DNA from: a virus
Taxonomy: Duplodnaviria; Caudoviricetes
Virus record (IMG/VR): IMGVR_UViG_3300027740_000003
Span: 288,001 to 352,000 of that record
Strand: one strand, 5' to 3'
Length of the DNA stretch: 64,000 nucleotides
How positions within the stretch are numbered: position 1 is the stretch's first letter; each line of letters opens with the position of its first letter. Both the position numbers and the translations under genes were made by a program. The notes beneath the pieces were generated by a model that was not told where the DNA came from, searched no databases, and was given only the letters and a program-made list of their open reading frames with translations. Of the stretch, positions 1-64,000 are shown piece after piece.

Positions 1-774
1 AAACTGTTGCATATTTTGAAGATGCCGTGGCATTTCTGCTATAGTTTCTTCTAATGCTGCTGCTGCTGCAACTACACCGGCAACATCTGGAGTTCCAGGT
101 CGGTCATTAAAATACCTTGGCCCGGTTCCATACTCTTTATATAACGCAAAGTTTTTCAAATATAACAATCCTATTCCTGCCGGCCCTCCCCATTTATGAG
201 CTCCAAAAGCGGCTATATCTACCGGTAATTGTTCAATATTTATTGGGGTTTTTCCTGGAGCCTGACACATATCAGAAAAAAGTAGGCCAATAATTTTTGG
301 TTTCAATTTTTCAATGGGTTGTATTATACCAATTTCATTTTGAACATGAGAACAAACTACACAATTAGTATCAATATCCGCCATTTCAGAAATTAAACCA
401 TTTTTATTATTTAGAATTTTTATTTTATTTTTTCTAAATATATTTTCTAATTTTTGATATACGGCAGAGTGTTCAAGTCCAGAAGAATAAATAAAACAAT
501 TATCGTCTTGTATTGATTTTTTTAAAATATCTAAACCCCAATCACAAGCCTGAGTGCAACCGCTTGTTATTATTAAATTGCCAGGATTCGTTCCCAATAA
601 TTGGGCCAATTTTGCCCTTGCTGTTTCAAGAGCAAGAGAGGCTTCTTGACCAAGACGAGACGGAGCTGAGGCATGTCCCCAACCAGCTCGAGAAGATTGG
701 AAATCAGAGTATATTTTTATTGTAGCTTTGCTCATTGGAATATGGGCATTAGCATCTAAATACAGTTCTTTCAT
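1..774 (-). CDS. iscS: Cysteine desulfurase IscS/NifS-like PLP enzyme, partial (3' end runs off the window)
   Basis: Hand translation from ATG at 774 is open to base 1: MKELYLDANAHIP...ETARAKLAQLLG...IITSGCTQA...LEHSAV...AFGAHKWGGPAGIGLLY...RPGTPDVAGV. These match the YLD, TSGATE, EH, HK(PLP lysine)xxGPxGIG and RxGT motifs. Not in the ORF track. Confidence 0.8.
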   Translation of the reverse strand, partial: MKELYLDANAHIPMSKATIKIYSDFQSSRAGWGHASAPSRLGQEASLALETARAKLAQLLGTNPGNLIITSGCTQACDWGLDILKKSIQDDNCFIYSSGLEHSAVYQKLENIFRKNKIKILNNKNGLISEMADIDTNCVVCSHVQNEIGIIQPIEKLKPKIIGLLFSDMCQAPGKTPINIEQLPVDIAAFGAHKWGGPAGIGLLYLKNFALYKEYGTGPRYFNDRPGTPDVAGVVAAAAALEETIAEMPRHLQNMQQF

Positions 775-801
775 GTTCGTTGATATATCAACACGTTTTT
801 A

Positions 802-2550
802 TTAAATCGGAATTTGATTTACGTTGCCTTGAGACAATATTATACGCCTAACTGTTCCTGGAATATGCCAATCAAAAGTGCTATTATCTCCAGAAACAAT
901 AACGCCAGTTAGATCTACAGATTGAACCAAAAAATTAGTTGCGGTTCTTGATGCCTCTGGAGCTTCTAAAATTCCTCTAGCAACACCTATTCCTGTAGCT
1001 TTTGAAACAATTACCCCTTGACTATTTGCATTTCTAGCAGAAACCACAATATATCCATCATCAAGCGTTCCTATTCCTTTTTGTTCATTTGAATTAAAAG
1101 GAGTCTGTGCCCATGTTAAATCTATATTTGTTGAACCAGATATTCTGATAGAAGCTGTTGTTCCTAATAAATTTGGCTTATCTGAAGCGTCCGACCAATA
1201 TAATGATTGCTCACCAAGAGCTTCATCAGAACTATCACCAATAAGTAATCCATAAAGATTTCTTGTTCCAGACATTCCGTATCTAGTCCAAATTGTTCCA
1301 GATAGAATAAAATCAATTGCTGAACTTGCACTGTTAAATATTTGCGAGTCGTATATTTTTATATTTACTTTAAGACCATAAGATATACTTCCCTGTGTTA
1401 TTGAACCAGATCCACCTGTAGTTCCATATGCTAATGATTGATAAAAATTAAAAGTTTTATCATCTGTTAAATATATAGATTTAACTAACAAACTGTCTCT
1501 AAAATTTATATTGCCAGAACTTGAAGGCGCAACGTTAGCACTACCACCAAAACGACAACGTGTTAAATTGCAAGCAGGAAAAGACTCAGATCTAATATGA
1601 GAATCAATACTGCATCCATCAACCATTGCTATAAACATTATATTAGTAGATATTCCCAACCTAGACTGAGCAACCCCTCCTAAAGCCAAGTCTTTTATTA
1701 AAAAAGCGACTTGTGTGGACACTGATGTAGGAGTTCTTGATGGTTTTTGATTTATTGAAAGATTTTGAATTATTGGCAAAGACTCAACAACATATGTGCT
1801 TGTTCCAGCTGGAGATACAATTGTTGGAAGATATACAGGTGCCGCTGGTACTCCACCAAATCTATTAACCGCCGCAACATTTACTCCAACGCCCCCGGGG
1901 CTTGTTGCAGCAACCCAAGCTACAGATTGTGCAGATGCCCCAGAAGTAATACGTATTCTTTGCCAAACATTTGCTATCCAATCTGCTACACCAGAATCTG
2001 TTAACATTGACACTTCTGGTGTAATATGGGACCTTTCTGTATAAGTATTTACAATGCCAGTTCTAACTGTTGTTGGCACTCCGGCAATTGTAAACAAATA
2101 TCCATTAGTGTCAATTTCAAGCATTGCATAGGAAATTACAGATTCCGCTACAACATAAACCGTTATGTCTTGTTTTAAACCTCCAACAGATAGTCTTCTA
2201 TTTAATTCAGCAAAAGTTGCAAGAGGTGCTGTTGCACTTCCAATATTTTCATCATTTCCAGTTGAAGGATCTATATACCAAGTTGCTTGACTTAACCAAT
2301 CAGGAGCTGTTGTTGATATTTCTCTTTCCCAATTTCCGCCACCAACAGCCGCAATTACAGTTATCCCATCTGGAGTAAGGCTAGAACTAGTATTTCTTTT
2401 CCAAAAACAAAGCAAACTATTTATCCAAATATATCCAGATGATGCAGAACTCAGTGCAGCTAATGTGGTTAAATTTTCAGCAACCCCAACTCTGTCAGTT
2501 AATCCTGAGCTTCCACTGCCACCAGATGTTGTATTAAAAAATGAAGACAT
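802..2550 (-). CDS. Probable virion protein, pectin-lyase-like beta-helix or tailspike type
   Basis: WYIDPSTGNDENIGSATAPLATFAE matches the motif that typically precedes right-handed beta-helix domains. Start placed at MSSFF (2550), coupled by TAATG to the upstream stop. One DGY. Confidence 0.5.
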   Translation of the reverse strand: MSSFFNTTSGGSGSSGLTDRVGVAENLTTLAALSSASSGYIWINSLLCFWKRNTSSSLTPDGITVIAAVGGGNWEREISTTAPDWLSQATWYIDPSTGNDENIGSATAPLATFAELNRRLSVGGLKQDITVYVVAESVISYAMLEIDTNGYLFTIAGVPTTVRTGIVNTYTERSHITPEVSMLTDSGVADWIANVWQRIRITSGASAQSVAWVAATSPGGVGVNVAAVNRFGGVPAAPVYLPTIVSPAGTSTYVVESLPIIQNLSINQKPSRTPTSVSTQVAFLIKDLALGGVAQSRLGISTNIMFIAMVDGCSIDSHIRSESFPACNLTRCRFGGSANVAPSSSGNINFRDSLLVKSIYLTDDKTFNFYQSLAYGTTGGSGSITQGSISYGLKVNIKIYDSQIFNSASSAIDFILSGTIWTRYGMSGTRNLYGLLIGDSSDEALGEQSLYWSDASDKPNLLGTTASIRISGSTNIDLTWAQTPFNSNEQKGIGTLDDGYIVVSARNANSQGVIVSKATGIGVARGILEAPEASRTATNFLVQSVDLTGVIVSGDNSTFDWHIPGTVRRIILSQGNVNQIPI

Positions 2551-2885
2551 TATAACCCCCAAGCTTCAATTCTAACCGTTCCACTACCAGAAACCAACCT
2601 AAACCAAATTGCGCTTATATTTCTATTATCAAAAAACATAGCTTGCGTCGGTTGTCCATTCTCCATGTCTCCATTTACATCAACTCCATTAAATGAATAT
2701 TCTATAATCCCAGATCCCTCCCAAGCCAACGAAAAACTTAAATTAGAATGTCTATAATTAAACACAACATCAGCAGTTGTATTAAATGTATATCCGTCAA
2801 CTGCTACTCTTGAAAAAGTATTATAATTAACCATTTCCCACCTAAAACATTTGGCGCCATACTTATGCCATTCTATCCATTGCAT
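2550..2885 (-). CDS. Small beta-rich hypothetical protein, probably virion-associated (start possibly 2834)
   Basis: ORF track; beta-strand-like composition; stop overlaps the next start; one DGY. Confidence 0.5.
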   Translation of the reverse strand: MQWIEWHKYGAKCFRWEMVNYNTFSRVAVDGYTFNTTADVVFNYRHSNLSFSLAWEGSGIIEYSFNGVDVNGDMENGQPTQAMFFDNRNISAIWFRLVSGSGTVRIEAWGL

Positions 2886-2899
2886 ATTTTGACATTTTT

Positions 2900-4042
2900 G
2901 TGATTATGGCAACACTTGATAATATGGCCGACCAGGCCCTAGATATTGCCGGAACTTTATACCAAACTGATGATTTGGATAAAGTAGACGAAGCAGCACA
3001 ATTAGGAAGACCTATTCAGGTCGGTGCCACTGCATCTATTTTAGGAATTGCTCCGAATTTTACATTATCTGGTCTTGTCGGAATGTCTCAACAAAGCGTT
3101 GGTCATTTCATTACTATAGAAAATGCAAACTCTCCAGGTAATAATAATACTTGCCGTGTTCTAGCTTATATTAATCCAACTACAATAACTATTTTAAATC
3201 CTGCCGGCTCCGGCGGAGATCTAAATAACGGATCTTTGTACTGGATCGAAAGATATCCTTGGTCAGCAGAAGATGACCATAACTTCCACAGAACTGATAG
3301 AGCAGATATTAAAGGCGTCGCTTATGACCAATCTGTTCCAACGTATGTTAGATGTGTTAACCAAAATGCACAAGTTCCGGCTAATCTAGCCAATATTGCT
3401 GGAAAAACAACAGATGCCAAAGCCTTCGTTGATAATATTAAATTTTTAAATGTTAGTGTTAGTATCAGCAACACATTTATTACATTAAATAGTCCTGGAA
3501 ATTTAAAACATGCCAACGCAACAGACATTACAGGTGTTCCCATCAGTGATGGATATGACTCTGGAAATGATGAAGCTACATTTGTTGGTATTATAAAAGA
3601 CGGTTATGGATCGGAACTGACTGTATTAAGAACCGTTGATGGTTATGTTCAGGCTGGTTGGAGAATTTTCGGAAAAACAAGGGCAGGATCTGCACTGTCC
3701 CCTAACTCTGTTGAAATTGAATTATTTGCTATGCAAAATGGCGGGTCTTTAGATAACGCACTTCCTTATACTTGGGAAATAGGACAACCAACATTAGTTC
3801 ATCTAATTATAGGATATAGAAGTTGTTTATATAATCTTTCTGAAATAGCTTTTAGAAAAGCGTTGATATATTCTATGTTATATGGAGAAGAAGATCTTCC
3901 TGCTCCTAATGGTATTGGGCAGGTTTTAATGGCAATAGACGGAACAAGATTTATTCCTGCAATGCCGGTGACATCAATTAACGGATGGCTGGTTAATGAC
4001 GAAGGTATATTAATTGTTAATGATATATATGGAGAAGTATAA
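2900..4042 (+). CDS. Hypothetical virion structural protein
   Basis: 380-aa ORF, first of a tightly packed plus-strand block; likely ATG at 2906; three DGY motifs. Confidence 0.55.
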   Translation: MIMATLDNMADQALDIAGTLYQTDDLDKVDEAAQLGRPIQVGATASILGIAPNFTLSGLVGMSQQSVGHFITIENANSPGNNNTCRVLAYINPTTITILNPAGSGGDLNNGSLYWIERYPWSAEDDHNFHRTDRADIKGVAYDQSVPTYVRCVNQNAQVPANLANIAGKTTDAKAFVDNIKFLNVSVSISNTFITLNSPGNLKHANATDITGVPISDGYDSGNDEATFVGIIKDGYGSELTVLRTVDGYVQAGWRIFGKTRAGSALSPNSVEIELFAMQNGGSLDNALPYTWEIGQPTLVHLIIGYRSCLYNLSEIAFRKALIYSMLYGEEDLPAPNGIGQVLMAIDGTRFIPAMPVTSINGWLVNDEGILIVNDIYGEV

Positions 4043-5730
4043 TGGCATTTCCTGGTGATAGAGCTTGGAAACTTAAAAGAACTGTTCCGTCTGCTAAAAT
4101 TTACGGAACTCCTTCACACGATTGTTGGTTAGTATTAACTCACGACAATTTGCCTGATGCAATGATTACCCTTGGCGGAGCACAAGGAATGCAACAATAT
4201 GCTGCTGATTTAGCAGCCAGCTCAGATTCCGAAGGATTAACACGAATTCCTCTATGGGTTTGTAGGGCAGATTTAGACGCAACCCCTGCAAACAGTCGTG
4301 TAGAAATATGGATACGTAGACAAGATGTGTCAGACACTTTAGATACAGATGTTTGGTTGTGGTGGGGATCTGCCGTAGAAGTTGCACCAGGAGTGACAGA
4401 AGATTATGGTCGAAATGATGTTTGGAATGGAACTACAGGAACTGGAATTCCAGTTGTATCATGGGCAGTATGGATGTTTGACGAGGACCCTGCCGCTCCG
4501 GCCCCGGCATATACAGACGTTTCTGGAAATGGACATCATGGATATGTTTTTGGAACCATAACACGTGTTGATTGTGCTCCTGGTAGAGGTTTAAGCACAG
4601 TTGCTGGAGGTGGCTGGGTAGATACAGCAAGCACAACGTGGGCTCCCGGAACAGGAGACTTTTCCGTAATAGAAGTATATCAACGCTCCGATGCAACCAG
4701 AGCTGGTGGTTCATATTTTAACGTCAATGAATTTGCTTTAGGCCCTGATTTCATATCTGCTACATTTAATACTGGAAACTATACATGGATGGTAACACAA
4801 CCTGTAGGAACCCCATATTTGGTTGGAGGATCTAGAGATGGCGATAATTTTACCATGTATTTAGATACGGCAATTCAAAATGATACAGGATGGTCAGAAG
4901 TTAATGCTTCTAGTTCTGGAGCATTAACTGTGGTTTGGGATTACCATTCAGATACTAGATATTGTTCTTTCTTAGGACTTCTTAATAGTGCCCCCAATTC
5001 ATATTGGTGGCGTACTATGTATGAAAATATTATTGCTGGTTCTTTTTGGGACGAAACAGGAACTATCCAACCAGCAGCAATTACTGCACAAATATATTTT
5101 GATGGTTTACAAACAAATTCAGAGGTTAGAATATATGAAACCCCACATACTCAAATCTGGACCGCAAATTTCGCCGGCCTCACCTCACCATTATTATGGG
5201 GAGATTATATAGCTTTTCAAATCCAAAGAGCCTCATCAACAGAAAATCATTATGCTTGGTTTACTAATTCAGAAGACGGATATGCAGACCCTGCAATAGC
5301 AGAAAGTATAGGCCATAAAGTAGTAGTAAATGACGGATATACAACAACACAAATTGCAACAAAATTTGCATCTGCAATTGATGGTTATGCAGATGTATCA
5401 GCTGTATCATCAGTTGCAATTGCAACTATTACTAATGATAGAAATGGACAAACAGATGAACCTACCGATGGAGGAACTTTAGCCACTTTAACAGTTGTAC
5501 AAATAGGAGGAACCGCTACAACTGAAATAGATGGCATAGAAAATAGCACAGGATCATCATGGACAGCAGAATATCAAGTTATTAGACCAAGACGCGCTAT
5601 TATCCATATAATACACTTGTTATATCAAAATAAAAGATATAGCACTATTTTAAACACATCGGGGTTGGTTGTTCCAGCCGGTGCTCTGCAAATTATAGAC
5701 AGACAATATTCAAATCCAGCAGGTCCATAA
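4042..5730 (+). CDS. DUF2341-like plus LamG/concanavalin-A-like virion protein (tail or receptor-binding associated)
   Basis: N-terminal DLAASSDSEGLTRIPLW...VEIWIRRQDVSDTLDTDVWLWWG resembles DUF2341; VWMFDE...DVSGNGHHG resembles a LamG start; three DGY. Confidence 0.6.
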   Translation: MAFPGDRAWKLKRTVPSAKIYGTPSHDCWLVLTHDNLPDAMITLGGAQGMQQYAADLAASSDSEGLTRIPLWVCRADLDATPANSRVEIWIRRQDVSDTLDTDVWLWWGSAVEVAPGVTEDYGRNDVWNGTTGTGIPVVSWAVWMFDEDPAAPAPAYTDVSGNGHHGYVFGTITRVDCAPGRGLSTVAGGGWVDTASTTWAPGTGDFSVIEVYQRSDATRAGGSYFNVNEFALGPDFISATFNTGNYTWMVTQPVGTPYLVGGSRDGDNFTMYLDTAIQNDTGWSEVNASSSGALTVVWDYHSDTRYCSFLGLLNSAPNSYWWRTMYENIIAGSFWDETGTIQPAAITAQIYFDGLQTNSEVRIYETPHTQIWTANFAGLTSPLLWGDYIAFQIQRASSTENHYAWFTNSEDGYADPAIAESIGHKVVVNDGYTTTQIATKFASAIDGYADVSAVSSVAIATITNDRNGQTDEPTDGGTLATLTVVQIGGTATTEIDGIENSTGSSWTAEYQVIRPRRAIIHIIHLLYQNKRYSTILNTSGLVVPAGALQIIDRQYSNPAGP

Positions 5731-5733
5731 TTT

Positions 5734-6261
5734 ATGGTTACAGCTCTACACAAAGATCATGGCGTTCCAGAAGGTATTCATCAAATATATAACTGGAATT
5801 TTGTCAATGAATCTACAAGATTATCACATATTTATCTTTCTAAAGATATAGGCAAAGTAGCAAGACAAACAAATGACAATACGTTTTGGCTGCTAACAAA
5901 TTATTTCCCCACAACATTTGTTCAAATTGGAGGTTCCGGCTCATTAACCCCAACAAATCATCAAACTCTAAGACAACTAATTCATTTGGCCTTTGGAGGC
6001 CCATTCGAGGGTTTCTCAGGTGCTTATAAAGAAATTTTACCAGTAAGCGATCCCTTCCCAACAAATATTACTTGGTGGACTAATTCTAGTAAAACAAATA
6101 AAATTATTGAAAAAATAATAATAAGAAACGACTCTCAAATACCAATAGTAATAACATATAACGTTTATGAAATAGATGGAATTACTATTGAAGCGTCTGC
6201 AATTGATAATATTGTTTATAATGGAATATTCGAAATTAGCAGAGAAAGGATTATTATATGA
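5734..6261 (+). CDS. Hypothetical virion protein
   Basis: 175-aa ORF; DIGKVARQTNDNTFWLL segment resembles the small protein at 8541-8756. Confidence 0.55.
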   Translation: MVTALHKDHGVPEGIHQIYNWNFVNESTRLSHIYLSKDIGKVARQTNDNTFWLLTNYFPTTFVQIGGSGSLTPTNHQTLRQLIHLAFGGPFEGFSGAYKEILPVSDPFPTNITWWTNSSKTNKIIEKIIIRNDSQIPIVITYNVYEIDGITIEASAIDNIVYNGIFEISRERIII

Positions 6262-6629
6262 GTGATAGCCCTGCTGTAATATTATATGACGGATACAGTA
6301 ACCCGGTTGTTATTGAAAATAATACCGAATTTCCATCGTCTCAAGGAATTGTTCCTGTGGGAGGAATTACTACAGACGGTTATGCATCTGTTATTTTATT
6401 AAATAATGACGGAACTCTATCTTCTTATAAAAAAACAGAAAGATTTGAAAAAATCACAGTTGGAACAACAGATACTATCTATATGGGAGAGGCTGTGCCA
6501 GGATCTGCTGAAGGATCTTCGGTATGGCTAATTAGACGAGTAATAATTACAGATAATTTTCCAGTATCAATAATGATATCTAACGAAAATGTTTCTTGGA
6601 ATAATAGGAATATTATCGAATATTATTGA
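6258..6629 (+). CDS. Hypothetical virion protein
   Basis: 123-aa ORF overlapping the previous stop (ATGA); YMGEAVPGSAEGSSVWLIRR; two DGY. Confidence 0.55.
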   Translation: MSDSPAVILYDGYSNPVVIENNTEFPSSQGIVPVGGITTDGYASVILLNNDGTLSSYKKTERFEKITVGTTDTIYMGEAVPGSAEGSSVWLIRRVIITDNFPVSIMISNENVSWNNRNIIEYY

Positions 6630-6650
6630 ACAATAATATAAGGTGAATAT

Positions 6651-8057
6651 ATGGCTTTAATTGTAGACCCAGATTATCTTCATGATGCTCCAAATTCCAG
6701 CTCTTTAGATGGATATGAAGTTTTTATAGATACTACTAATTTATATATACAGCTTAATATTGACGGATATCTATCAACCGATGGCGTCACCATTAAATGC
6801 TTATATTCATTTTTAAAAGAAGAATGGCGGCTTGATCCTAATGCAAAGAATCTGGCGGCTTTTCCTTTCCCCATGACGCCAATTACGGATGAATCTTTCG
6901 AACTCACAGATGGGTGGAATTTTGACGGATATCAATCACAATATTTGATTAGAACAGGTGGCTGGACTGTAAGAAATATTTCTGGCAACGTCACGGAAAA
7001 ATGGTCCGGAATTATCGGATTAGGCACAATCCAAGCCGATGATCAGCTATATTTCTATCAGGGAGTTGATGCCGAAAACGTTCAGCTACAGGGGCAAGTA
7101 AACCAAGCAGTAACGGTCCTCAGTGACCCAAATGGTGACGGAACCTTTACTGACGGCTATGATTATAGAACTGCATTTACTATATTCTGCCGCGAGTATC
7201 AGCAGACATATGACTCATCAAATCTTGCTGACATCGGTGTTACTACCATGGATTCGATTGCTTATCGTTTCCCCCTATCAACAGCAACAGATTTAAAAAT
7301 CACTCATAACGATTCAACCGTTTCCACAACAGCTCCTTATACAGGAATGAGCATTACTTATTATGCAACTCCACAATCAAGAACAATTGGAAGTTCAAGT
7401 TATAACTTTGGTATTATCATAAATGGAAATAGTGGAACCGCAGAACAAATATATGAATTTGTTCAATATAAATTAAGACAAAATTCAGATATCGATGCTG
7501 GTGCTGGTATTGTTATTGGTAAAACGGCAGATGCTTTGTTGGGATTTGTCGGAGACACATTATATACCAAGACTGCAACAAACCCATCTGGGGGCGGAAC
7601 AGGTGTGTTTATCGACAACTATCAGGTCGTAGATGTTAACAGACTGGTGCTTACTGACAACACTGAAACAGAAAGAACCTTCCCTTATGTTGCTGCTTTA
7701 ACAATAAACGTCGGCGCAAACCTTACTGGAGATGCGGCTGCTAAATATTGGGTATATTTCACAACTTTACCAGGTGGAGCAGATTACGGAACATCATTGG
7801 CGGTTATTACTGAAGACGCAGATGGTTATGATATGTCTGGAGATATAAGCGGAGACGCCTCAATTCAGCATTCATTTGCTTATGATACAAATAATCAAGG
7901 GGGCAGAACTCCAGCAACAGATGCAGTAATAACTGTAGTGGCAATTGGACTTAGTACCGGACAATATGTTAGAGCAACTGGAACAATTGCCAGGTCTACA
8001 TCTAACGTAGTTTCGTTGGTTGCTGCTCTCGAAAGAAACTACTCTAACCCAGCTTAA
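6651..8057 (+). CDS. Virion structural protein with N-terminal LYSFLKEEW...DGW domain
   Basis: 468 aa, AAGGTG RBS, five DGY; N-terminal domain related to 8079-8540 and 59635-60057. Confidence 0.6.
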   Translation: MALIVDPDYLHDAPNSSSLDGYEVFIDTTNLYIQLNIDGYLSTDGVTIKCLYSFLKEEWRLDPNAKNLAAFPFPMTPITDESFELTDGWNFDGYQSQYLIRTGGWTVRNISGNVTEKWSGIIGLGTIQADDQLYFYQGVDAENVQLQGQVNQAVTVLSDPNGDGTFTDGYDYRTAFTIFCREYQQTYDSSNLADIGVTTMDSIAYRFPLSTATDLKITHNDSTVSTTAPYTGMSITYYATPQSRTIGSSSYNFGIIINGNSGTAEQIYEFVQYKLRQNSDIDAGAGIVIGKTADALLGFVGDTLYTKTATNPSGGGTGVFIDNYQVVDVNRLVLTDNTETERTFPYVAALTINVGANLTGDAAAKYWVYFTTLPGGADYGTSLAVITEDADGYDMSGDISGDASIQHSFAYDTNNQGGRTPATDAVITVVAIGLSTGQYVRATGTIARSTSNVVSLVAALERNYSNPA

Positions 8058-8078
8058 CCAACCCGAGAGTAAGATATA

Positions 8079-8540
8079 ATGGGATATATTTTTGATGGAT
8101 ACAATGCTATAATTATATTAGATTCAATTGAAGAATTTAATATCGAAGATTTGTATTCTCGTTGGAAAGAATGGGTTCTAGACGGATACTCACAATATCC
8201 TGTTGCCTTCCGAACTCTTGGTGGGGACCCTATCTCTGCAACTCAAGAAATTGCCCCCTATTTTTTCTTAAATACAACTGATGGTTGGAGAATAAGACCT
8301 TATGAATCAGATCATGAACTCCATATCATAGGAAACTTATATCCAGAAAACCCATTGGATCCTATGTTTACTCCAACATTGGGAGAATATACCGTATTAG
8401 TCACTATAGAAAGATCTTCATCAGCCATAGCTTTTGAGGTAAATACAGGAAGTGGATTAACTCCAACACAAAGTATGTGGCTAGAAACCCTATTTAAAAA
8501 TATTCCACTTCAAACCATTTTATCATTAAGGGCAAAATAA
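8079..8540 (+). CDS. Virion protein, LYSxWKEW...DGW domain family
   Basis: DLYSRWKEWVLDGY...FFLNTTDGWRIRP is similar to the N-terminus of 6651-8057; two DGY. Confidence 0.55.
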   Translation: MGYIFDGYNAIIILDSIEEFNIEDLYSRWKEWVLDGYSQYPVAFRTLGGDPISATQEIAPYFFLNTTDGWRIRPYESDHELHIIGNLYPENPLDPMFTPTLGEYTVLVTIERSSSAIAFEVNTGSGLTPTQSMWLETLFKNIPLQTILSLRAK

Positions 8541-8756
8541 TTAAACAACAATAGTTGCCACTAGCCCCCAGGAAATTGTTGCAGTGTCCAATAAAATATA
8601 AATCTCATTTGTATCTAATTGTATTGCCAACTTATATTTATCATATGCTTCAAATGGCCCGGCGGCTAATCTTTCTACAGAATCAATATACTCAAACGAA
8701 ATAGCCGAGTGTAATCCTTCTAATATCGTCTGTGCTGTATGTCTAGCTTCACTCAT
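8541..8756 (-). CDS. Small hypothetical protein
   Basis: 71 aa; its stop abuts the convergent plus-strand stop; start overlaps the stop of 8753-9349. Confidence 0.55.
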   Translation of the reverse strand: MSEARHTAQTILEGLHSAISFEYIDSVERLAAGPFEAYDKYKLAIQLDTNEIYILLDTATISWGLVATIVV

Positions 8757-9349
8757 ATTGCCACCACATAATCTGCCACTAATACACTACTCTCCTTAGG
8801 AGAAAAATTCAATATTATTGTGTCATACCCAGTCCCGGAACCACCACTCTCTACAAGATAATAATCAACACTCTCCACTAAAACTCTACCATTATGCCTA
8901 AGCAATATACGAAAATCGTTGCTTTCATGTATTCCATTAATAAATTTATCCGAAGTAGTAAATGTTCTATTCACCCCATCTAATACTCCAATAAGATCTT
9001 CTCCCTGTTTAAATGCATAATCCAAATCAGCCGTTCCTCCGCCAGGTGTTATTCCAACCGTTATTCCTGCATCTAATAAAAACTGCCTATGGCATTCATC
9101 AAATTGATACAATTCTATGTTGCTCTCAACTACACGTATTTCTCGTGCCCTTATCTTAATATTTAAATCTCCTTTCAATAATGAATGACGAATAACGTCC
9201 TCAGAAACATTCGGAATAGCTAGCAAATCCCTAACCATACCATTCCCAATAGGTGTGTGAAAACACTTTATACGTTTCCCTTCTGGCGCAATGTTTTGAA
9301 CCTTGAATACTACAGGACATTGCTTGTGTACAAATGTCCGATATCCCAC
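8753..9349 (-). CDS. Hypothetical structural protein
   Basis: C-terminal GVLDGVNRTFT...HNGRVLVESVDY pattern is typical of phage tail or baseplate accessory repeats. Confidence 0.5.
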   Translation of the reverse strand: MGYRTFVHKQCPVVFKVQNIAPEGKRIKCFHTPIGNGMVRDLLAIPNVSEDVIRHSLLKGDLNIKIRAREIRVVESNIELYQFDECHRQFLLDAGITVGITPGGGTADLDYAFKQGEDLIGVLDGVNRTFTTSDKFINGIHESNDFRILLRHNGRVLVESVDYYLVESGGSGTGYDTIILNFSPKESSVLVADYVVAI

Positions 9350-9350
9350 T

Positions 9351-10148
9351 TTACTCCTTTACTTCATCGGTTATTGTAATAGTCACGGTTCTGGAAACTT
9401 TCTTCTCTCCATCCCTACGAATATTATTGTTCCCAAATATTGCTTCAATTATATTCTGCTGTGCAGTCTTGTCTCCGGTTATTACCATAGGACCACTAGA
9501 TGCTTTACTAACCCCGCCAGTGTTCTCTAAATATACTCCCCTCTTCAATAAATCCTCGTCCTTATTCAATATAGCCTTTTTAAGATCTCTTGAAGACATC
9601 TTTTTTATTTCTTCCATGCTTAATCTATATCTGGCAAATAATAATTGTTCCAAATATGATACCTGAGGTGCAGATATATCTTGGTCTCCTTGTTTTATCC
9701 TCAAAGTCCTTCCTACATGATCCGATAATACACGAGCATAACTGTCATGATATTCTGCCTCTTTACCATAAAATTCTTTAATATCATCCAATACATTATT
9801 TAATTTGGCAAATATAGCAAGTTTCTCCTGCATATCCTCATCTATAAATTGATCTGCCCTGTGCCAATATTGTAATGCTTTACGAGGATTTCTTTGCTCT
9901 TCTTGATCAATATGTCTAGTGTCTATTGCAAATTTCTTTATTGTTTGTGAAGACGCTATCTTTATAAGAGCTGCTTTTCTGGCACTTCTACGAACCGAAG
10001 CAGGCTCTTCTTCGCAATCAATTATATAAATGCGTTTTGCAGGTATTTCTACAGCTCCAGCTTTTGCCATCTCATAGAAATCTTCTGAAATCCTTAATAA
10101 AAGCTCAGCATTACCAGATAATGTAAGTTTCTGATCACTAATGGTCAT
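9351..10148 (-). CDS. Hypothetical head-module protein
   Basis: 265-aa helical ORF downstream of the capsid gene; LIKIAS motif. Confidence 0.6.
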   Translation of the reverse strand: MTISDQKLTLSGNAELLLRISEDFYEMAKAGAVEIPAKRIYIIDCEEEPASVRRSARKAALIKIASSQTIKKFAIDTRHIDQEEQRNPRKALQYWHRADQFIDEDMQEKLAIFAKLNNVLDDIKEFYGKEAEYHDSYARVLSDHVGRTLRIKQGDQDISAPQVSYLEQLLFARYRLSMEEIKKMSSRDLKKAILNKDEDLLKRGVYLENTGGVSKASSGPMVITGDKTAQQNIIEAIFGNNNIRRDGEKKVSRTVTITITDEVKE

Positions 10149-10165
10149 CTTATAGAAATACGACT

Positions 10166-10468
10166 TTATGCGTCCTCAGATACATTTCCAACTGCTTTGG
10201 CAGCATTAATGATACTTCCAAATTCATCAACAGATAATCCTGAGGATCCTAAAACCTCTCTCCTAATATGCAAAAAGAAACTTGGTCCATACAGTCGCCC
10301 AAATTCCTTTTTTAAAACGCTTTCACCACACTGCAAGGCGTGAGTGGCAGCATCATCCGAACCATTGTCAAACAGCCTTTTGGCTAGTTTATATGCAACG
10401 TAAGCTAACTCCTGGCTCTCTTGCAAAGACGCATACTTGGAAAATAATTTTGATAATTTATGAATCAT
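10166..10468 (-). CDS. Small hypothetical protein
   Basis: Start moved to MIHKL (10468) because the longer ORF-track start overlaps the capsid terminator. Confidence 0.5.
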   Translation of the reverse strand: MIHKLSKLFSKYASLQESQELAYVAYKLAKRLFDNGSDDAATHALQCGESVLKKEFGRLYGPSFFLHIRREVLGSSGLSVDEFGSIINAAKAVGNVSEDA

Positions 10469-10491
10469 ACTATTATATCTTTTTATTAGTG

Positions 10492-10532
10492 GACAAACAA
10501 AAACGGCCTCCCTTTTCAAGGAAGCCGTTTTC
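10492..10532 (-). terminator. Intrinsic terminator after the major capsid gene
   Basis: Minus strand AAAACGGCTTCCTT-GAAA-AGGGAGGCCGTTTT followed by TGTTTGT. Confidence 0.75.
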
Positions 10533-10569
10533 AATTTTTATCCATCACTAGGATTTGTTCCTAAGAACA

Positions 10570-11583
10570 TTATCCAACTAGCGTGCTCTTCCGACCTGCC
10601 GAAATTCCTCGCGGGTTCACAATGCCGATACCAATTATTTCTGATACCACCCAACCGAGTTTTAACTGTTTTGGTTCGTCAGCTGGTAAAACTTCAATTT
10701 CCTGTCTAACAGGCATAACACCAACGAACTCAGGATCTGCACAAGCATATACTGTTCCTGGGGGAACAATCTTGCTAACCATTATGTCTGCGCCCCAAAT
10801 ATGAGCATAAAGCCCTGTCTGGAGAATTTCACGCTGGCTAACAGGATCAATCTCGCCCTGTCCAACAGTACCACCACCGGATGCCCAGTTAAGAATATCA
10901 GTGTACTCACTGATGTTCATGAAATACTTGGTTGTGACGTTGTCCCAACGATCAATTTGAACCTTGAGCTCAACAAGATCACGCTTAAGCATTCCCTGGT
11001 CAGCAATGTCCTGAATGGTATTTTCAACACTTGAAGCTGCATCAATAGCCGCAAAGACGTTAGCGTCTTCCTGGGCCATAATTTCCTGACGTGCCTTCTG
11101 AACAGCACGGTCAATGATGTTAAATCTGCGTCTCTTTACTTCCGCAATTCTAACAGTTGGATTCGAGAAAATCTCGAATTCAGGAATGGTCACTCTGTCG
11201 CCGAATACACGGCTTTCTGGACCGGTACCATTTGAGGACACAACTACTGCTGTGACATCAATATCACGGTCATACACAGGGAGAGCTCCCTGAGGAAGAG
11301 GATCAACAACCAGTGCTCTACGAGCAATTCCCTGGTAATCTAAGTTACGACGGATAGGATTTGCCATTGCTTGAGCAAGAGCAATTTTGCCTTGCTGCGA
11401 CATAATGGCAGACTCTACTAGCTGATCTCTACGATCTGCCGAGAGTTGAGGCTGACCAGCAAGAGCTAGATTAGAAGGAGCGTTCTCCTCTAGAATAGCT
11501 GCGAACTTTGCCAGCTGCATGAATGCATCTTGAAGATTGCTTGCATTCATCTGACCTTTGCTATTAAACAGTTGACTATACAT
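10570..11583 (-). CDS. Major capsid protein (HK97 fold)
   Basis: LAQAMANPIRRNLDYQGIARRALVVDPLPQG and VPPGTVYACADPEFVGVMPVR...GWVVSEIIGIGIVNPRGI closely resemble, from memory, Bxz1-type capsids. AAGGAG RBS, strong terminator and high-expression codon usage. Confidence 0.9.
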   Translation of the reverse strand: MYSQLFNSKGQMNASNLQDAFMQLAKFAAILEENAPSNLALAGQPQLSADRRDQLVESAIMSQQGKIALAQAMANPIRRNLDYQGIARRALVVDPLPQGALPVYDRDIDVTAVVVSSNGTGPESRVFGDRVTIPEFEIFSNPTVRIAEVKRRRFNIIDRAVQKARQEIMAQEDANVFAAIDAASSVENTIQDIADQGMLKRDLVELKVQIDRWDNVTTKYFMNISEYTDILNWASGGGTVGQGEIDPVSQREILQTGLYAHIWGADIMVSKIVPPGTVYACADPEFVGVMPVRQEIEVLPADEPKQLKLGWVVSEIIGIGIVNPRGISAGRKSTLVG

Positions 11584-11647
11584 ATTTTTATTTTCTCCTT
11601 ATTTGCCTGTCATAAACCGGCTAATAATTTATATTGGGGTTAAATGA

Positions 11648-11674
11648 GGGGCGGACAGAAAATCCGGCCGCCCC
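11648..11674 (-). other. GC-rich stem-loop between the decoration-like gene and the capsid gene
   Basis: GGGGCGG...CCGCCCC stem with no clear U-tract; possibly an mRNA processing or stability element. Confidence 0.45.
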
Positions 11675-11688
11675 ACAAGTTTTATTTA

Positions 11689-12357
11689 TTAATACTCTGG
11701 ATCGAAATGAATTACGACCTGAGTAAATGCTACCTGAACAGGAGTCTGAACTAGGTAATTAGGTGTAGTCACCAAACTGCCATTTGTTGAGAATTCAACA
11801 AGTCTTGCAACAACAAGGTTTGCTGCGTCAAATGAATCACCAGATGAAACTGGAGTCAAAAGACCTAAAGCTGTTGCTGTAAGAGGTTCGCCAACATCAA
11901 GTAAAGCATTGCTTGGAACAAGACCATCAGCTGAAGTATCAACAGATGCTAATGTCACTGCATATAGACCGGGTTTATCCCAAAGGGTAACCTTGCCGGA
12001 ACCAGCACCAGTGTGTGGACCATAGTTATTACCAGTTGTATTCTGACCAGCAATTGTCCCAATTACTGCACCGAACAGAGTTCCATAACCAGTTGTTCCT
12101 TCATCAGCAAGGAATACGGGTCGTTGACCGTCTGGTAGGAAGCGAGTGACGATAGGACGATATTTTGTGGTTGTTCCCACATAACCGTCAGATCCGTTTG
12201 CATCAGCAGCAGCTTTATCTGTTCCAGTAATGTCATAGTTAACTAAGGTAACTACTTCACCACCAGTAAGAGCAAAAATGCTGCCTGTAGTGACTAGAAT
12301 GTCATAACCATCGAATTGACCGAGTGGATATATTGCCTGTAATGGTTTAAGAGCCAT
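11689..12357 (-). CDS. Probable capsid decoration or cement protein
   Basis: Directly upstream of the capsid gene; beta-rich; GSGKVTLW motif shared with 19038-19730; two DGY. Confidence 0.6.
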   Translation of the reverse strand: MALKPLQAIYPLGQFDGYDILVTTGSIFALTGGEVVTLVNYDITGTDKAAADANGSDGYVGTTTKYRPIVTRFLPDGQRPVFLADEGTTGYGTLFGAVIGTIAGQNTTGNNYGPHTGAGSGKVTLWDKPGLYAVTLASVDTSADGLVPSNALLDVGEPLTATALGLLTPVSSGDSFDAANLVVARLVEFSTNGSLVTTPNYLVQTPVQVAFTQVVIHFDPEY

Positions 12358-12442
12358 AATATTTTCCTTTAGATTCTTTTATTTGTCTTTCTCTATTGTC
12401 TTACATATTGATGGATTTTCAAACCATCCAAAAATTATACTA

Positions 12443-13669
12443 TTATATTCCCTGTTTTTGTATTAAAATTTTTCCTAATTTAAAAAATCTTTCATCCTTG
12501 GAACAATTAGCCAAAGAAAGCTTATATTTCTGGGCTTTTTGCAAAGCGGATTCGATATCATCTGGAGTTGTTGTTAACAAAATTCCAGAAAATTTTCTTG
12601 TTTCTAACAGATTATTTAGATTAGTTTCTATTATAGACACAAGTTCTTTTATCTGAGGGTTATATTTGCCATCAATAATTCCGGTATATTTTTTACCATT
12701 TAGGAAAGCTTGTGCCGCGGGGGTTGGATTTTGCAGATATAATTTCAGAGAAGATATATTTTTTTCGGAAGGTGTTTCAATTTTTGGTTGTTGAACAATA
12801 ACAGGTTCTGGTTTCGGTGAAACAATTGGTGGTGTTGGCGGAGTAGTAGTTTTATCAATTATACCTACATTTTCCAATACAGATTTTCCTATATCTTTTG
12901 CACCTTCCCAAATATCAGTCAGAGAAAGATCGTTAACATCTTGTCCTGGAGTTGTATATGTTTGTTTCCAAGCATCTTGTGGTTTATCAACAAAATTAAT
13001 AAAATCTATAACTCTATGTTCTTGTTGTCTTTTTGGCTCAACCTGTTCTATATATATTTTTTTATTTAATTTTTGTTTATCAACATTATTTTTTAAAAAT
13101 GTTTTAATTCTATTTAAATTACTATCGTTTAAAATATAAACTTCAAATGAATCTTCGTTAACTCTAATGGCGTTCTTATATATCATAAATGTATTATAAA
13201 CGCTTTTTCTCAAACTATACCATATTTCTTTAGAACCTACACACTGAATTCCAATATCATCAGGTAAACTTCTAACCACAGATAATGGCAAATTTCGATC
13301 TTTTGCCACTCGGATAAATAGTTCTAAATTATCAATCAAACGTTCGTTATTTGAGCTATTAATTTTTTTTTGTGAAAGAAATATTGCCTTATCAACATCA
13401 AACAAATGATGCAAAGCCGCTTCTTGATGCCACCAACCTTTGGTTTCTTCATCAATTTCTGAACCAACAATTATCCAACCTATCCAACCAAATTGATCAT
13501 TCCCATCATTAACATCAGAATGTTCTGGATAAGTGTTCATAATCTGTGGGTGATTTCCATGAGTTCCATAATAATCAGATAAAGCAAATTCCTGCACATC
13601 CGGTTCTTTTACGAAAGAATAAGAACCAGTATCTCTGGTCATATCAATAGAAGTGCCTTGATTAACCAT
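12443..13669 (-). CDS. Probable internal virion protein
   Basis: 408 aa; C-terminal YTGIIDGKYNPQ weakly resembles a peptidoglycan-binding motif; coupled in an operon. Confidence 0.45.
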   Translation of the reverse strand: MVNQGTSIDMTRDTGSYSFVKEPDVQEFALSDYYGTHGNHPQIMNTYPEHSDVNDGNDQFGWIGWIIVGSEIDEETKGWWHQEAALHHLFDVDKAIFLSQKKINSSNNERLIDNLELFIRVAKDRNLPLSVVRSLPDDIGIQCVGSKEIWYSLRKSVYNTFMIYKNAIRVNEDSFEVYILNDSNLNRIKTFLKNNVDKQKLNKKIYIEQVEPKRQQEHRVIDFINFVDKPQDAWKQTYTTPGQDVNDLSLTDIWEGAKDIGKSVLENVGIIDKTTTPPTPPIVSPKPEPVIVQQPKIETPSEKNISSLKLYLQNPTPAAQAFLNGKKYTGIIDGKYNPQIKELVSIIETNLNNLLETRKFSGILLTTTPDDIESALQKAQKYKLSLANCSKDERFFKLGKILIQKQGI

Positions 13670-14781
13670 TATTCCTCTTTTACAGATTCTGGAGTTTCTT
13701 CTCCGCCCAATTGTTCTTGCAATTTAGCATATACATCTTCTTGTTTTTGTGCTGCCATTGCTTTGCCTTCTGTAGAGGCTTCTGCGAGCTTTTGAACAAA
13801 GGCTTGTAGGGAGTTGCGTAGAGCTGCTAAAGAGTTTATAGCATTAGATTTGGCACCACCAAAGACACTTTCCCAAGCCCCCTCTGCCATTTGCCACCAT
13901 TCATTCTCAGCTTCTCCTCCTTCTTCCATCCCGTTAATTTCAGCTAAAAGCCCTGAATCACTTATTCCAGTTGCTCCAATTTTTGAAGCAACATAAGTTG
14001 CCATCTGCTTGAATTTACTAAGAAAATCAATGTCTTCTTTAGTTGCAGCAAGTTTATTTTGATCTAGATTAACATCCATTCCGACATCTTGTTGTTCGGT
14101 GCTGCCGGCAATTCTCTCTGCTTTTTCGGTATTTTGATAAAGCATTTGCAGAGCTGTTGTCCATTTATCAATTAGGCCATAATTAGCTGAAGAAACGGAT
14201 TGTCTTAGTTCTTGAAGGGAAGTGATAGCTTTTTCTGTATCTGGCTTAACGCCCTGTGATATATGTCCATAAATTTTAGTTTTAATCCATCCGGCAGTTG
14301 CAATACCAGCAAGAACCTTTGCTGTCCAAACAAGAGCCACGGGCCAAAAGGCTTGTTTTACTAATTTATCTGCACATTCATCAGCCATTTTTGATAAATC
14401 TTCATCGCCTTCATTATCAAATTGGAAACCTAATCTAACAAGTTCATCAAGGAGTTCTTTTTTGGCATAACGGTGTTGAGTATGCATTCCTTTTGGTTTG
14501 CGGTTTACAATACCAACCATAATATCATGTCTTTCATTGATATTCTCAACTAATCCATTTAATCGATCATAAGAAGGAGCAATAATAACTTTTTCTGGAT
14601 GAGCTTGATCAATAATGTTTTTAGTTGAATCATTGGTTTTAATTTCATTTCCATAAAGTGCCTGTATGGTTTCCTTATAATCTTCATCTGATTCTTTATC
14701 TTCTTGTGTCATAACATCGGCTTCTTTTACAAAGCCTTTTTCTGTCATAATTTTTACATAATTATCAAATATTTCGCTCAT
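13669..14781 (-). CDS. Probable internal or ejection protein with a hydrophobic helix
   Basis: LVKQA is followed immediately by FWPVALVWTAKVLAGIATAGWI; also carries the AHP module. Confidence 0.5.
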   Translation of the reverse strand: MSEIFDNYVKIMTEKGFVKEADVMTQEDKESDEDYKETIQALYGNEIKTNDSTKNIIDQAHPEKVIIAPSYDRLNGLVENINERHDIMVGIVNRKPKGMHTQHRYAKKELLDELVRLGFQFDNEGDEDLSKMADECADKLVKQAFWPVALVWTAKVLAGIATAGWIKTKIYGHISQGVKPDTEKAITSLQELRQSVSSANYGLIDKWTTALQMLYQNTEKAERIAGSTEQQDVGMDVNLDQNKLAATKEDIDFLSKFKQMATYVASKIGATGISDSGLLAEINGMEEGGEAENEWWQMAEGAWESVFGGAKSNAINSLAALRNSLQAFVQKLAEASTEGKAMAAQKQEDVYAKLQEQLGGEETPESVKEE

Positions 14782-15863
14782 TTGTTTGCCTTTATGTTTC
14801 CAACAAATCTATCAATGACATCTTTCATTGTATGCATACCAGAATCTGGGGGCATTTTAAAAAATTGAGAGATTCCTTGCGGATTAACCTGATATATAAT
14901 AGATGCCATCTTATTGAAAGAAGCATCATTTAAAATATCCTGTTCTCTCCCCGCTAATTCTGGATAAATATTAACAGCCCATTTGACAAGAGTATTTTCT
15001 ACAGATCCTAAATTATCCATTAACCATATTGTTCCGGAAGAATTAATATGATATTGGTTTCCTCTTCCCGACGATTTTAGATTATGTGAGGTTGGTTGAG
15101 GAAGATCGTATTTAGGAGCTTGAATTCCTGTAGGCTTTGGAACAGTCATATTTGTTATAAACTGCGGTACTCCTATGAAAGAGATTTCTCCTTCCGGTTT
15201 TTCTTCAGGTTTTGTTTGCTCCGCTCCCGCACCAACACCAAAAAGAACTTTCGGTCCCTCAAAAGCAGCAACGCCTACAAGAACCGACATAACAATCCAT
15301 CTTAAAAATCCACCAAATAATACTTTTTGAGAGCTCCTTCCAAGTCCTCTAAATATATTTAATAAACCACTTCTTGATCTTGTGGCAGCTTCTTTACTAA
15401 ACCCCCGCATATAATAAACAATTTCGCCATTCTTTTCAATTTCTCTCAAAGGATCTAGTGAAGCTGCTTTTATCAAAGAAGAAGTTGATTGATCTGCAAT
15501 TCTAGCCGCATCATCTTTGGTAAAGTCGCCAGTATCAGTAATTACGGATTGGACCATATCTACAACTGATTTGAAGAAACCACTTATATCAAAACCAAAT
15601 AAATTTGCTACCACTGGAAGAATACCAAGAGGCCACCATATTTTTGCCAATATTGGAATTGAAAAATATGTTCCTAAAGTTGGAATAATTCCATAGGTTT
15701 TTATTCTATCAGAAACGGCTTGATATAATGTTTGCGCAGCTCCGCCAAGTTCTTCAGCAATTCCCGCCTGTTTAATAATTTCAGGATTTTTAGACAAGCC
15801 AGCATTGATAATAATAAGTTTATCAATTATCTGGCAGTCTGCTTGATAATCTTTATAAAACAT
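14778..15863 (-). CDS. Probable internal or ejection protein with membrane segments
   Basis: Hydrophobic stretches YGIIPTLGTYFSIPILAKIWWPLGILPVVANLFGF and VLFGGFLRWIVMSVLVGVAAF; IIKQA, LIKAA and FSKEA sites. Confidence 0.5.
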   Translation of the reverse strand: MFYKDYQADCQIIDKLIIINAGLSKNPEIIKQAGIAEELGGAAQTLYQAVSDRIKTYGIIPTLGTYFSIPILAKIWWPLGILPVVANLFGFDISGFFKSVVDMVQSVITDTGDFTKDDAARIADQSTSSLIKAASLDPLREIEKNGEIVYYMRGFSKEAATRSRSGLLNIFRGLGRSSQKVLFGGFLRWIVMSVLVGVAAFEGPKVLFGVGAGAEQTKPEEKPEGEISFIGVPQFITNMTVPKPTGIQAPKYDLPQPTSHNLKSSGRGNQYHINSSGTIWLMDNLGSVENTLVKWAVNIYPELAGREQDILNDASFNKMASIIYQVNPQGISQFFKMPPDSGMHTMKDVIDRFVGNIKANK

Positions 15864-18715
15864 TATTTTCCTGAGTATAATTGTTTAAGCTGTTGATTTG
15901 CATAATCAGTCAAAGAGTCTATTGTTCTACTCCATGCTGCAAGATTGGATTGAGCGGCTTGGACAGAGGCTTCCTTTCCATCCCATTCATATTCTGCACC
16001 AGTTTCGTACCAATCATTAACAATCTGATTTAATGCCAGTTTCAACTGAGGAAGAGCAACCATTAATAAAGCCACACTAAACACCTTATCAATTGCTGTA
16101 TTTGCTGGAACTGTATTCTCTAGATTTGCAAGAGGGATATTGCCCTGAGGAGTTCTAATTATTCTATTTGGATTATCTCCAATAAATCTAATTCTATCAA
16201 CCCAAGAAGCAACATCATATCTAAAAATAGGTGTCTGAGCAGGATTTGACCATCCTCTGCTTATATCCTGCAAACTTATTGATGGATTTAATATTTGAAA
16301 TAAAGATTTTCCAAGGTTTGTGCCCGATTTAAGGCTTTTAATAGGTTTGTCAAAAGCGCGTGGATAAGCATTAGCAAGCTTCCTAACGTTGATTACCGAA
16401 CCAAATGGTGGATAAAACAGCTTTTCTCTTTGTGCCCTTTGAACATCATATCCTTCATTTGGTTGTCCCGAGGTGGCGACTTCTCCTGGCTTTCCTGGTT
16501 CTTTACCAGCAGTTGGAGATTGTTTTATAACTGACTCTAATCCGGCGGCTGAAGCAGCTGTTTGATTACCAGTTGTTCTGCCAAGTTCTCTAAATCCGTC
16601 AACCAATCTACCAATTAATTTAGTTATAGCATCTACATATGATTTTAATGTTCCATCGTCTGCATCCTGAACATCTGCTCCAGAAACTGATTGTAGAAGT
16701 AATTTGGCCCTATTAAGGAAATTACCTAAAAGAGTTTTCCAATTTTCAAATGACACAGCTTGATTAATTATATTGCTAAAGTTGGTAGAGAACCACCTCT
16801 CAAATGCAACCAAGTCTGTAAGATCGGCAGCGGTTAATGGGGCCCCCATATCATCTTTTGTAGTATACCAAGCTTCACTAAATAAAGGAACATTAACTGG
16901 AATTTTATCATACTCTGTTGATGAAGAAACATTATTATTAATAGTAGTTTTAATATTAGCATCATATAGAATATTATTAATCAGATCAATGTTAGCTTTG
17001 GCTATGTTGGTCACTTCTAATTGTTTTTCTTTAGAATTAGCATACATAAGATAGCCATTTGGCAAACCTGTATTTATATCCTTTGCTTTTCCACTAATAG
17101 TAGAAAGGATTTGTTTTGCAGCATTTAATGCGCCAGCTGTTGCTTTGCCCCATTTGCCATCAAAATCAGCGGATCCTTCAAAATCTTCTCTGGCTGTTTG
17201 TCCCAATCTTGTAATAAGACTTTGATCTATTGGTTTTCCAGAAATTCTTGCTATTGAAGGAACTGCATCAGTTATTAGATTATGAAGTGTCCTTTGCATG
17301 TTCTCAACATTCTGCCAATATTCTGGAAGAACTGATGCTTTCCATTTTGAATTCTCTTTTCTCCAATCCTCATAGGAAAGTTGTCTTTTTTTTTGAGCAA
17401 CCGGCTTTGTTGCAGCCGGAGTTGTTGTTGGAGAAACAGAAGGTGCAGTTTTCTGTGGCGTTCCAGTAGGGCCTCCAGCATTTTGTGCCACTTTCATTTT
17501 TCCACTAAATGCACCAGCTTTCTGCCATTGTCCAATCCATGTCATTAAAGACTGAATAATATCATCTGCACTTGCTTGTGGCATGTCATATGCTGCTCTT
17601 GCCTGTTCTAGTGTGTTTATTTTTCTAAATATAATATTTGGATTATGTTTTTTTTGTAAATTAAATAAATCTACAGATAACGATCTAATTTTTTCATTTT
17701 TTTCATTAACCAAATCAGTTTTTACTCGGGTTAAAATTAAAATCATATTTTCAATTTTTTTCTTAATTTCTCCCTGAAGCTCATGGCCAATATAAAAAAT
17801 ATTCCAACCGGATGGACCATTTAACTGATGTAATGTATTTAAAATAGAATCAATTTGTTTTTCATTAACATTAGCTGGCAACCCTTGCTTTGGAAGAGAA
17901 TTTATACTAGCGTCAAGAATTTGAGTGAATTTATTTGCAGAATCATTAACTACATTAACATGAGCATTATAAAACTCATCAGTACCAGAAGCTCTAAGAT
18001 CCGAATCACTTAATCCCCCTCCCCAAGACCTTATTAAATCATATAGTCCCGGCCAAGCCACTTTCCATTCATAAGCATATTTCCCGAAAATTCCGGGATC
18101 TATGGGGGCAACGTCTTTTCCTCTAATAATTACATCTTTAACTCCGGCACCTATATTATCAAATATAATTCCAGTTATTGTTCCTCCAACTCCAAATAAT
18201 TGATTGAATTTAAATACGGGTGGGGTCGCCCTTCTTGCAGCCATCTGTTGTTTTACCAATCTTAATTCTGAATTAAAATAATCAATTTCTGAAACTCCCT
18301 GTCCAACCTTCAAAATTCCGGCAAGATCATTCAATAACCCTGCCGTTGCGCCTTTTCCCCGGATCATTTCCACAATCTTCTTATGTTGGCTTACTTGTGT
18401 CTCAACTTCTCCTAATCCTTCCTTCGCCGGAGCTATCTCAACATCACCATCAGGATGTGCAAAATTAATCAAATCTTCGCCACCATCTGATGCAGTCATG
18501 TATAATGCTACCTTCTCATCTAATCGGCTTGCCTCAACTACTCTGCCAGACCTCTTTAAACCTTTAGATAATCTAATTAATTGAGAAAGAATATCGTCTG
18601 GAACAGTTTCGGCCTTCTTCTCAATAGGCTTCTCACCTGTTCCATTCTTTGCTATCTCTTGTCTCTCTAGTTCTCGCATTACAGAACTATTTCCAAATTC
18701 ATAAGAATTTCTCAT
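15863..18715 (-). CDS. Large probable internal or ejection protein
   Basis: 950 aa; DFDGKWGKATAGAL resembles the DGxxGxxTxxA peptidoglycan-binding motif; AHP module; K-x-A sites. Confidence 0.5.
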   Translation of the reverse strand: MRNSYEFGNSSVMRELERQEIAKNGTGEKPIEKKAETVPDDILSQLIRLSKGLKRSGRVVEASRLDEKVALYMTASDGGEDLINFAHPDGDVEIAPAKEGLGEVETQVSQHKKIVEMIRGKGATAGLLNDLAGILKVGQGVSEIDYFNSELRLVKQQMAARRATPPVFKFNQLFGVGGTITGIIFDNIGAGVKDVIIRGKDVAPIDPGIFGKYAYEWKVAWPGLYDLIRSWGGGLSDSDLRASGTDEFYNAHVNVVNDSANKFTQILDASINSLPKQGLPANVNEKQIDSILNTLHQLNGPSGWNIFYIGHELQGEIKKKIENMILILTRVKTDLVNEKNEKIRSLSVDLFNLQKKHNPNIIFRKINTLEQARAAYDMPQASADDIIQSLMTWIGQWQKAGAFSGKMKVAQNAGGPTGTPQKTAPSVSPTTTPAATKPVAQKKRQLSYEDWRKENSKWKASVLPEYWQNVENMQRTLHNLITDAVPSIARISGKPIDQSLITRLGQTAREDFEGSADFDGKWGKATAGALNAAKQILSTISGKAKDINTGLPNGYLMYANSKEKQLEVTNIAKANIDLINNILYDANIKTTINNNVSSSTEYDKIPVNVPLFSEAWYTTKDDMGAPLTAADLTDLVAFERWFSTNFSNIINQAVSFENWKTLLGNFLNRAKLLLQSVSGADVQDADDGTLKSYVDAITKLIGRLVDGFRELGRTTGNQTAASAAGLESVIKQSPTAGKEPGKPGEVATSGQPNEGYDVQRAQREKLFYPPFGSVINVRKLANAYPRAFDKPIKSLKSGTNLGKSLFQILNPSISLQDISRGWSNPAQTPIFRYDVASWVDRIRFIGDNPNRIIRTPQGNIPLANLENTVPANTAIDKVFSVALLMVALPQLKLALNQIVNDWYETGAEYEWDGKEASVQAAQSNLAAWSRTIDSLTDYANQQLKQLYSGK

Positions 18716-18985
18716 TTATTCCTCTCCAAGTTTTAGGAGCATAACGCCTCTGACAAAAGCTTCATTATTAGCATTTCTATAATTAGGATCGTTTATCATC
18801 CTGGTTTGGATTTTCTTAAATTGCTCTTTTAATGCAGCATTCGAATTGATTCTCTCCTGAAGCTGAAGGAATTCATCTAAAATTGTTTCCTCAGATTTTT
18901 TCTCCGCCGCCTCTTTCGCAAGCTCTTGATTAGCCAAATTTTGAAAGACTTCCGAGCCAAATAAAGCCAGATCATCCATGTCCAT
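18716..18985 (-). CDS. Small hypothetical head-module protein
   Basis: 89 aa, AGGA RBS, LAKEA motif. Confidence 0.6.
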   Translation of the reverse strand: MDMDDLALFGSEVFQNLANQELAKEAAEKKSEETILDEFLQLQERINSNAALKEQFKKIQTRMINDPNYRNANNEAFVRGVMLLKLGEE

Positions 18986-19037
18986 AGTATTATCCTAATT
19001 TTGCAAACATCTAGTAATATACTGTATTATGCAGCTA

Positions 19038-19730
19038 TCAAAGAAGCAAAAATTCGACTGTACTAAGTGTAGATCCCGGAGTTCCAGTGACTATTGCAAT
19101 TCCAGGATGATCTGGAGAAGGTTGCCTTGATGTAAACTTCGCATCCTCTCCAACAAATAAGTTTGCATTTATTGGATACCGTTGTGTTGAATCAAACTGA
19201 TCGGTTTGTCCAATGAACCTCTGAAACCATACCGTAATCCTTCCAGAACCTACCGTAGAATCATCTCCAGGAACATTTGGTACCTGATACGTATAACTAA
19301 CTACCGTTTGTATGGCGTCAGGAATCCCGCTTCCTGTCATATCAGAATTTAATTCTGTCCCGGCCAAAAATGTTATTACTCCATTCCTGGCGTTTAAATA
19401 TACATCCACAGGATCTGAAACGAATGTTCCAGGTAAAATAGAAGCATTTGCCAATTCTGCTTTTACATCAATTGGCGTTATCCACCGTCCAGCTGACATC
19501 ACTCCCTGAATTGGGCCAGCCACAATTACTTCATTTATAGCTACTGTATAAAAAGAGTTAGTTTTTATATCATCAATTACCCCAATAGGACAAGTTCCGT
19601 CTGATACACCACAAACTACGTTATTTCCCATAACTTTTAGTTGGGCTATCATTCCTGGCTGAAATTCAGCTGCCGGATCTACTGGAAATGAAAAAGGAAG
19701 TGAATTTCCGGATTGTGTAATGCGCAACAT
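19038..19730 (-). CDS. Second decoration-like virion protein
   Basis: GMIAQL...VSDGTCPIGVIDD and GSGRITVW, related to 11689-12357; GAGG RBS. Confidence 0.5.
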   Translation of the reverse strand: MLRITQSGNSLPFSFPVDPAAEFQPGMIAQLKVMGNNVVCGVSDGTCPIGVIDDIKTNSFYTVAINEVIVAGPIQGVMSAGRWITPIDVKAELANASILPGTFVSDPVDVYLNARNGVITFLAGTELNSDMTGSGIPDAIQTVVSYTYQVPNVPGDDSTVGSGRITVWFQRFIGQTDQFDSTQRYPINANLFVGEDAKFTSRQPSPDHPGIAIVTGTPGSTLSTVEFLLL

Positions 19731-19756
19731 AGTTAAACCTCTTCTTACCTATATAT

Positions 19757-19792
19757 CAAAAAGATGGCCCTTCTGTAAACAAAAGGGCCATC
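19757..19792 (-). terminator. Intrinsic terminator
   Basis: Minus strand GATGGCCCTT-TTGTTTACAG-AAGGGCCATC followed by TTTTT. Confidence 0.75.
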
Positions 19793-19814
19793 CAAAGTTA
19801 AGTTATTATTTTAT

Positions 19815-20225
19815 TCACCACATAGCTGCCAGCATTTCCGCAGAAGGCACATCTGTTTCCTCATCACCTTTTTCATCTACCGCTACTTCTAACGCCACAT
19901 TTGGATCCGACATCAATAATTCGTATAACTCTCTCTCTTCTGGAGACTCCGTTTCCTCTATCTCAATATCTGGTTCTCTCTGTGCTTTTTTCGCTAATTT
20001 TGCAACCGGTTTTTCTATTTGCGCAATTTCCATCATTCTAACTATTGCATCTGCTTCTTTTGTAAATCCTGCCTTTTCAAAATTATCCGCAGCCTTATTT
20101 AACAATTTTAATGCTTGTAATCTGTTATTTGCTCTGCTTGTTTTTTGTTCAAATGCACCTTTTCGGAGATTTTTATCCATCTCAACAAGAATTTCATCAA
20201 GATTTACAGTATTGTTGCTCCACAT
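19815..20225 (-). CDS. Small acidic head-module protein with helical-hairpin module
   Basis: LKLLNKAADNFEKAGFTKEADAI; LAKKAQ. Confidence 0.6.
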   Translation of the reverse strand: MWSNNTVNLDEILVEMDKNLRKGAFEQKTSRANNRLQALKLLNKAADNFEKAGFTKEADAIVRMMEIAQIEKPVAKLAKKAQREPDIEIEETESPEERELYELLMSDPNVALEVAVDEKGDEETDVPSAEMLAAMW

Positions 20226-20441
20226 TTAGTGCCCTGCCATTTTTTCTAATAATACAGTTATTGCCTCGGAGGCCTGAACGTCATTCAATCCATCAAATAT
20301 CTCCGCCGCTCTTGATATGCAACTAATTGCCTCAGATATATATCCAGCCTTTGTTTCTTCTTCGGCCGCATCTGTTCTCATATACCTATCCATTAAACAG
20401 GCTAAATCCTCTGAGGCTTGTTTTATTTTATATTGAACCAT
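20226..20441 (-). CDS. Small head-module protein with helical-hairpin module
   Basis: IKQAS...ISRAAEIFDGLNDVQASEAI; tight gene coupling. Confidence 0.6.
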   Translation of the reverse strand: MVQYKIKQASEDLACLMDRYMRTDAAEEETKAGYISEAISCISRAAEIFDGLNDVQASEAITVLLEKMAGH

Positions 20442-21343
20442 TATTTCTTAATCCACTCGTTGATCTCATTCATCAAAGCAATTGCTTTCTTGTTTGTAAT
20501 CTTGCGATTCGCAAAAATATTCAGATCATTTTCGTCTTCTTCCTTCTCTTCGTCCTCATCTTCTTCTTCTTCGTCTTCATCCTCTTTTTCGTCGTCGTCT
20601 TCTTCTTTTTCTTTCTTGTCTTTCTTATCCTTCTTTTCTTCTTTATCATCGGCCGCGAAAAGCTCCGGATCATAAGCATCTATATCTATAGAATCATCTT
20701 CACTTTCTTCTGGAAGCGAATCGGTTTCTAATCCGTGAAATCCGGAAACTCTGCCACCAAGTTCATCTAAAAGCTCAGGATCTTCAAGATCTTCTTCGCC
20801 TTCAGAATCTTCATTAAGTTCCTCTTCAAATTCTCCACCAAAATCACCAAATTGTGCTTCTTTAAGAATTCCATTTAAAAGACCAAGAGCAACAGTTGCA
20901 CTCTTGTCCAATCCAAGATTATCAAGGGCCTCTGAGGTTGTTATTAAGCTATTAACTATATATTCTATAGCCTGTGCTTTTACCTTCTTGTCTACCTCTT
21001 TTTTGTCCTTCTTATCTTTATCCTTCTTATCTTTATCCTTGTCTTTTTTGTCCTTCTTGTCTTTTTTATCTTTCTTATCCTCTTTTTCTTCCTTCTTGTC
21101 TTTCTTTCCAAAAGGAGGAGCTTTCTTACCCTTCTTATCTTCTTTCTCATCCTCTTCGTCGTCTTCGTCGTCTTCATCCTTCTTTTTTGCTACTCGGATG
21201 AATGCCGAATAAGTAGGATCAGCATTAATAACCTGTGAAAAATCTTCTGGCTCAGGTTCAAAAACAGATTTAAATGCAGGATCGTTCAGGATTTTATCCA
21301 TTTCTGCTGCAACAGAATCACCAATTTTAGAATTTTTTAGCAT
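20441..21343 (-). CDS. Highly charged K/D/E low-complexity protein (scaffold- or core-like)
   Basis: KDKKDKK tracts and long D/E runs; AAGGA RBS. Confidence 0.65.
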   Translation of the reverse strand: MLKNSKIGDSVAAEMDKILNDPAFKSVFEPEPEDFSQVINADPTYSAFIRVAKKKDEDDEDDEEDEKEDKKGKKAPPFGKKDKKEEKEDKKDKKDKKDKKDKDKDKKDKDKKDKKEVDKKVKAQAIEYIVNSLITTSEALDNLGLDKSATVALGLLNGILKEAQFGDFGGEFEEELNEDSEGEEDLEDPELLDELGGRVSGFHGLETDSLPEESEDDSIDIDAYDPELFAADDKEEKKDKKDKKEKEEDDDEKEDEDEEEEDEDEEKEEDENDLNIFANRKITNKKAIALMNEINEWIKK

Positions 21344-21365
21344 TGTTTAATCCTTGTTTGGAATA

Positions 21366-21385
21366 TGGGGGCCTCTCGACCCCCA
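21366..21385 (-). other. Stem-loop with GAGA tetraloop after the protease gene
   Basis: Minus strand TGGGGGTC-GAGA-GGCCCCCA; weak U-tract. Confidence 0.45.
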
Positions 21386-21393
21386 CAATTCAA

Positions 21394-24300
21394 TTAATAC
21401 TTACGTCCCGCAAATGCCTGGTCAAATGCATTCTTTAACTCATCGTCATTACTTCTTGGAGAAATATAATCAGTTGATAATGCAACAGACTCTTTAATAC
21501 CTACCTCAGGAAGAGAGGCTGTTTTGGAAGGAATCCTTCCAACTGTCTCCTGAAGATATGCAAAGTTCTCATCAGAACAATTCATAATCTTCTCGACCTG
21601 ACTGCGTAAACTACGTGGGTCCCTGGCAACTAGGCCTCTTGCAGCCATGTCATAAGCAAGTTCATATGCCCTTGCTACCTTGACTTTAAGAGCCTCTTCA
21701 TTTGCAGCTGCTTTCTTTTCAGTTGTCCCTTTAACAAGCTCACTTACCCATCTGCTAGCTTCTGGATCCTTTGCTTCTCCCCAGAACTTCTTCCAATAAG
21801 ATACCGCTGCCGCATCAAGCCCCTCAGCAATCAAACCTGGGAAATCTGTCTTTGGATCAATTGTTCCTGCAAGAACTAGTTTCTGAATCTTCTCAGCTGC
21901 TTCCCTAACCTTGCCAGGTGCTTTAGTTGCTACTTCCATTGCCTTTGTATGGACTTCTTCAAGATCCTCTACCTTGGCAAGATCACCAGTTGGCTTGGTA
22001 TCAAGGTCGGTTGTAAACCCGCCCTGAGGATGTGCTTTCGATAACATGTCAGAGAAGGTAGTTCCTTTTTGGGCAAGTTTGGTCCGTAAAATATCTCTCT
22101 CTTCTCTTGTCATATTTGCAATCCTCTTTGTTGATGCTTTTGTCTTAAGTGTCTCTGCTACCTCCGTTGGAGTACCTTCTAAATCTGCTGAACCGTCTTC
22201 GTTTACCTGTACCTTGAGATCATTGCTGTCTCCACAACCAATACAGCCTTCTTCTAATACGTTCATTAGTTCATCAAGATCGTTGCTGTCTGATGCTCTC
22301 TGACCAGCTGTTGGTCTTGGTGTAATACGTTGTCCTGCATCTGGGGCTACTGGAGGAGCCACTACTGGTGCTTTTCCAGAACCTTCTTGCAAAGAATTAG
22401 AGCCCGTTGAACCTACTGGAAGAGTTCCTGTTGGCAACCTCTGTGGTTTTTGATCAATAACATCTGGAATCTCTTGAGCAGTCTTCTTAAGATTAGTAAT
22501 AGCATTTGCATATCTAACAAATGAAACCATCATCTTGTGTCCAGCCGATTTTGCTTTCTCAATGTCTGGCGATGCGTCTACAAGAAGTTCCGTAGTCATT
22601 CTAGCAGAGCTAGCTGTTCCATCACTATTAACCTTCTCAATTAGCTTTAACTCATCAGTCATATCAGAGATTTCAGCAAGAGCTTGCTTAATTCCCTTAC
22701 GAAGACCATAACTAAGAGTCTTACGCATTGAACCAAGAGTAGTTGATGCTGTTGCTACTGGTACCTCTGGAACATCCAGATCTCCTGCCTGCTCTTCTTC
22801 ATCAAGAGCTTCAACTGCTTTTTCAAGATCAGCAGAAAGATTACCTAGTTCACGAACCTTATCTTTAACCTGATCTGCTGGAGAACCCGTCTCTCCTGTT
22901 GGCTCAAAATCACCATCCGGAGGAACCGCAGCTGCTGGATTTGCAGCAGGTGTTTCGCCTGGTCCAGGAAGTGCCGGAGCAGGAGCCTGTGCTCTCTTAA
23001 CAGAAGCATTTGCTAATACTCCCTGTGATGCAGGAACTACTGTCCCAACATCTTCAATTTCAAATGGAAGATTATATCCCTGAGCAGCAAGATCTCCCCA
23101 TTCGTCAGTAGATAATGGTCTAGTTTGACCATTTGGCATCTTTACAACGAAATCGGAAGATGTATATGCTGTTTTTACTGATGCAGTGGCGTTTATTGGT
23201 CCAAGATTAACAGCTTGCCTTGCGGTATTAACAACTGCTAATAGCTCCTGCATTTCATTAGACATAAGTATTGTTCTTGCAGTAGACAGTTCTTTATTAA
23301 TTGAAGCTGATATGTCTTTACCCTGCATAAAACTAATAACTTGTCCCCAATTTCCATTAGTGTTAGCTACCTGAACTTTATAATGCAAATTAACAAGTGT
23401 CATTAAATTTGCGGCGCGGAGTTTATCACGAAGGCCTGTGCCTGCTCTATTTGGTTGGAAAGCTCCGGGACCAGCCGACTCACCAGCATCAGAATGTCTT
23501 CCTGCATTAAAGTCGCCACCAGCATAAGGATGTTCACTAGGGCTCTGGGCACCTTTAAAAATTGCCTTGGCTGTATTCACACCCTCACTTCGGATTACAT
23601 CAATCATCTTTAGACCGTAATCTTTAGTAGCAATGCTAGAATAAAGAGAAGCAACTCTTTCCTGTCCAGCTAATTCTCCAACTGTTGCAGAGAATACTAG
23701 GCGGCTCTTGCTATCATCGCCCTTAGCATATACTTGCCACTGCGAATCAGCAAGGTTATCAGAACCATCTTCATTAGAGGCTTTAATGAACTTTGCATTC
23801 AGTTTAGCTCTATTAATAAGTTTCTTGGTTTTCTCATCGTCTCCATAAAGGCCATCAATTTTTCCGACGCTGGGGAATGGAGAAGCTCCAACCATCTGCT
23901 TATCTTCTTTATCACGAATTTTATCTGAATCTTCTTTTGGATACTTTGGCTTGCCAGGAGTTGGCTCATTAACATCCCCACCACCCTGGAAGTAAGCTTC
24001 TCGCTTCCTTTGAATATTTTGCTGAGCTTTTTCTAAAGCAGCTTGTCTGCGAAAACTTCTTGCCTCAGCCTCAGAAGCAGCCCTCAGAAGCTCTTTCTTT
24101 TTCGCTTCGTCATCACCCCAAAGACCATCAGAACCTTCCTCGGAAGTCCCGAGCATCTGCTTGTCTTGAGTATTACGAATCGAGTCAGCTTCTTCTTTTG
24201 GATATTTGACCTGACCGGGAGCTGGTTCATTTACTCCGCCACCACCCTGAAAATAAGCACTCTTCTGATTAGCCATTACTGTATCCTTTTTGTTTTTGTT

Positions 24301-25404
24301 ATTGCTCTCTTTAACAGAAGCCATTTTATTGATAAACAAATCTAATTTTTCTATCTTTTCTTTCAAAATATTTAACTCACTTGCATATCTGGCCGTATTT
24401 GCAGCCTGAGGAACATTTCCTTCTGGAACCTGCTCTCCTGAAATTTCTTTCATCTCAGGACTAACTCCCCTTTGAGCATAAGGGTCCTCTCCTACTAATA
24501 TCTCATTATTAGCTATTTGCTGTAATTCTTTTCTAATTTGTTCTGCTTCTATAATTGCAGCATCAGTTGTTATACCTGCTTCGTCCAATTTTTGCTTATC
24601 ATCATAAGCTGCAACTTTATCAGCTGCTGCAATTACTCTACGAATCTTTGCTCCAGGATCCGCTCCATTTACAACAATAGATAATTCAATTGGAGAAAGG
24701 TCTACGTTAATCTCTCCATAACCACTTTTTGATTTCATGTGTTGACAAAAATCAGACTCAACTCTGGCAACACGATGACAGCCTTTTTCAGTACATATTG
24801 CTCTACCAACAGCTACTCCCATCGAGACGTCAGCAGAATATCCACTAGCTACCTTTCTTGCTAAATCAGGATAATTCTCTTTATCCAAAGCACATAAAGC
24901 AATAATACGCTGTCTCTTGTCATCCCAGACAGTATCAACAATAACTCCACGAATATAATCTACAGAACTTGATTTATGATCTAGACAAAGGGGTTTTCCA
25001 ATCCATTTCTTGAATGCTTTTTTAAGCTCTTTTGCTGGGAAAATATCTCTATTTGCATTTTTATAACCGCCAATAGAAGAATCGTTGCAATGCCATATCC
25101 AACTTCCATCTGTAGTTTCTTCCCAACTAGATTGAACATCCTCTCCATTAGCAGTCTTTTTTAAATTCCCATCGTCATCTAGCAAAGCAGCTTCAGCTGC
25201 GTGCATCATAATACAAGTAAAATAAAGAAAACCATTTGCTTTTGGAGCAATTCTCTTTCCAGAAGCATCTACGGCTTCTTTCTTTAAGAAGGCAACTTTT
25301 TCTTTAAAATATTGAATTACTTCAGGATCTTCATCTAAAGATGATGAATCAAGAAATCTATTATTTGCAATATGTGCGCTTGCAATTTTGATAATTCTAT
25401 TCAT
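21394..25404 (-). CDS. Prohead (capsid maturation) protease fused to a long scaffold or internal-protein region
   Basis: KPLCLDH (candidate His), DVSMG (candidate Ser) and IELSIVVNGADPGAKI match HK97-type prohead protease motifs; Cys cluster follows; long helical C-terminal region with many K-x-A sites. Start set at MNRII (25404) with GGAG RBS. Confidence 0.75.
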   Translation of the reverse strand: MNRIIKIASAHIANNRFLDSSSLDEDPEVIQYFKEKVAFLKKEAVDASGKRIAPKANGFLYFTCIMMHAAEAALLDDDGNLKKTANGEDVQSSWEETTDGSWIWHCNDSSIGGYKNANRDIFPAKELKKAFKKWIGKPLCLDHKSSSVDYIRGVIVDTVWDDKRQRIIALCALDKENYPDLARKVASGYSADVSMGVAVGRAICTEKGCHRVARVESDFCQHMKSKSGYGEINVDLSPIELSIVVNGADPGAKIRRVIAAADKVAAYDDKQKLDEAGITTDAAIIEAEQIRKELQQIANNEILVGEDPYAQRGVSPEMKEISGEQVPEGNVPQAANTARYASELNILKEKIEKLDLFINKMASVKESNNKNKKDTVMANQKSAYFQGGGGVNEPAPGQVKYPKEEADSIRNTQDKQMLGTSEEGSDGLWGDDEAKKKELLRAASEAEARSFRRQAALEKAQQNIQRKREAYFQGGGDVNEPTPGKPKYPKEDSDKIRDKEDKQMVGASPFPSVGKIDGLYGDDEKTKKLINRAKLNAKFIKASNEDGSDNLADSQWQVYAKGDDSKSRLVFSATVGELAGQERVASLYSSIATKDYGLKMIDVIRSEGVNTAKAIFKGAQSPSEHPYAGGDFNAGRHSDAGESAGPGAFQPNRAGTGLRDKLRAANLMTLVNLHYKVQVANTNGNWGQVISFMQGKDISASINKELSTARTILMSNEMQELLAVVNTARQAVNLGPINATASVKTAYTSSDFVVKMPNGQTRPLSTDEWGDLAAQGYNLPFEIEDVGTVVPASQGVLANASVKRAQAPAPALPGPGETPAANPAAAVPPDGDFEPTGETGSPADQVKDKVRELGNLSADLEKAVEALDEEEQAGDLDVPEVPVATASTTLGSMRKTLSYGLRKGIKQALAEISDMTDELKLIEKVNSDGTASSARMTTELLVDASPDIEKAKSAGHKMMVSFVRYANAITNLKKTAQEIPDVIDQKPQRLPTGTLPVGSTGSNSLQEGSGKAPVVAPPVAPDAGQRITPRPTAGQRASDSNDLDELMNVLEEGCIGCGDSNDLKVQVNEDGSADLEGTPTEVAETLKTKASTKRIANMTREERDILRTKLAQKGTTFSDMLSKAHPQGGFTTDLDTKPTGDLAKVEDLEEVHTKAMEVATKAPGKVREAAEKIQKLVLAGTIDPKTDFPGLIAEGLDAAAVSYWKKFWGEAKDPEASRWVSELVKGTTEKKAAANEEALKVKVARAYELAYDMAARGLVARDPRSLRSQVEKIMNCSDENFAYLQETVGRIPSKTASLPEVGIKESVALSTDYISPRSNDDELKNAFDQAFAGRKY

Positions 25405-25517
25405 ATTACTCCAATGAACTGCCCCCACTTAAAAGTGGGACTTCCTATTGATATAATCTCAAGGCATTTTGATTCGGGTTGTTCCAACCCGAATTGGATT
25501 ATTTCTAATCCTTTTAT
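25399..25517 (-). ncRNA. Orphan TnpB omegaRNA / IS200-IS605 right-end copy with no tnpB gene
   Basis: The 103-nt segment 25415-25517 aligns with the tnpB 3' end (34955-35056): shared ATAAAAGGATTAGA, ATTCGG..GAA..CCGAAT stem, GCCTTGAGATTATATCAA and terminal AGTTCA. It also has a perfect CCCACT-TTTA-AGTGGG hairpin. Confidence 0.75.
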
Positions 25518-25539
25518 TATGTCCTATAATGCCCTGTGT

Positions 25540-25662
25540 TTACTTGTCTTTCTTCTCCTGAGCTTCTTTAATTTTCTGACGAGTTTCTTCATCATCGACA
25601 GGTTTAACATTTTCTGGCAATACGTCTATTACTTCTACTTTTCCACGTTTGATTATTGGCAT
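25540..25662 (-). CDS. 40-aa small protein below the ORF-track cutoff
   Basis: AAGGAG RBS then MPIIKRGKVEVIDVLPENVKPVDDEETRQKIKEAQEKKDK; fills the gap in the operon. Confidence 0.6.
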   Translation of the reverse strand: MPIIKRGKVEVIDVLPENVKPVDDEETRQKIKEAQEKKDK

Positions 25663-25672
25663 ATACTCTCCT

Positions 25673-26305
25673 TTACATCATCTTCTTCAATTTTTCTTCT
25701 CGATCTTTATATAACCTACTTATTGATGGTTCTTGCTCAGATATGTCTAGATGATATTTTTCACTTGCCCCATCTAGCCAGCTCTTAGACAACACATTAT
25801 TATTTATATGATCTATCATTCTGTCTTCAATAAGTTTTTTAAATTCAGCTATTTCTTTTTTTAAATTTTCCATTCCTGAAATAACCTTATTTCTAAAATC
25901 ATTTGATTCCCAATCAGATAAAATATGGGTCAAGTTATCTTCTTGTTTTTCAATATCTCCAAAATCATCTGTAAAAGTAGAAATAATCTCTGTAATATCT
26001 GTATCAGAAGAGAAATGTTTTAAATCTTTTATGCACAAAACAGCCATTTGGCTTAATTCATCAAAATTTTCATTAATTTGATTAATATATTTCCACAGAG
26101 ATCCTCTATATTTATTAACCGATTCTTCTGAAACAGTTTGATGTTCTTTAAAAGGATTATATAATAGATTAAGATGCTTGTTAAAAGAGTCTAATTTCTT
26201 TACTAATTTTTCAAGGCGCAGAACAAGTCTAGCTGCAACTTTTTTATCAACATCTGGAATATCCATTGACAATTCAATTGTCTCTGCTAATTTACGAAGG
26301 GTCAT
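25673..26305 (-). CDS. Coiled-coil hypothetical head-module protein
   Basis: 210-aa helical ORF in the operon. Confidence 0.6.
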   Translation of the reverse strand: MTLRKLAETIELSMDIPDVDKKVAARLVLRLEKLVKKLDSFNKHLNLLYNPFKEHQTVSEESVNKYRGSLWKYINQINENFDELSQMAVLCIKDLKHFSSDTDITEIISTFTDDFGDIEKQEDNLTHILSDWESNDFRNKVISGMENLKKEIAEFKKLIEDRMIDHINNNVLSKSWLDGASEKYHLDISEQEPSISRLYKDREEKLKKMM

Positions 26306-26316
26306 GATATAATACC

Positions 26317-28005
26317 TTATAATTGCACGTAGCCGGCTGATTCAGAATTACTGGCAGCATTTGGTGATCCAGATGCTCCACTTGGTGTCATAAATGTATT
26401 TGATAACTGTCCTCCGTCATATGTTCTACCAAGTCCTACATCAGATATGCCTTTGGGTTGATGTGGAGGATTTTGCTGTTCTTTTTCTTCAAGAAGTTTC
26501 ATGAGCTTTTCTCTACGTTTCCTTCTTATTTCTGCTTTTTCTATATAACCCGGAATAAGACCAGCTGGCAAAGACTCTGCATATGGAGATCCAGGTGGCC
26601 CTCCACCAAGAAATGCATCATTCTTATCTTCTTCCATTTTCTTTTCCATTTCCTCTAAATAATCATAATACTTATCATTTTCTGTTAAATGATCTTCGGT
26701 TATTTCTTTTCTTAATTTCAGATCTGGAGTATGTTCTTTTTCTATTTTAATTCCTTTTTCAATCTGTTTTGGATCAAAAAAATGTTTTTTTGAATTATCA
26801 GATAATCCACCAGGCAACTGGTCTGCTATCTTTAATAGTCTATTTATAAACCTTCTTCTAGCAATTTTATTATTAAATAATGTTTGTTGTTTTTTCAATT
26901 CACCAATTGTATAGCTTAAACCGGGATGAAGATTTCCCGGCAATTGATTCAGTGGAAACCATTGATAATCATCATTTTCCCAATTTAATTTAATCATTGG
27001 CGCCCACCTTTCTTTTTCATTTTTTGTTATATTATAGATAAATGTTTTGTATGTAAAACCGCCATCAGAAAAGGTTGTTTCCCCTAATTTTTTTTCTATT
27101 GTTGGTAAAGATCCTAATTCTTCTCTAACTTCCTCTTCCGCAGAATTAATAAATACATTAATTTCTGGATCTGGAAGGTTCTCTTCAGAATCTGAGTAAT
27201 GATCTCCTAGTTCTTTTACAGCACCCCCCGCGACCCCCCAATTCCCACCCATATGAACATATTCAGATCTTTTTAAAAGCAATATTGTATTGTCTTCAAG
27301 ACAAATAAAAATTATTCCAGAAGCTTTCTTTCCCCAATAAGAAGCAGCCGTTTTTGGTGTTGGATATTTTTCCTTCAAAGGATCAATCCACTGATTTCCA
27401 AAACCTATATTATCCGCCCAAAATCCCCCATCAGAATTTGTTGTAGAAACCAAAGAGCCTTGACCATATCCCAAATCCTTAACAGCAGAAACAACATCAT
27501 CGGCCTGATTTGTTTCTACAGTTTCTTTTGTTTTAGGAACACAACCTAGAACACGATCCATACTAGCTTTTGCCACCGGCGATATTCCACCAGTTCCATA
27601 TCCAATATTTTTTTCGACTTCTTTAATAGTTTGACAAGGTTCGTGTCTTTTTACTTTAATCAACCATGAAGCAACAGCAAAACCAACACGATCTTTTCCA
27701 GCCCTACAATGTATCAATATAGGTCTTTGTGGTGTTCCGGGAATATAATCCATTATATTGTTGAATAATGTTGAGGCCTCTCCTGCTGGAGATCCCGGAT
27801 TAATATGAAACATCATATGGTGGAATAATCTTCTGTTCTTCCCACTCATATCGTTAATTCTCTGAGACACTCTTTTTGCAGAATCCCTGTCTAAAGACAA
27901 TATGTCTCTGATATGATAAGTTCTATAAGCATTTATTAAATCAGCAGACATTGGCTCTTCGCTGGTAAATATGCCATATTGTTGATAAGTTGTATTAATT
28001 GGCAC
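26317..28005 (-). CDS. Multidomain protein: CX5R phosphatase + NUDIX hydrolase + DUF5661-like domain
   Basis: HCRAGKDRVG P-loop; NWGVAGGAVKE...AEEEVREELG NUDIX box; KGIKIEKEHT...ITEDHLTENDKYY. Confidence 0.75.
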   Translation of the reverse strand: MPINTTYQQYGIFTSEEPMSADLINAYRTYHIRDILSLDRDSAKRVSQRINDMSGKNRRLFHHMMFHINPGSPAGEASTLFNNIMDYIPGTPQRPILIHCRAGKDRVGFAVASWLIKVKRHEPCQTIKEVEKNIGYGTGGISPVAKASMDRVLGCVPKTKETVETNQADDVVSAVKDLGYGQGSLVSTTNSDGGFWADNIGFGNQWIDPLKEKYPTPKTAASYWGKKASGIIFICLEDNTILLLKRSEYVHMGGNWGVAGGAVKELGDHYSDSEENLPDPEINVFINSAEEEVREELGSLPTIEKKLGETTFSDGGFTYKTFIYNITKNEKERWAPMIKLNWENDDYQWFPLNQLPGNLHPGLSYTIGELKKQQTLFNNKIARRRFINRLLKIADQLPGGLSDNSKKHFFDPKQIEKGIKIEKEHTPDLKLRKEITEDHLTENDKYYDYLEEMEKKMEEDKNDAFLGGGPPGSPYAESLPAGLIPGYIEKAEIRRKRREKLMKLLEEKEQQNPPHQPKGISDVGLGRTYDGGQLSNTFMTPSGASGSPNAASNSESAGYVQL

Positions 28006-28006
28006 G

Positions 28007-28318
28007 TTATAACCTCTTTACTACTTCGTTAATTACAGATCTTACATATCCAGATTGTTTTCCATTTAATAATGTTTTCATAAACGTTATTGCTTGACCG
28101 ATTGCTGCTGTATCTGGGGACTTCTTAGAAGATATATCATATTCATTTAAATTCCATATTTTGTGTCTAACTCTCATTAATGCATATGGTCTTTTTTGAT
28201 AAGATATTTTGCTTAGTATAAATCTAATTATTTCAGCAATATTTTTTCCAGTTATTTCTATATCAGATGCTGCCATTGCTGCTTGGCCAAGCTTTAAAAT
28301 GCGCCACACTTGACTCAT
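28007..28318 (-). CDS. Small hypothetical head-module protein
   Basis: 103 aa, coupled to its neighbours. Confidence 0.6.
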   Translation of the reverse strand: MSQVWRILKLGQAAMAASDIEITGKNIAEIIRFILSKISYQKRPYALMRVRHKIWNLNEYDISSKKSPDTAAIGQAITFMKTLLNGKQSGYVRSVINEVVKRL

Positions 28319-28611
28319 GGCAGCTCCAAATTAATTTCCTTTACCGCTTGCAACATAGCTACATCATCTATATTATCTAATCCAGCTAAAAAAGCCTCAT
28401 CAAATGCTTTTTTAAATGCAATTTGAAACTCTTTTAACTTTTCTGGATTTGATTTTCTAAATTCACGACATACAAAAGAATATGACAGATCAGGTCTGGC
28501 ATCCTGAGCATTTATCTCTGAAGAAATAGCAAATACAATTTTGTTGCAAATTTCATCTTCTCCTTGAATACGAAATTCCTTTGCTAATTTTTTTAAAACA
28601 GATAAGTTCAT
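28315..28611 (-). CDS. Small hypothetical head-module protein
   Basis: 98 aa; LKKLAKEFRIQGEDEICNKI helical-hairpin module. Confidence 0.6.
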   Translation of the reverse strand: MNLSVLKKLAKEFRIQGEDEICNKIVFAISSEINAQDARPDLSYSFVCREFRKSNPEKLKEFQIAFKKAFDEAFLAGLDNIDDVAMLQAVKEINLELP

Positions 28612-30431
28612 ATCCTCTCCATTGCAAACTTTCTTCTTTCCCTATCTATCTTTTCTTCTTTAATAATACTAAATTTAGACTTTCCTTCTTTTATTGTTGA
28701 AATAACGGGGCATTTGTAATTATTTAAAAATGCTTTCGATATTATTATATCAATAGCTTGAACAGCATCTTTAATATAATTTATGTCTCCAGTTGTATTA
28801 CAATTAACCTCTACACTATTATTATTAACACAAATATCAGTATCAGCATCTATTGTTCTTGAAATTGCATTAGATAATATATAAGCGTATTCAATCATTG
28901 AAGAAAGTTTATCTGCTTTTATTTTTATATTAATATCATTTCTGGGAAGAATTTTATCACTAATTGCATTAACAACCATTTCTGTTAAATTATTTGCCAC
29001 TAATTTAATTCCTAAAGCTTGTTCTAATTCTGCAAGTTCATTATCTGGTTCGGAATTATTTCCAATAATTCTATTAAGCTCTTTTAGATAAGCCTCTGGT
29101 TTTGCTGTATAATAACCTTGTTCATGTAATTTATAAACAAAATCTTCTACATTTCCTTGCGCCGCAGCTTCTAATGCTGGTCTAAATCTTTTTGTTAATG
29201 TTCCAAGATAAAATGCCAAACCTTCATCAGGTGTATCAAAAGCCCTAAAATAACACATCGGATGTCTTTCTGTAAATTTATAAGATTTTCCATTTAATCT
29301 TTCGCCACAAGGATAACTTGTCCACTTCCCAGACTTCGGAGACGCCTTTATATTTCCAAAATTATAATTATACATAGAACGGAAATTCCCCGTTTCCAAT
29401 GAAACCTGTCCCCATAATATATTAATACCCTCTTCTGACATTGGAATATCAGGAATAACTTTTTGCCATATATTTCTTATTGAATTTATAAATTCTTCTT
29501 TAGAAAAAGTTGTTTTCTTAGGAGAAATATAATTAGCTCTATCATATTGTGCTTTTCTTTGTTTTATTCCTTCGGTTGATAAATACCAAGGTTGTGTTTG
29601 AGCCATTGCTTTCTTTGGTTCCGGCTTAACTCTAGCTTTTGCCCTTGGTCCTTCTCCGACTGGAATTATTGTTCCAATTTTTTGAAATACCCTTCTTTCA
29701 CTTGGTATTGTTTTATTATATTTCTGATCCACAACAAATACTTCTACTTGCAATGACAACGGAAGATCAGGTACAGTAAATACAACTGATTGCACATAAT
29801 ATATATAATCACCAGCTAAATTTTTCTTATCATCTGATGTTTCTCTTTCAAATACTTTTACAACTTGCCCTGCTGCTACAGCCTCTTTAAATTCTTTCCA
29901 AAATTGTGGATTTTGAACAACTTTTTCAGCCTCAATAGGCATAGCATATGGATCGTTTCCAATAGATAAAAATCTAACAAATCTCTGATGCGCATTCCGT
30001 TTAAATCCTTCACCAATAACAAGGTTGTCCATTCCAAGAACATCATTAATATTTAATATTCCTTCTGGAAAACCTTCTTTATGTTTTGTATTTGGAACCA
30101 CAGCTTCTGTAGCTTCTTCTGATAATTTATCTAGTTCTTTACTTAAATATGAAGCGTTGTGTTTTATTTCTTCTAATGCTTGATTGTATTTGTCAACATC
30201 CCCGTTTTCTATTGATAAATTAATTTGTTCAAGATATTTATCTAAATTTTTTAAATAAGAACTTATTTGAGCAGAATCATTTTTCAACTGATTTACTCTT
30301 TCTCTGTAAGCAGGGTCTGTAAGGCTTTTTAACCAATTCTGAATTCTTTGCAAAACTCCAGCAACCTTGACAACCTGTTTGTCATCAAGCGCATTTAATT
30401 CAATTGCTGCATTTTTAATAATCTCATTCAT
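28608..30431 (-). CDS. Virion protein with GH73/FlgJ-like peptidoglycan hydrolase domain
   Basis: ILWGQVSLETG...YNYNFGNIK...YFRAFDTPDEG...QGYYT matches the catalytic Glu and YxT motifs. Start at MNEII overlaps the upstream stop. Confidence 0.65.
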   Translation of the reverse strand: MNEIIKNAAIELNALDDKQVVKVAGVLQRIQNWLKSLTDPAYRERVNQLKNDSAQISSYLKNLDKYLEQINLSIENGDVDKYNQALEEIKHNASYLSKELDKLSEEATEAVVPNTKHKEGFPEGILNINDVLGMDNLVIGEGFKRNAHQRFVRFLSIGNDPYAMPIEAEKVVQNPQFWKEFKEAVAAGQVVKVFERETSDDKKNLAGDYIYYVQSVVFTVPDLPLSLQVEVFVVDQKYNKTIPSERRVFQKIGTIIPVGEGPRAKARVKPEPKKAMAQTQPWYLSTEGIKQRKAQYDRANYISPKKTTFSKEEFINSIRNIWQKVIPDIPMSEEGINILWGQVSLETGNFRSMYNYNFGNIKASPKSGKWTSYPCGERLNGKSYKFTERHPMCYFRAFDTPDEGLAFYLGTLTKRFRPALEAAAQGNVEDFVYKLHEQGYYTAKPEAYLKELNRIIGNNSEPDNELAELEQALGIKLVANNLTEMVVNAISDKILPRNDINIKIKADKLSSMIEYAYILSNAISRTIDADTDICVNNNSVEVNCNTTGDINYIKDAVQAIDIIISKAFLNNYKCPVISTIKEGKSKFSIIKEEKIDRERRKFAMERI

Positions 30432-33060
30432 CCAATAGTTCCTGAGCTTTTGCAAGAAGTTGACAGCTTAACTCTTCATCTTTATCTTCAATAACTTCTG
30501 AATATTGAAGCATCATTTGTGCCATAAGATAAGGGTCATTTAATTCGGCAGCTTTTTGTAAACGATTATAAAATCGCCTATTGGCAAGCTTTAGAACAGC
30601 ATTGTCTACTGTTGCTGTGATTGATGTCTGTGTTTCTACTTTGCTAAAATTCATTACACTCCTTAAATCTTCTCTGCTCCACACATACGCAGCAACTGAT
30701 TTATTTTTTCTGTCTGCTTTTTCTAATGCGGAATTGGCAATTCCTCCATCAGCAGTTAAAATTGTTTCTTTTCCAAAATAACTTTGGAAAGCGGCACTAG
30801 CAGACATCAACTCTGCTCCCGTAAATTGTCCCCTTACCCAGATAACAACAACATCTGCATCTTTTGCTACAATATTAGATTGAGACGTTTTTGTAAAATT
30901 GTCAATATTTTCAATGTTAACTGTTGCAATCAAATTTTCATATTGAGCCTTTCCTGGCTCAAGAACTTTAGCCTCATCCCATGCATCATTTTTTGGAACC
31001 TCTTCCTTTTTTGGAGCCTTTATTGGCTCCACTTTTTTAGGCTCAACTTTAGCAACAGGCTCTTCTTTTGAAGGCTCCTCTTTTTTTGGAGGCTCAACTT
31101 TAGCAACAGGCTCTTCTTTTGGAGTTTTATTTTTTACAATTTTAAATATTTCTCGTAGCTTTGCTTTAGTATCTTTTGTCAACTTCTTTTGTAAAAGATC
31201 AAATGCTTCTTTGGGGAATATATTTTCTCCTTCTTCCGGATCTATTCCAAGAACATAATATTCTGCATTTGGATAATCTTTCTTTACCCTCCTATCAGAT
31301 GCTGTCATTACATTTACCGGTTTACCTAAAGATTTAGACAAAGTCTCTATGGCCTTTTTTTCATCTGCCCTCTTTATATTTGAAAATATAATTATTCTAT
31401 CAGAACCAACGTCTTTTTTAACTTCTTTTGGCGAAACGTTTGGTTGAACCTCTTTAATTTCAGTAGCTTTTGTCGGCTCTTCTTTCTTTGGTTCCTCCGG
31501 CTTTCCTGGCAACAAATTTGGCTCTTTTTCGGCAGCAATGGCTGGCGGCTCTTCTGTTTTTAATTTTTCTAACACAGTTGTGGCTTCTTCAACAGGAATT
31601 TCTATTCCTTCAACTGATACGACTCCATCTTCAACAGATCCTACAATATTACCATCAGAATCTTGAACAGTTTCGTTCTCGCCTTTATTTTCTACAGCAG
31701 CCTCTAGTACGTCAATTACATTCAGTATCTGAAGCTGACCCATCTGATCAATTTCATCAAGATATTTTCTTGTTGTTAAATCAAATGGTTGATTTTCTTC
31801 TTGTTCTGTGGTAGGTTCAGAGGTTGTATTTTCTACAACAGGCTCTTTTTTCACAGAATCATAATCTAGACCAACCATTTTGAAAGCCTCTCTCATTTCT
31901 TCTTCCGACTTTCCTTTGGTTTTTAAATATGAATAAAGCTGATTAGGATCTACACCAAATGTCTCTTGAACCTTCTTTGGAGGTCTTCCTGGCCCAGGCA
32001 ATGGCTCTGATTTGTTGAATGGCCGCTTTGTTTCGGCAGGTTCATCCGGAGGAGGGAAATAATCATCTTCTAAAATAGATTCACGAGATTGTGAAACCGG
32101 AACGCCAGGAACAGCTTTTCCAGCCGGAGCACCAACTCCACCACTCTCAACAGAAGACTGTGGAACTGTTGGTTGTTTTTTTTGTTCTTGGTGTCTATGA
32201 ACCATATCTAACATTAGATCTGCAAGAGCCTTTCCAGAAACATCTCTGCCTAATGTTTGAACTCTTTCATCTTGTTCGTTCTGTTTCGCAACATCAATTA
32301 TTGGCTGAATAGCTGTAAATGCTTTTAATACGTCATTGCCATATTGTGGTTGCAGTTTAGCAATTTCATCCAATCCAGCAATCCAATCACCAATCATTCC
32401 TTTGGTCCTTGCCATTCCCATTCTATCAAATATAGCAAGCATATTTGTGGCAAATTGCTCAGCTTTATTCACCGCGTTCTCTACCGGGCCCCGAAACTTC
32501 TTTATCTCATTTTGCCAACTCTTCTGTAAAGGATCTCCAAACAAAGATCTATACATTCCTTGCAAAAACTGTGCTTCTTTCTTTATTTCCACACAGTTAT
32601 CAGAAATTATTTCGGCAGCTTTCTGTTGTGATGCTTGGTGTCCTCTTAAAACCTCCATATAATCCATTGCTTGCGGATTATATTGTTTTCCATATTGCCT
32701 ATATAATGCAGATCTAAGTGTTTTAACAACATCTGAGGAGCCTGCTAATATTTCTTGAGCAATTACGTTTACAACCGCTGCATAATATAAAGCATCAATT
32801 AGTCTATTTTCTTTTAAAGCCTTTTTGGATTCAACAATAGCATCTCTAACACTAATATCTATAGCAGAATCTTTTCCAAGAGCTATTGCACGAACAACAT
32901 CATCAGCTGCCCTTAGCTGTTCCATCATATCTTTATAATTGGAAAATAGCCATTCGGACACACCTCTTCCCGCACCGCTTAATGGATTAGTTAAATGTGT
33001 TCTCCACTTCTTATATTCCTGAGCATTTATAATTAAACCATTCCTGGCAAATTTTTCCAT
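30424..33060 (-). CDS. Large head-module protein with P/E/K-rich linkers
   Basis: 878 aa, AGGAG RBS; MEKFA and IKKEAQ sites; KEEPVAKVEP duplicated. Confidence 0.65.
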   Translation of the reverse strand: MEKFARNGLIINAQEYKKWRTHLTNPLSGAGRGVSEWLFSNYKDMMEQLRAADDVVRAIALGKDSAIDISVRDAIVESKKALKENRLIDALYYAAVVNVIAQEILAGSSDVVKTLRSALYRQYGKQYNPQAMDYMEVLRGHQASQQKAAEIISDNCVEIKKEAQFLQGMYRSLFGDPLQKSWQNEIKKFRGPVENAVNKAEQFATNMLAIFDRMGMARTKGMIGDWIAGLDEIAKLQPQYGNDVLKAFTAIQPIIDVAKQNEQDERVQTLGRDVSGKALADLMLDMVHRHQEQKKQPTVPQSSVESGGVGAPAGKAVPGVPVSQSRESILEDDYFPPPDEPAETKRPFNKSEPLPGPGRPPKKVQETFGVDPNQLYSYLKTKGKSEEEMREAFKMVGLDYDSVKKEPVVENTTSEPTTEQEENQPFDLTTRKYLDEIDQMGQLQILNVIDVLEAAVENKGENETVQDSDGNIVGSVEDGVVSVEGIEIPVEEATTVLEKLKTEEPPAIAAEKEPNLLPGKPEEPKKEEPTKATEIKEVQPNVSPKEVKKDVGSDRIIIFSNIKRADEKKAIETLSKSLGKPVNVMTASDRRVKKDYPNAEYYVLGIDPEEGENIFPKEAFDLLQKKLTKDTKAKLREIFKIVKNKTPKEEPVAKVEPPKKEEPSKEEPVAKVEPKKVEPIKAPKKEEVPKNDAWDEAKVLEPGKAQYENLIATVNIENIDNFTKTSQSNIVAKDADVVVIWVRGQFTGAELMSASAAFQSYFGKETILTADGGIANSALEKADRKNKSVAAYVWSREDLRSVMNFSKVETQTSITATVDNAVLKLANRRFYNRLQKAAELNDPYLMAQMMLQYSEVIEDKDEELSCQLLAKAQELLDE

Positions 33061-33110
33061 AAGACTCTCCTACATATTAGACGAAAATAATACCAGGAAA
33101 AATTTGCTAA

Positions 33111-34955
33111 TTATACCGGTGGAGCAGGTGGACCTCCTGCTGGCGGACCGCCTAAACCTCCACCCCCTCCCATCGGTGGAGGAGACGTTAATCCTCCCCC
33201 TAATCCACCACCAAGGCCTCCTCCGCCTCCTAGTCCCATATCCATTCCACCACCTAATCCCCCAGCTCCACCAGGTGGTTGAACAGCTTGATCATATGCT
33301 GTCTCTCCAGGCAACGGACTATCTATAATCTCCTGAATCTCATCATCATCACCAATGCTTCGGAGATCATTAAGCCCCATCCTTTGAAGGGCCTCCATCT
33401 CCTTGGCCTGTATAATTAACTCTATATTCTCTCTTCGAATATGCCTTACCTCTTCCTCATACTCTAGTCCAAGAGATTTATACATTGTCTGCAACGAAAC
33501 TTTCCTAGGTTCCTGTTGAATTAAATTATATAAATTCTGAATATAATCACCCATATCAAATAATGACATGTGATTCCACTCAACATCAGGAACAATAAGC
33601 CTTTTCTGTCCATCAACAATATCATAGAAATCATTCATTTTAGATATTGGAGCAAATATTTTTCTGCGCAACCATGTGCTTAACATGTTTCTGAATTGCA
33701 TATATCTCTGTCTTAATACGTCTAAAGATACCCCTCCATTCGCATACGTCACGTCTGCCCCACCATCCATAATAACCTGTGGAACCATCAGTCCTATATA
33801 AATCAACTTAATAAGCCGTTCAATATCACCAGAAATATCATAAATGCCAGCACCAAAACCAACAGGCTCAACTGATACCGCATCATGTGTAAATATCTTA
33901 AAATCCTTAGAATAACTTGCCTCTTCGAATACTTGACGCCATGGTTCAAGATCTGCCGGTGTTGGTTTGTAATTTTCTCCACCACCACCTATCTTTATTA
34001 ATGTGAGCGGGTTGATAAACTGTGAAGCCTGTACATATTTTGACTCATAAAGCTGGTCAAAAAGCATTAAAGCTCTAAAACAACTTACTGGCAATCCGGT
34101 TCCTCTTACCTCATAAGGAGCTATCCTCCTAGCAATATGAGATACATAAAAATTGCTTAAAGGAATATTTTCTCCTTTTCTAACATGTTCTATAATGCTA
34201 GGGTCGATCTGTTGTCTCTGATATAAATCAGACGGCCTATTGCCAGTTATTATCTTCCTTAAATTCTCATCCGGCCTTAAAGACATAACCGGTTCACCAG
34301 CAATTACATTGCGCCTAACATCTATAAAATCAGGATTCTGAATTGTTATTCTACTCCATTTTGCAGTATTTTGATCTAATTCTGCATAAGGAAATGCTTC
34401 ACCTAGAGTCCAATATTCTTGTGCTATTTGCGTACATACATTCATTAAATCTATTTCATCAATCATATTTTCAAAAAATGCATTAACTTTAGAATTTTTA
34501 CATTTTATATTTAATTTAGATATAGGATAGGTAGAATGTAAAGAAATAGCATTTTGAACAATAGGATTTAATGCAAAAAAACTTCTACACCAAGCATTAA
34601 TTGTTGCTTTATCTCTTGGCAGGTTTAGGTTGCTAAGCAGCCAAAGAGGAGAATAAACCTCGGGCATCATTCTATCAGTGCCACCAGAACCACGATATCC
34701 AGATCCAGTTCCTGAATTTGAATCAAATACTCCCGCAGTTTTTACCCTAGATCCAAGAACTGTTCCTAATGTTGTTTTATTAAACTCATCTGTAAAATTT
34801 CTACCTACAGGATCCCCACGAAACTTTCCCGACTCAATTTCTTCCTCTAAAACTTCTCTACGATATTGAGATACAGAACGCGCCATCCTCTCTGTAGCCT
34901 GTGGAGATACTCCTTTCTTCTTTGCTAAATATTGCTCAGAATTTGTTTTGATCAT
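33111..34955 (-). CDS. Portal protein
   Basis: Position between terminase and head genes; INAWCRSFFALNPIVQNAISLH, QEYWTLGEAFPY and YEVRGTGL resemble portal motifs of large phages; G/P-rich C-terminal tail. Confidence 0.7.
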   Translation of the reverse strand: MIKTNSEQYLAKKKGVSPQATERMARSVSQYRREVLEEEIESGKFRGDPVGRNFTDEFNKTTLGTVLGSRVKTAGVFDSNSGTGSGYRGSGGTDRMMPEVYSPLWLLSNLNLPRDKATINAWCRSFFALNPIVQNAISLHSTYPISKLNIKCKNSKVNAFFENMIDEIDLMNVCTQIAQEYWTLGEAFPYAELDQNTAKWSRITIQNPDFIDVRRNVIAGEPVMSLRPDENLRKIITGNRPSDLYQRQQIDPSIIEHVRKGENIPLSNFYVSHIARRIAPYEVRGTGLPVSCFRALMLFDQLYESKYVQASQFINPLTLIKIGGGGENYKPTPADLEPWRQVFEEASYSKDFKIFTHDAVSVEPVGFGAGIYDISGDIERLIKLIYIGLMVPQVIMDGGADVTYANGGVSLDVLRQRYMQFRNMLSTWLRRKIFAPISKMNDFYDIVDGQKRLIVPDVEWNHMSLFDMGDYIQNLYNLIQQEPRKVSLQTMYKSLGLEYEEEVRHIRRENIELIIQAKEMEALQRMGLNDLRSIGDDDEIQEIIDSPLPGETAYDQAVQPPGGAGGLGGGMDMGLGGGGGLGGGLGGGLTSPPPMGGGGGLGGPPAGGPPAPPV

Positions 34956-35056
34956 GAACTATCCTTTGTTTTAAAACATAGATTACCTTTTGATATAATC
35001 TCAAGGCTTTTTAATTCGGACAATTCCTGACCGAATACTGTCTCTAATCCTTTTAT
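34939..35056 (-). ncRNA. Cognate omegaRNA overlapping the tnpB 3' end; guide would be the first bases of the portal gene
   Basis: Established TnpB architecture; ATTCGG/CCGAAT stem; homology to the copy at 25415-25517 fixes the scaffold end at AGTTCA. Confidence 0.7.
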
Positions 35057-36130
35057 CAATATATTCTTAGCTGCGTTTATATCTCTATCATGCAATGTTC
35101 CACATGTGGAACATTGCCATTCCCTATCAGAAAGAGATAACTCTTGATGAATCTTTCCACAAACATGACATCTCTTTGAACTTGGTTCAAATCGATTGAT
35201 TTGAACCAATGTTCTTCCATACCATTTTGCTTTATATTTCATCATTGCAACAAATTTGCTCCAAGAAACATCTCCGATGTTTCTTGACATTACTGAAGGA
35301 GATTTCTCCAAAAGAGATTTTACATTAAGATCTTCTAAACATATTACGTGGTTATTGTTAATAATATTAGAAGATAATTTATGTAAGAAATCATCTCTTT
35401 TATTGCAAATCTTTTCATGTAATAAAGCAATTCTTAGTTTTAGTTTGTTATAATTATTTGATCCTTTTATTTTGTTAGATAATAATTGTTGTAATCTTTC
35501 TAAATGTTTTAGTTCTTTATTATAGAATTTAGGATTATCTATTTTAGAACCATCAGAAAAAGTAGTAAAAGTTTTTATACCTAAATCTATTCCTATATAA
35601 TTTGGACCTAAAGTCTTTTCAGGAAGTTTATTTCCGTCCTCAACTAGAATAGAAATGAAATATTTATCAGTAGGTGTTTTAGAGACAGTACAAGTTTTAA
35701 TTTTTCCCTCAAATCTTCTATCAATTCTTGCTGCAATATTTTTAATTTTTGGCAATTTAATAATGTCTTTTGAGAAATTTACTTTAACTCCTTGAGGAAT
35801 TGAATAAGATTGTTTTAAATATTTATTTTTAAATCTAGGGAAAGAAGTTCTTTTCTCAAAAAATCCTTTATAAGCCCAACACATATGTCCAACCTCTTGT
35901 TGAAGAGCTTGCGATGAAACATCATATAACCAACTATATTCATTTTTAAGATCTTTTAAAAATCCAGAAATAATATCAAAACATGATAGGTTAATTTTAT
36001 TTTTATTATAAGTTTCTCGCTTGGCTTCTAAAGTTTTATTATAAACAAATCTACAACAACCAAAAGTCTTCGCAAAGAAAACTTTTTGTTCTTTAGTAGG
36101 ATAAAGTCTATATTTATAAGATTTTAACAT
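34952..36130 (-). CDS. tnpB: TnpB RNA-guided endonuclease (IS200/IS605 family, IS1341-like)
   Basis: KSYKYRLYPTKEQ...FGCCRFVYN N-terminus; RuvC residues intact (IGIDLG, CLEDL, DRDINAAKNI); CxxC...CxxC zinc ribbon. Confidence 0.93.
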   Translation of the reverse strand: MLKSYKYRLYPTKEQKVFFAKTFGCCRFVYNKTLEAKRETYNKNKINLSCFDIISGFLKDLKNEYSWLYDVSSQALQQEVGHMCWAYKGFFEKRTSFPRFKNKYLKQSYSIPQGVKVNFSKDIIKLPKIKNIAARIDRRFEGKIKTCTVSKTPTDKYFISILVEDGNKLPEKTLGPNYIGIDLGIKTFTTFSDGSKIDNPKFYNKELKHLERLQQLLSNKIKGSNNYNKLKLRIALLHEKICNKRDDFLHKLSSNIINNNHVICLEDLNVKSLLEKSPSVMSRNIGDVSWSKFVAMMKYKAKWYGRTLVQINRFEPSSKRCHVCGKIHQELSLSDREWQCSTCGTLHDRDINAAKNILIKGLETVFGQELSELKSLEIISKGNLCFKTKDSS

Positions 36131-36204
36131 TTTTTAAATTTTTACCAATTTATAGAAATATACAAAAATATTAATTATATAAATTTTGCACTTGGGGTTG
36201 ATCA
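34955..36204 (-). mobile_element. tnpB-only IS200/IS605-type element inserted at the portal start codon
   Basis: Bounded by two copies of ATGATCAA on the minus strand (36198-36205 and 34948-34955); ends in TAGTTCA; no tnpA in the window. Confidence 0.7.
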
Positions 36205-36233
36205 TAATTATATGCCTCAATATCTATATAACA

Positions 36234-38108
36234 TCACCTGAACGGACAATAACCGACAATTGCAGGAATTTTCTCCGGCCCTCTCTTGTCAAATGGTCCT
36301 TTCTTATTATCAGAAAATCCTCCTGATACCCAGAATTTATATGCCAAATAAGCATTAACCAAAGCCATCATGCCGTCATTTGGCGTAGATCCTTTAATAA
36401 ATCTCCTAACAGGCTCGTTTACCACGTTAAATGTAGTTTTTACTTCCATTGAAGCACAATGGTCTATTAACCAAGATATCTTGTCATATCCAGAATTTTC
36501 CCCTCTAGCTCCACCCAATGGAAATCTTATTAACCCACGTTTCATTACATTAAATACTTCTTCAATATAATATTCTCTTTCTGCTTTTATTAAATGAGGA
36601 AATGAATCTGTATATAATTTAGCTTTACCAGTTAATTTCCCTGCAAGTTCACAACCAAGGAACCTGTCTCCATATTCTCTCTGCAAATCTTCTGTAAGTT
36701 CATGGGCAAATCCAATATCTCCTATGGCCTGGACTATACTGTATTTCCTCATAACTTCATGAATATAATTTCTTTTATATTCATTGTCATTTTTTTTAAC
36801 AATTCCAGCATAATCAATAACTAATCTTCCAGGACCGTCTTCTCTTAAAACAACACAAGTAGAATAAGATTGACCACCTGCTCTTCTTGCCTCTTCTTTC
36901 CCAACCTGATCTTCATCAGATCTCTTTCCCCAGTCAAATCCGGCAAATACTTTTGCTTCCTCAGACCTTGGTATAGTTGCCCGCATACATCTCTTCGAAT
37001 CTCCACATTTTTCAATAATTTCTTCTTTTGAAATCGGACCCATATCACCAGTATAAAATTCTCCCAAAACCTCATTCATATAAGCCCGCTCCGTGTTAAC
37101 AAGGCTTTTTTCCGGTTTTTCATCATCCATTGCTTCTCTGGTAAATCGAGGATTATAAAGCTGATTAATGTGATACCCAATCATAGAAACGTTAGGATCG
37201 TCATCGTCTCTGGTTCCTATCCATTTGCCCCTTTCTGCTGCTTCTCTTTTATCTTGAATATGATTGCATTCTGGACACTGAACCATAAATCCATAAATCC
37301 ATATCTTTTCCCAATCATTGCTTCCTGGTGTATAAAGTGGAAAATGTTTGCCACAATTTTCACAACCAAGATAATAATATTTCTGACTAGACTCTGTCCA
37401 CATTTTATAATAATGAGAGCTTTTGCTTCTTGGGGTACCAAAATAAACCTGTACTCCTTTTGTTGGCTTTCCATATTGAGCCTGAGTACACATCTTATTT
37501 ATATTCGCAATGGCAGTCTGCATGATTGACTGAATCTCATCAAAAAGAATAATATCAACGGTACCACCCATCAACCTGTCCCCATCAATTCCAGTAGACT
37601 CAATACGAACGAAATTACCACCTTCAAATTGTTTATACTGCAACGAATTATTTGTTGGAGACGTCTTGTCTAATTTGGATTCAATAATAGAAATAGACCT
37701 AGATCCTTTGGTTAAACCAGAAGGAATAGATCCTTTAATCATTGAATTGAATTTGGTTTTTGCATATAAATGAACGTGAACCAATGTTGGGAACAAATGA
37801 ATAACTCTTACTGGTGGCTTTCCTCCCCGGCCAAATATACCAGATGCCATAAAATAAAGTTCAAGTGCCGCGGCCATGGTTGTTGCTCCAACCTGCCGTC
37901 CCTTGACCAATATAATAGGTTTTGAATTAGCGCTTAGGGCACTTATGCCTATCTGCCTATAGATGTCTGCAAATGGCTTGTAGCCGTTCCCATGCACTCT
38001 GAATGGAAATCCGTCTAATGTAAGGTTCTGTTCACAGAACATAACAGGGTCTACACTTGAAATCCCTGATTTTAATTGTTCGAATACATTTATTTCTTTT
38101 TGTTGCAT
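36234..38108 (-). CDS. terL: Terminase large subunit
   Basis: KGRQVGATT Walker A, LFDEIQ Walker B, FGTP motif III, CxxC...CxxC, and AGFDWG nuclease Asp. Confidence 0.9.
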   Translation of the reverse strand: MQQKEINVFEQLKSGISSVDPVMFCEQNLTLDGFPFRVHGNGYKPFADIYRQIGISALSANSKPIILVKGRQVGATTMAAALELYFMASGIFGRGGKPPVRVIHLFPTLVHVHLYAKTKFNSMIKGSIPSGLTKGSRSISIIESKLDKTSPTNNSLQYKQFEGGNFVRIESTGIDGDRLMGGTVDIILFDEIQSIMQTAIANINKMCTQAQYGKPTKGVQVYFGTPRSKSSHYYKMWTESSQKYYYLGCENCGKHFPLYTPGSNDWEKIWIYGFMVQCPECNHIQDKREAAERGKWIGTRDDDDPNVSMIGYHINQLYNPRFTREAMDDEKPEKSLVNTERAYMNEVLGEFYTGDMGPISKEEIIEKCGDSKRCMRATIPRSEEAKVFAGFDWGKRSDEDQVGKEEARRAGGQSYSTCVVLREDGPGRLVIDYAGIVKKNDNEYKRNYIHEVMRKYSIVQAIGDIGFAHELTEDLQREYGDRFLGCELAGKLTGKAKLYTDSFPHLIKAEREYYIEEVFNVMKRGLIRFPLGGARGENSGYDKISWLIDHCASMEVKTTFNVVNEPVRRFIKGSTPNDGMMALVNAYLAYKFWVSGGFSDNKKGPFDKRGPEKIPAIVGYCPFR

Positions 38109-38118
38109 CTTTACCTGC

Positions 38119-38757
38119 TCACTTGGAAGCAGGCATCAAACTCATAAATGCATCGTCTTGTGGAACATCTTCCTTTCCTACATTCTTTCCTAGATAAGGA
38201 CTCTGAACCGCAGGTGATACCATTGACCTGGCTTCCAATATTAAATTACTTAGAAATTCTTCAACTTCTACCGTCCTGACATCAGACGGGTCTACCCTAA
38301 ATAAATGCTCAATATCATGCTGTAGTTGTGGAACTGAGGCCGATAATCCATGAACATTATCTATATAGTTCTTGATATATGTTATTATTGTATTAAAATC
38401 ATATTTTTTTAATGACTCTGGAACCTCATCTTCTTCCATTATCTGAGCTACAATCTTTTTAAATTTATTGCTATCATCCTGCTGTATTTTGCTAAGATAT
38501 GAATTTAACCCAGTCCTGTTCCTCATGTCTTCTACAGCATCATCTACAGTAGCATAGCGAGGTTTTGTTGCTTTTATATTGTTTATTTCACTAACAATAG
38601 ATTGACGGCTTCTAGCCTGTTCAACAGCGCTATGTTGCTGTCTAGCCATTTGATCAACAACTCGATGCATCCATGGTGTTAGATTATCATAGCTCTCTTT
38701 CTCATAGCCAGAATCTTCATCACTAATTCTATTTACTCCAGAATATCCTCTAGGCAT
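38119..38757 (-). CDS. Hypothetical head-module protein
   Basis: 212 aa in the operon upstream of terL. Confidence 0.6.
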   Translation of the reverse strand: MPRGYSGVNRISDEDSGYEKESYDNLTPWMHRVVDQMARQQHSAVEQARSRQSIVSEINNIKATKPRYATVDDAVEDMRNRTGLNSYLSKIQQDDSNKFKKIVAQIMEEDEVPESLKKYDFNTIITYIKNYIDNVHGLSASVPQLQHDIEHLFRVDPSDVRTVEVEEFLSNLILEARSMVSPAVQSPYLGKNVGKEDVPQDDAFMSLMPASK

Positions 38758-38969
38758 TATAATTTCCTTAGTTTAAATTCAAAGTCCCTTGCTAATGCAT
38801 CCATCTTCCCGCCAGGAATGATCCCCAATCCCATTGTATCAATATATGGAAAAACACCTTCTCCCTCTGTATCAATTACATCACCTTCCAGCAATTGTTC
38901 AAATTGATCTAGGGTCATATTTTTTGCAGCAAGAATGTCTCCAACTGTAGTATCTTCTGTAATTCTCAT
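38757..38969 (-). CDS. Small hypothetical protein
   Basis: 70 aa, GAGG RBS, TAATG coupling. Confidence 0.6.
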   Translation of the reverse strand: MRITEDTTVGDILAAKNMTLDQFEQLLEGDVIDTEGEGVFPYIDTMGLGIIPGGKMDALARDFEFKLRKL

Positions 38970-38979
38970 AATTCCTCAA

Positions 38980-39858
38980 TTATGCATGATAGTTTGCATT
39001 CCAGTCATAGTTATCTGAACTGGTTATATCTACATCGTCATCCCTCAAATGTCCTCTGTCCATTCTCACAGCATAACCCATGTTATCTAACAATTCTAAT
39101 ACAGAAGCTTGTTCTCTAACATTTAGACCATATTTTTTAACCTGATCTTCAAAAATTCTTTCTATATCATGTCCTCCAGAAACCATACCATTGATACAAA
39201 CCTTAGCGATTCTGGCTAAAAGAATATCAACAGTGATTGTGGTCCTATTAACTCCAGAAATTTTCTGAGCCTCTTTAACTATCATATCCTGATACTCTGT
39301 AGAACTCTTTATCTTCTTTTTCTTTCCTCCAGCTGAAAGTCTTTCAAGCCGTTCTTTAAGTCTCTTCAAACCTTCTCTAATCTCTTTTCTGGCATTTTCT
39401 ACCTGAGATATATCTAACTCATCCTTTAAATCGCTTCTAACGGCTCTAGAAATAGCACTATCTAATCTTTCCAAGAAAGCAATTGCCCTTTCCACACCAG
39501 ACGTTTCATGTCCATGATATTTTGGAATAGAACCAAACATTCCTTGGAGCCAAGGTAAAAATTGAGCCAATCCGCCGGATTCCCAGTCCCATTTGTCTCT
39601 TTCAGCAACTTCAGCTTCGTCTTCTGCCTCTTCTACATCTATTTCCTCTTCAATTTCATCATCAAATTCTGCACCTGGAAGTTTTGGCAGAGAGAAATTG
39701 AATGTAATAGGCTCATCGTCATTTATTTGAAGCATTACTTGGCCTTCGCCATCTTCTATTTCATCTCCCACAGAAAGATCATTATCATCCACAAGAGATA
39801 CTTCTGGCTCGTCTTCCCAAATGTTTTCTTCTAATTGTGCTGTTTTTGCAAGGCTCAT
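38980..39858 (-). CDS. Acidic hypothetical head-module protein
   Basis: 292 aa; LAKTAQ and IVKEAQ sites. Confidence 0.65.
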   Translation of the reverse strand: MSLAKTAQLEENIWEDEPEVSLVDDNDLSVGDEIEDGEGQVMLQINDDEPITFNFSLPKLPGAEFDDEIEEEIDVEEAEDEAEVAERDKWDWESGGLAQFLPWLQGMFGSIPKYHGHETSGVERAIAFLERLDSAISRAVRSDLKDELDISQVENARKEIREGLKRLKERLERLSAGGKKKKIKSSTEYQDMIVKEAQKISGVNRTTITVDILLARIAKVCINGMVSGGHDIERIFEDQVKKYGLNVREQASVLELLDNMGYAVRMDRGHLRDDDVDITSSDNYDWNANYHA

Positions 39859-39887
39859 TGTTTTCCCTAAATGTGGCTATTCTCTAA

Positions 39888-42812
39888 TTAATGCTGTATT
39901 ATGCCATTTACAAATTTAAAACAGATGTTGCCGGTCTGGCTTTCTTTTAGTATTATTACGGGTAATTTGTCCAACCCCAATCCAACAGCTAAACTAACTC
40001 TTCCCCTTCCATCTCCAATCATTGTTCCAGCTTCTAATGTATCTACCAAAATAATAGGAGGTATATCCTTCCAAGTTTTTACTAAATCTCCCCATCCGGG
40101 CCGGAATCTGTTCAATTCCCCTATAAAATCCTCATCTGCTATTTCTTTCAATTCTCCCGGGTCAAATTCTCCCCAGCTAGAATAATCATCCCAATTCAAT
40201 ATCTCCTTTAAATTCATAATTTTTTGTTCAACTATATCATAGCGGGCTTCCCCAGTAAAAGTACAGTCTTCTTGAAGGATTGCGTGTTGTACTGCGTCTT
40301 CTATGTCTTTAGACATTGCTGCTTTAAATAATGGCGTCGCAATATTGTCTTTGTCATATTTATTCAAATGATTATTTATTTCTTCTATTTCTTCTGGTTT
40401 TAAAGAAGACTCTTTTGCAACACGGAAAATTTCCTTTAATCTTTTTTCTCCCAATCTAGCATTATTATTATTGCCAATAAGATCTTTTACATTTCTTACC
40501 CAGATATCATCATCTGCCAGCTCTGGCAAAACCATATATTCTAATCCATAAAGACGCTTCTCTCTTTCCGCTTCCCTTAAAACATAATTAAGATCACTTC
40601 TTCTGTCTTCTGAAATGGTTCTAGATTGAACCAAACCATTAGTATTTTTTATTAATACACTTTCTGGAAGAACAAAAGGATCTGGTAGCCGTAGAATTAA
40701 ATCATACCATCCATAAAAACGCTCATACTTATCATAATTTTCTACAACTTTATCTATATTTTCTACGGCCCATTGTAATATTTCATTTTTAACTTTTCCA
40801 AAACTACCATTACTTAAAACGTCTAAATAAGCTTTATCATCCTTATATTCTGTAGAAATATAGTGTGATTTTATATCTGACATTGTTTTATTCAAAATGT
40901 TTGCATAATCAGAATACCCTTCCATCTTCCAAAGTCTTTCAATAATAAATTGTAAATTTGATATAATTTTATCATATTTTGTAAACCAATTATCTCCCTC
41001 AAACATATCTGATATGTTTCTTTTTAGATAATATATATCTTTCATAAGTTCATCATGAATAATATAATCTTTCCAGTTATCTCCATATTCTTTTTTATAT
41101 TTAATTTGTAATACTCTTTGATCTTTATTTAGTTTTGATAATATATTGTTTATTGTGGGTGCAATAAATTTCACCATTTCGGAAAGTTGTTCTGGATCTG
41201 TTTTTTCTTTATAGTGATGTGGCAAATGTGTTCCATAAGCAGGATAATATTCTATTTCTATAGGAACACTAGAAGATTTTTCCAACTTGTCTTTAATTTT
41301 TTGTGCGTCTGTCTCTTCTAGAGGATCTGATATAAAAATAACAATCTTTACTAAACTATCTTTAAATTCAAATGGCAAAGGTAATGCCCATTCTAGTTCA
41401 TATCTATAAATTTCACTGGTATAAGTGGGTTTTCCCCTTTCATAATTTTCAGTACCAGCAAATCCCCTGTTCATAATTTCTTCATCAGACAAATATTTAA
41501 CTTTCTTAACGCCTCGTCTTTGAAGCTTCCCAGCATCAAAAACAAATACAATTGCACCGAATTTACCAACGGCCCTTATATCACTAGTAAATGATACATT
41601 TGTAAAACTAGACGAAAGCCTATATATAGCTCTATTCTTTAACATAGAATATGCTTCTTCAACAGAATCAGTCGCATGATATAAATACTTTCCCAAGGCA
41701 GAAAATTCTTGTTTTGGTTTTGTTTTTAAACTTCTTTCCCAAGTTCTTCGTTCCGAAAATTCTCTTTTAACCCAAGACAATTCAGTGTATAATTTATAAA
41801 CCTTGCTCGCGTTGTCATATTCTTCAGCTATCATAAGAAATTTTCTTAATTCATATAATTCTTTAAGAACAATGTCTATCTCTTGTTCTTGCCAGGTCAT
41901 TGTATTTTTGTCCCATCCCATAGACAAAACTCTATCAAACAACTTTTCAATATCTTTAAATATTTCAGGTTCTTTTGATTTGCTTTTAATTTCAGAAATT
42001 TCTCTTCTTAAATAATCAAATCTATCTTTTTGGGACAATTTTAAAAAAGCCTGTTTTTTCATTGAAAAATTTATTACAACATCTTTTTCTTTCGTCCAAC
42101 CACCTTCGTCCATTTCTATAAGTTTTGCCGGAATTTTATCTAATTTATATTTTTTGCTCAATAATAATCTATGTCGGCCATCTTGAACAAATATCTCCCC
42201 AGGATGATCCGGATACATTATTAACTCAATTGGTTTTAATTCTTTAGGATATTCTCCCGAGCTATTACTAAAAATAGGCTTAAGATGCTTAAAACTTTCC
42301 TCTCTCAATCCTTTTGAATAAATATTTATATCATCGGCATAAATTTCTTCAACTGATGCTATTTTTTCTATACTATTTTCGGTACTTCCCTGGAGCGAAT
42401 AAATTCCATAGTAAGTATTTCTGCTGATATTATTATCTCCATACCAACCCATTGGATAAGAATATAATCCATCATAAGATGTTTGATCATAAACCCTAGT
42501 ATAATACTTAGAAGGCTCTAAATTATACGATCCCTCTCCGGGTGTATCGCTATCAAAATTACACTCAACAGCCTCCTTGTCCTCAATTATCTTTCCAGCA
42601 AATGGACATATCTGCCCATCTGATTGCAATATACAGAGTTTTCTATTTGCATTAATTAGAGCAACTATTTCTTCCTTCTCAGCGTCATCACCAAGAATAT
42701 CAATAGGAGCCATTCTGCGCACGCTATCTCCACAACTCTTGCAAGCCGTAGGTATATTGAGCCCAAATGGACACTCTTTGTCTTTGAGAATAGCCGCCAG
42801 TTTACACTTCAT
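39888..42812 (-). CDS. Polyvalent protein: Cys-rich N-domain, ParB-like domain, possible ART-fold domain, second ParB-like domain
   Basis: IFVQDGRHRL and MIGDGRGRV (ParB/Srx DGxxR motifs); YHAT...VSFTS...YELEW resembles an ADP-ribosyltransferase triad. Confidence 0.55.
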   Translation of the reverse strand: MKCKLAAILKDKECPFGLNIPTACKSCGDSVRRMAPIDILGDDAEKEEIVALINANRKLCILQSDGQICPFAGKIIEDKEAVECNFDSDTPGEGSYNLEPSKYYTRVYDQTSYDGLYSYPMGWYGDNNISRNTYYGIYSLQGSTENSIEKIASVEEIYADDINIYSKGLREESFKHLKPIFSNSSGEYPKELKPIELIMYPDHPGEIFVQDGRHRLLLSKKYKLDKIPAKLIEMDEGGWTKEKDVVINFSMKKQAFLKLSQKDRFDYLRREISEIKSKSKEPEIFKDIEKLFDRVLSMGWDKNTMTWQEQEIDIVLKELYELRKFLMIAEEYDNASKVYKLYTELSWVKREFSERRTWERSLKTKPKQEFSALGKYLYHATDSVEEAYSMLKNRAIYRLSSSFTNVSFTSDIRAVGKFGAIVFVFDAGKLQRRGVKKVKYLSDEEIMNRGFAGTENYERGKPTYTSEIYRYELEWALPLPFEFKDSLVKIVIFISDPLEETDAQKIKDKLEKSSSVPIEIEYYPAYGTHLPHHYKEKTDPEQLSEMVKFIAPTINNILSKLNKDQRVLQIKYKKEYGDNWKDYIIHDELMKDIYYLKRNISDMFEGDNWFTKYDKIISNLQFIIERLWKMEGYSDYANILNKTMSDIKSHYISTEYKDDKAYLDVLSNGSFGKVKNEILQWAVENIDKVVENYDKYERFYGWYDLILRLPDPFVLPESVLIKNTNGLVQSRTISEDRRSDLNYVLREAEREKRLYGLEYMVLPELADDDIWVRNVKDLIGNNNNARLGEKRLKEIFRVAKESSLKPEEIEEINNHLNKYDKDNIATPLFKAAMSKDIEDAVQHAILQEDCTFTGEARYDIVEQKIMNLKEILNWDDYSSWGEFDPGELKEIADEDFIGELNRFRPGWGDLVKTWKDIPPIILVDTLEAGTMIGDGRGRVSLAVGLGLDKLPVIILKESQTGNICFKFVNGIIQH

Positions 42813-44643
42813 TATATAATATCCTAGTTAATTCGTCCAACATTGCTAACTTCTTTCCCTTAGCTTTGTACCTACGCTTCCTTTGCTTCTTTATAAAATC
42901 TTTTATAGGTTTACCTCCATATGGCAATCCATTATTCTGGGAATATGGCCCCGAACCTAAATCTGGATTCTTTGATATCATTGGGCCATGTGGTCCAGGC
43001 CACTCCCTAACCTGCCCTCCTTCGTCCTTCTTCTGTTTCTTTTTGCCAGCTTGTTTATTTATTTTAATATATTGTCTGGCTATTTCTAAAGCTTCTTCCT
43101 TAGAAAGAGCTGGATTTTCAAGCAACTTATCATCAATTAACTTCATTATCTGCCCGATTATAGGCCCTTTTTTAATTCCAAGACCTATAATATCATTACC
43201 TGAAATGGGTCTGGCCATTACAGTTTGACCACCAGGCAAAGCTTTTCTTATATTATTTCTTAATGTTTCATATCTGCCCGTCTCAGAAGCAATTTGCTCT
43301 GGGCTCATTTTTTCCTTTCCTAAAGCATCTGCTGCCCCTAAATCTATACCATGTTCCCATTCGTCCCCTAATTCTCTGGTATACTTACGATAAGCTTTTT
43401 CACTTACTCCTTCGTCTAATAAACCATGTGTCCTCATATGAGAATCAATTAATAATTTTACTCTTTTTATTATGTCTTTAGGCGCTTTAAGCCTATTTAG
43501 AATGGTTTCTGCCAATTGTCCGGAAAGTTCTTCATGGCCATGATATGTTGTATGTCCTGATTCGTTGGTCCCATGAACACCTTGATATCTTTTACCAATA
43601 TCATGAAGAAGTCCGGCAAGATTTCTAACTAGATATGTTTCATATTCTTCTTTAATAGGCTGTTTTGTTTGGTCTACTAGATTTTTAACAACAGATAATG
43701 TGTGCCCCCAAATATTAAGATTATGATGAGGATTATTCTGTTCTGTATCCCAAGGGACCAGCTGTTCTGATAGACCCATATCTCTCATTTCTTCTTCTGT
43801 TGGATCAAATATTAGTTCTAATAGACCTAATTGTTTAAGCAAAGACATTGCTCCTGTCGGGTCTTGGCCAATTAATGCTCCCGGTTTCCACTTATCTCCT
43901 TCCTTTTTACCAGCAAGCTCTGCCCAAATCCTTTCTTGAGACATCTTCTTTTTAAATGCTTCCTTGACATCAGGATTATGTGCGGCATTAATAATTCCAG
44001 GATCTAACTTCAGACCATATCTTGCAGCAAACCTAACTGTTCTTAATATGCGCAAAGGATCATCAAGAAATGTTTGAACCGGATCCATTGGCGTTCTGGC
44101 AATCCCTGCTTTTAAATCTTTTAATCCACCAACAAAATCTTCTATCTCATCTGTGTTGATATTATAAAATAATGCATTAATTGTCAAATCCCTTCTCTTG
44201 GAATCCTCTTCTGGAGTTCCTGTCTCTATTTGAGGAATTCTACTATCTGCATATGTTTCTGTTCTCAAATTAACAAAATCAATAGGCAAACCAAATAATC
44301 TAACCATTGCTGTGGCTAAATGCTTGGACTGATCTGGGTTAGATTGAACAACAGAAATTTCATGTGTCTTTAATCCTTTTTCTCTCATATATTCATTAAC
44401 AATATTTGCAAACTTTTCTCCTGTCATATTACTAATTGCAACGTCTATATCATTGGATGTTTTGCCCATCAATTTATCTCTAATCCACCCACCGGCAACC
44501 CTCAAAATAGTATCAGGAGTTTTATTTTTAATAACCTCTTTCAATAAAGAAAATATATTATCTTCCGTACTTGTTAAAGAAATATTCGTGTTCATAGAAT
44601 ATTTTTCAAATAAAGAAGATAATTTAACAACCAAATCAATCAT
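42802..44643 (-). CDS. cca: Class II tRNA nucleotidyltransferase (CCA-adding type) with HD domain
   Basis: VAGGWIRDKL...NDIDVA, RRDLTINAL, DDPLRILR; HD domain HT...LLHDIGK...HGHE. Confidence 0.85.
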   Translation of the reverse strand: MIDLVVKLSSLFEKYSMNTNISLTSTEDNIFSLLKEVIKNKTPDTILRVAGGWIRDKLMGKTSNDIDVAISNMTGEKFANIVNEYMREKGLKTHEISVVQSNPDQSKHLATAMVRLFGLPIDFVNLRTETYADSRIPQIETGTPEEDSKRRDLTINALFYNINTDEIEDFVGGLKDLKAGIARTPMDPVQTFLDDPLRILRTVRFAARYGLKLDPGIINAAHNPDVKEAFKKKMSQERIWAELAGKKEGDKWKPGALIGQDPTGAMSLLKQLGLLELIFDPTEEEMRDMGLSEQLVPWDTEQNNPHHNLNIWGHTLSVVKNLVDQTKQPIKEEYETYLVRNLAGLLHDIGKRYQGVHGTNESGHTTYHGHEELSGQLAETILNRLKAPKDIIKRVKLLIDSHMRTHGLLDEGVSEKAYRKYTRELGDEWEHGIDLGAADALGKEKMSPEQIASETGRYETLRNNIRKALPGGQTVMARPISGNDIIGLGIKKGPIIGQIMKLIDDKLLENPALSKEEALEIARQYIKINKQAGKKKQKKDEGGQVREWPGPHGPMISKNPDLGSGPYSQNNGLPYGGKPIKDFIKKQRKRRYKAKGKKLAMLDELTRILYNEV

Positions 44644-45395
44644 AAAATACCTACATTGTGCGACATATAAGGTGCTATTTTATCAGAAACAGGAATATAT
44701 GGCCATAGTCCCATTTCGTCCAATAACTTCACTGAAATATCTGGGTTATATTCAAATGCTTTATTAATCTTTTTTGATACATATTCTTGACCACCATTGG
44801 CCGTAATTTTTTCGGGATATTGTTTGACCCATTTTATAATTTCTTGATCAACCTGAAACCCTAATTTGGCAGCCATATATACAACTCTAACAATTCTTCT
44901 ATTATCAGATCCAAGAGTTATTCTTGCTGGCAAACATGTTCTTAATTTTTTTTCCTTTATATCTTGTATTCCCAAACCAATTGGATCAAATATCTTTTTA
45001 AGATCCAATTTCATAAGCAATGCGTTGCAGGTAAAGTCTCTACTATACAATTCTTGTTGCATTGCTGTAGGATTTTTCATTCCCACCGAGGAAAGCATTT
45101 TTATTATTCCTGGCTCAATATAATTTGTTGAGAAATCTAGTTTTATCCCTGGGAAAATAAGCTGAGCATGACCGTCATTCATTTCTTTGAATGATGATTG
45201 TCCAGCCGTTTTGGTTGCCATTGTCTTGGCAAGTATATGAATTGAATTGTCTCCAGTAGTAATATCAATGTCTTCAATTGTCATGGGTTTACCCATAACT
45301 TTGTCTCTAGGAGTCCCTCCACAAATAAAAGGTGTAGCTGTCCCTAATTCTTGTGCCGTTTTGGACAATAAATCAAGTATCTCTTTTAATTGCAT
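44640..45395 (-). CDS. Second, shorter class II nucleotidyltransferase (CC-adding or poly(A) polymerase-like)
   Basis: ICGGTPRD...DIDIT, SRDFTCNAL, FDPIGLGIQDI, DNRRIVR. Confidence 0.75.
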   Translation of the reverse strand: MQLKEILDLLSKTAQELGTATPFICGGTPRDKVMGKPMTIEDIDITTGDNSIHILAKTMATKTAGQSSFKEMNDGHAQLIFPGIKLDFSTNYIEPGIIKMLSSVGMKNPTAMQQELYSRDFTCNALLMKLDLKKIFDPIGLGIQDIKEKKLRTCLPARITLGSDNRRIVRVVYMAAKLGFQVDQEIIKWVKQYPEKITANGGQEYVSKKINKAFEYNPDISVKLLDEMGLWPYIPVSDKIAPYMSHNVGIL

Positions 45396-47215
45396 TATAC
45401 TCTAACTCCTGGTTGTTTTGGCGCCTCCACTTCCACCGGAGCTGCTAATTCTGGTGCCTCATTTGCCTTTGGAGGCTCCTCTGGGGCAACTTTAGGAGGA
45501 ACTGTTCCTGGAGCCCCTGGAACAGCCGGAGGGCCTCCTGGAGTCATATTAGCCTGCTCCTTTTGCTGACGCTTCTCGGAATCATTATCCTCTGCTGTCT
45601 CAAGTTTCTGTTTTAGAATATCAAGCTGGCCACTCTCTGCCGCCGAAGCTCCTCGCAACTTAGCCAATATGTCCTCGATACGTGTTAAAACATACTGATT
45701 CGAATCAAGTGCAGATTTGGTTGCCTCTGCCATATTTGGGAAATATGAAGATATTCCAACAGCATCCATCATTAAATCAACTATTGTTAATTCTCTTGCT
45801 AATGGCCTATTTTTATAAAGCTGAGTTAGTCCCTCTAATTTAAGAATAATATCTTTAATTGTAATATGCTTTAAAGCTTCTTCTATTACTTCATCTCCGT
45901 CTTTTGTAGTTGGGGTTATAGCGGAATCTGGAACAATAGGATCAGAGGCAGGTGGAACCTCTGGTATAGGCGCTTCCTGAGCCATCTTATACAAATCATA
46001 TTCTTCCTCTGAAACAACAAGATCATCAGCCTCGAACTTCTCTTCTTTTTCCTTATTCTTGTCCGGTTTTGCTCCCAAATTCTCCATAAACTCATTCATG
46101 GCAGCATCAGGGTCATTATCCGTCTCTCCTCCAGCACCTCCCATATCCGGCATATCAGGAGGAAGTTCCAAATCTCCACCACCTTCTCCAACAGGAGGAG
46201 GAGCAACTGGCGCACCCTGCGCCGTTTTTACCATAACATTTGTATCAACCAAACCAATAGCACTAACATATAATAATGCCACATCTGTCTTTGATCCATT
46301 ATTGATGCGCAATTTGTTGCCATATTTTATGACCAAGTCCTCTATAGTGGCCACATTCTGTATTGGTGCAGTTTGTAATTTCCTTTTTAATTGCTGTAAT
46401 GTTGCTAACCAAGCTTCATGTTCAGTTCCAAGCAATTTTCTAAAATCATCATTAAAAGCATATAATTTCTCGGCGGAAGTTAATCTTGCAACAATCTGTT
46501 GAACCAAATCTCTTATTGTTTTTTTCTTTTCTGCTTTACTTTGCACTTCTTCAGGTTCATCTTCTTGTGGCCCCATAGGAATCCTAGCTTTTGGAAAAGA
46601 TCCAATCGGAACCGGGGCGCCACCAAAATCATGGTAAACCTTCTCGCTTTCCGCAGCAAGTTTGTAAGATAAATGATTTCCACCTTCGTAGAATTTTAAC
46701 CAGTGTTCAAAGTCTCTTTTTTCCATGGTATCCCATTTTTCAGTAATTTTATCAATTGCTTGTTTTTGATTCAACCCTTTATATTTTAAAGCATAAATGC
46801 CTCGCATGGCTTGAACCCATTTCTCTAATTGACGTGGAGGCTGATAGAACCCTTGATCTGTCCCCTGTGGATATGCCATTTTCTTAATAGGTCCAATATC
46901 TTTTATTGCTGCCTCAACTGCCCTATAAAAATTAGTAATTGTATTTATTGGATTTTCTTCTCTTTTACCATAAACTACATGTGCTATTTTAGCCAATTCC
47001 TCTGTTTCTACATTCCCAACAATATCTTTTATTATCATTGGAACATAGGCCATTACATAAAAAAAATCTCGATAATCTTCCTCATTATCAACCCCCGCAG
47101 AACACATTGCTGAAAATGTGTCATGAAGCTCTGTTAATAATTCTTTTTTATCATTACCGGCATTTTTTTCAATAAAATCTATTCTTTCTTTTAACTTATT
47201 TATAATAAAACTCAT
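45395..47215 (-). CDS. Conserved-type head-module protein with Pro-rich linkers
   Basis: 606 aa; KNA, KMA, KLA, KTAQ and KMAQ at segment boundaries. Confidence 0.65.
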   Translation of the reverse strand: MSFIINKLKERIDFIEKNAGNDKKELLTELHDTFSAMCSAGVDNEEDYRDFFYVMAYVPMIIKDIVGNVETEELAKIAHVVYGKREENPINTITNFYRAVEAAIKDIGPIKKMAYPQGTDQGFYQPPRQLEKWVQAMRGIYALKYKGLNQKQAIDKITEKWDTMEKRDFEHWLKFYEGGNHLSYKLAAESEKVYHDFGGAPVPIGSFPKARIPMGPQEDEPEEVQSKAEKKKTIRDLVQQIVARLTSAEKLYAFNDDFRKLLGTEHEAWLATLQQLKRKLQTAPIQNVATIEDLVIKYGNKLRINNGSKTDVALLYVSAIGLVDTNVMVKTAQGAPVAPPPVGEGGGDLELPPDMPDMGGAGGETDNDPDAAMNEFMENLGAKPDKNKEKEEKFEADDLVVSEEEYDLYKMAQEAPIPEVPPASDPIVPDSAITPTTKDGDEVIEEALKHITIKDIILKLEGLTQLYKNRPLARELTIVDLMMDAVGISSYFPNMAEATKSALDSNQYVLTRIEDILAKLRGASAAESGQLDILKQKLETAEDNDSEKRQQKEQANMTPGGPPAVPGAPGTVPPKVAPEEPPKANEAPELAAPVEVEAPKQPGVRV

Positions 47216-47967
47216 TCTTCTCCCTCCTTTTCTAAAAGGGAGTTAACTTTAGTATTTAATATTTGAACCTCATTTATTCTTTTTTCAATTGATACGGTTT
47301 GTGGTTTAGGCTCCTCAAGCATTGGCATTTTTTCATTCATTTTTTCCATAAATAAAAATGCCATCTGAGGATCAACTTCTGCACACGTTTCCCTAATGGC
47401 ATCTTGAAGAAATATTGTATATTGTTGTGTTGCTTGAATATTTATATTATGCTGTACAACCATATCAGGTGCTTCATTTATAATCTTATTGGCTTTTTCA
47501 AGAGCATTTATAAGTACCTCAAACCATTTTATTAATCCATAATCTGGTTTCAAATTAGAAGGATTCTCCTGCATCTTATCAAAGTATTGCTCAACCCTAG
47601 ACTCCATTAAAAAAATCAATTTTGTTAATGTTTTCTTAAGATCAATCTCGTTATCTGCTAACTCATTTATTCTTTCTCTATAAGTTTTATTATTTCTCAA
47701 AGAAGCAGCAATTTCTTTATTTAAATTCTGCCCATTCTTTATTCCAGAAATGTCCTGTTGGATCTGTTTATTCAGATCCATAACTCCGTCATTATCCGCA
47801 AATTCCTTCAACAAAGCGGCTGAAAGACGCAGATGACTCTGTTCCTTTTCAGGATATTTTAACTTAAGCCAATCGGCAACATCCTTAGATCGGATGCCGG
47901 TCATCAATTTGCTTATTATCTCATCCTTATTTGGGTGAGAAAGAATCTTACTAAAATCTGCAACCAT
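47212..47967 (-). CDS. Helical protein with N-terminal HTH-like segment (terminase small subunit candidate)
   Basis: IISKLMTGIRSKDVADWLK followed by helical bundle; the TerS idea is inference only. Confidence 0.35.
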   Translation of the reverse strand: MVADFSKILSHPNKDEIISKLMTGIRSKDVADWLKLKYPEKEQSHLRLSAALLKEFADNDGVMDLNKQIQQDISGIKNGQNLNKEIAASLRNNKTYRERINELADNEIDLKKTLTKLIFLMESRVEQYFDKMQENPSNLKPDYGLIKWFEVLINALEKANKIINEAPDMVVQHNINIQATQQYTIFLQDAIRETCAEVDPQMAFLFMEKMNEKMPMLEEPKPQTVSIEKRINEVQILNTKVNSLLEKEGEE

Positions 47968-47981
47968 TTATTCTCCGCAAA

Positions 47982-48707
47982 TTAGCCCCGATTTAGGACC
48001 TCTTCACGGGAACTAAAGTTCATGCTGTCTTGGGCCCTGAATCCGAGCTGTGCTGTTTGGTTGGATACATCACTTCCTGGTACAACATTGCCCTTCGCTG
48101 TGGTATATCCTGCTTTAAAATCATATATCTTCTTAGTTATTGGACATTGCCAAATTCCTTCACCAATTCTAACTAAACTTACACCAGGCATGTCCGGACT
48201 ATATCTAGTGCTTAATGATGCCTCCATTGGCCTATATTTCTTTACCTTTGCATCAATTTCTTTTATTGCATCATTTACATTAATTTCTTTTTTAAACTGC
48301 TCCCTGCCTTTTGTATATTCATCACGGTTTGTATCACGATATTTTGCCCGAAGTCTGTCTATCTCATCTTCCTGGGCCTTCTTGAAGGCCCCTTGCGCTT
48401 TTGGGTCAGCACCTATGGTAAGCAGTATCTCGTCCATTACTGATGCCTGCTTCTGTAAGAATTCATCTCCGCTCTCATCAAACGCCTGTGCTAATATAGC
48501 AAATTCGTCCAAATCTTGAGCTTTTAATCCTTCTTTTTCACCCAGTATACTTGTGGCTATTTTTAAATGTTCTGCCGCTTCTTGTAAAGCCGAAACAAAT
48601 AAAACCAAATCTTCATCATTTAATAGTTGCTCAGCCTCTTTTAAAAAAGAACTGTCCGGCAAAGAACATTCATTAACTAATTTTGCAAATTTTTCTATTA
48701 ATTTCAT
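47982..48707 (-). CDS. Hypothetical head-module protein
   Basis: 241 aa; AQAFDESGDEFLQKQASVMD hairpin module. Confidence 0.6.
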   Translation of the reverse strand: MKLIEKFAKLVNECSLPDSSFLKEAEQLLNDEDLVLFVSALQEAAEHLKIATSILGEKEGLKAQDLDEFAILAQAFDESGDEFLQKQASVMDEILLTIGADPKAQGAFKKAQEDEIDRLRAKYRDTNRDEYTKGREQFKKEINVNDAIKEIDAKVKKYRPMEASLSTRYSPDMPGVSLVRIGEGIWQCPITKKIYDFKAGYTTAKGNVVPGSDVSNQTAQLGFRAQDSMNFSSREEVLNRG

Positions 48708-50335
48708 TATAGCCCCATTATGATTTTTGCGTTCATAAATCCACCAGCGGCAACTTCATCTGTCTTTTCAGCATATTGTCTGCTCTTCAACTGAACTTGA
48801 CCATATTCATCAATATATACCTTGTCAGCAGGTAGTCCGGTTGTAGCCTCAACAACATTACCTCCAATCTTAATTGTCTTCATCCTTGGAGTAGCTTTTG
48901 CTTCTTTCTTAACTCCATTTAATGCTTCCATGTAAAGATCAAACGCATACTTTGTAGCCGTCTCATCACCTGTGGCCGCTAATGCTTTAAACGCATCTCC
49001 TGCCCTAACAATGTCCCCAACCTCACATGCCGCCTGAACCTCTTTTATAAGACCAGCTGGATTAGTTAAATCATATCCTAAAGCCATCGATGATGAATTA
49101 ATATCATTGGCTCCAAGAGCACTTCTAATTCCATCCTTATCAAAATTCTCTGGACCAGATGCTGTCAATACCATTCTAGGAGGCATCGCCCTACCATTAT
49201 CTACCTTAACCGGAACTTTAAATCCACTTCCCGCAACTGACACAGCATAAATAATTGAGTCATCATTAATGTTCGCAACCTTAACCTGAACATTGCTATA
49301 TCCAAGAGCCTCTAAACCATTCTGAACCCAATATCTGCCCATTCCAACAGCCTTTTGTCCAAATACAAACTCGGCCTGGCCTGCCACTGACCCTAACTGC
49401 TCAGCAAATGTTCTCGTCTGCTTGCTCTCTGGAAGTTGAACTGCCTTTGTCTCAGCATCTACCTTCTGATATAGAATCCCTTCGGGTGTAAGGTTGTTTC
49501 CACCTGTCTTTGCTTTAAAAGACATTACAGCTGCATCTACTGCGTCTAAACCTTCTGTGTCCGGCTCACCAGCCGCTATTGCTTTTGCTTTTTTGATAAT
49601 ATTGAATATCTGTTCTGAATTAACTCTATAATTCTTTCCGGCAGTCCTAACAACATGATCTTCAATTAATTTGTGATTAAGATTCTCAAATCCTGCTGGA
49701 GTAAGAAAAACAGTTGGAATCAACGCATTTTTATTAATAACCTCAACTGGAATCAATACCGAAGATTTGCCTCTAGGAGTCTCATAAGTTGCCTGGCAAA
49801 GAACAGCATAATCCCTGCCATCAACCGTCTGAACCACAGGATCTCCTGGTAGAGACGCGGCTACAAGTTTTTCTGCTTTCTTTGCAACTGTAGGATCATA
49901 TGCTTTATATGTGGTATTTTTATCAAAAGCCGCTTCTAATTCAGCTACCAAACCCTGATCAGCATGACGAGAATAAAGGTCTTCTATTGTCTGCCCTTCT
50001 TTTGCACTACGTCTGGTTTGTGCAGGTTCCGGAAGATTATGAGCTTTTAATCCAAGCTCTTCTTCTAGATATGCGGCACATTTTGTATTGCTGGTATAAA
50101 GGCTGTTGTATACATCAGCTAATTCTGCTCTGGTTATTAAATGACCACCGGGAGCATTTGATCTTCGACTAAGAAAATTAGCCATCTGAACAATTGTTTG
50201 ATCTTGTCCATTTTGCTGTGCTGCTTTTGTTAAACGCGAGGCCAGTCTGGCTGTAAAAAATCTATCAGCAGCAGCCATCTTGTTGCTCAGCTCAGATACA
50301 AAGTTTCTAAAATCCTGTATGCTTCTGGGGTCCAT
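48707..50335 (-). CDS. Hypothetical virion-module protein
   Basis: 542 aa, AGGA RBS. Confidence 0.65.
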   Translation of the reverse strand: MDPRSIQDFRNFVSELSNKMAAADRFFTARLASRLTKAAQQNGQDQTIVQMANFLSRRSNAPGGHLITRAELADVYNSLYTSNTKCAAYLEEELGLKAHNLPEPAQTRRSAKEGQTIEDLYSRHADQGLVAELEAAFDKNTTYKAYDPTVAKKAEKLVAASLPGDPVVQTVDGRDYAVLCQATYETPRGKSSVLIPVEVINKNALIPTVFLTPAGFENLNHKLIEDHVVRTAGKNYRVNSEQIFNIIKKAKAIAAGEPDTEGLDAVDAAVMSFKAKTGGNNLTPEGILYQKVDAETKAVQLPESKQTRTFAEQLGSVAGQAEFVFGQKAVGMGRYWVQNGLEALGYSNVQVKVANINDDSIIYAVSVAGSGFKVPVKVDNGRAMPPRMVLTASGPENFDKDGIRSALGANDINSSSMALGYDLTNPAGLIKEVQAACEVGDIVRAGDAFKALAATGDETATKYAFDLYMEALNGVKKEAKATPRMKTIKIGGNVVEATTGLPADKVYIDEYGQVQLKSRQYAEKTDEVAAGGFMNAKIIMGL

Positions 50336-50377
50336 ATTAATAAATCCTATTAGGTGTTCTAAAATAATGCATAGATA

Positions 50378-50836
50378 TTAGCTTCCCACAAGTTCCGGAA
50401 ACTTATTCAATAATTCCGCTTTTTCTGCTGCCCCAACTTCTCCAAGCAACAGCGCTCTAAATTCTGTATCCTTTTCCAACCTTACAGACGCATTTTTACA
50501 AAATGCAGATAACTCTCCTTCTGGAGCTGCCAGTCTAACAACAGGCTCGCCCTTATAGAAGATATTCATTGTTTTGCCTCTTGCATCAGGAACCACGTCC
50601 CATGAAGACATAGAGGTCATTTTTGGATTGTCATAATCATATTTGGCAACAATAACATCCCCATCATCCGTGTTCTGAATCTCCCAAAGACCATCAATGT
50701 CCTCAGATGCATCCATAAAACGAACTACGTTGAAAGCTACCTTCTCTAATCTATGCTCTACATCTTTTAGAAGAAATGCTTTTGGTGCCGTTAAATTCTT
50801 TTCTAACTCTGTATAATCAATAGAATATTTATTCAT
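50378..50836 (-). CDS. Hypothetical protein
   Basis: 152 aa, AGGTG RBS. Confidence 0.65.
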   Translation of the reverse strand: MNKYSIDYTELEKNLTAPKAFLLKDVEHRLEKVAFNVVRFMDASEDIDGLWEIQNTDDGDVIVAKYDYDNPKMTSMSSWDVVPDARGKTMNIFYKGEPVVRLAAPEGELSAFCKNASVRLEKDTEFRALLLGEVGAAEKAELLNKFPELVGS

Positions 50837-50942
50837 TAATTCACCTGGTTCTAGCTAGCTATAATTTATATGCCAATTAAGTAGTTATGTATTATCTATA
50901 TCTTTTTCTTCGATTTAATATATGCTCTTTCCTTATTAAGGA

Positions 50943-51452
50943 TTAAAAATCATTAACTTCTCGAAGTTTTTTTAGAATAATTTGAATTTGTTCATCTTCC
51001 TCCGCAGCACGGGATAGCTTTTTTTTTGAACCACCATAGTTAATACGATTACCATTTTTCCCGTCTTTTCCTTTATTTTCATCTTTTCCTTTATTATAAT
51101 CGCAATTACCGTTCATACTTTTAGTTATTGAACTCTGGTTAACAGATAACAATTTTGCAATCTCAGTCTGGGTTAGTTTCTGACAATAAAGAGTAATTAC
51201 TTCTTTTTGCCTGCTTGTTAATTTTGTATCAACAAGTCTCCAGAAAGCTAGTCTTAATTCCTCTTTCAGTTCCTCCTCTTCTTCATTATAAGCAAATGGA
51301 TTAAGCATAGAGGCCATACCATCATCTTCCATTGCCCTAGTAATCACTTCAGGCGAAACACTAATTTCCAGCAAATTGCTTTGGTAATGATCTGATCTAT
51401 TTTTTGTTCTATCTATGTGTTGTGGGAAATCTGCTCTGAATTTTTTTTCCAT
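50943..51452 (-). CDS. Sigma-70 region-4-like HTH protein (possible phage transcription factor)
   Basis: LTSRQKEVITLYCQKLTQTEIAKLLSVNQSSIT. Confidence 0.65.
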   Translation of the reverse strand: MEKKFRADFPQHIDRTKNRSDHYQSNLLEISVSPEVITRAMEDDGMASMLNPFAYNEEEEELKEELRLAFWRLVDTKLTSRQKEVITLYCQKLTQTEIAKLLSVNQSSITKSMNGNCDYNKGKDENKGKDGKNGNRINYGGSKKKLSRAAEEDEQIQIILKKLREVNDF

Positions 51453-52246
51453 AAACTCTCCCGAAATAAGTTGTGTTCCTTATCCTTGCAAAGATATATA
51501 TCCACATCTTTGTATTCTTGTGGCAAAGAAATAGTTTTTATCTCAGCCTTGTCTACAAATCGTTTTATTATTTTACTGCTACTGTTCTGTCCAGCAAAAT
51601 CATTATCTAATAACAAGTATATATTATTCGTATATCTTTTCAATAAATATAAATGATATTTTGTAAAAGCAGATCCTCCCAAAGCAACAACGTTCCTATA
51701 TCCAAATCTATGGCAAGAAATGCAGTCAAATTGCCCTTCAACAATAATTACATAATCTTCCTCCAATATATATTTCTTTGCTTCATATAATCCAAATAAA
51801 TTAATTCCTTTAATTATAGAAGTGTTTTTATATTTAGATATTTTTAATTCCTTCATTTCTTTGTCTGGCAAAAAAGTTCTGCCTACGAGCCCAATAATAT
51901 TACCATAAACATCTTTATAAGGCATAATAAGATTATGATTTTTCAATTTGCCACAATATACCATTTCAGGTTGGCCAGAATCATAAACGCATTTTTTGTA
52001 TATTACACCAAGTTTTTCTAATTCTTCTGGTTTAATATAATAGAATAATTCGTTTAATTGATCATTGGTAGGAAAGTATCCAAATTGAAAACCTTGGATA
52101 AAAAAAGAGGGAACGCGAGATTTTAGGTAATCCCGGGTTCCCTTAGCAATATCAGAGTGTTGGAGAATAGTATAGCAAGCAGACATCAATTCTGCAAATT
52201 TTTCTGAATTTTGCAGATTAAGTTTATATAAGTCTCGAATATCCAT
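51413..52246 (-). CDS. dnaG: DNA primase, DnaG catalytic core (TOPRIM)
   Basis: IIGLVGR, SKYKNT, LFGL, IVEGQFD and LLLDNDFAG; no N-terminal CHC2 zinc finger. Confidence 0.85.
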   Translation of the reverse strand: MDIRDLYKLNLQNSEKFAELMSACYTILQHSDIAKGTRDYLKSRVPSFFIQGFQFGYFPTNDQLNELFYYIKPEELEKLGVIYKKCVYDSGQPEMVYCGKLKNHNLIMPYKDVYGNIIGLVGRTFLPDKEMKELKISKYKNTSIIKGINLFGLYEAKKYILEEDYVIIVEGQFDCISCHRFGYRNVVALGGSAFTKYHLYLLKRYTNNIYLLLDNDFAGQNSSSKIIKRFVDKAEIKTISLPQEYKDVDIYLCKDKEHNLFRESLWKKNSEQISHNT

Positions 52247-52484
52247 TGATTCCGCTTTCTATATGCCAACCTCCTTCTGGGCACGCATCTCGAAATTTAA
52301 AAACAACCAACTTGTTATTCTGATCGTGGCCGGCAGCAATTTCTTTAGAGATCCGATGTAGGCCACAAGAACAGTGGTTCACCTCGTAATTGACTCCTTT
52401 ATGTTTTCCACCACAATGATGCACTTCATGTTTCCCATTAATATGATGAATATGATGGAAAAACCATAATATATCCGTGTTCAT
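52224..52484 (-). CDS. His/Cys-rich small protein
   Basis: HHIHH...HHC...HCSCGLH; probably metal-binding. Confidence 0.55.
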   Translation of the reverse strand: MNTDILWFFHHIHHINGKHEVHHCGGKHKGVNYEVNHCSCGLHRISKEIAAGHDQNNKLVVFKFRDACPEGGWHIESGINGYSRLI

Positions 52485-52505
52485 ATTTAAATCTATAACT
52501 CTTGA

Positions 52506-53081
52506 TTATTCAATGATATCCTTTATCATCATATTGTCTAGTATCTCTTGTTCAAATTCTTTCCAATCAGGACATAATGCTATTACGGCTATATTATATC
52601 CAGATTGTTCTATTGCAGTTTTTTGAAGTTCTTTTGAAGGGTTCTTTATAAATTGAACAGAATTTCCGTTCTGTTTAACTGCTTCTAATTGTACTTCTTC
52701 GGGAGGATTCTTTATAAATCGAATAGAATTTCCATTTTGTTTAACCGCTAATAATTGCATTTCCTTTGAAGGGTTCTTTATAAGTTGAATAGAATATCCA
52801 TATTGTTTAACTGCTTCTAATTTTATTTCTTTAGAAGGGTTCTTTATATATTGAATAGAATTTCCATTTTGTCTAACTGCTTCTAATTTAGCTTCTTCTG
52901 AAGGATTCTTTATATATTGAATAGAATATGCATTTCGTTTAACCGTTAATAATTGCATTTCCTTTGAAGGATTTTTTATATATTGAATAAAATATACGTT
53001 TTGTTTAATTGCCTTTAAACAACCTGCTTCATTTTCAGGATCAAAACCAATAACTTTTATAATTTCCTTTTTAAGATCCAT
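52506..53081 (-). CDS. 22-aa helical repeat protein (DUF4116-like) with C-terminal IKDIIE
   Basis: Six repeats of type NGNSIQYIKNPSEEVQLEAVKQ; start set at MDLKK. Confidence 0.75.
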   Translation of the reverse strand: MDLKKEIIKVIGFDPENEAGCLKAIKQNVYFIQYIKNPSKEMQLLTVKRNAYSIQYIKNPSEEAKLEAVRQNGNSIQYIKNPSKEIKLEAVKQYGYSIQLIKNPSKEMQLLAVKQNGNSIRFIKNPPEEVQLEAVKQNGNSVQFIKNPSKELQKTAIEQSGYNIAVIALCPDWKEFEQEILDNMMIKDIIE

Positions 53082-53878
53082 TTTACTCTTTACTTCCGCC
53101 AAGGTTCAGTCTTAGCATTTGAGCAATGGGAGGAGGAAGATGCGTCATCTCCACGCCACAAGGGCACATGATAGCTCCATTCCTTGCTATAGACGGTTTC
53201 ACGGTCTGCCCACACCGTTGGCACTGCACAGTGAAAGCTTTGTTTACAGGCCTGTTATGAGCCGTTTGGCCCATTGATTTCATCGACACCTTCATGAAAT
53301 GAGTGACGCCTTTTATTACCTTGCCACATGAGCCACAAATTACCTCATTAGTTGCTGTATTTAAAAGGTGTTCCCCCGATTCAAAGCAACCCTTGTTATC
53401 ACACGTTATTAAGATTCCCATGTTTTTCTCCTACATAATATATATCAGAAATTTTATTCGATTATATCCTTTATTATCATGTTGTCTAAAATTTCTTCAG
53501 CAAATTCTTCCCAATCTGGACATAACATTATTATTTTAATATCATATTTAGATTGTTCTATTGCTAATTTTTGAACTTCTTTAGAAGAATTCCTTATAAA
53601 TCTAATAGAATTTCCGTTCTGTTTAACTGCTTCTAATTGTACTTCTTCGGGAGGGTTCTTTATAAAAAAAACAGAATCTCCTCTTTGTCTAACAGCTGCT
53701 AATTGTACTTCTTTAGAAGGATTTTTTATATATTGAATAGAAAGCGCATATTGTTTAACTGCTTCTAATTTTATTTCTTTAGAAGGGTTCTTTATATATT
53801 GAATAGAATTTCCATTTTGTCTAACTGCTTCTAATTTAGCTTCTTCTGAAGGATTCTTTATATATTGAATAGAATATG
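52799..53878. repeat. 132-nt identical direct repeat (52799-52930 and 53747-53878)
   Basis: Manual alignment; extends a further 14 nt after one mismatch. Confidence 0.85.
53083..53421 (-). CDS. Double zinc-ribbon protein
   Basis: CDNKGC, CGSC, CQRC, CPC; AGGAG RBS. Confidence 0.7.
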   Translation of the reverse strand: MGILITCDNKGCFESGEHLLNTATNEVICGSCGKVIKGVTHFMKVSMKSMGQTAHNRPVNKAFTVQCQRCGQTVKPSIARNGAIMCPCGVEMTHLPPPIAQMLRLNLGGSKE

Positions 53879-54041
53879 TATTTCGTTTAACCGCTTCTAA
53901 TTGCATTTCCTTTGAAAGATTTTTTATATATTGAACACAATTACCATTTCGATTAATAGCTTCAAAACAAGATAATTCATTATCAGGATCAAATCCTATA
54001 ATTTTTATATACAATTTTTTCAATTTATCTTTAGCTAACAT
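53454..54041 (-). CDS. Second 22-aa repeat protein (DUF4116-like) with C-terminal IKDIIE
   Basis: Paralog of 52506-53081 with six repeats and the same termini. Confidence 0.75.
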   Translation of the reverse strand: MLAKDKLKKLYIKIIGFDPDNELSCFEAINRNGNCVQYIKNLSKEMQLEAVKRNTYSIQYIKNPSEEAKLEAVRQNGNSIQYIKNPSKEIKLEAVKQYALSIQYIKNPSKEVQLAAVRQRGDSVFFIKNPPEEVQLEAVKQNGNSIRFIRNSSKEVQKLAIEQSKYDIKIIMLCPDWEEFAEEILDNMIIKDIIE

Positions 54042-55011
54042 TGTTTTCTTTTTCTAATAGTTCAATCAATTTAGAACAATCATCTGGATAATTTACATTT
54101 ATATTAAATATATGGCTGTTTTGATTGCCAGGCCCATATCCTTTCATTCCCATTTTTGTTCCATTTTTAGTCCCGGGATGAATCTTTAAAACTCTCTCTC
54201 CTTTAATTGTTTTTACCTTAACAGACTTTCCTTTTAAAGCTTCCAACAAAGAAATACTAATATTGGTCTCAATATTTTCCCCATCATCATCTAATCGCAT
54301 ATCCGGATCTTCCTCGACATGAACCAATACCTTTAAAGGACCATAATGATCTTGGTATCTTCCATTAATAAATCCCTGTGATGATCCTAGATAATTTCCT
54401 GCGCCATCAGCTGCAACAACAAACTTGTCTCGTAATGGGAAAGGAAGTTCAAAATCAATTGATACAGATTGTTTAACAGACCCGCCTCCATTACATTTAT
54501 CACAATCTATATTTTCTTTACCAGATCCTCCGCAGAAATTGCATACAATCATTTGTTGCATATTTCCTCTTTGGAATATTTTTCCTCCTTTACCATCACA
54601 ATGTGTACATTTGTTATTTCCTTTATGGTTTCCTTGCCCATTACAAGCGCTGCACTTTACATATTTATCATATGACACAGATCTCTTTGCCCCAACCATT
54701 GCTTCTATAAAAGTAAGACTAACTTCAACAACAGGATCTGGATATCTCTTTGGCCCACGGCTTTGATGAAACGAAGATATATTAATAAAATCTGCTATAT
54801 CTACCGGAAATCCGCCAAAATTACGTTCTGGTCTAGGATTTTCTAGAGTGGTTTTGGCTTCATTTATTTTTTTAAACTTCGCTTCTGCATCTGGAGATTT
54901 GTTTTTATCCGGATGCCATTCTTTTGCAAGTCTACGAAATGCTTGATTAATATCCTCCTTGCTTGCGCCGGGGGAAATACCAAGTTCTGAATATGCTTCT
55001 TCTGGTGTCAT
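54031..55011 (-). CDS. dnaJ: DnaJ chaperone
   Basis: J domain with HPD; four CxxCxGxG repeats; C-terminal domain. Confidence 0.92.
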   Translation of the reverse strand: MTPEEAYSELGISPGASKEDINQAFRRLAKEWHPDKNKSPDAEAKFKKINEAKTTLENPRPERNFGGFPVDIADFINISSFHQSRGPKRYPDPVVEVSLTFIEAMVGAKRSVSYDKYVKCSACNGQGNHKGNNKCTHCDGKGGKIFQRGNMQQMIVCNFCGGSGKENIDCDKCNGGGSVKQSVSIDFELPFPLRDKFVVAADGAGNYLGSSQGFINGRYQDHYGPLKVLVHVEEDPDMRLDDDGENIETNISISLLEALKGKSVKVKTIKGERVLKIHPGTKNGTKMGMKGYGPGNQNSHIFNINVNYPDDCSKLIELLEKENNVS

Positions 55012-55012
55012 A

Positions 55013-55679
55013 TTACCAATTGCCCTTCATCCAATTCTTTAAACTCCATATTTTTCCAGTTTTATGATCTACTACATTATCATCTTTTTCTCGATATGTT
55101 CTAACTTTATCTCCACGCATTCCAGAACCAACTTGGTTCTTCCTATTAGCGTTTCTATTATTAACTAATTCTTCTTTTTTTATAGCTTCTATTTTTTGAG
55201 ACAAAATAGCCAATGCTAATCTTTTACTCTGATATTGAGACTTTTCGTCTATTTTAACAGATATGCCTGTTGGAATATGTGTAGCAACAATACAACTATT
55301 TGTTGTATTTCTGTGTTGACCTCCAGGACCAGAACCTCGCTGATCTCTAATATCTATTTGGGACATATCAAGATTATTGATATTAAACTCTAATGGTTCC
55401 AAAACAGCCACAGTTATTGTTGATGTGTGAATTCTTCCTTTTTTATCTGTTGGAGAGCTTCTTTGGAACCTATGCCCTCCTGATTCATTTTTAAATATTT
55501 CTTTTACATTATTGCCAGAAAACAAAACAGATATAAAACCAGATTTTTTATCTAATAAAGAATAGTCAAAGACGCTCCCGCACTGCAACTTTCACATATA
55601 CTCCAAGCATATCTTCAACTAAGAGTTTTGCATCATCTCCGCCTTCTGCTGCTTTTATTTCTATTACTATCGATTGCAT
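55013..55679 (-). CDS. Class I peptide chain release factor lacking domain 1, expressed via +1 frameshift (about 221 aa)
   Basis: AGGAG RBS, then ATG 55679 MQSIVIEIKAAEGGDDAKLL...VRERL ending CTT TGA. The +1 frame continues DYSLL...ESGGHRFQRSSPTDKKGRIHTS...GSGPGGQHRN. Confidence 0.85.
55565..55580 (-). promoter_or_regulatory. RF2-type programmed +1 frameshift site
   Basis: CGG GAG CGT CTT TGA C: SD-like GGGAG three bases before CTT-TGA-C, the geometry of bacterial prfB (AGG GGG TAT CTT TGA C). Confidence 0.85.
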
Positions 55680-55693
55680 ATTGGTCTCCTACC

Positions 55694-55909
55694 TTATTCT
55701 ATTATATCCTTTATCATCAGATCAATTTCAGACAATTTTTCAAAACAACCATCGTTAACCAATACGCGAAAATATTCAATATCTCTTAGATGTCTAACAT
55801 AATTAAATTCTCTAAATTTATATTCAAACTCATAAAATCTACCAAAATTTGTTAGTTTATACAATATACCTTGATGAAAAGGTATGAAAAAACATATTAT
55901 TAACATCAC
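55694..55909 (-). CDS. Small hypothetical protein ending in IKDIIE
   Basis: 71 aa; ends IDLMIKDIIE. Confidence 0.55.
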   Translation of the reverse strand: MMLIICFFIPFHQGILYKLTNFGRFYEFEYKFREFNYVRHLRDIEYFRVLVNDGCFEKLSEIDLMIKDIIE

Positions 55910-55945
55910 AACAACACTTTTGTTTGCATAAATAATATTCTGGCT

Positions 55946-56248
55946 TCACTCAATAATATCCTTTATCATCAAGTTATCTAATATCTCTTGTTCAAATTCT
56001 TCATCAAAATTTTGCCAATCTGGGCACATAAAAACAACCCAACAATCATATTTACTTTCTCTAATTAATGATTTTTGAAAATTAATTGACGGATTTTTAA
56101 TTCCCATACCCCTACCACCTATATATGTGCTAGTAATAGAAATTCCATAAACATTTTTCTTTTTTAAACGATCTTCATAAGTAGATTCTGCCCAAGTCTT
56201 ACATAATTTGTTTTTTACCACTTGTTTTAGTTTTTCTGACATTTCCAA
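55946..56248 (-). CDS. Small protein with one repeat unit and the IKDIIE tail
   Basis: IKNPSINFQK...CPDWQNF...ILDNLMIKDIIE. Confidence 0.65.
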   Translation of the reverse strand: MEMSEKLKQVVKNKLCKTWAESTYEDRLKKKNVYGISITSTYIGGRGMGIKNPSINFQKSLIRESKYDCWVVFMCPDWQNFDEEFEQEILDNLMIKDIIE

Positions 56249-56777
56249 TATCCAATGCGGCTTGAGCTAACGCAACGGCTATAGAATCAGCCATATCATA
56301 ATTCTCATCAGCCGGCTTTCCTTTTTTATTCAATTTCCAAGGAAAATCTGTTTTTAAAATCGCTGCCACTACTAAAGGTACATCTTCTTTTGCCAGCTTA
56401 CCAGAATAGTCTTTTGGTCGAAGTATGCTTCTTGCGGTGTTTACGTTAACCATCACCGGTGGCTTTTGCAAGGCCTCGTACACCGTTAGGCCCACCATCC
56501 TATTATAAGTTGCCAATTTTATTATCGTTTTAGATGTACTCCTCCCAGGTGCAAAAAATTCAGCAATCTCTTCAATCGCCACTACATCAGGATTCCATTC
56601 TTTTAATAATTCAATAATATATTTTTTTGTTTTAGATAAGCTTTCAAATAAATCACATTTCTTATCTGGTTTATAATATTTGCAATCTTTTAATTCAAAT
56701 AAACCGTTGTCAGATTGAATTAATGATAAGCCAATTGTTGTACTAGAACAGTCTATGCCTAAATAAAGTTTCGCCAT
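56199..56777 (-). CDS. ruvC: RuvC-like Holliday junction resolvase
   Basis: LGIDCSSTTIG, VAIEE and DMADSIAVA acidic residues; start set at MAKLY. Confidence 0.75.
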   Translation of the reverse strand: MAKLYLGIDCSSTTIGLSLIQSDNGLFELKDCKYYKPDKKCDLFESLSKTKKYIIELLKEWNPDVVAIEEIAEFFAPGRSTSKTIIKLATYNRMVGLTVYEALQKPPVMVNVNTARSILRPKDYSGKLAKEDVPLVVAAILKTDFPWKLNKKGKPADENYDMADSIAVALAQAALDIGNVRKTKTSGKKQIM

Positions 56778-56814
56778 ATACATATATATAACATATGTAG
56801 TTCCGTGTTGATTA

Positions 56815-56849
56815 ATAACAACAAGGGAGAACATAATTATGCTCTCCCT
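56815..56849 (-). terminator. Probable intrinsic terminator after the SSB gene
   Basis: Minus strand AGGGAGAGCAT-AATT-ATGTTCTCCCT followed by TGTTGTT. Confidence 0.6.
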
Positions 56850-56872
56850 CATTATCATTTGTTCAATTTTAT

Positions 56873-57547
56873 TTACTTAGCATCAGACCCATCAACTGAA
56901 GGAAAATCAGTATCTTCCTCTTCAGTCGTTTTGCTTGTTCCAGCTGCTTCAGGAGCATTACTCTCAGCCTGTGCCTTCGTATCTACTGCCTTCATTCTTT
57001 CCTCCACCTGCTCCGCAGTAGGGGGCGTACAACGCCTCTTAAGATCATCCAAATCAACCTGTTGCTTGAGTTCCAAGTCTCCTGCTGTCAGGGCCTTCTT
57101 AGGCTTTGGAATAATTGTATAGTAATTAGCCGGAACGGCCTGTTTATCAACCTTGATGTTGATATCATACTGACTTGGATCTCCCCAATCCTCCTCCCTA
57201 ACTAATTCTTGAATTCCACGAAAAGCACCAGGAGAAAGATCTAGAATCTTGAAAGCTTGTGTTTTTCGATCAATTATTCCAACTAACCAACGTTTCTGAG
57301 ACTTGAAACCTTTATCCTTTAAAGGATCTCTATCAGATCCTAGCGGTGCCAGGATCCTTACTCCGTATCCCGGATCGTCTTTATTTGTCTTGTACTTATA
57401 GACGGTGAATTCATGAGGCTTCGTAATAATACGAATCACGTTATCACCATTTCCCAACTTCATATACAAGTCTGTGCGGCCTGCATTTTGATTTGGTCTC
57501 TTAAGCTCTACTTCATCCCAATTTGTTAAACCGTATTGTACAGTCAT
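56873..57547 (-). CDS. Single-stranded DNA-binding protein (gp32-like)
   Basis: YMKLGNGDNVIRII, WGDPSQYDINI, acidic C-tail; near recA; AGGAG RBS. Confidence 0.65.
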   Translation of the reverse strand: MTVQYGLTNWDEVELKRPNQNAGRTDLYMKLGNGDNVIRIITKPHEFTVYKYKTNKDDPGYGVRILAPLGSDRDPLKDKGFKSQKRWLVGIIDRKTQAFKILDLSPGAFRGIQELVREEDWGDPSQYDINIKVDKQAVPANYYTIIPKPKKALTAGDLELKQQVDLDDLKRRCTPPTAEQVEERMKAVDTKAQAESNAPEAAGTSKTTEEEDTDFPSVDGSDAK

Positions 57548-57549
57548 TG

Positions 57550-57918
57550 TTAACTCCTATTTTTATGCTTGTATGTTATATTTTCGATGCTAACTATTTT
57601 TGTCCAGGGAACCCTCATGTTAACTACCTTAACGGATCCCTTTTCGACATAATTAACAACATCCTCAAACGAATTAATAGCATTTATTTGAGTCTTGCCT
57701 GCTTTGAATCCAAAAAAATCACATAGTATTGAATTTTCTTCTCTTACTTGTTTTAAAAGTAAGTAAGTTGCAACACCTGTTTTTTCTGATGGATCCTCCA
57801 CACGAAGTGTATATACTGGTCCACTGACCACTTCTTTCATTCTTGCATTAGCAAGAGCTAATGCAGTTGCTTCTTGAGGTTTTTCCTCTATCACCTCTTT
57901 GTTCTTTATCAATTTCAT
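57550..57918 (-). CDS. Hypothetical protein
   Basis: 122 aa, AAGGG RBS. Confidence 0.6.
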   Translation of the reverse strand: MKLIKNKEVIEEKPQEATALALANARMKEVVSGPVYTLRVEDPSEKTGVATYLLLKQVREENSILCDFFGFKAGKTQINAINSFEDVVNYVEKGSVKVVNMRVPWTKIVSIENITYKHKNRS

Positions 57919-57981
57919 CTTTCTTCCCTTCTAAAATAGCCGCCCAATTCTGATTGTTGAAAACTCACCTCCGATTATGAA

Positions 57982-59148
57982 TTAGGCGGGTTGATCTTCT
58001 TCCTCATCTAATTTGCCAATAACAGCGGCTTGTTCTTCCTTCTTCTTAGCTCTTTCTGTCTCTCTTGCTTTATCTATATCGGTAATTAGAGAGTCTGCTA
58101 ATTTTTTATCTTCTTTAATTGCGTCTAGAGTTTTCGGTTTACCTGTCCATTTTAATTCGCCATACTCATAAGTTTTCTCTGTAGGCTTCTTTAGAATGTT
58201 GTACTTGCAAGCAAGCTCGAAAATTTCTTCCTCAATATTAACAATTCCAACCCGGAAATCTACAGTAAATTCACACTTGCGGGGCCAAGGACCAAATTTA
58301 GACTTCTCCACCGTTGCTAGAATTACTCCGCCAATCTTTTCCTCATTTTCATCAAACAACGTTTTGTCCTTTGATTTAGACATTTTGAAATACACATTGC
58401 AGCTCAATGTGTGGTTCAACGTATTTCCGCCTGAAAATGTATGATCTGCTCCATACGGATCCATACTGTCTTTTTTATGGTTAATTATAATAAATGGAAT
58501 ATCAGCCCTATTAACTTCAAGAACTAATCTTTTAAGCTCTTTTGTCAAGAATCTGGCCATAAGACCAAAATTCATCTTGCCAACGGGAGCTGTATCTTCT
58601 CCAGGTGGAATAAGTTGTCCAAGAGAATCTAGAACAATTAAGTTAAAATTAAGTTCACCGCTAGCAATTTTATCTAACAGACCTTCTGTTTTCTTTCCTT
58701 TATACGCATGTGTTTTTGCATCTTCTTTTGGTTCTCCCAAAAGCATTGTAAAACAGCGTCTGCCATTAGCAGCTTGTTCACCATCAACAATAACAACTTT
58801 TCTTGGGTCTATTCCTAGCTGAATTGCCCAGTCTTGCGAATATGTTTGTTCAGCATCTATGAATATTTGCCTTGCTTTAGGATCTTCTTTTTGTGCCTGT
58901 TTTATCGCAAGCATAGACAAAAGAGTTTTGCCACAGCCACTTTCGCCATAATATTGAATAACTCTTCCCTTAGGAAGACCCCCGGATGATAAGGCATCAT
59001 CAAGTGCTAACGATCCCGTTCTTATCACTGGTAATTTGTCATATAATATTGCGTCTGAAAAATGGAAATTTATCTCTCCATCTATCTCTGCGAATCCTTG
59101 AAAAAATGCAGAAACTTTATCATTTATATTGTTTTTCTTTGTTGCCAT
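57982..59148 (-). CDS. recA: RecA/UvsX-like recombinase
   Basis: TGSLALDDALSSGGLPKGR, GESGCGKT Walker A, FIDAE, IVLDS Walker B. Confidence 0.92.
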   Translation of the reverse strand: MATKKNNINDKVSAFFQGFAEIDGEINFHFSDAILYDKLPVIRTGSLALDDALSSGGLPKGRVIQYYGESGCGKTLLSMLAIKQAQKEDPKARQIFIDAEQTYSQDWAIQLGIDPRKVVIVDGEQAANGRRCFTMLLGEPKEDAKTHAYKGKKTEGLLDKIASGELNFNLIVLDSLGQLIPPGEDTAPVGKMNFGLMARFLTKELKRLVLEVNRADIPFIIINHKKDSMDPYGADHTFSGGNTLNHTLSCNVYFKMSKSKDKTLFDENEEKIGGVILATVEKSKFGPWPRKCEFTVDFRVGIVNIEEEIFELACKYNILKKPTEKTYEYGELKWTGKPKTLDAIKEDKKLADSLITDIDKARETERAKKKEEQAAVIGKLDEEEDQPA

Positions 59149-59161
59149 ATTTCACCTTTAT

Positions 59162-59668
59162 TTAATCTGCGGACCCATTATACCCAACCATGGTCTTTCT
59201 TAGTCCTGCTGCGATATCTTTGTAATGATGGTGTGCTTTAATTATTATATCATACTTTTTTTCCAACAGAGTTTTAGCGCCTTTGACTTTTGCCAGTTCT
59301 ATCTCAATATCAAGAACTTCTTGGCTTGCTTCGCCGGCCATTTTTCTCAGTTCTATGGAAACTCGTTTATCATCCGAAGATGTATAATCTAATGCGATTT
59401 TATTCCTTACTGAAGACACTTTTGCTTCCAAATAATTCATTATTTTATGAACTTTTGCTAAATGCTCCGAGAGTACATCTGCCCCTCTCAAAGCCTCCTG
59501 ACAAAGCCTCTCAGCTTGAGCTAATGTTGGCACATCCTCGCTTTGCAATTTAGAGACAACCTCTTGAACTTCCGTTAAATCAAACTCAAAAACGGCATCA
59601 TCTAAACTGTCTCCAACTAAATCTTTTACTTTAATTATATCAGGCTTAACAACTTCCCAATCTGACAT
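59162..59668 (-). CDS. Coiled-coil protein, possible UvsY-like recombination mediator
   Basis: Helical 168 aa directly upstream of recA; function inferred from position. Confidence 0.4.
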   Translation of the reverse strand: MSDWEVVKPDIIKVKDLVGDSLDDAVFEFDLTEVQEVVSKLQSEDVPTLAQAERLCQEALRGADVLSEHLAKVHKIMNYLEAKVSSVRNKIALDYTSSDDKRVSIELRKMAGEASQEVLDIEIELAKVKGAKTLLEKKYDIIIKAHHHYKDIAAGLRKTMVGYNGSAD

Positions 59669-60057
59669 ATTACTTTATTTCCTACTTTGCACACAAAAAT
59701 CTTTATTTTTCTATCTATTGGAATTGAAGGGAAATAGATATATTCTAAACTTTTATAATCACCATTTAAAATCTGACCATTGTTGATAAATTCTTCTCCG
59801 ACAAACTTCCACCCATCCACCATAAAAAACGTATTATTTTCAAATTTGTTATGTTCACCACGAATCGGGAAAGTGGCACATCCAATTAGATTTTTATTTA
59901 ATGGATCAAAATACCACTGTTCTTTCAAAAAGGAATAAAGAACCCTGGGATGAGACACCTCAGTATAAAGGTAAACTATGCGATTAGTGCTATCAATAAA
60001 TGCTTCTGATTTATTTGGCACCATAGCATCATGAATTAAAGAACAATCAGAAATCAT
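59635..60057 (-). CDS. Stand-alone paralog of the LYSFLKE...DGW virion domain
   Basis: AFIDSTN...LYSFLKEQWYFDPLNKNL...VDGWKF aligns with the start of 6651-8057. Confidence 0.6.
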   Translation of the reverse strand: MISDCSLIHDAMVPNKSEAFIDSTNRIVYLYTEVSHPRVLYSFLKEQWYFDPLNKNLIGCATFPIRGEHNKFENNTFFMVDGWKFVGEEFINNGQILNGDYKSLEYIYFPSIPIDRKIKIFVCKVGNKVICQIGKLLSLI

Positions 60058-60353
60058 TTTTTCAACTCTGCCAAGGCTTCTTTTATTTCCTTCATTGCTT
60101 CGTCATGTTCTTTATATATCCTTCGAAGATGTTGATGAAGCATAAGATTTTGAAGAAAAACAATTATTTCTAAACTGAACTTCTTCTGAGGAGCAACTAG
60201 ATATACTATGATCCCATCATCATCTGACTCGAACAATCCTTTGAATAAGTCTTTCCCATACGGCTGGTGGGCAGAACAAATATTCTCGTACATGCTCCAC
60301 TCATCCTGGGTCATTTCAAGTTTTTTGTTATCAACAAGCCTTATCTTTTTCAT
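60054..60353 (-). CDS. Small hypothetical protein
   Basis: 99 aa, TAATG coupling. Confidence 0.6.
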   Translation of the reverse strand: MKKIRLVDNKKLEMTQDEWSMYENICSAHQPYGKDLFKGLFESDDDGIIVYLVAPQKKFSLEIIVFLQNLMLHQHLRRIYKEHDEAMKEIKEALAELKK

Positions 60354-61201
60354 TAAGACCTCTTAATTTTCCCTATTTCCCCACCATAAGCCAATTCTTG
60401 CTGCTTCCTTAATCTTTCCATTCTCAACGCTTGCAATGCTGGCGAGCCTGGTTCTTCACCATTTCCAAAATCAATTCCCCCTCCTTCTGCCATTGCTCGC
60501 ATCTGTTCCCTAGTTATTCCACCATTCATTGCAGATAATGCTTTTTGTGTATATTCTGGGTCCAATGATTCTTCCATATAGTTTTCAGAATAATCCGTCG
60601 GATATCCTCCTTGACCCTGATATCCTGGCTGTGGATAACCTTGTGGAGGATAACCTTGCGGATACCCTTGTTGTGGAGGATAGCCTTGATACGGCATTTC
60701 TCCAGCTAATGCTAATTGTTTAGCAACTATTGGGTTCATAGGCTGCCGAGGCATGTTGCCATAATCTGTTCCACCTTGACCACTCTGAATTTGTTGAGCA
60801 ATTGCACTATATTGGTCCTTGCTCTTTATTCCAGCGCTTTGATAAAATTGTTGTAGTTTATTCGGAGCAATCATTGGTCTATTTCTAAGCTGGTCTTCTT
60901 TATTTCCTAATCCAGAATTGGCCATATGTTGCTGTGGCATATACCCTTGTTGCATTTGGTGTGGATTAAAAAACTGAACCGGCTCAGCCGAGCCAATTTT
61001 TCTCATCTCATAATTGGATAAAAGCCATCCTGCCAACCCATCCGGATCATTTGGCATCTTTTTTAATGCTTCCTTAATTTCATCAAGAAGTTCTAGTGCA
61101 GGATCAGACATAATTGGGCCATTGCAGCCCGGACAAAGGTTGTTTTGAATAGCGCTCCTAAAAGTAGGAGAAATTTCAACGCCACATGACATGCACTTCA
61201 T
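60353..61201 (-). CDS. Zinc-ribbon protein with Q/G/Y/P-rich low-complexity region
   Basis: CMSC...CPGC; YQGYPPQQGYPQGYPPQGYPQPGYQG; GAGG RBS. Confidence 0.65.
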   Translation of the reverse strand: MKCMSCGVEISPTFRSAIQNNLCPGCNGPIMSDPALELLDEIKEALKKMPNDPDGLAGWLLSNYEMRKIGSAEPVQFFNPHQMQQGYMPQQHMANSGLGNKEDQLRNRPMIAPNKLQQFYQSAGIKSKDQYSAIAQQIQSGQGGTDYGNMPRQPMNPIVAKQLALAGEMPYQGYPPQQGYPQGYPPQGYPQPGYQGQGGYPTDYSENYMEESLDPEYTQKALSAMNGGITREQMRAMAEGGGIDFGNGEEPGSPALQALRMERLRKQQELAYGGEIGKIKRS

Positions 61202-61210
61202 AAATTTACC

Positions 61211-64000
61211 TCATCTGAATTCCGTATTATTATCTTCTTCATCATCAAGGTCTGCATGACCAGATTCTATCAATTCTTCTTCTAGTTCATCAAGTAGAAC
61301 AGTTGTTTCAGAAGACTCTTCTGTTGTATTGTTCTTTTTTGTTCTACTAGATGGTAATTTCACTTTTTTAGCCTGCAAATTGGTGGGCAAAGGTGGTTGC
61401 GGAGAAAATTTCGCCAAATCATCAAAAATCACAGAAAGTTCACCATTGTACCAATTTAGATTACCATTTATATATAACCCCACTCCAGGCTCAATTTTAT
61501 TTTTATTATTAGACAATTCAGATACACGATTTTGGAAACGAACCCAACTATCCGGAAAACAAGTCATAACCAATTGATTTCCATGAGGATCTTCTAATTT
61601 AACCTTGGCCATTACTTCGCCTTTAAATTTCGAATCCTCCTTCTTAATTTTGAATTCAAAGATGTTCTTAACCTCTCCCTGCAATAAAGTAATACGTTTC
61701 GTGTATTTCTTATGTTCTGCTGGAGTAAAAGTATCTGGTGGAGGGGGAAAAATCTTTGACAAACTAGCAAAAGAAGGTGCTCCATAAGTAAAGAAACCAT
61801 TAAATTCCTGAACTTTATTTCCGCTTAAACTTTCTCCTATATATTTTTTCTCTAATGCACATTTTTCCGCAATTGTCCAATCTCCCTCATCAGGCCATGG
61901 ATAATTAAACGAAACCCCGACATTCTTCTTTTTCTTTAAATGTTCTCCTAATTTCTTTTTATAATCAGCGGCGTATAAAAACATTAATTTCCTAGACATA
62001 CCAAAAGAATCAAGGCAACCAGAAGCGGCAAGTGCCTGAATTGAAGGAGCACAAACTTTGCTTCCATCAATCTTTGTTAAAAAGTCTTCAAAACTTGTGA
62101 AAGGACGCTTGGCAATAATTTCAGGAATTGCATTCTTTCCCATATTTTTAAGAGCATCAAATCCAGTGAGCAACGTATGGTCATCTATAATTGTATAAGT
62201 TGTTTCGGACTTGTTTAAATCAGGAGGTATTATGTTAACCTTTAGTCTACGAATTTCCTCTTTGATTTTTGCTATATTATCTTTGGCAATTTTTGCATTG
62301 GAACCAACTTCATGTTTAAGGTTTGAAACAAGAAATTCAAGAGGATAATGTGCTTTAAGCCATGCTGTATGAAAAGAAATCATTGAATAAAGCACAGCAT
62401 GGGACTTATTAAATGAATATTTTCCAAAAGGCTCTATAACTTTTTCAAATATATCTTCCGCTTGTTTTTGCGTAAGATTATTTTTCATTGAATCTGAAAT
62501 AAAATCTTCTTTAATCTTTTTTGCTTTTTCTGGATGTTTTCCTTTTGCTTTTGTAAATTTTCTTAAACCATCAGCTTTTTGCAAATCCCAATTAGCAACA
62601 TCGTTTGTAAGTATAAGCAACGATTCGTCAAAAAGCGCAAATCCAAAAGTATTTTTAAAAGCATTTTCCAATAAAGGATGCAATAATTTTACTTCTAATT
62701 CTCCATTTTTTGTTTTAATATAATCTGCCCTAATTTCTTGTGCTGCTGGACGGGCTAAAGTTGTAATAATAGCTAAATCTTCTATGTTTTTTGGTATATA
62801 TTTTTTACACAAATCTATAGTCCCACCACTAGTTCCAAACTGGAACACACCAAATGTGTCTCCTCTAGAAATAAGATCATATGCTGGTTTATCATAAGAA
62901 TGATAATCGAATTTTTCTAAAACTTTTCCAGACTTTTTAATCAGATTATATGTGTCTGTAATAATATCTAAAGTGGATAATCCTAAAATGTCCATCTTAA
63001 CGCCACCAACCGCTTCACATCTTTCTTTTTCCAACTCAATAGATATTTTCCCTTCTTTATCTCTTCTAAGTGGAATAAGTCCTCTAAGTGGTCTTTTATT
63101 TATTACTATACCTGCCGCATGAGTAGAAATGGCAACAATTTGCCCGCCAATATCTTTGGCATAATCTTTAAGTTCTGTATACCCGCCACCATTGTCTGCC
63201 ACCGGCTTTGCATATTCGGCAAATAATGCCGCTTTCTCCAAAGCTTCTACTACTTTGTGTATATCATCTGGTATGGCGTCAGCTAACGCAGTTCCTACTT
63301 TAACAGCTGTTTTACGATCTCCTCCATACATAAAAGCCCTAGCAATTGCTCTTGCATAAACTTTTGGAGTCATCGTATTATAATTGCTTATTGCCGCCAC
63401 ACTGTCTTGCCCATATTTTTTTACAATATATTCAATAACTTTATCTCTGTTTCTTGTTGAAAAATCTATATCTAAATCTCCATAGTCAATTTTAGACTTA
63501 TTAATAAACCTTTCCGCAACTAAACCATATTTAATTGGATCTGCTTCCTGTATTCCCAATAAATAATTTATTAGAAAACCGCCACCGCTACCTCTTCCCG
63601 GACCTACAGCAATATCATTTTTTTTACACATGTCTATAAAATCATAAACAATTAATAAATAACTAGATATTCCACAATAATATGATATATCTAATTCTTT
63701 TTCCATTCTAGCCCTATATTCGGGCTTATTCGGAAACTCTTTCTCTATAGCTATTTCGCATTTGTATCTTAAATATTGTTTGTCTTCTTCTAAATTATTA
63801 TATTGTTCGTTGCACTTTAACCATTCTTGAAATTCACCATAATCTTCCTGGTCTTTTACCGGAAACTCAGGTAGCTCCTTTCCACTTGGATTGGAATACT
63901 TAGGATCAATCCATTCCGGAAATTCACACTTGTCAGCAAAATATTTCGTATTTTCAATGCACTTCTGCGCAAATTCAGGATCCTTTCTACCAAATTGCCT
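61211..64000 (-). CDS. dnaE: DNA polymerase III alpha subunit (family C), partial at the 5' end
   Basis: VGPGRGSGGG, DYGDLDIDF, STHAAGIV, KMDILGL, FNKSHA; frame stays open from 63706 to the window end. Confidence 0.95.
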   Translation of the reverse strand, partial: RQFGRKDPEFAQKCIENTKYFADKCEFPEWIDPKYSNPSGKELPEFPVKDQEDYGEFQEWLKCNEQYNNLEEDKQYLRYKCEIAIEKEFPNKPEYRARMEKELDISYYCGISSYLLIVYDFIDMCKKNDIAVGPGRGSGGGFLINYLLGIQEADPIKYGLVAERFINKSKIDYGDLDIDFSTRNRDKVIEYIVKKYGQDSVAAISNYNTMTPKVYARAIARAFMYGGDRKTAVKVGTALADAIPDDIHKVVEALEKAALFAEYAKPVADNGGGYTELKDYAKDIGGQIVAISTHAAGIVINKRPLRGLIPLRRDKEGKISIELEKERCEAVGGVKMDILGLSTLDIITDTYNLIKKSGKVLEKFDYHSYDKPAYDLISRGDTFGVFQFGTSGGTIDLCKKYIPKNIEDLAIITTLARPAAQEIRADYIKTKNGELEVKLLHPLLENAFKNTFGFALFDESLLILTNDVANWDLQKADGLRKFTKAKGKHPEKAKKIKEDFISDSMKNNLTQKQAEDIFEKVIEPFGKYSFNKSHAVLYSMISFHTAWLKAHYPLEFLVSNLKHEVGSNAKIAKDNIAKIKEEIRRLKVNIIPPDLNKSETTYTIIDDHTLLTGFDALKNMGKNAIPEIIAKRPFTSFEDFLTKIDGSKVCAPSIQALAASGCLDSFGMSRKLMFLYAADYKKKLGEHLKKKKNVGVSFNYPWPDEGDWTIAEKCALEKKYIGESLSGNKVQEFNGFFTYGAPSFASLSKIFPPPPDTFTPAEHKKYTKRITLLQGEVKNIFEFKIKKEDSKFKGEVMAKVKLEDPHGNQLVMTCFPDSWVRFQNRVSELSNNKNKIEPGVGLYINGNLNWYNGELSVIFDDLAKFSPQPPLPTNLQAKKVKLPSSRTKKNNTTEESSETTVLLDELEEELIESGHADLDDEEDNNTEFR

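Follow-up and report, generated by a model that had tools for sequence, protein, structure and literature searches.

Does a gene that breaks off at a stop codon within a release factor domain, and continues in another reading frame, encode a single protein made by programmed frameshifting, and what would such a break control? The question is raised by a locus on the minus strand of a 64-kb stretch (hereafter the window) of the 435,004-bp IMG/VR virus record IMGVR_UViG_3300027740_000003, an uncultured member of the Caudoviricetes. To our knowledge, the +1 frameshift at a Shine–Dalgarno (SD) element followed by CUU-UGA-C is a textbook case of recoding that is regarded as unique to prfB. The autoregulatory prfB frameshift, with the signal SD-N3-CUU-UGA-C, was reportedly described by Craigen and Caskey in 1986 and by Baranov and colleagues in 2002. 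The analysis below indicates that the locus probably encodes a 221-residue RF1-type factor, which is made only by programmed +1 frameshifting and would supply extra termination capacity when the cell runs short of it.

Anatomy of the shift site

The gene starts with an ATG at position 55679, and a ribosome-binding site, AGGAG (55686..55690), can be read 6 nt 5' of it; all window features described here lie on the minus strand. From this ATG, ORF1 runs in frame 0 over codons 1–37 up to a CTT (55569..55679) and matches the Pfam PCRF model at positions 100–132 and the NCBIfam RF1 model at positions 104–137. After these 37 codons, frame 0 ends with CGG GAG CGT CTT TGA C. The shift site itself, CTT TGA C (55565..55571), consists of the slippery leucine codon CTT (55571-55569), the in-frame TGA (55568-55566), and a C in the +4 position (55565), which constitutes a weak termination context. 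An internal SD-like element, GGGAG (55575..55579), is separated from the slippery codon by 3 nt (CGT), the same spacing as in prfB.

The +1 frame is open for 184 codons, from GAC (55567-55565) to a TAA (55015-55013). This ORF2, codons 38–221 from GAC to TGG (55016..55567), matches PCRF at 154–194, the Pfam RF-1 model (E 2e-20), and the NCBIfam RF1 model with 158 bits. It carries the decoding tripeptide Ser75-Pro76-Thr77 (SPT; 55448..55456), which alignment to RF1 places at the site of the RF1 PxT and RF2 SPF motifs, and the catalytic GGQ (G119-G120-Q121; 55316..55324), which is evident from the sequence and from the family alignment. The true terminator, a TAA followed by T and thus in a strong context (55013..55015), overlaps the start of a DnaJ gene in the sequence TAATATG.

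The ORF1 product corresponds to the first strand and helix of release factor domain 2, including an EGGDD motif (equivalent to G116/E119 of RF1), and the ORF2 product to the remainder of domain 2, domain 3 with the GGQ, and domain 4 (RF1 model positions 157–330). Because the profile matches of the two ORFs are colinear, they represent consecutive parts of one release factor, and the joined protein, P0001, has 221 residues and no further stop. Sequence and profile matches therefore bear out the anatomy given in an earlier note on this DNA, which had described a ribosome-binding site, 37 codons of domain-2 sequence, CTT-TGA-C, and the rest of the gene in the +1 frame. The program-made ORF list shows two separate ORFs of 37 and 191 residues, the latter with a TTG start at 55588.

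Reading the TGA as tryptophan extends frame 0 by 5 codons, after which a TAA follows; since frame-0 read-through leads into this dead end, the full protein can arise only by a +1 shift. The motif GGAG-N3-CTTTGAC occurs once in the 64-kb window, versus 0.00 times expected from 100 shuffles. As CGG makes up only 5.4% of the arginine codons in this AT-rich phage genome, GGGAG looks selected at the nucleotide level. A downstream RNA stimulator was not found, the predicted fold of 55620-55500 being no better than that of shuffled sequences (z = -0.94). The prfB frameshift needs no downstream RNA structure.

An RF1-type factor without domain 1

Compared with known release factors, P0001 aligns best to residues 107–318 of Thermus thermophilus RF1 (E 4e-37), followed by RF2 (1e-22) and PrfH (1e-14). 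The NCBIfam scores rank in the same order, with 158 bits for RF1, 98 for RF2, and 83 for PrfH. The RF1 model (TIGR00019 / NF001859) is matched from model position 104 onwards with a score below its cut-off of 400, and the PrfH score (TIGR03072) lies below the cut-off of 167. RF2-type features, namely an SPF tripeptide and a frameshift site near codon 26 in domain 1, are replaced by SPT and a site at codon 38 in domain 2. As P0001 starts where domain 2 of RF1 starts, it has no domain 1, and by its sequence we place it among the class-I release factors, as an RF1-type member missing this domain. This agrees with the earlier observation that the factor is RF1-like and that the site is within its domain 2, unlike the prfB site, which belongs to domain 1.

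An AlphaFold2 model of P0001, built with a 30-sequence alignment, reached a mean pLDDT of 89.2. It superimposes on ribosome-bound RF1 with a TMq of 0.93 and an rmsd of 1.6 Å, and on PrfH with a TMq of 0.70. In the model, the frameshift junction L37/D38 falls in a loop between the helix of residues 15–34 and the strand of residues 38–45 (pLDDT about 95). Q72, H84, and T85 are the equivalents of T. thermophilus RF1 Q181, H193, and T194, which read the third base of the stop codon. These three residues and the GGQ are present together with the tripeptide, which is SPT in the window gene and PPT in the family consensus. Across the family alignment, Pro76, G119, and G120 are invariant, and Thr77 and Q121 each show a conservation of at least 90%. 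RF1 without domain 1 catalyzes peptide release in vitro and is functional in vivo; domain 1 is dispensable for codon-specific release and required for the action of RF3 (PMC1586002).

Conservation of the frameshift cassette

P0001 alone retrieved no relatives from IMG/VR, and an alignment query gave 397 loci, the best 80 of which were fetched. In 26 of these best 80 of 397, the tblastn match moves at query residue 37 from frame 1 into frame 2. At the junction, all 26 carry CTT plus a stop codon (TGA in 22, TAG in 4, TAA in 0), and the base after the 22 junction TGAs is C in 12 cases, G in 6, and A in 4. After inclusion of the window's cassette and removal of one duplicate locus, 26 unique cassettes were compared, whose consensus is CGGAGG-N3-CTT-T(GA/AG). 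An SD-like 4-mer at the prfB spacing is found in 21 of the 26, versus 1 of 34 read-through contexts, and five of the 26 have no clear SD. The TAG in four relatives and these five cassettes indicate less strict rules than those of prfB.

The frame-switching homologs are 43–60% identical to the window protein, and their ORF1 parts are 46–72% identical in the frame-0 HSPs. In a maximum-likelihood tree, the frameshifting members group in a single clade with good support, within which members are separated by more than 1 substitution per site; the window gene lies inside the phage family, with L002 as its sister. At the other extreme, L029 (TGA) and L052 (TAG) are a near-identical pair that differs only in the gate codon. 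Three contigs from metagenome-assembled genomes (MAGs) carry the same cassette in the same alignment column. The same frame change at an invariant CTT-stop in such diverged homologs argues for a control switch and against an error, and the cassette, judged by the divergence of the sequences that carry it, is old and under purifying selection. The earlier note had proposed a +1 frameshift, programmed in the manner of prfB, for a phage release factor gene and had named conservation of the motif in homologs as a check; as 26 diverged homologs share CTT and a stop at this codon, mostly with an SD 3 nt before it, this proposal is now strongly supported.

As a side observation, L115, L116, and L126 are short release factor genes with CTT TGA C in MAGs labelled Sandaracinaceae, Hydrogenophilales, and proteobacterium. 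Possibly these are prophages, or else phage contigs that ended up in bacterial bins, and they might give a clue to hosts.

Two simpler accounts of the locus can be weighed on this evidence. A single missing or extra base in one metagenome contig would give such a picture, whether through a sequencing or assembly indel or in a decaying pseudogene, but we consider this origin next to negligible. The same codon is affected in 26 independent IMG/VR contigs and 3 MAG contigs; CTT-stop never varies among them, even with protein identity down to about 45%, and both ORFs are conserved at the protein level. Furthermore, a second assembler produced an identical sequence: a Logan contig across the stretch has a depth of 26 with 0 differences and 0 gaps, although it probably stems from the source sample and hence speaks only against an assembly slip. 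The Logan runs X3 (groundwater) and X4 (wetland) contain only short or diverged pieces, none bridging the site, and have no bearing either way. It is also highly improbable, if slightly less so, that the locus makes two separate products, with ORF2 starting on its own and ORF1 encoding a small peptide. The ORF list does give a TTG start (55588) for the 191-residue ORF, and GGGAG could be read as its ribosome-binding site. Against this, the first 40 nt after GGGAG contain no ATG, GTG, or TTG in the +1 frame, and the TTG at 55588 has no SD before it. An independently started ORF2 would moreover be without the strand and helix that carry the U1-recognizing EGGDD tip. Across the family, the end of ORF1 is the exact start of ORF2 homology, and six plain homologs as well as cellular RF1 encode both parts as one chain.

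In-frame stops across the wider phage family

Of the fetched homologs, 54 align in one frame, and 48 of these contain one or two in-frame stops each, amounting to 63 TGA and 4 TAG at codons 36–54. These stops occupy six alignment columns, corresponding to window residues 37–52. The commonest column, with stops in 22 genes, is that of the frameshift leucine, and it coincides with the Trp/Phe position of the RF1 motif 'RRGW'. In-frame TGAs are often found at tryptophan positions of homologs (48 loci among L004 and L008-L080). Counting the 80 homologs and the window gene together, an internal stop is present in 75 of 81 family genes and absent from 6. The base after the internal TGAs (n=86) is A in 34, C in 38, G in 14, and T in none, and T follows one of the 8 internal TAGs; at the gene ends, T follows the stop in 51 of the 81 genes.

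Two relatives with genes of the read-through type, G001 (318 kb; gene with in-frame stops at G001:C1:5310-5972) and G003 (321 kb; G003:C1:63084-63731), use the standard code, with TGA as a terminator. Both encode their own tRNA-Trp(CCA), and in both the release factor gene lies inside a tRNA cluster. A UGA suppressor tRNA was found in neither of the two whole genomes. Among the cross-genome HSPs that we examined (29 in G001, 24 in G003), the release factor gene is the only genuine gene with an internal stop. One G001 HSP with two TGAs proved to be an antisense-frame artefact. Another, with a single TAA, was taken as a gene boundary. Treating TAG or TGA as sense brought no gain in coding density or ORF length in the window genome, G001, or G003, and a reassigned code was therefore rejected. 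The in-frame-stop relatives look like cases of gene-specific read-through gating, a pattern that the earlier note does not describe. From these comparisons it appears that the family places a weak stop, one served by a single release factor, about 40–50 codons into its own gene, and that ribosomes get past this stop by slipping +1 in one clade and, in the remaining ones, presumably by near-cognate (Trp) read-through.

The phage family of short RF1-like proteins is characterized by a length of about 220 residues, domains 2–4, a [P/S]-P-T loop, and an internal stop within codons 34–54, and the window gene fits this description. In a tree with 40 cellular RF1 sequences, the phage family forms a separate clade with a support of 1.0. 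Among the best 80 matches in GTDB, 78 are full-length, and 73 are long, in-frame, stop-free genes, i.e. cellular prfA from organisms other than Mycoplasmataceae; no recoding was seen in any of these 73 full-length genes. Four matches from Mycoplasmataceae contain in-frame TGA, as expected of code 4.

A search of public protein sets returned thousands of relatives, of which the best 120 were inspected. About three quarters of these best 120 are 160–213 residues long and lack the N-terminal 35–50 residues. Gene callers systematically mis-annotate members of the family, apparently as ORF2 only, so that annotation pipelines miss these release factor genes. In some of the database entries, the N-terminus is junk translated from the +1 frame.

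Relation to known release factor genes

Like prfB, whose frameshift has been reviewed (Atkins et al, 2016; PMC5009743) and surveyed (Prince et al, 2025; PMC12421855), the phage gene places an SD-like element 3 nt before CUU, which is followed directly by an in-frame UGA and, in the +4 position, by C. Also shared are a short ORF1, a functional class-I release factor in the +1 frame, and the lack of a downstream RNA structure. The survey, which covered more than 12,000 bacterial genomes, reported TGA in 98.6% of 8,164 prfB cassettes and TAG in none (PMC12421855), whereas UAG occurs in 4 of 26 cassettes of the phage family. In contrast to prfB, moreover, the phage gene is of RF1 type and without domain 1, its site belongs to domain 2 (codon 38) and not to domain 1 (codon 26), its gate UGA is a codon that RF1-type factors do not read, and the family is phage-borne. 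The RF1 type, the missing domain 1, and the position in domain 2 together mean that the cassette arose independently of prfB.

Cellular RF1 is the best match to the phage factor in sequence and structure, and the phage factor has the GGQ, a switch-loop region, and residues equivalent to Q181, H193, and T194. It differs from prfA products in its length (221 versus about 360 residues), in its tripeptide (SPT, or PPT in the family, versus P-[AVI]-T), and in being recoded at all. The absence of recoding from cellular prfA agrees with the survey, in which no prfA frameshift proved credible (Prince et al, 2025; PMC12421855), and with a review comment by W. Tate that the RF1 family is without the frameshift (PMC1586002). 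Early in-frame stops with read-through were stated to be unknown in bacterial release factor genes (Atkins et al, 2016; PMC5009743). A shared feature of the phage genes, Mimivirus and Megavirus eRF1, where read-through is combined with a frameshift (PMC3521657), and plant eRF1, which is autoregulated by read-through (PMC5397192), is that expression of a release factor depends on failed termination at an internal stop. Those factors, however, are of the eukaryotic type, with an unrelated fold and other signals, whereas the present one is a bacterial-type factor in a phage. Phage-encoded class-I release factors as such are found in Lak, crAss-like, and Jade phages, in which full-length RF1 and RF2 have been suggested to serve a change of code throughout the genome; recoding of the release factor genes themselves is not mentioned there (bioRxiv 10.1101/2021.08.26.457843). 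In contrast to these, the factor described here is truncated and gated by recoding, and the phage and two of its relatives use the standard code.

A full-text search of the literature turned up no paper on an RF1-type phage gene that is expressed by frameshifting or read-through, and the family-wide recoding design is apparently undescribed. A prfB-like cassette occurs in another release factor lineage, at another position of the protein, in phages, with amber variants, and next to relatives that arrive at the same result by read-through, which shows that strong, repeated selection couples release factor synthesis to failed termination.

Another bacterial relative is PrfH (RF-H), a domain-1-less release factor homolog that is paired with RtcB and rescues damaged ribosomes. 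We know of no recoding described for prfH. The phage factor resembles PrfH in lacking domain 1 while keeping domains 2–4 and the GGQ, but it retains the RF1-type residues that read the stop codon, and its match to PrfH is far weaker. No RtcB gene was found in the 435-kb phage genome, and a PrfH–RtcB rescue module was ruled out on this basis.

What the stop gate may sense

From the identity of the signals with the anatomy of prfB, we infer an SD-stimulated slip. After 37 codons, the ribosome would pause with UGA-C, a weak termination signal, in its A site and peptidyl-tRNA-Leu on CUU in its P site, and GGGAG, 3 bases upstream, would pair with the anti-SD of 16S rRNA. The tRNA-Leu could then re-pair from CUU to UUU, GAC would be read next in the +1 frame, and the junction would read ...RERL-DYSLL.... 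Termination at UGA would compete with the slip, raising the yield of full-length factor where termination is slow and lowering it where it is fast. The phage would in this way make added termination capacity only when the infected cell is short of it. We infer both the dependence of yield on the termination rate and the identity of the factor that closes the loop; synthesis is most likely gated by slow UGA termination.

RF1 does not read UGA, and TAA is read by both host release factors. Given the RF1-like decoding residues of the phage factor, its UGA gate would therefore differ from the self-specific feedback of prfB, and a benefit to the phage is presumed. In the loop that we prefer, the RF1-like factor would take over UAA and UAG and free host RF2 for UGA. 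In that case the UGA gate would gauge how much host RF2 is free, and the factor could replenish this pool indirectly via UAA, the commonest stop. That the factor acts as a sensor of host RF2 specifically is plausible, and its RF1-like decoding residues fit such cross-sensing. Against this reading, among 371 long ORFs of the phage, 188 end in TAA, 147 in TGA, and 36 in TAG, so about 40% use TGA, the stop that an RF1-type factor would not serve.

The same distribution can be read in favor of direct autoregulation as in prfB, where a hybrid SPT factor that is omnipotent or at least UGA-competent would shut off its own synthesis as it accumulates. SPT combines the Ser and Pro of RF2 with the Thr of RF1, and its middle Pro, which is also that of SPF, does not vary across the family. 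According to Ito and colleagues in 2000, Ser in the first position reportedly allows A or G as second base, and Thr in the third position allows A or G as third base. The swap of TGA for TAG between L029 and L052 would also be easy if the factor read both codons. Most TGA-gated members, however, have PPT, a normal RF1-type PxT, along with the equivalents of Q181 and T194. The tripeptide and the gate codon are uncorrelated, PPT and SPT each occurring with TGA and TAG, and omnipotent variants of bacterial release factors also terminate on UGG, which is toxic (PMC7530605). We regard such autoregulation as doubtful, though it deserves more credit than a gate that senses nothing. In the latter case, the site would be a constitutive attenuator that sets a fixed low ratio of a toxic-prone factor to a discarded 37-residue peptide. 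Over-expression of release factors does lower fitness, more so for RF2 than for RF1 (PMC12421855), and the leaky in-frame stops of the relatives would reduce the yield as well. A weak ribosome-binding site or promoter would do the same at less cost, though, and two recoding mechanisms have converged on a stop codon and never on a stop-free slippery site. These stops are in weak contexts, TAA, read by both host factors, is never used, and the same cassette responds to the RF2 level in prfB (PMC5009743), all of which make a mere attenuator improbable.

Returning to a gate that responds to termination, the L029/L052 pair and the missing correlation between gate and tripeptide fit a factor of broad specificity or the sensing of termination capacity in general. 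It is a tentative possibility, to which we give somewhat less than an even chance, that the phage-specific family acts as a termination homeostat, with a stop gate (usually UGA) that is passed by +1 slip or Trp read-through, senses host RF2, and leads to takeover of UAA/UAG, or else that the [P/S]PT loop makes its members the first natural omnipotent release factors of bacterial type. If true, either would mean that infected cells regulate the termination of translation by a logic that is new. The family also offers a natural experiment on what the cassette senses, and it suggests that termination capacity is among the resources managed by huge phages, beside tRNAs, tmRNA, trigger factor, and DnaJ.

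Genome and gene neighborhood

The 435,004-bp phage genome has a GC content of 35%, uses the standard code, and encodes 21 tRNAs, one of them with anticodon CUA, and a tmRNA. By its anticodon, the tRNA(CUA), which like the next two genes lies outside the window, is an amber suppressor (G000:C1:148687-148760, minus strand); the tmRNA (G000:C1:97812-98149, minus strand) has the tag ANDNADLTAAAA, and a further tRNA-like gene (G000:C1:79260-79333, minus strand) has an odd anticodon loop. The same two kinds of gene, for tRNA(CUA) and for tmRNA, occur in G003. An amber suppressor and an RF1-type factor would oppose each other at UAG, and the phage genome is without TAG recoding.

Directly downstream of the release factor gene lies the DnaJ gene (54031-55011), whose product has a J domain, a zinc finger (CXXCXGXG), and a C-terminal domain. 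The TAATATG overlap suggests translational coupling of the termination factor and the co-chaperone. Upstream, a recombination module (56199-59148) contains a RuvC-like resolvase (56202-56780), a RecA-family recombinase (57985-59148), and two ORFs without a Pfam family. Three small ORFs in this region (53454-54041, 55694-55909, and 55946-56248), otherwise unlike each other, share the C-terminus ...IKDIIE. The DNA encoding this tail (55694-55740) is repeated at many places in Logan contigs of the same phage, and the 195-residue ORF that ends in IKDIIE contains DUF4116 repeats.

Follow-up and report, generated by a model that had tools for sequence, protein, structure and literature searches.

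Can a gene that resembles a truncated release factor, is interrupted by an internal stop codon and carries a hybrid of the RF1 and RF2 recognition motifs serve a phage as a working termination factor, and which stop codons would its product read? Bacterial termination employs two factors, RF1 and RF2, of which only RF2 is under frameshift control; control of release-factor genes by in-frame read-through is a proposal that is decades old. The question arises at a locus in a window of 64,000 nucleotides (the whole stretch of DNA analysed here), which is part of the IMG/VR virus record IMGVR_UViG_3300027740_000003 (G000; 435,004 bp, 35% GC). A preliminary description had noticed a minimal release factor there and proposed altered or broad stop recognition, or ribosome rescue; it made no mention of a programmed frameshift, which we found to be the most informative feature of the gene. 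The explanation that we prefer, and hold to be reasonably probable as a whole, is that of a working phage gene for a short class-I factor, descended from the RF1 lineage with loss of domain 1, controlled by a prfB-type frameshift gate and possibly able to read UGA.

The gene is encoded on the minus strand and comprises the following parts:

55686–55690, minus strand: ribosome-binding site AGGAG, assigned from the sequence, 6 nt before the ATG at 55679
55569–55679, minus strand: frame-0 piece, 37 codons by translation, from the ATG at 55679 to CTT at 55571–55569
55575–55579, minus strand: putative SD-like stimulator GGGAG, separated by CGT (3 nt) from the shift codon CTT
55565–55571, minus strand: putative shift site CTT_T with the frame-0 stop TGA (55568–55566), then C (55565); T55568 would be skipped
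55013–55567, minus strand: +1-frame piece, 184 codons (D38 to W221), plus the TAA stop at 55015–55013
55448–55456, minus strand: tripeptide S75-P76-T77 (TCT CCA ACA), in the column of RF1 P184-x-T186 and RF2 S-P-F
55316–55324, minus strand: catalytic G119-G120-Q121 (GGA GGT CAA), from sequence and alignment

A product of about 221 aa had been described, with coordinates 55013–55565. The length is correct as a total, but not for a single ORF, since 37 codons and 184 codons have to be joined by a +1 frameshift; the coordinates hold the 184 codons only and leave out the frame-0 piece. If CTTT is read as one step, an unbroken protein of 221 aa is obtained, which ends at the TAA at 55015–55013. The table-11 ORF on its own measures 191 aa from a TTG at 55588, and the upstream ORF of 71 aa is unrelated to release factors. 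The product of the frame-0 piece (M-Q-S-I-V-I-E-I-K-A-A-E-G-G-D-D ... R-E-R-L) corresponds to the first strand and helix of release-factor domain 2, as judged by alignment with residues 107–140 of T. thermophilus RF1, and the AlphaFold2 model places a helix at residues 15–34. Because this piece encodes the G-G-x-D tip, the counterpart of the U1 reader G116/E119 of RF1, the downstream ORF alone would miss part of the codon reader. The remainder of domain 2, the GGQ domain 3 and domain 4 are contained in the +1-frame piece.

The junction between the two pieces reads GGGAG-CGT-CTT-TGA-C (55579–55565, minus strand). The cassette of E. coli prfB is AGGGGG-UAU-CUU-UGA-C (PMC5009743, PMC12421855), and its SD-like element, 3-nt spacer, CUU_U, UGA and 3′ C all recur in the putative cassette of the phage gene. 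From the sequence, full-length reading is predicted to be possible only via a prfB-style +1 ribosomal frameshift at the internal UGA, and by analogy with prfB the phage gate would act as a sensor of UGA termination. In contrast to prfB, the phage cassette belongs to an RF1-type gene of a phage, and the shift is located at codon 37, inside domain 2 and where a Trp or Phe is conserved, whereas prfB shifts at codon 26, before domain 1. The stop codon of the gate is TAG in some phage relatives and once TAA, while TAG is absent from 8,164 prfB genes (PMC12421855); the phage relatives also include in-frame read-through versions. The requirement for a +1 frameshift likewise sets the gene apart from prfA, for which a 2025 survey of more than 12,000 genomes found no programmed frameshift (PMC12421855), and a 2016 review gives in-frame-UGA control of bacterial release-factor genes as unknown (PMC5009743).

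In a strict search of both strands of the 435 kb we counted two such cassettes against 0.35 expected. The second one, at position 21407 of G000, consists of an ordinary RBS and an ATG, so it forms no coding junction and was discarded. We also looked for a 3′ RNA stimulator: a segment of 131 nt that contains the shift site gave no more stable fold than its shuffled versions (z +1.2), which fits an SD-stimulated shift. The interruption could in principle have arisen by accident, either in the assembly or because a release-factor gene in decay gained or lost 1 nt: one assembled metagenomic record was examined for this locus, and its table-11 ORF is truncated. This is contradicted by the position of the break, which coincides with an exact SD-N3-CTT-TGA-C cassette, and by the recurrence of the cassette, which dozens of diverged contigs, obtained from separate samples, have at this codon too. 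One of these carries L224, a gene of 89% identity whose cassette is retained apart from a single base change that turns the spacer codon CGT into TGT (in frame 0, Arg into Cys). Moreover, both the piece before and the piece after the shift are conserved at the protein level. We consider a broken gene or assembly error highly improbable.

A protein search for relatives gave thousands of matches. The best 120 of these are all 160–230 aa long and share one architecture, with the tripeptide PPT in 81, SPT in 15 and PPN in 13 cases. Relatives are encoded by 391 IMG/VR contigs, many of them 100–466 kb long; a single-protein query against the viral contigs returned no match, and an alignment query was required. 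Three-frame translations of 81 genes were scored against an HMM of the family, and 74 of the genes proved to have a premature stop at or near codon 37. A +1 shift at exactly codon 37 is required in 29 genes (43–60% protein identity), the consensus of which is cGGAGG-nnT-CTT-TGA. Another 45 genes keep one frame and contain an in-frame TGA, rarely TAG, at codon 37–52; an internal stop is absent in 7. These data show that the gene in the window is split between two frames at a prfB-type junction, and that a stop gates the same codon in about nine tenths of related phage genes. For these genes we use the working name 'stop-gated short release factors of huge phages'. The window protein shares the family traits of about 220 aa, no domain 1, a [P/S]-P-[T/N] tripeptide, a stop near codon 37 and membership of one clade, and its gate is TGA, the commonest one. 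In relatives the release-factor gene mostly resides inside the phage tRNA array, in some cases beside a tmRNA and an amber suppressor tRNA gene; here it is found outside the tRNA array, with replication genes around it and a DnaJ-like gene downstream.

Our literature search yielded no paper that describes this family, nor one that speaks of a 'phage-encoded release factor' with this meaning. There are reports of 'release factor 1 and 2' in huge phages (PMC7162821) and of RF1 or RF2 in recoded phages (bioRxiv 10.1101/2021.08.26.457843), truncation, frameshift and internal stops being mentioned in neither; to all appearances the family has not been described before. Among viruses the closest precedent is the class-I release-factor gene of Mimivirus and Megavirus (Jeudy 2012, PMC3521657), in which internal stops are passed by frameshift and read-through, a structure that the authors interpreted as autoregulation. 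In contrast to the phage protein, that factor is of the eukaryotic/archaeal eRF1 type and belongs to an amoebal virus, and the proteins are not homologous.

The in-frame stops of the relatives are located where homologues and E. coli RF1 have Trp, and their flanks vary synonymously. This position would also be expected from an alternative code in the phage or its host, with TGA read as Trp and no regulation involved, and recoded phages with release-factor genes are known (bioRxiv 10.1101/2021.08.26.457843). In order to examine the code, we compared the ORF coverage under code 11 with that under TAG, TGA or TAA read-through for G000 and for two relatives with in-frame stops, G001 (354 kb) and G002 (318 kb), 200 kb being sampled from each of the latter. 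Code-11 ORFs cover all three well, and TGA ends 30–40% of the ORFs in G000 and G001. Among ORFs of at least 150 aa in G000, TAA is the stop in 174, TGA in 144 and TAG in 32, so that about 41% of the long ORFs end in TGA. We found no Pfam domain that spans a TGA or TAG in 18 read-through candidates, and none across an in-frame TAG in 8 candidate genes of G000. G001 and G002 use the standard code with tRNA-Trp(CCA) only, no UCA tRNA being found, and the other Trp codons within the gated genes are TGG. The internal stop therefore represents a gene-specific gate. In the window gene itself sense reading of TGA would be insufficient, as a change of frame is needed. Recoding was rejected, and we regard it as very improbable; the preliminary description had concluded from the long ORFs of the window that code 11 fits, and this holds over the whole 435-kb genome.

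G000 encodes 21 tRNAs, including an amber suppressor with anticodon CUA and a normal 7-nt loop (148687–148760), plus a tmRNA (97812–98149) whose tag reads A-N-D-N-A-D-L-T-A-A-A-A. A further tRNA (79260–79333) has a 6-nt anticodon loop and was called Stop|Leu by ARAGORN.

Next to the gate, the protein itself indicates what kind of factor is encoded. The window gene contains the only RF-1 domain of the 435-kb genome. Pfam assigned RF-1 with an E-value of 3.2e-20 and PCRF with 2.1e-19, the latter for the C-terminal half only. The NCBIfam models scored in the order RF1, RF2 and PrfH, all below their cut-offs: NF001859 and TIGR00019 for RF1 gave 186.9 bits against 400 and 181 against 423.25, TIGR00020 for RF2 gave 110.3 against 370, and TIGR03072 for PrfH gave 90.2 against 166.65. 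A PDB sequence search resulted in the same order (RF1 131 bits, RF2 84, PrfH 58), and the AlphaFold2 model (pLDDT 91.7) superimposed with TM scores of 0.91–0.92 on ribosome-bound RF1, 0.85 on RF2 and 0.71 on PrfH. Bacterial RF1 (PrfA, TIGR00019 / NF001859; T. thermophilus RF1 in 4v63) shares domains 2, 3 and 4 with the phage protein at 35–37% identity, as well as the GGQ and the decoding loop H-R-x-Q-R-x-[tripeptide]-x-x-x-G-R-I-H-T-S; the corresponding loop peptide of the window gene, on the minus strand, is R-F-Q-R-S-S-P-T-D-K-K-G-R-I-H-T-S. Several features of the preliminary description were borne out here: the GGQ is intact (residues 119–121, 55324–55316), S-P-T occupies the column of RF1 P-x-T and RF2 S-P-F in a MAFFT alignment with bacterial RF1, RF2 and E. 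coli PrfH, and domain 1 (about 105 aa in RF1) is missing, the PCRF match covering only 101–194 of 194 and the NCBIfam RF1 match starting at 104 of 347. Together with scores of less than half the equivalog cut-offs and a separate clade, this distinguishes the phage protein from RF1.

The third-base pocket and stacking roles of Q181, H193 and T194 are known from established ribosome structures of RF1 and RF2. Residues equivalent to T. thermophilus RF1 are G13 (G116), D16 (E119), Q72 (Q181), S75 (P184), P76 (V185), T77 (T186), H84 (H193) and T85 (T194). The RF1 codon readers G116, Q181, T186, H193 and T194 are hence kept, and the RF1 reading head is intact except that it has Ser in place of Pro184 (next to a Pro at the middle position) and Asp in place of Glu119. 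The residue that follows S-P-T is Asp, as in RF2 S-P-F-D, a resemblance seen in several SPT genes including that of the window. On these grounds the phage gene is predicted to encode a short (221 aa) class-I release factor for stop-dependent hydrolysis of peptidyl-tRNA. The earlier proposal of independence from RF3 was a sound one, as domain 1 is absent and truncated RF1 behaves accordingly: according to Mora 2003, cited by way of PMC1586002, RF1 without domain 1 releases peptides and does not interact productively with RF3. Because domain 1 is lost, no RF3-assisted recycling would be expected.

The phylogeny with RF1, RF2 and PrfH that had been suggested as a check was carried out with 72 distinct phage proteins, 42 bacterial RF1, 5 RF2 and E. 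coli PrfH. All of the phage proteins group in a single clade (SH-aLRT 100) that neighbors the RF1 clade (90) and is separate from that of RF2 (98), and the window protein does not fall inside the bacterial RF1 clade. PrfH is found on a long outside branch. Since the basal phage lineages have no internal stop, the gate is a derived feature. All of the 76 sampled bacterial RF1 genes have domain 1, at loci with at least 104 aa upstream, and a tripeptide P-x-T with A, V, E, K, S, T, D or Q as x; neither PPT nor a first-position Ser occurs in any of them.

The tree also bears on the idea of a ribosome rescue factor like PrfH or ArfB that acts independently of stop codons and counters host nucleases which jam ribosomes. 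PrfH (RFH, with RtcB2, in E. coli; PDB 9mor, 7sa4) is similar to the phage protein in size (both about 200 aa), in the absence of domain 1 and in the retained GGQ, and it is the third-best PDB sequence match; in addition, the phage has a tmRNA, and the genes of relatives are located near tmRNA genes. In contrast to the E. coli prfH locus, which shows RtcB pairing, no RtcB match and no SmpB match exist in the 435 kb of G000. The RF1-like decoding loop is nearly invariant in the family and differs from that of PrfH, and the PrfH model stays below its cut-off. The low fold similarity to PrfH and its long separate branch point in the same direction, and the stop-codon gate indicates stop-codon biology. 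An ArfB-type basic tail is missing; unlike ArfB, which combines a GGQ with a basic C-terminal tail and has no codon-reading domain, the phage protein has a full codon-reading domain 2/4. A search for PrfH in 201 genomes of one class gave none, and the PrfH used for comparison was therefore that of E. coli. A rescue role, which the preliminary description had considered, is not borne out and appears unlikely.

While the gene and its motif are real, broad stop specificity is plausible. According to PMC11903333, which cites Ito 2000 and Uno 2002 for this, the mutation F207T (SPF replaced by SPT) makes RF2 omnipotent, and S205P, giving PPF, loses UGA. Following this tripeptide rule of RF2, PPT should act as RF1 and SPT as omnipotent. 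The phage protein has the identical S-P-T, followed by Asp as in RF2; in contrast to the engineered RF2 F207T it is natural, has an RF1-type backbone and a codon range that is a prediction. The omnipotent SPT factors were made in RF2 or chimeric backbones, and the phage backbone is RF1-like. A natural omnipotent factor of bacterial type, in which all three stops (UAA, UAG and UGA) would be read by an S-P-T head carried on an RF1 backbone that lacks domain 1, is an idea that we advance tentatively and with considerable doubt. If true, a single small protein of the phage could stand in for the two host factors and, through the UGA frameshift gate, would hold its own production in check.

We took the internal gate codon as a natural readout of the range of the tripeptide. 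SPT is a minority variant in the family, most members having PPT. Among the first 111 gated genes, non-TGA gates were present in 6 of 11 SPT and 10 of 100 PPT genes. Pattern scans aimed at SPT loops added 48 loci, and in the final tally of unique genes the proportions were 15 of 42 for SPT, including the sole TAA gate (L215), and 9 of 92 for PPT (odds ratio 5.1, Fisher p 5.5e-4; raw values that ignore phylogeny). The SPT genes are thus gated by all three stops, TGA, TAG and TAA. On the family tree the P/S state changes about 17 times, and an independent-pairs test of tripeptide against gate codon with 7 supported pairs was not significant (p ~0.5). As the raw trend fails this test, co-evolution of tripeptide and gate is not claimed. 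The pair L027/L047 (PPT/TGA and SPT/TAG) was likewise discarded as a natural switch; 30 of 220 residues differ, and it looks like a recombinant allele. Broad recognition, as originally suggested, is accordingly favored by the RF2 F207T literature and by the three gate stops of the SPT genes, but not by the independent-pairs test; the trend of the SPT genes plausibly fits a broader stop range and does not establish it.

The same data may be read differently: Ser may be a nearly neutral variant of Pro, which also fits because the P/S position is evolutionarily labile. The protein would then be a plain RF1-specificity factor for UAA and UAG, and the UGA gate would be read by host RF2, with indirect feedback. 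This reading agrees with the retention of every RF1-type residue for third-base recognition and stacking, with the placement of the family beside RF1, and with the majority tripeptide PPT, which fits P-x-T and is TGA-gated in 83 of 92 genes. UGA should lie outside the range of PPT if the tripeptide rule holds, and since PPT genes are nevertheless UGA-gated, such a gate is no proof of self-recognition. The lability of the position and the loss of the gate association after phylogenetic control point the same way, and the loss of UGA reading by S205P in RF2 (PMC11903333) suggests that the first position matters mainly as Ser in the RF2 backbone. On the other hand, Ser never occupies this position in the 76 bacterial RF1 genes and is not freely variable there, the gate codons of SPT genes are more varied and include the only TAA, and several SPT genes are RF2-like at the next residue too (S-P-T-D versus S-P-F-D). 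We regard plain RF1 specificity as a serious possibility that falls short of being probable.

We infer frameshifting, release activity and codon range from sequence features, and our preferred explanation, the frameshift-gated factor of RF1 descent, would operate as follows. Ribosomes would translate 37 codons and pause at the weak UGA-C. When a release factor reads this UGA quickly, a peptide of 37 aa would be released; when UGA is read slowly, pairing of the SD-like element with 16S rRNA would move the peptidyl-tRNA-Leu from CUU to UUU and the full factor would be made. Slow UGA termination would thereby raise the supply of the factor. The full-length protein would enter the A site in an open RF1-like shape, its RF1-type head would read the stop codon, and the GGQ would hydrolyse the peptidyl-tRNA, without RF3-driven recycling. 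Less certain is that the Ser of S-P-T would add UGA to the UAA/UAG range of the RF1-type head, that the factor would close down its own synthesis as RF2 does, and that it would help to terminate a gene set in which about 41% of the long ORFs end in TGA. A factor with SPT that reads UGA would close the feedback loop directly, as in prfB. With UAA and UAG only, the loop would be indirect: the phage factor would take the UAA stops, which make up half of the phage stops, and host RF2 would be freed for UGA. The supply of the factor is probably tied to the efficiency of stop-codon reading in the infected cell. A point against this explanation is the amber suppressor tRNA of the phage, which would be opposed by a UAG-reading factor. 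The location of the gene outside the tRNA array also counts against it.

The family would represent a third widespread design of termination, found in huge phages: a factor derived from RF1, without the domain that contacts RF3, from a stop-gated gene. Three kinds of gate occur: the prfB-type frameshift, its amber version and, without any shift, a stop codon in frame at a Trp position. The tripeptides PPT, SPT and PPN, each variant with a built-in reporter codon, would offer a test bed for tripeptide against stop choice, and also for phage takeover or buffering of host termination. The family further raises the question whether compact RF3-independent factors could be useful in recoded strains.

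Several members deviate from the common forms of the gate. L215 (IMGVR_UViG_3300037840_000188), with the sole TAA gate seen, has the cassette cGGAGG-ggg-CTT-TAA-c, and in L235 the shift site is GTT_T-GA in place of CTT_T. L011–L013 (IMG/VR, with G002 as the 318-kb record) require read-through of both UGA and UAG, each at a Trp position, in a phage that otherwise uses the standard code. L213 and L233 carry the L066-type SPT/TAG allele and a further frame change around codon 47–76 (three HMM pieces in three frames), which could reflect decay, an assembly error or a second programmed shift. Six AT-rich loci (L014, L015, L017, L028, L029, L038) contain two in-frame UGAs in the release-factor gene, which lies within about 2 kb of a tmRNA, two tRNA-Met and one or two amber suppressor tRNAs; this arrangement looks like a compact termination/rescue module. 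Frameshift-gated mini release factors were also present on two contigs of 25–30 kb (L107 and L117, from genome_contigs) that are binned into bacterial MAGs, one Hydrogenophilales and one proteobacterial. These are probably phage contigs or prophages, and the bins may hint at hosts.

In the window, a DnaJ-like gene (54031–55011, minus strand) with a J domain and CxxCxGxG zinc fingers starts 1 nt past the release-factor TAA; because of this 1-nt gap the two genes are probably co-transcribed. Four small proteins that flank the release-factor gene (52506–56248, minus strand) share an I-K-D-I-I-E tail, and two of them are made up of repeats of the I-Q-Y-I-K-N-P-S-K-E type. Elsewhere G000 encodes an IMP dehydrogenase/GMP reductase domain protein (186236–187687) and a TubZ/PhuZ-like tubulin (218299–220068; Pfam Tubulin and TubZ-like_C).
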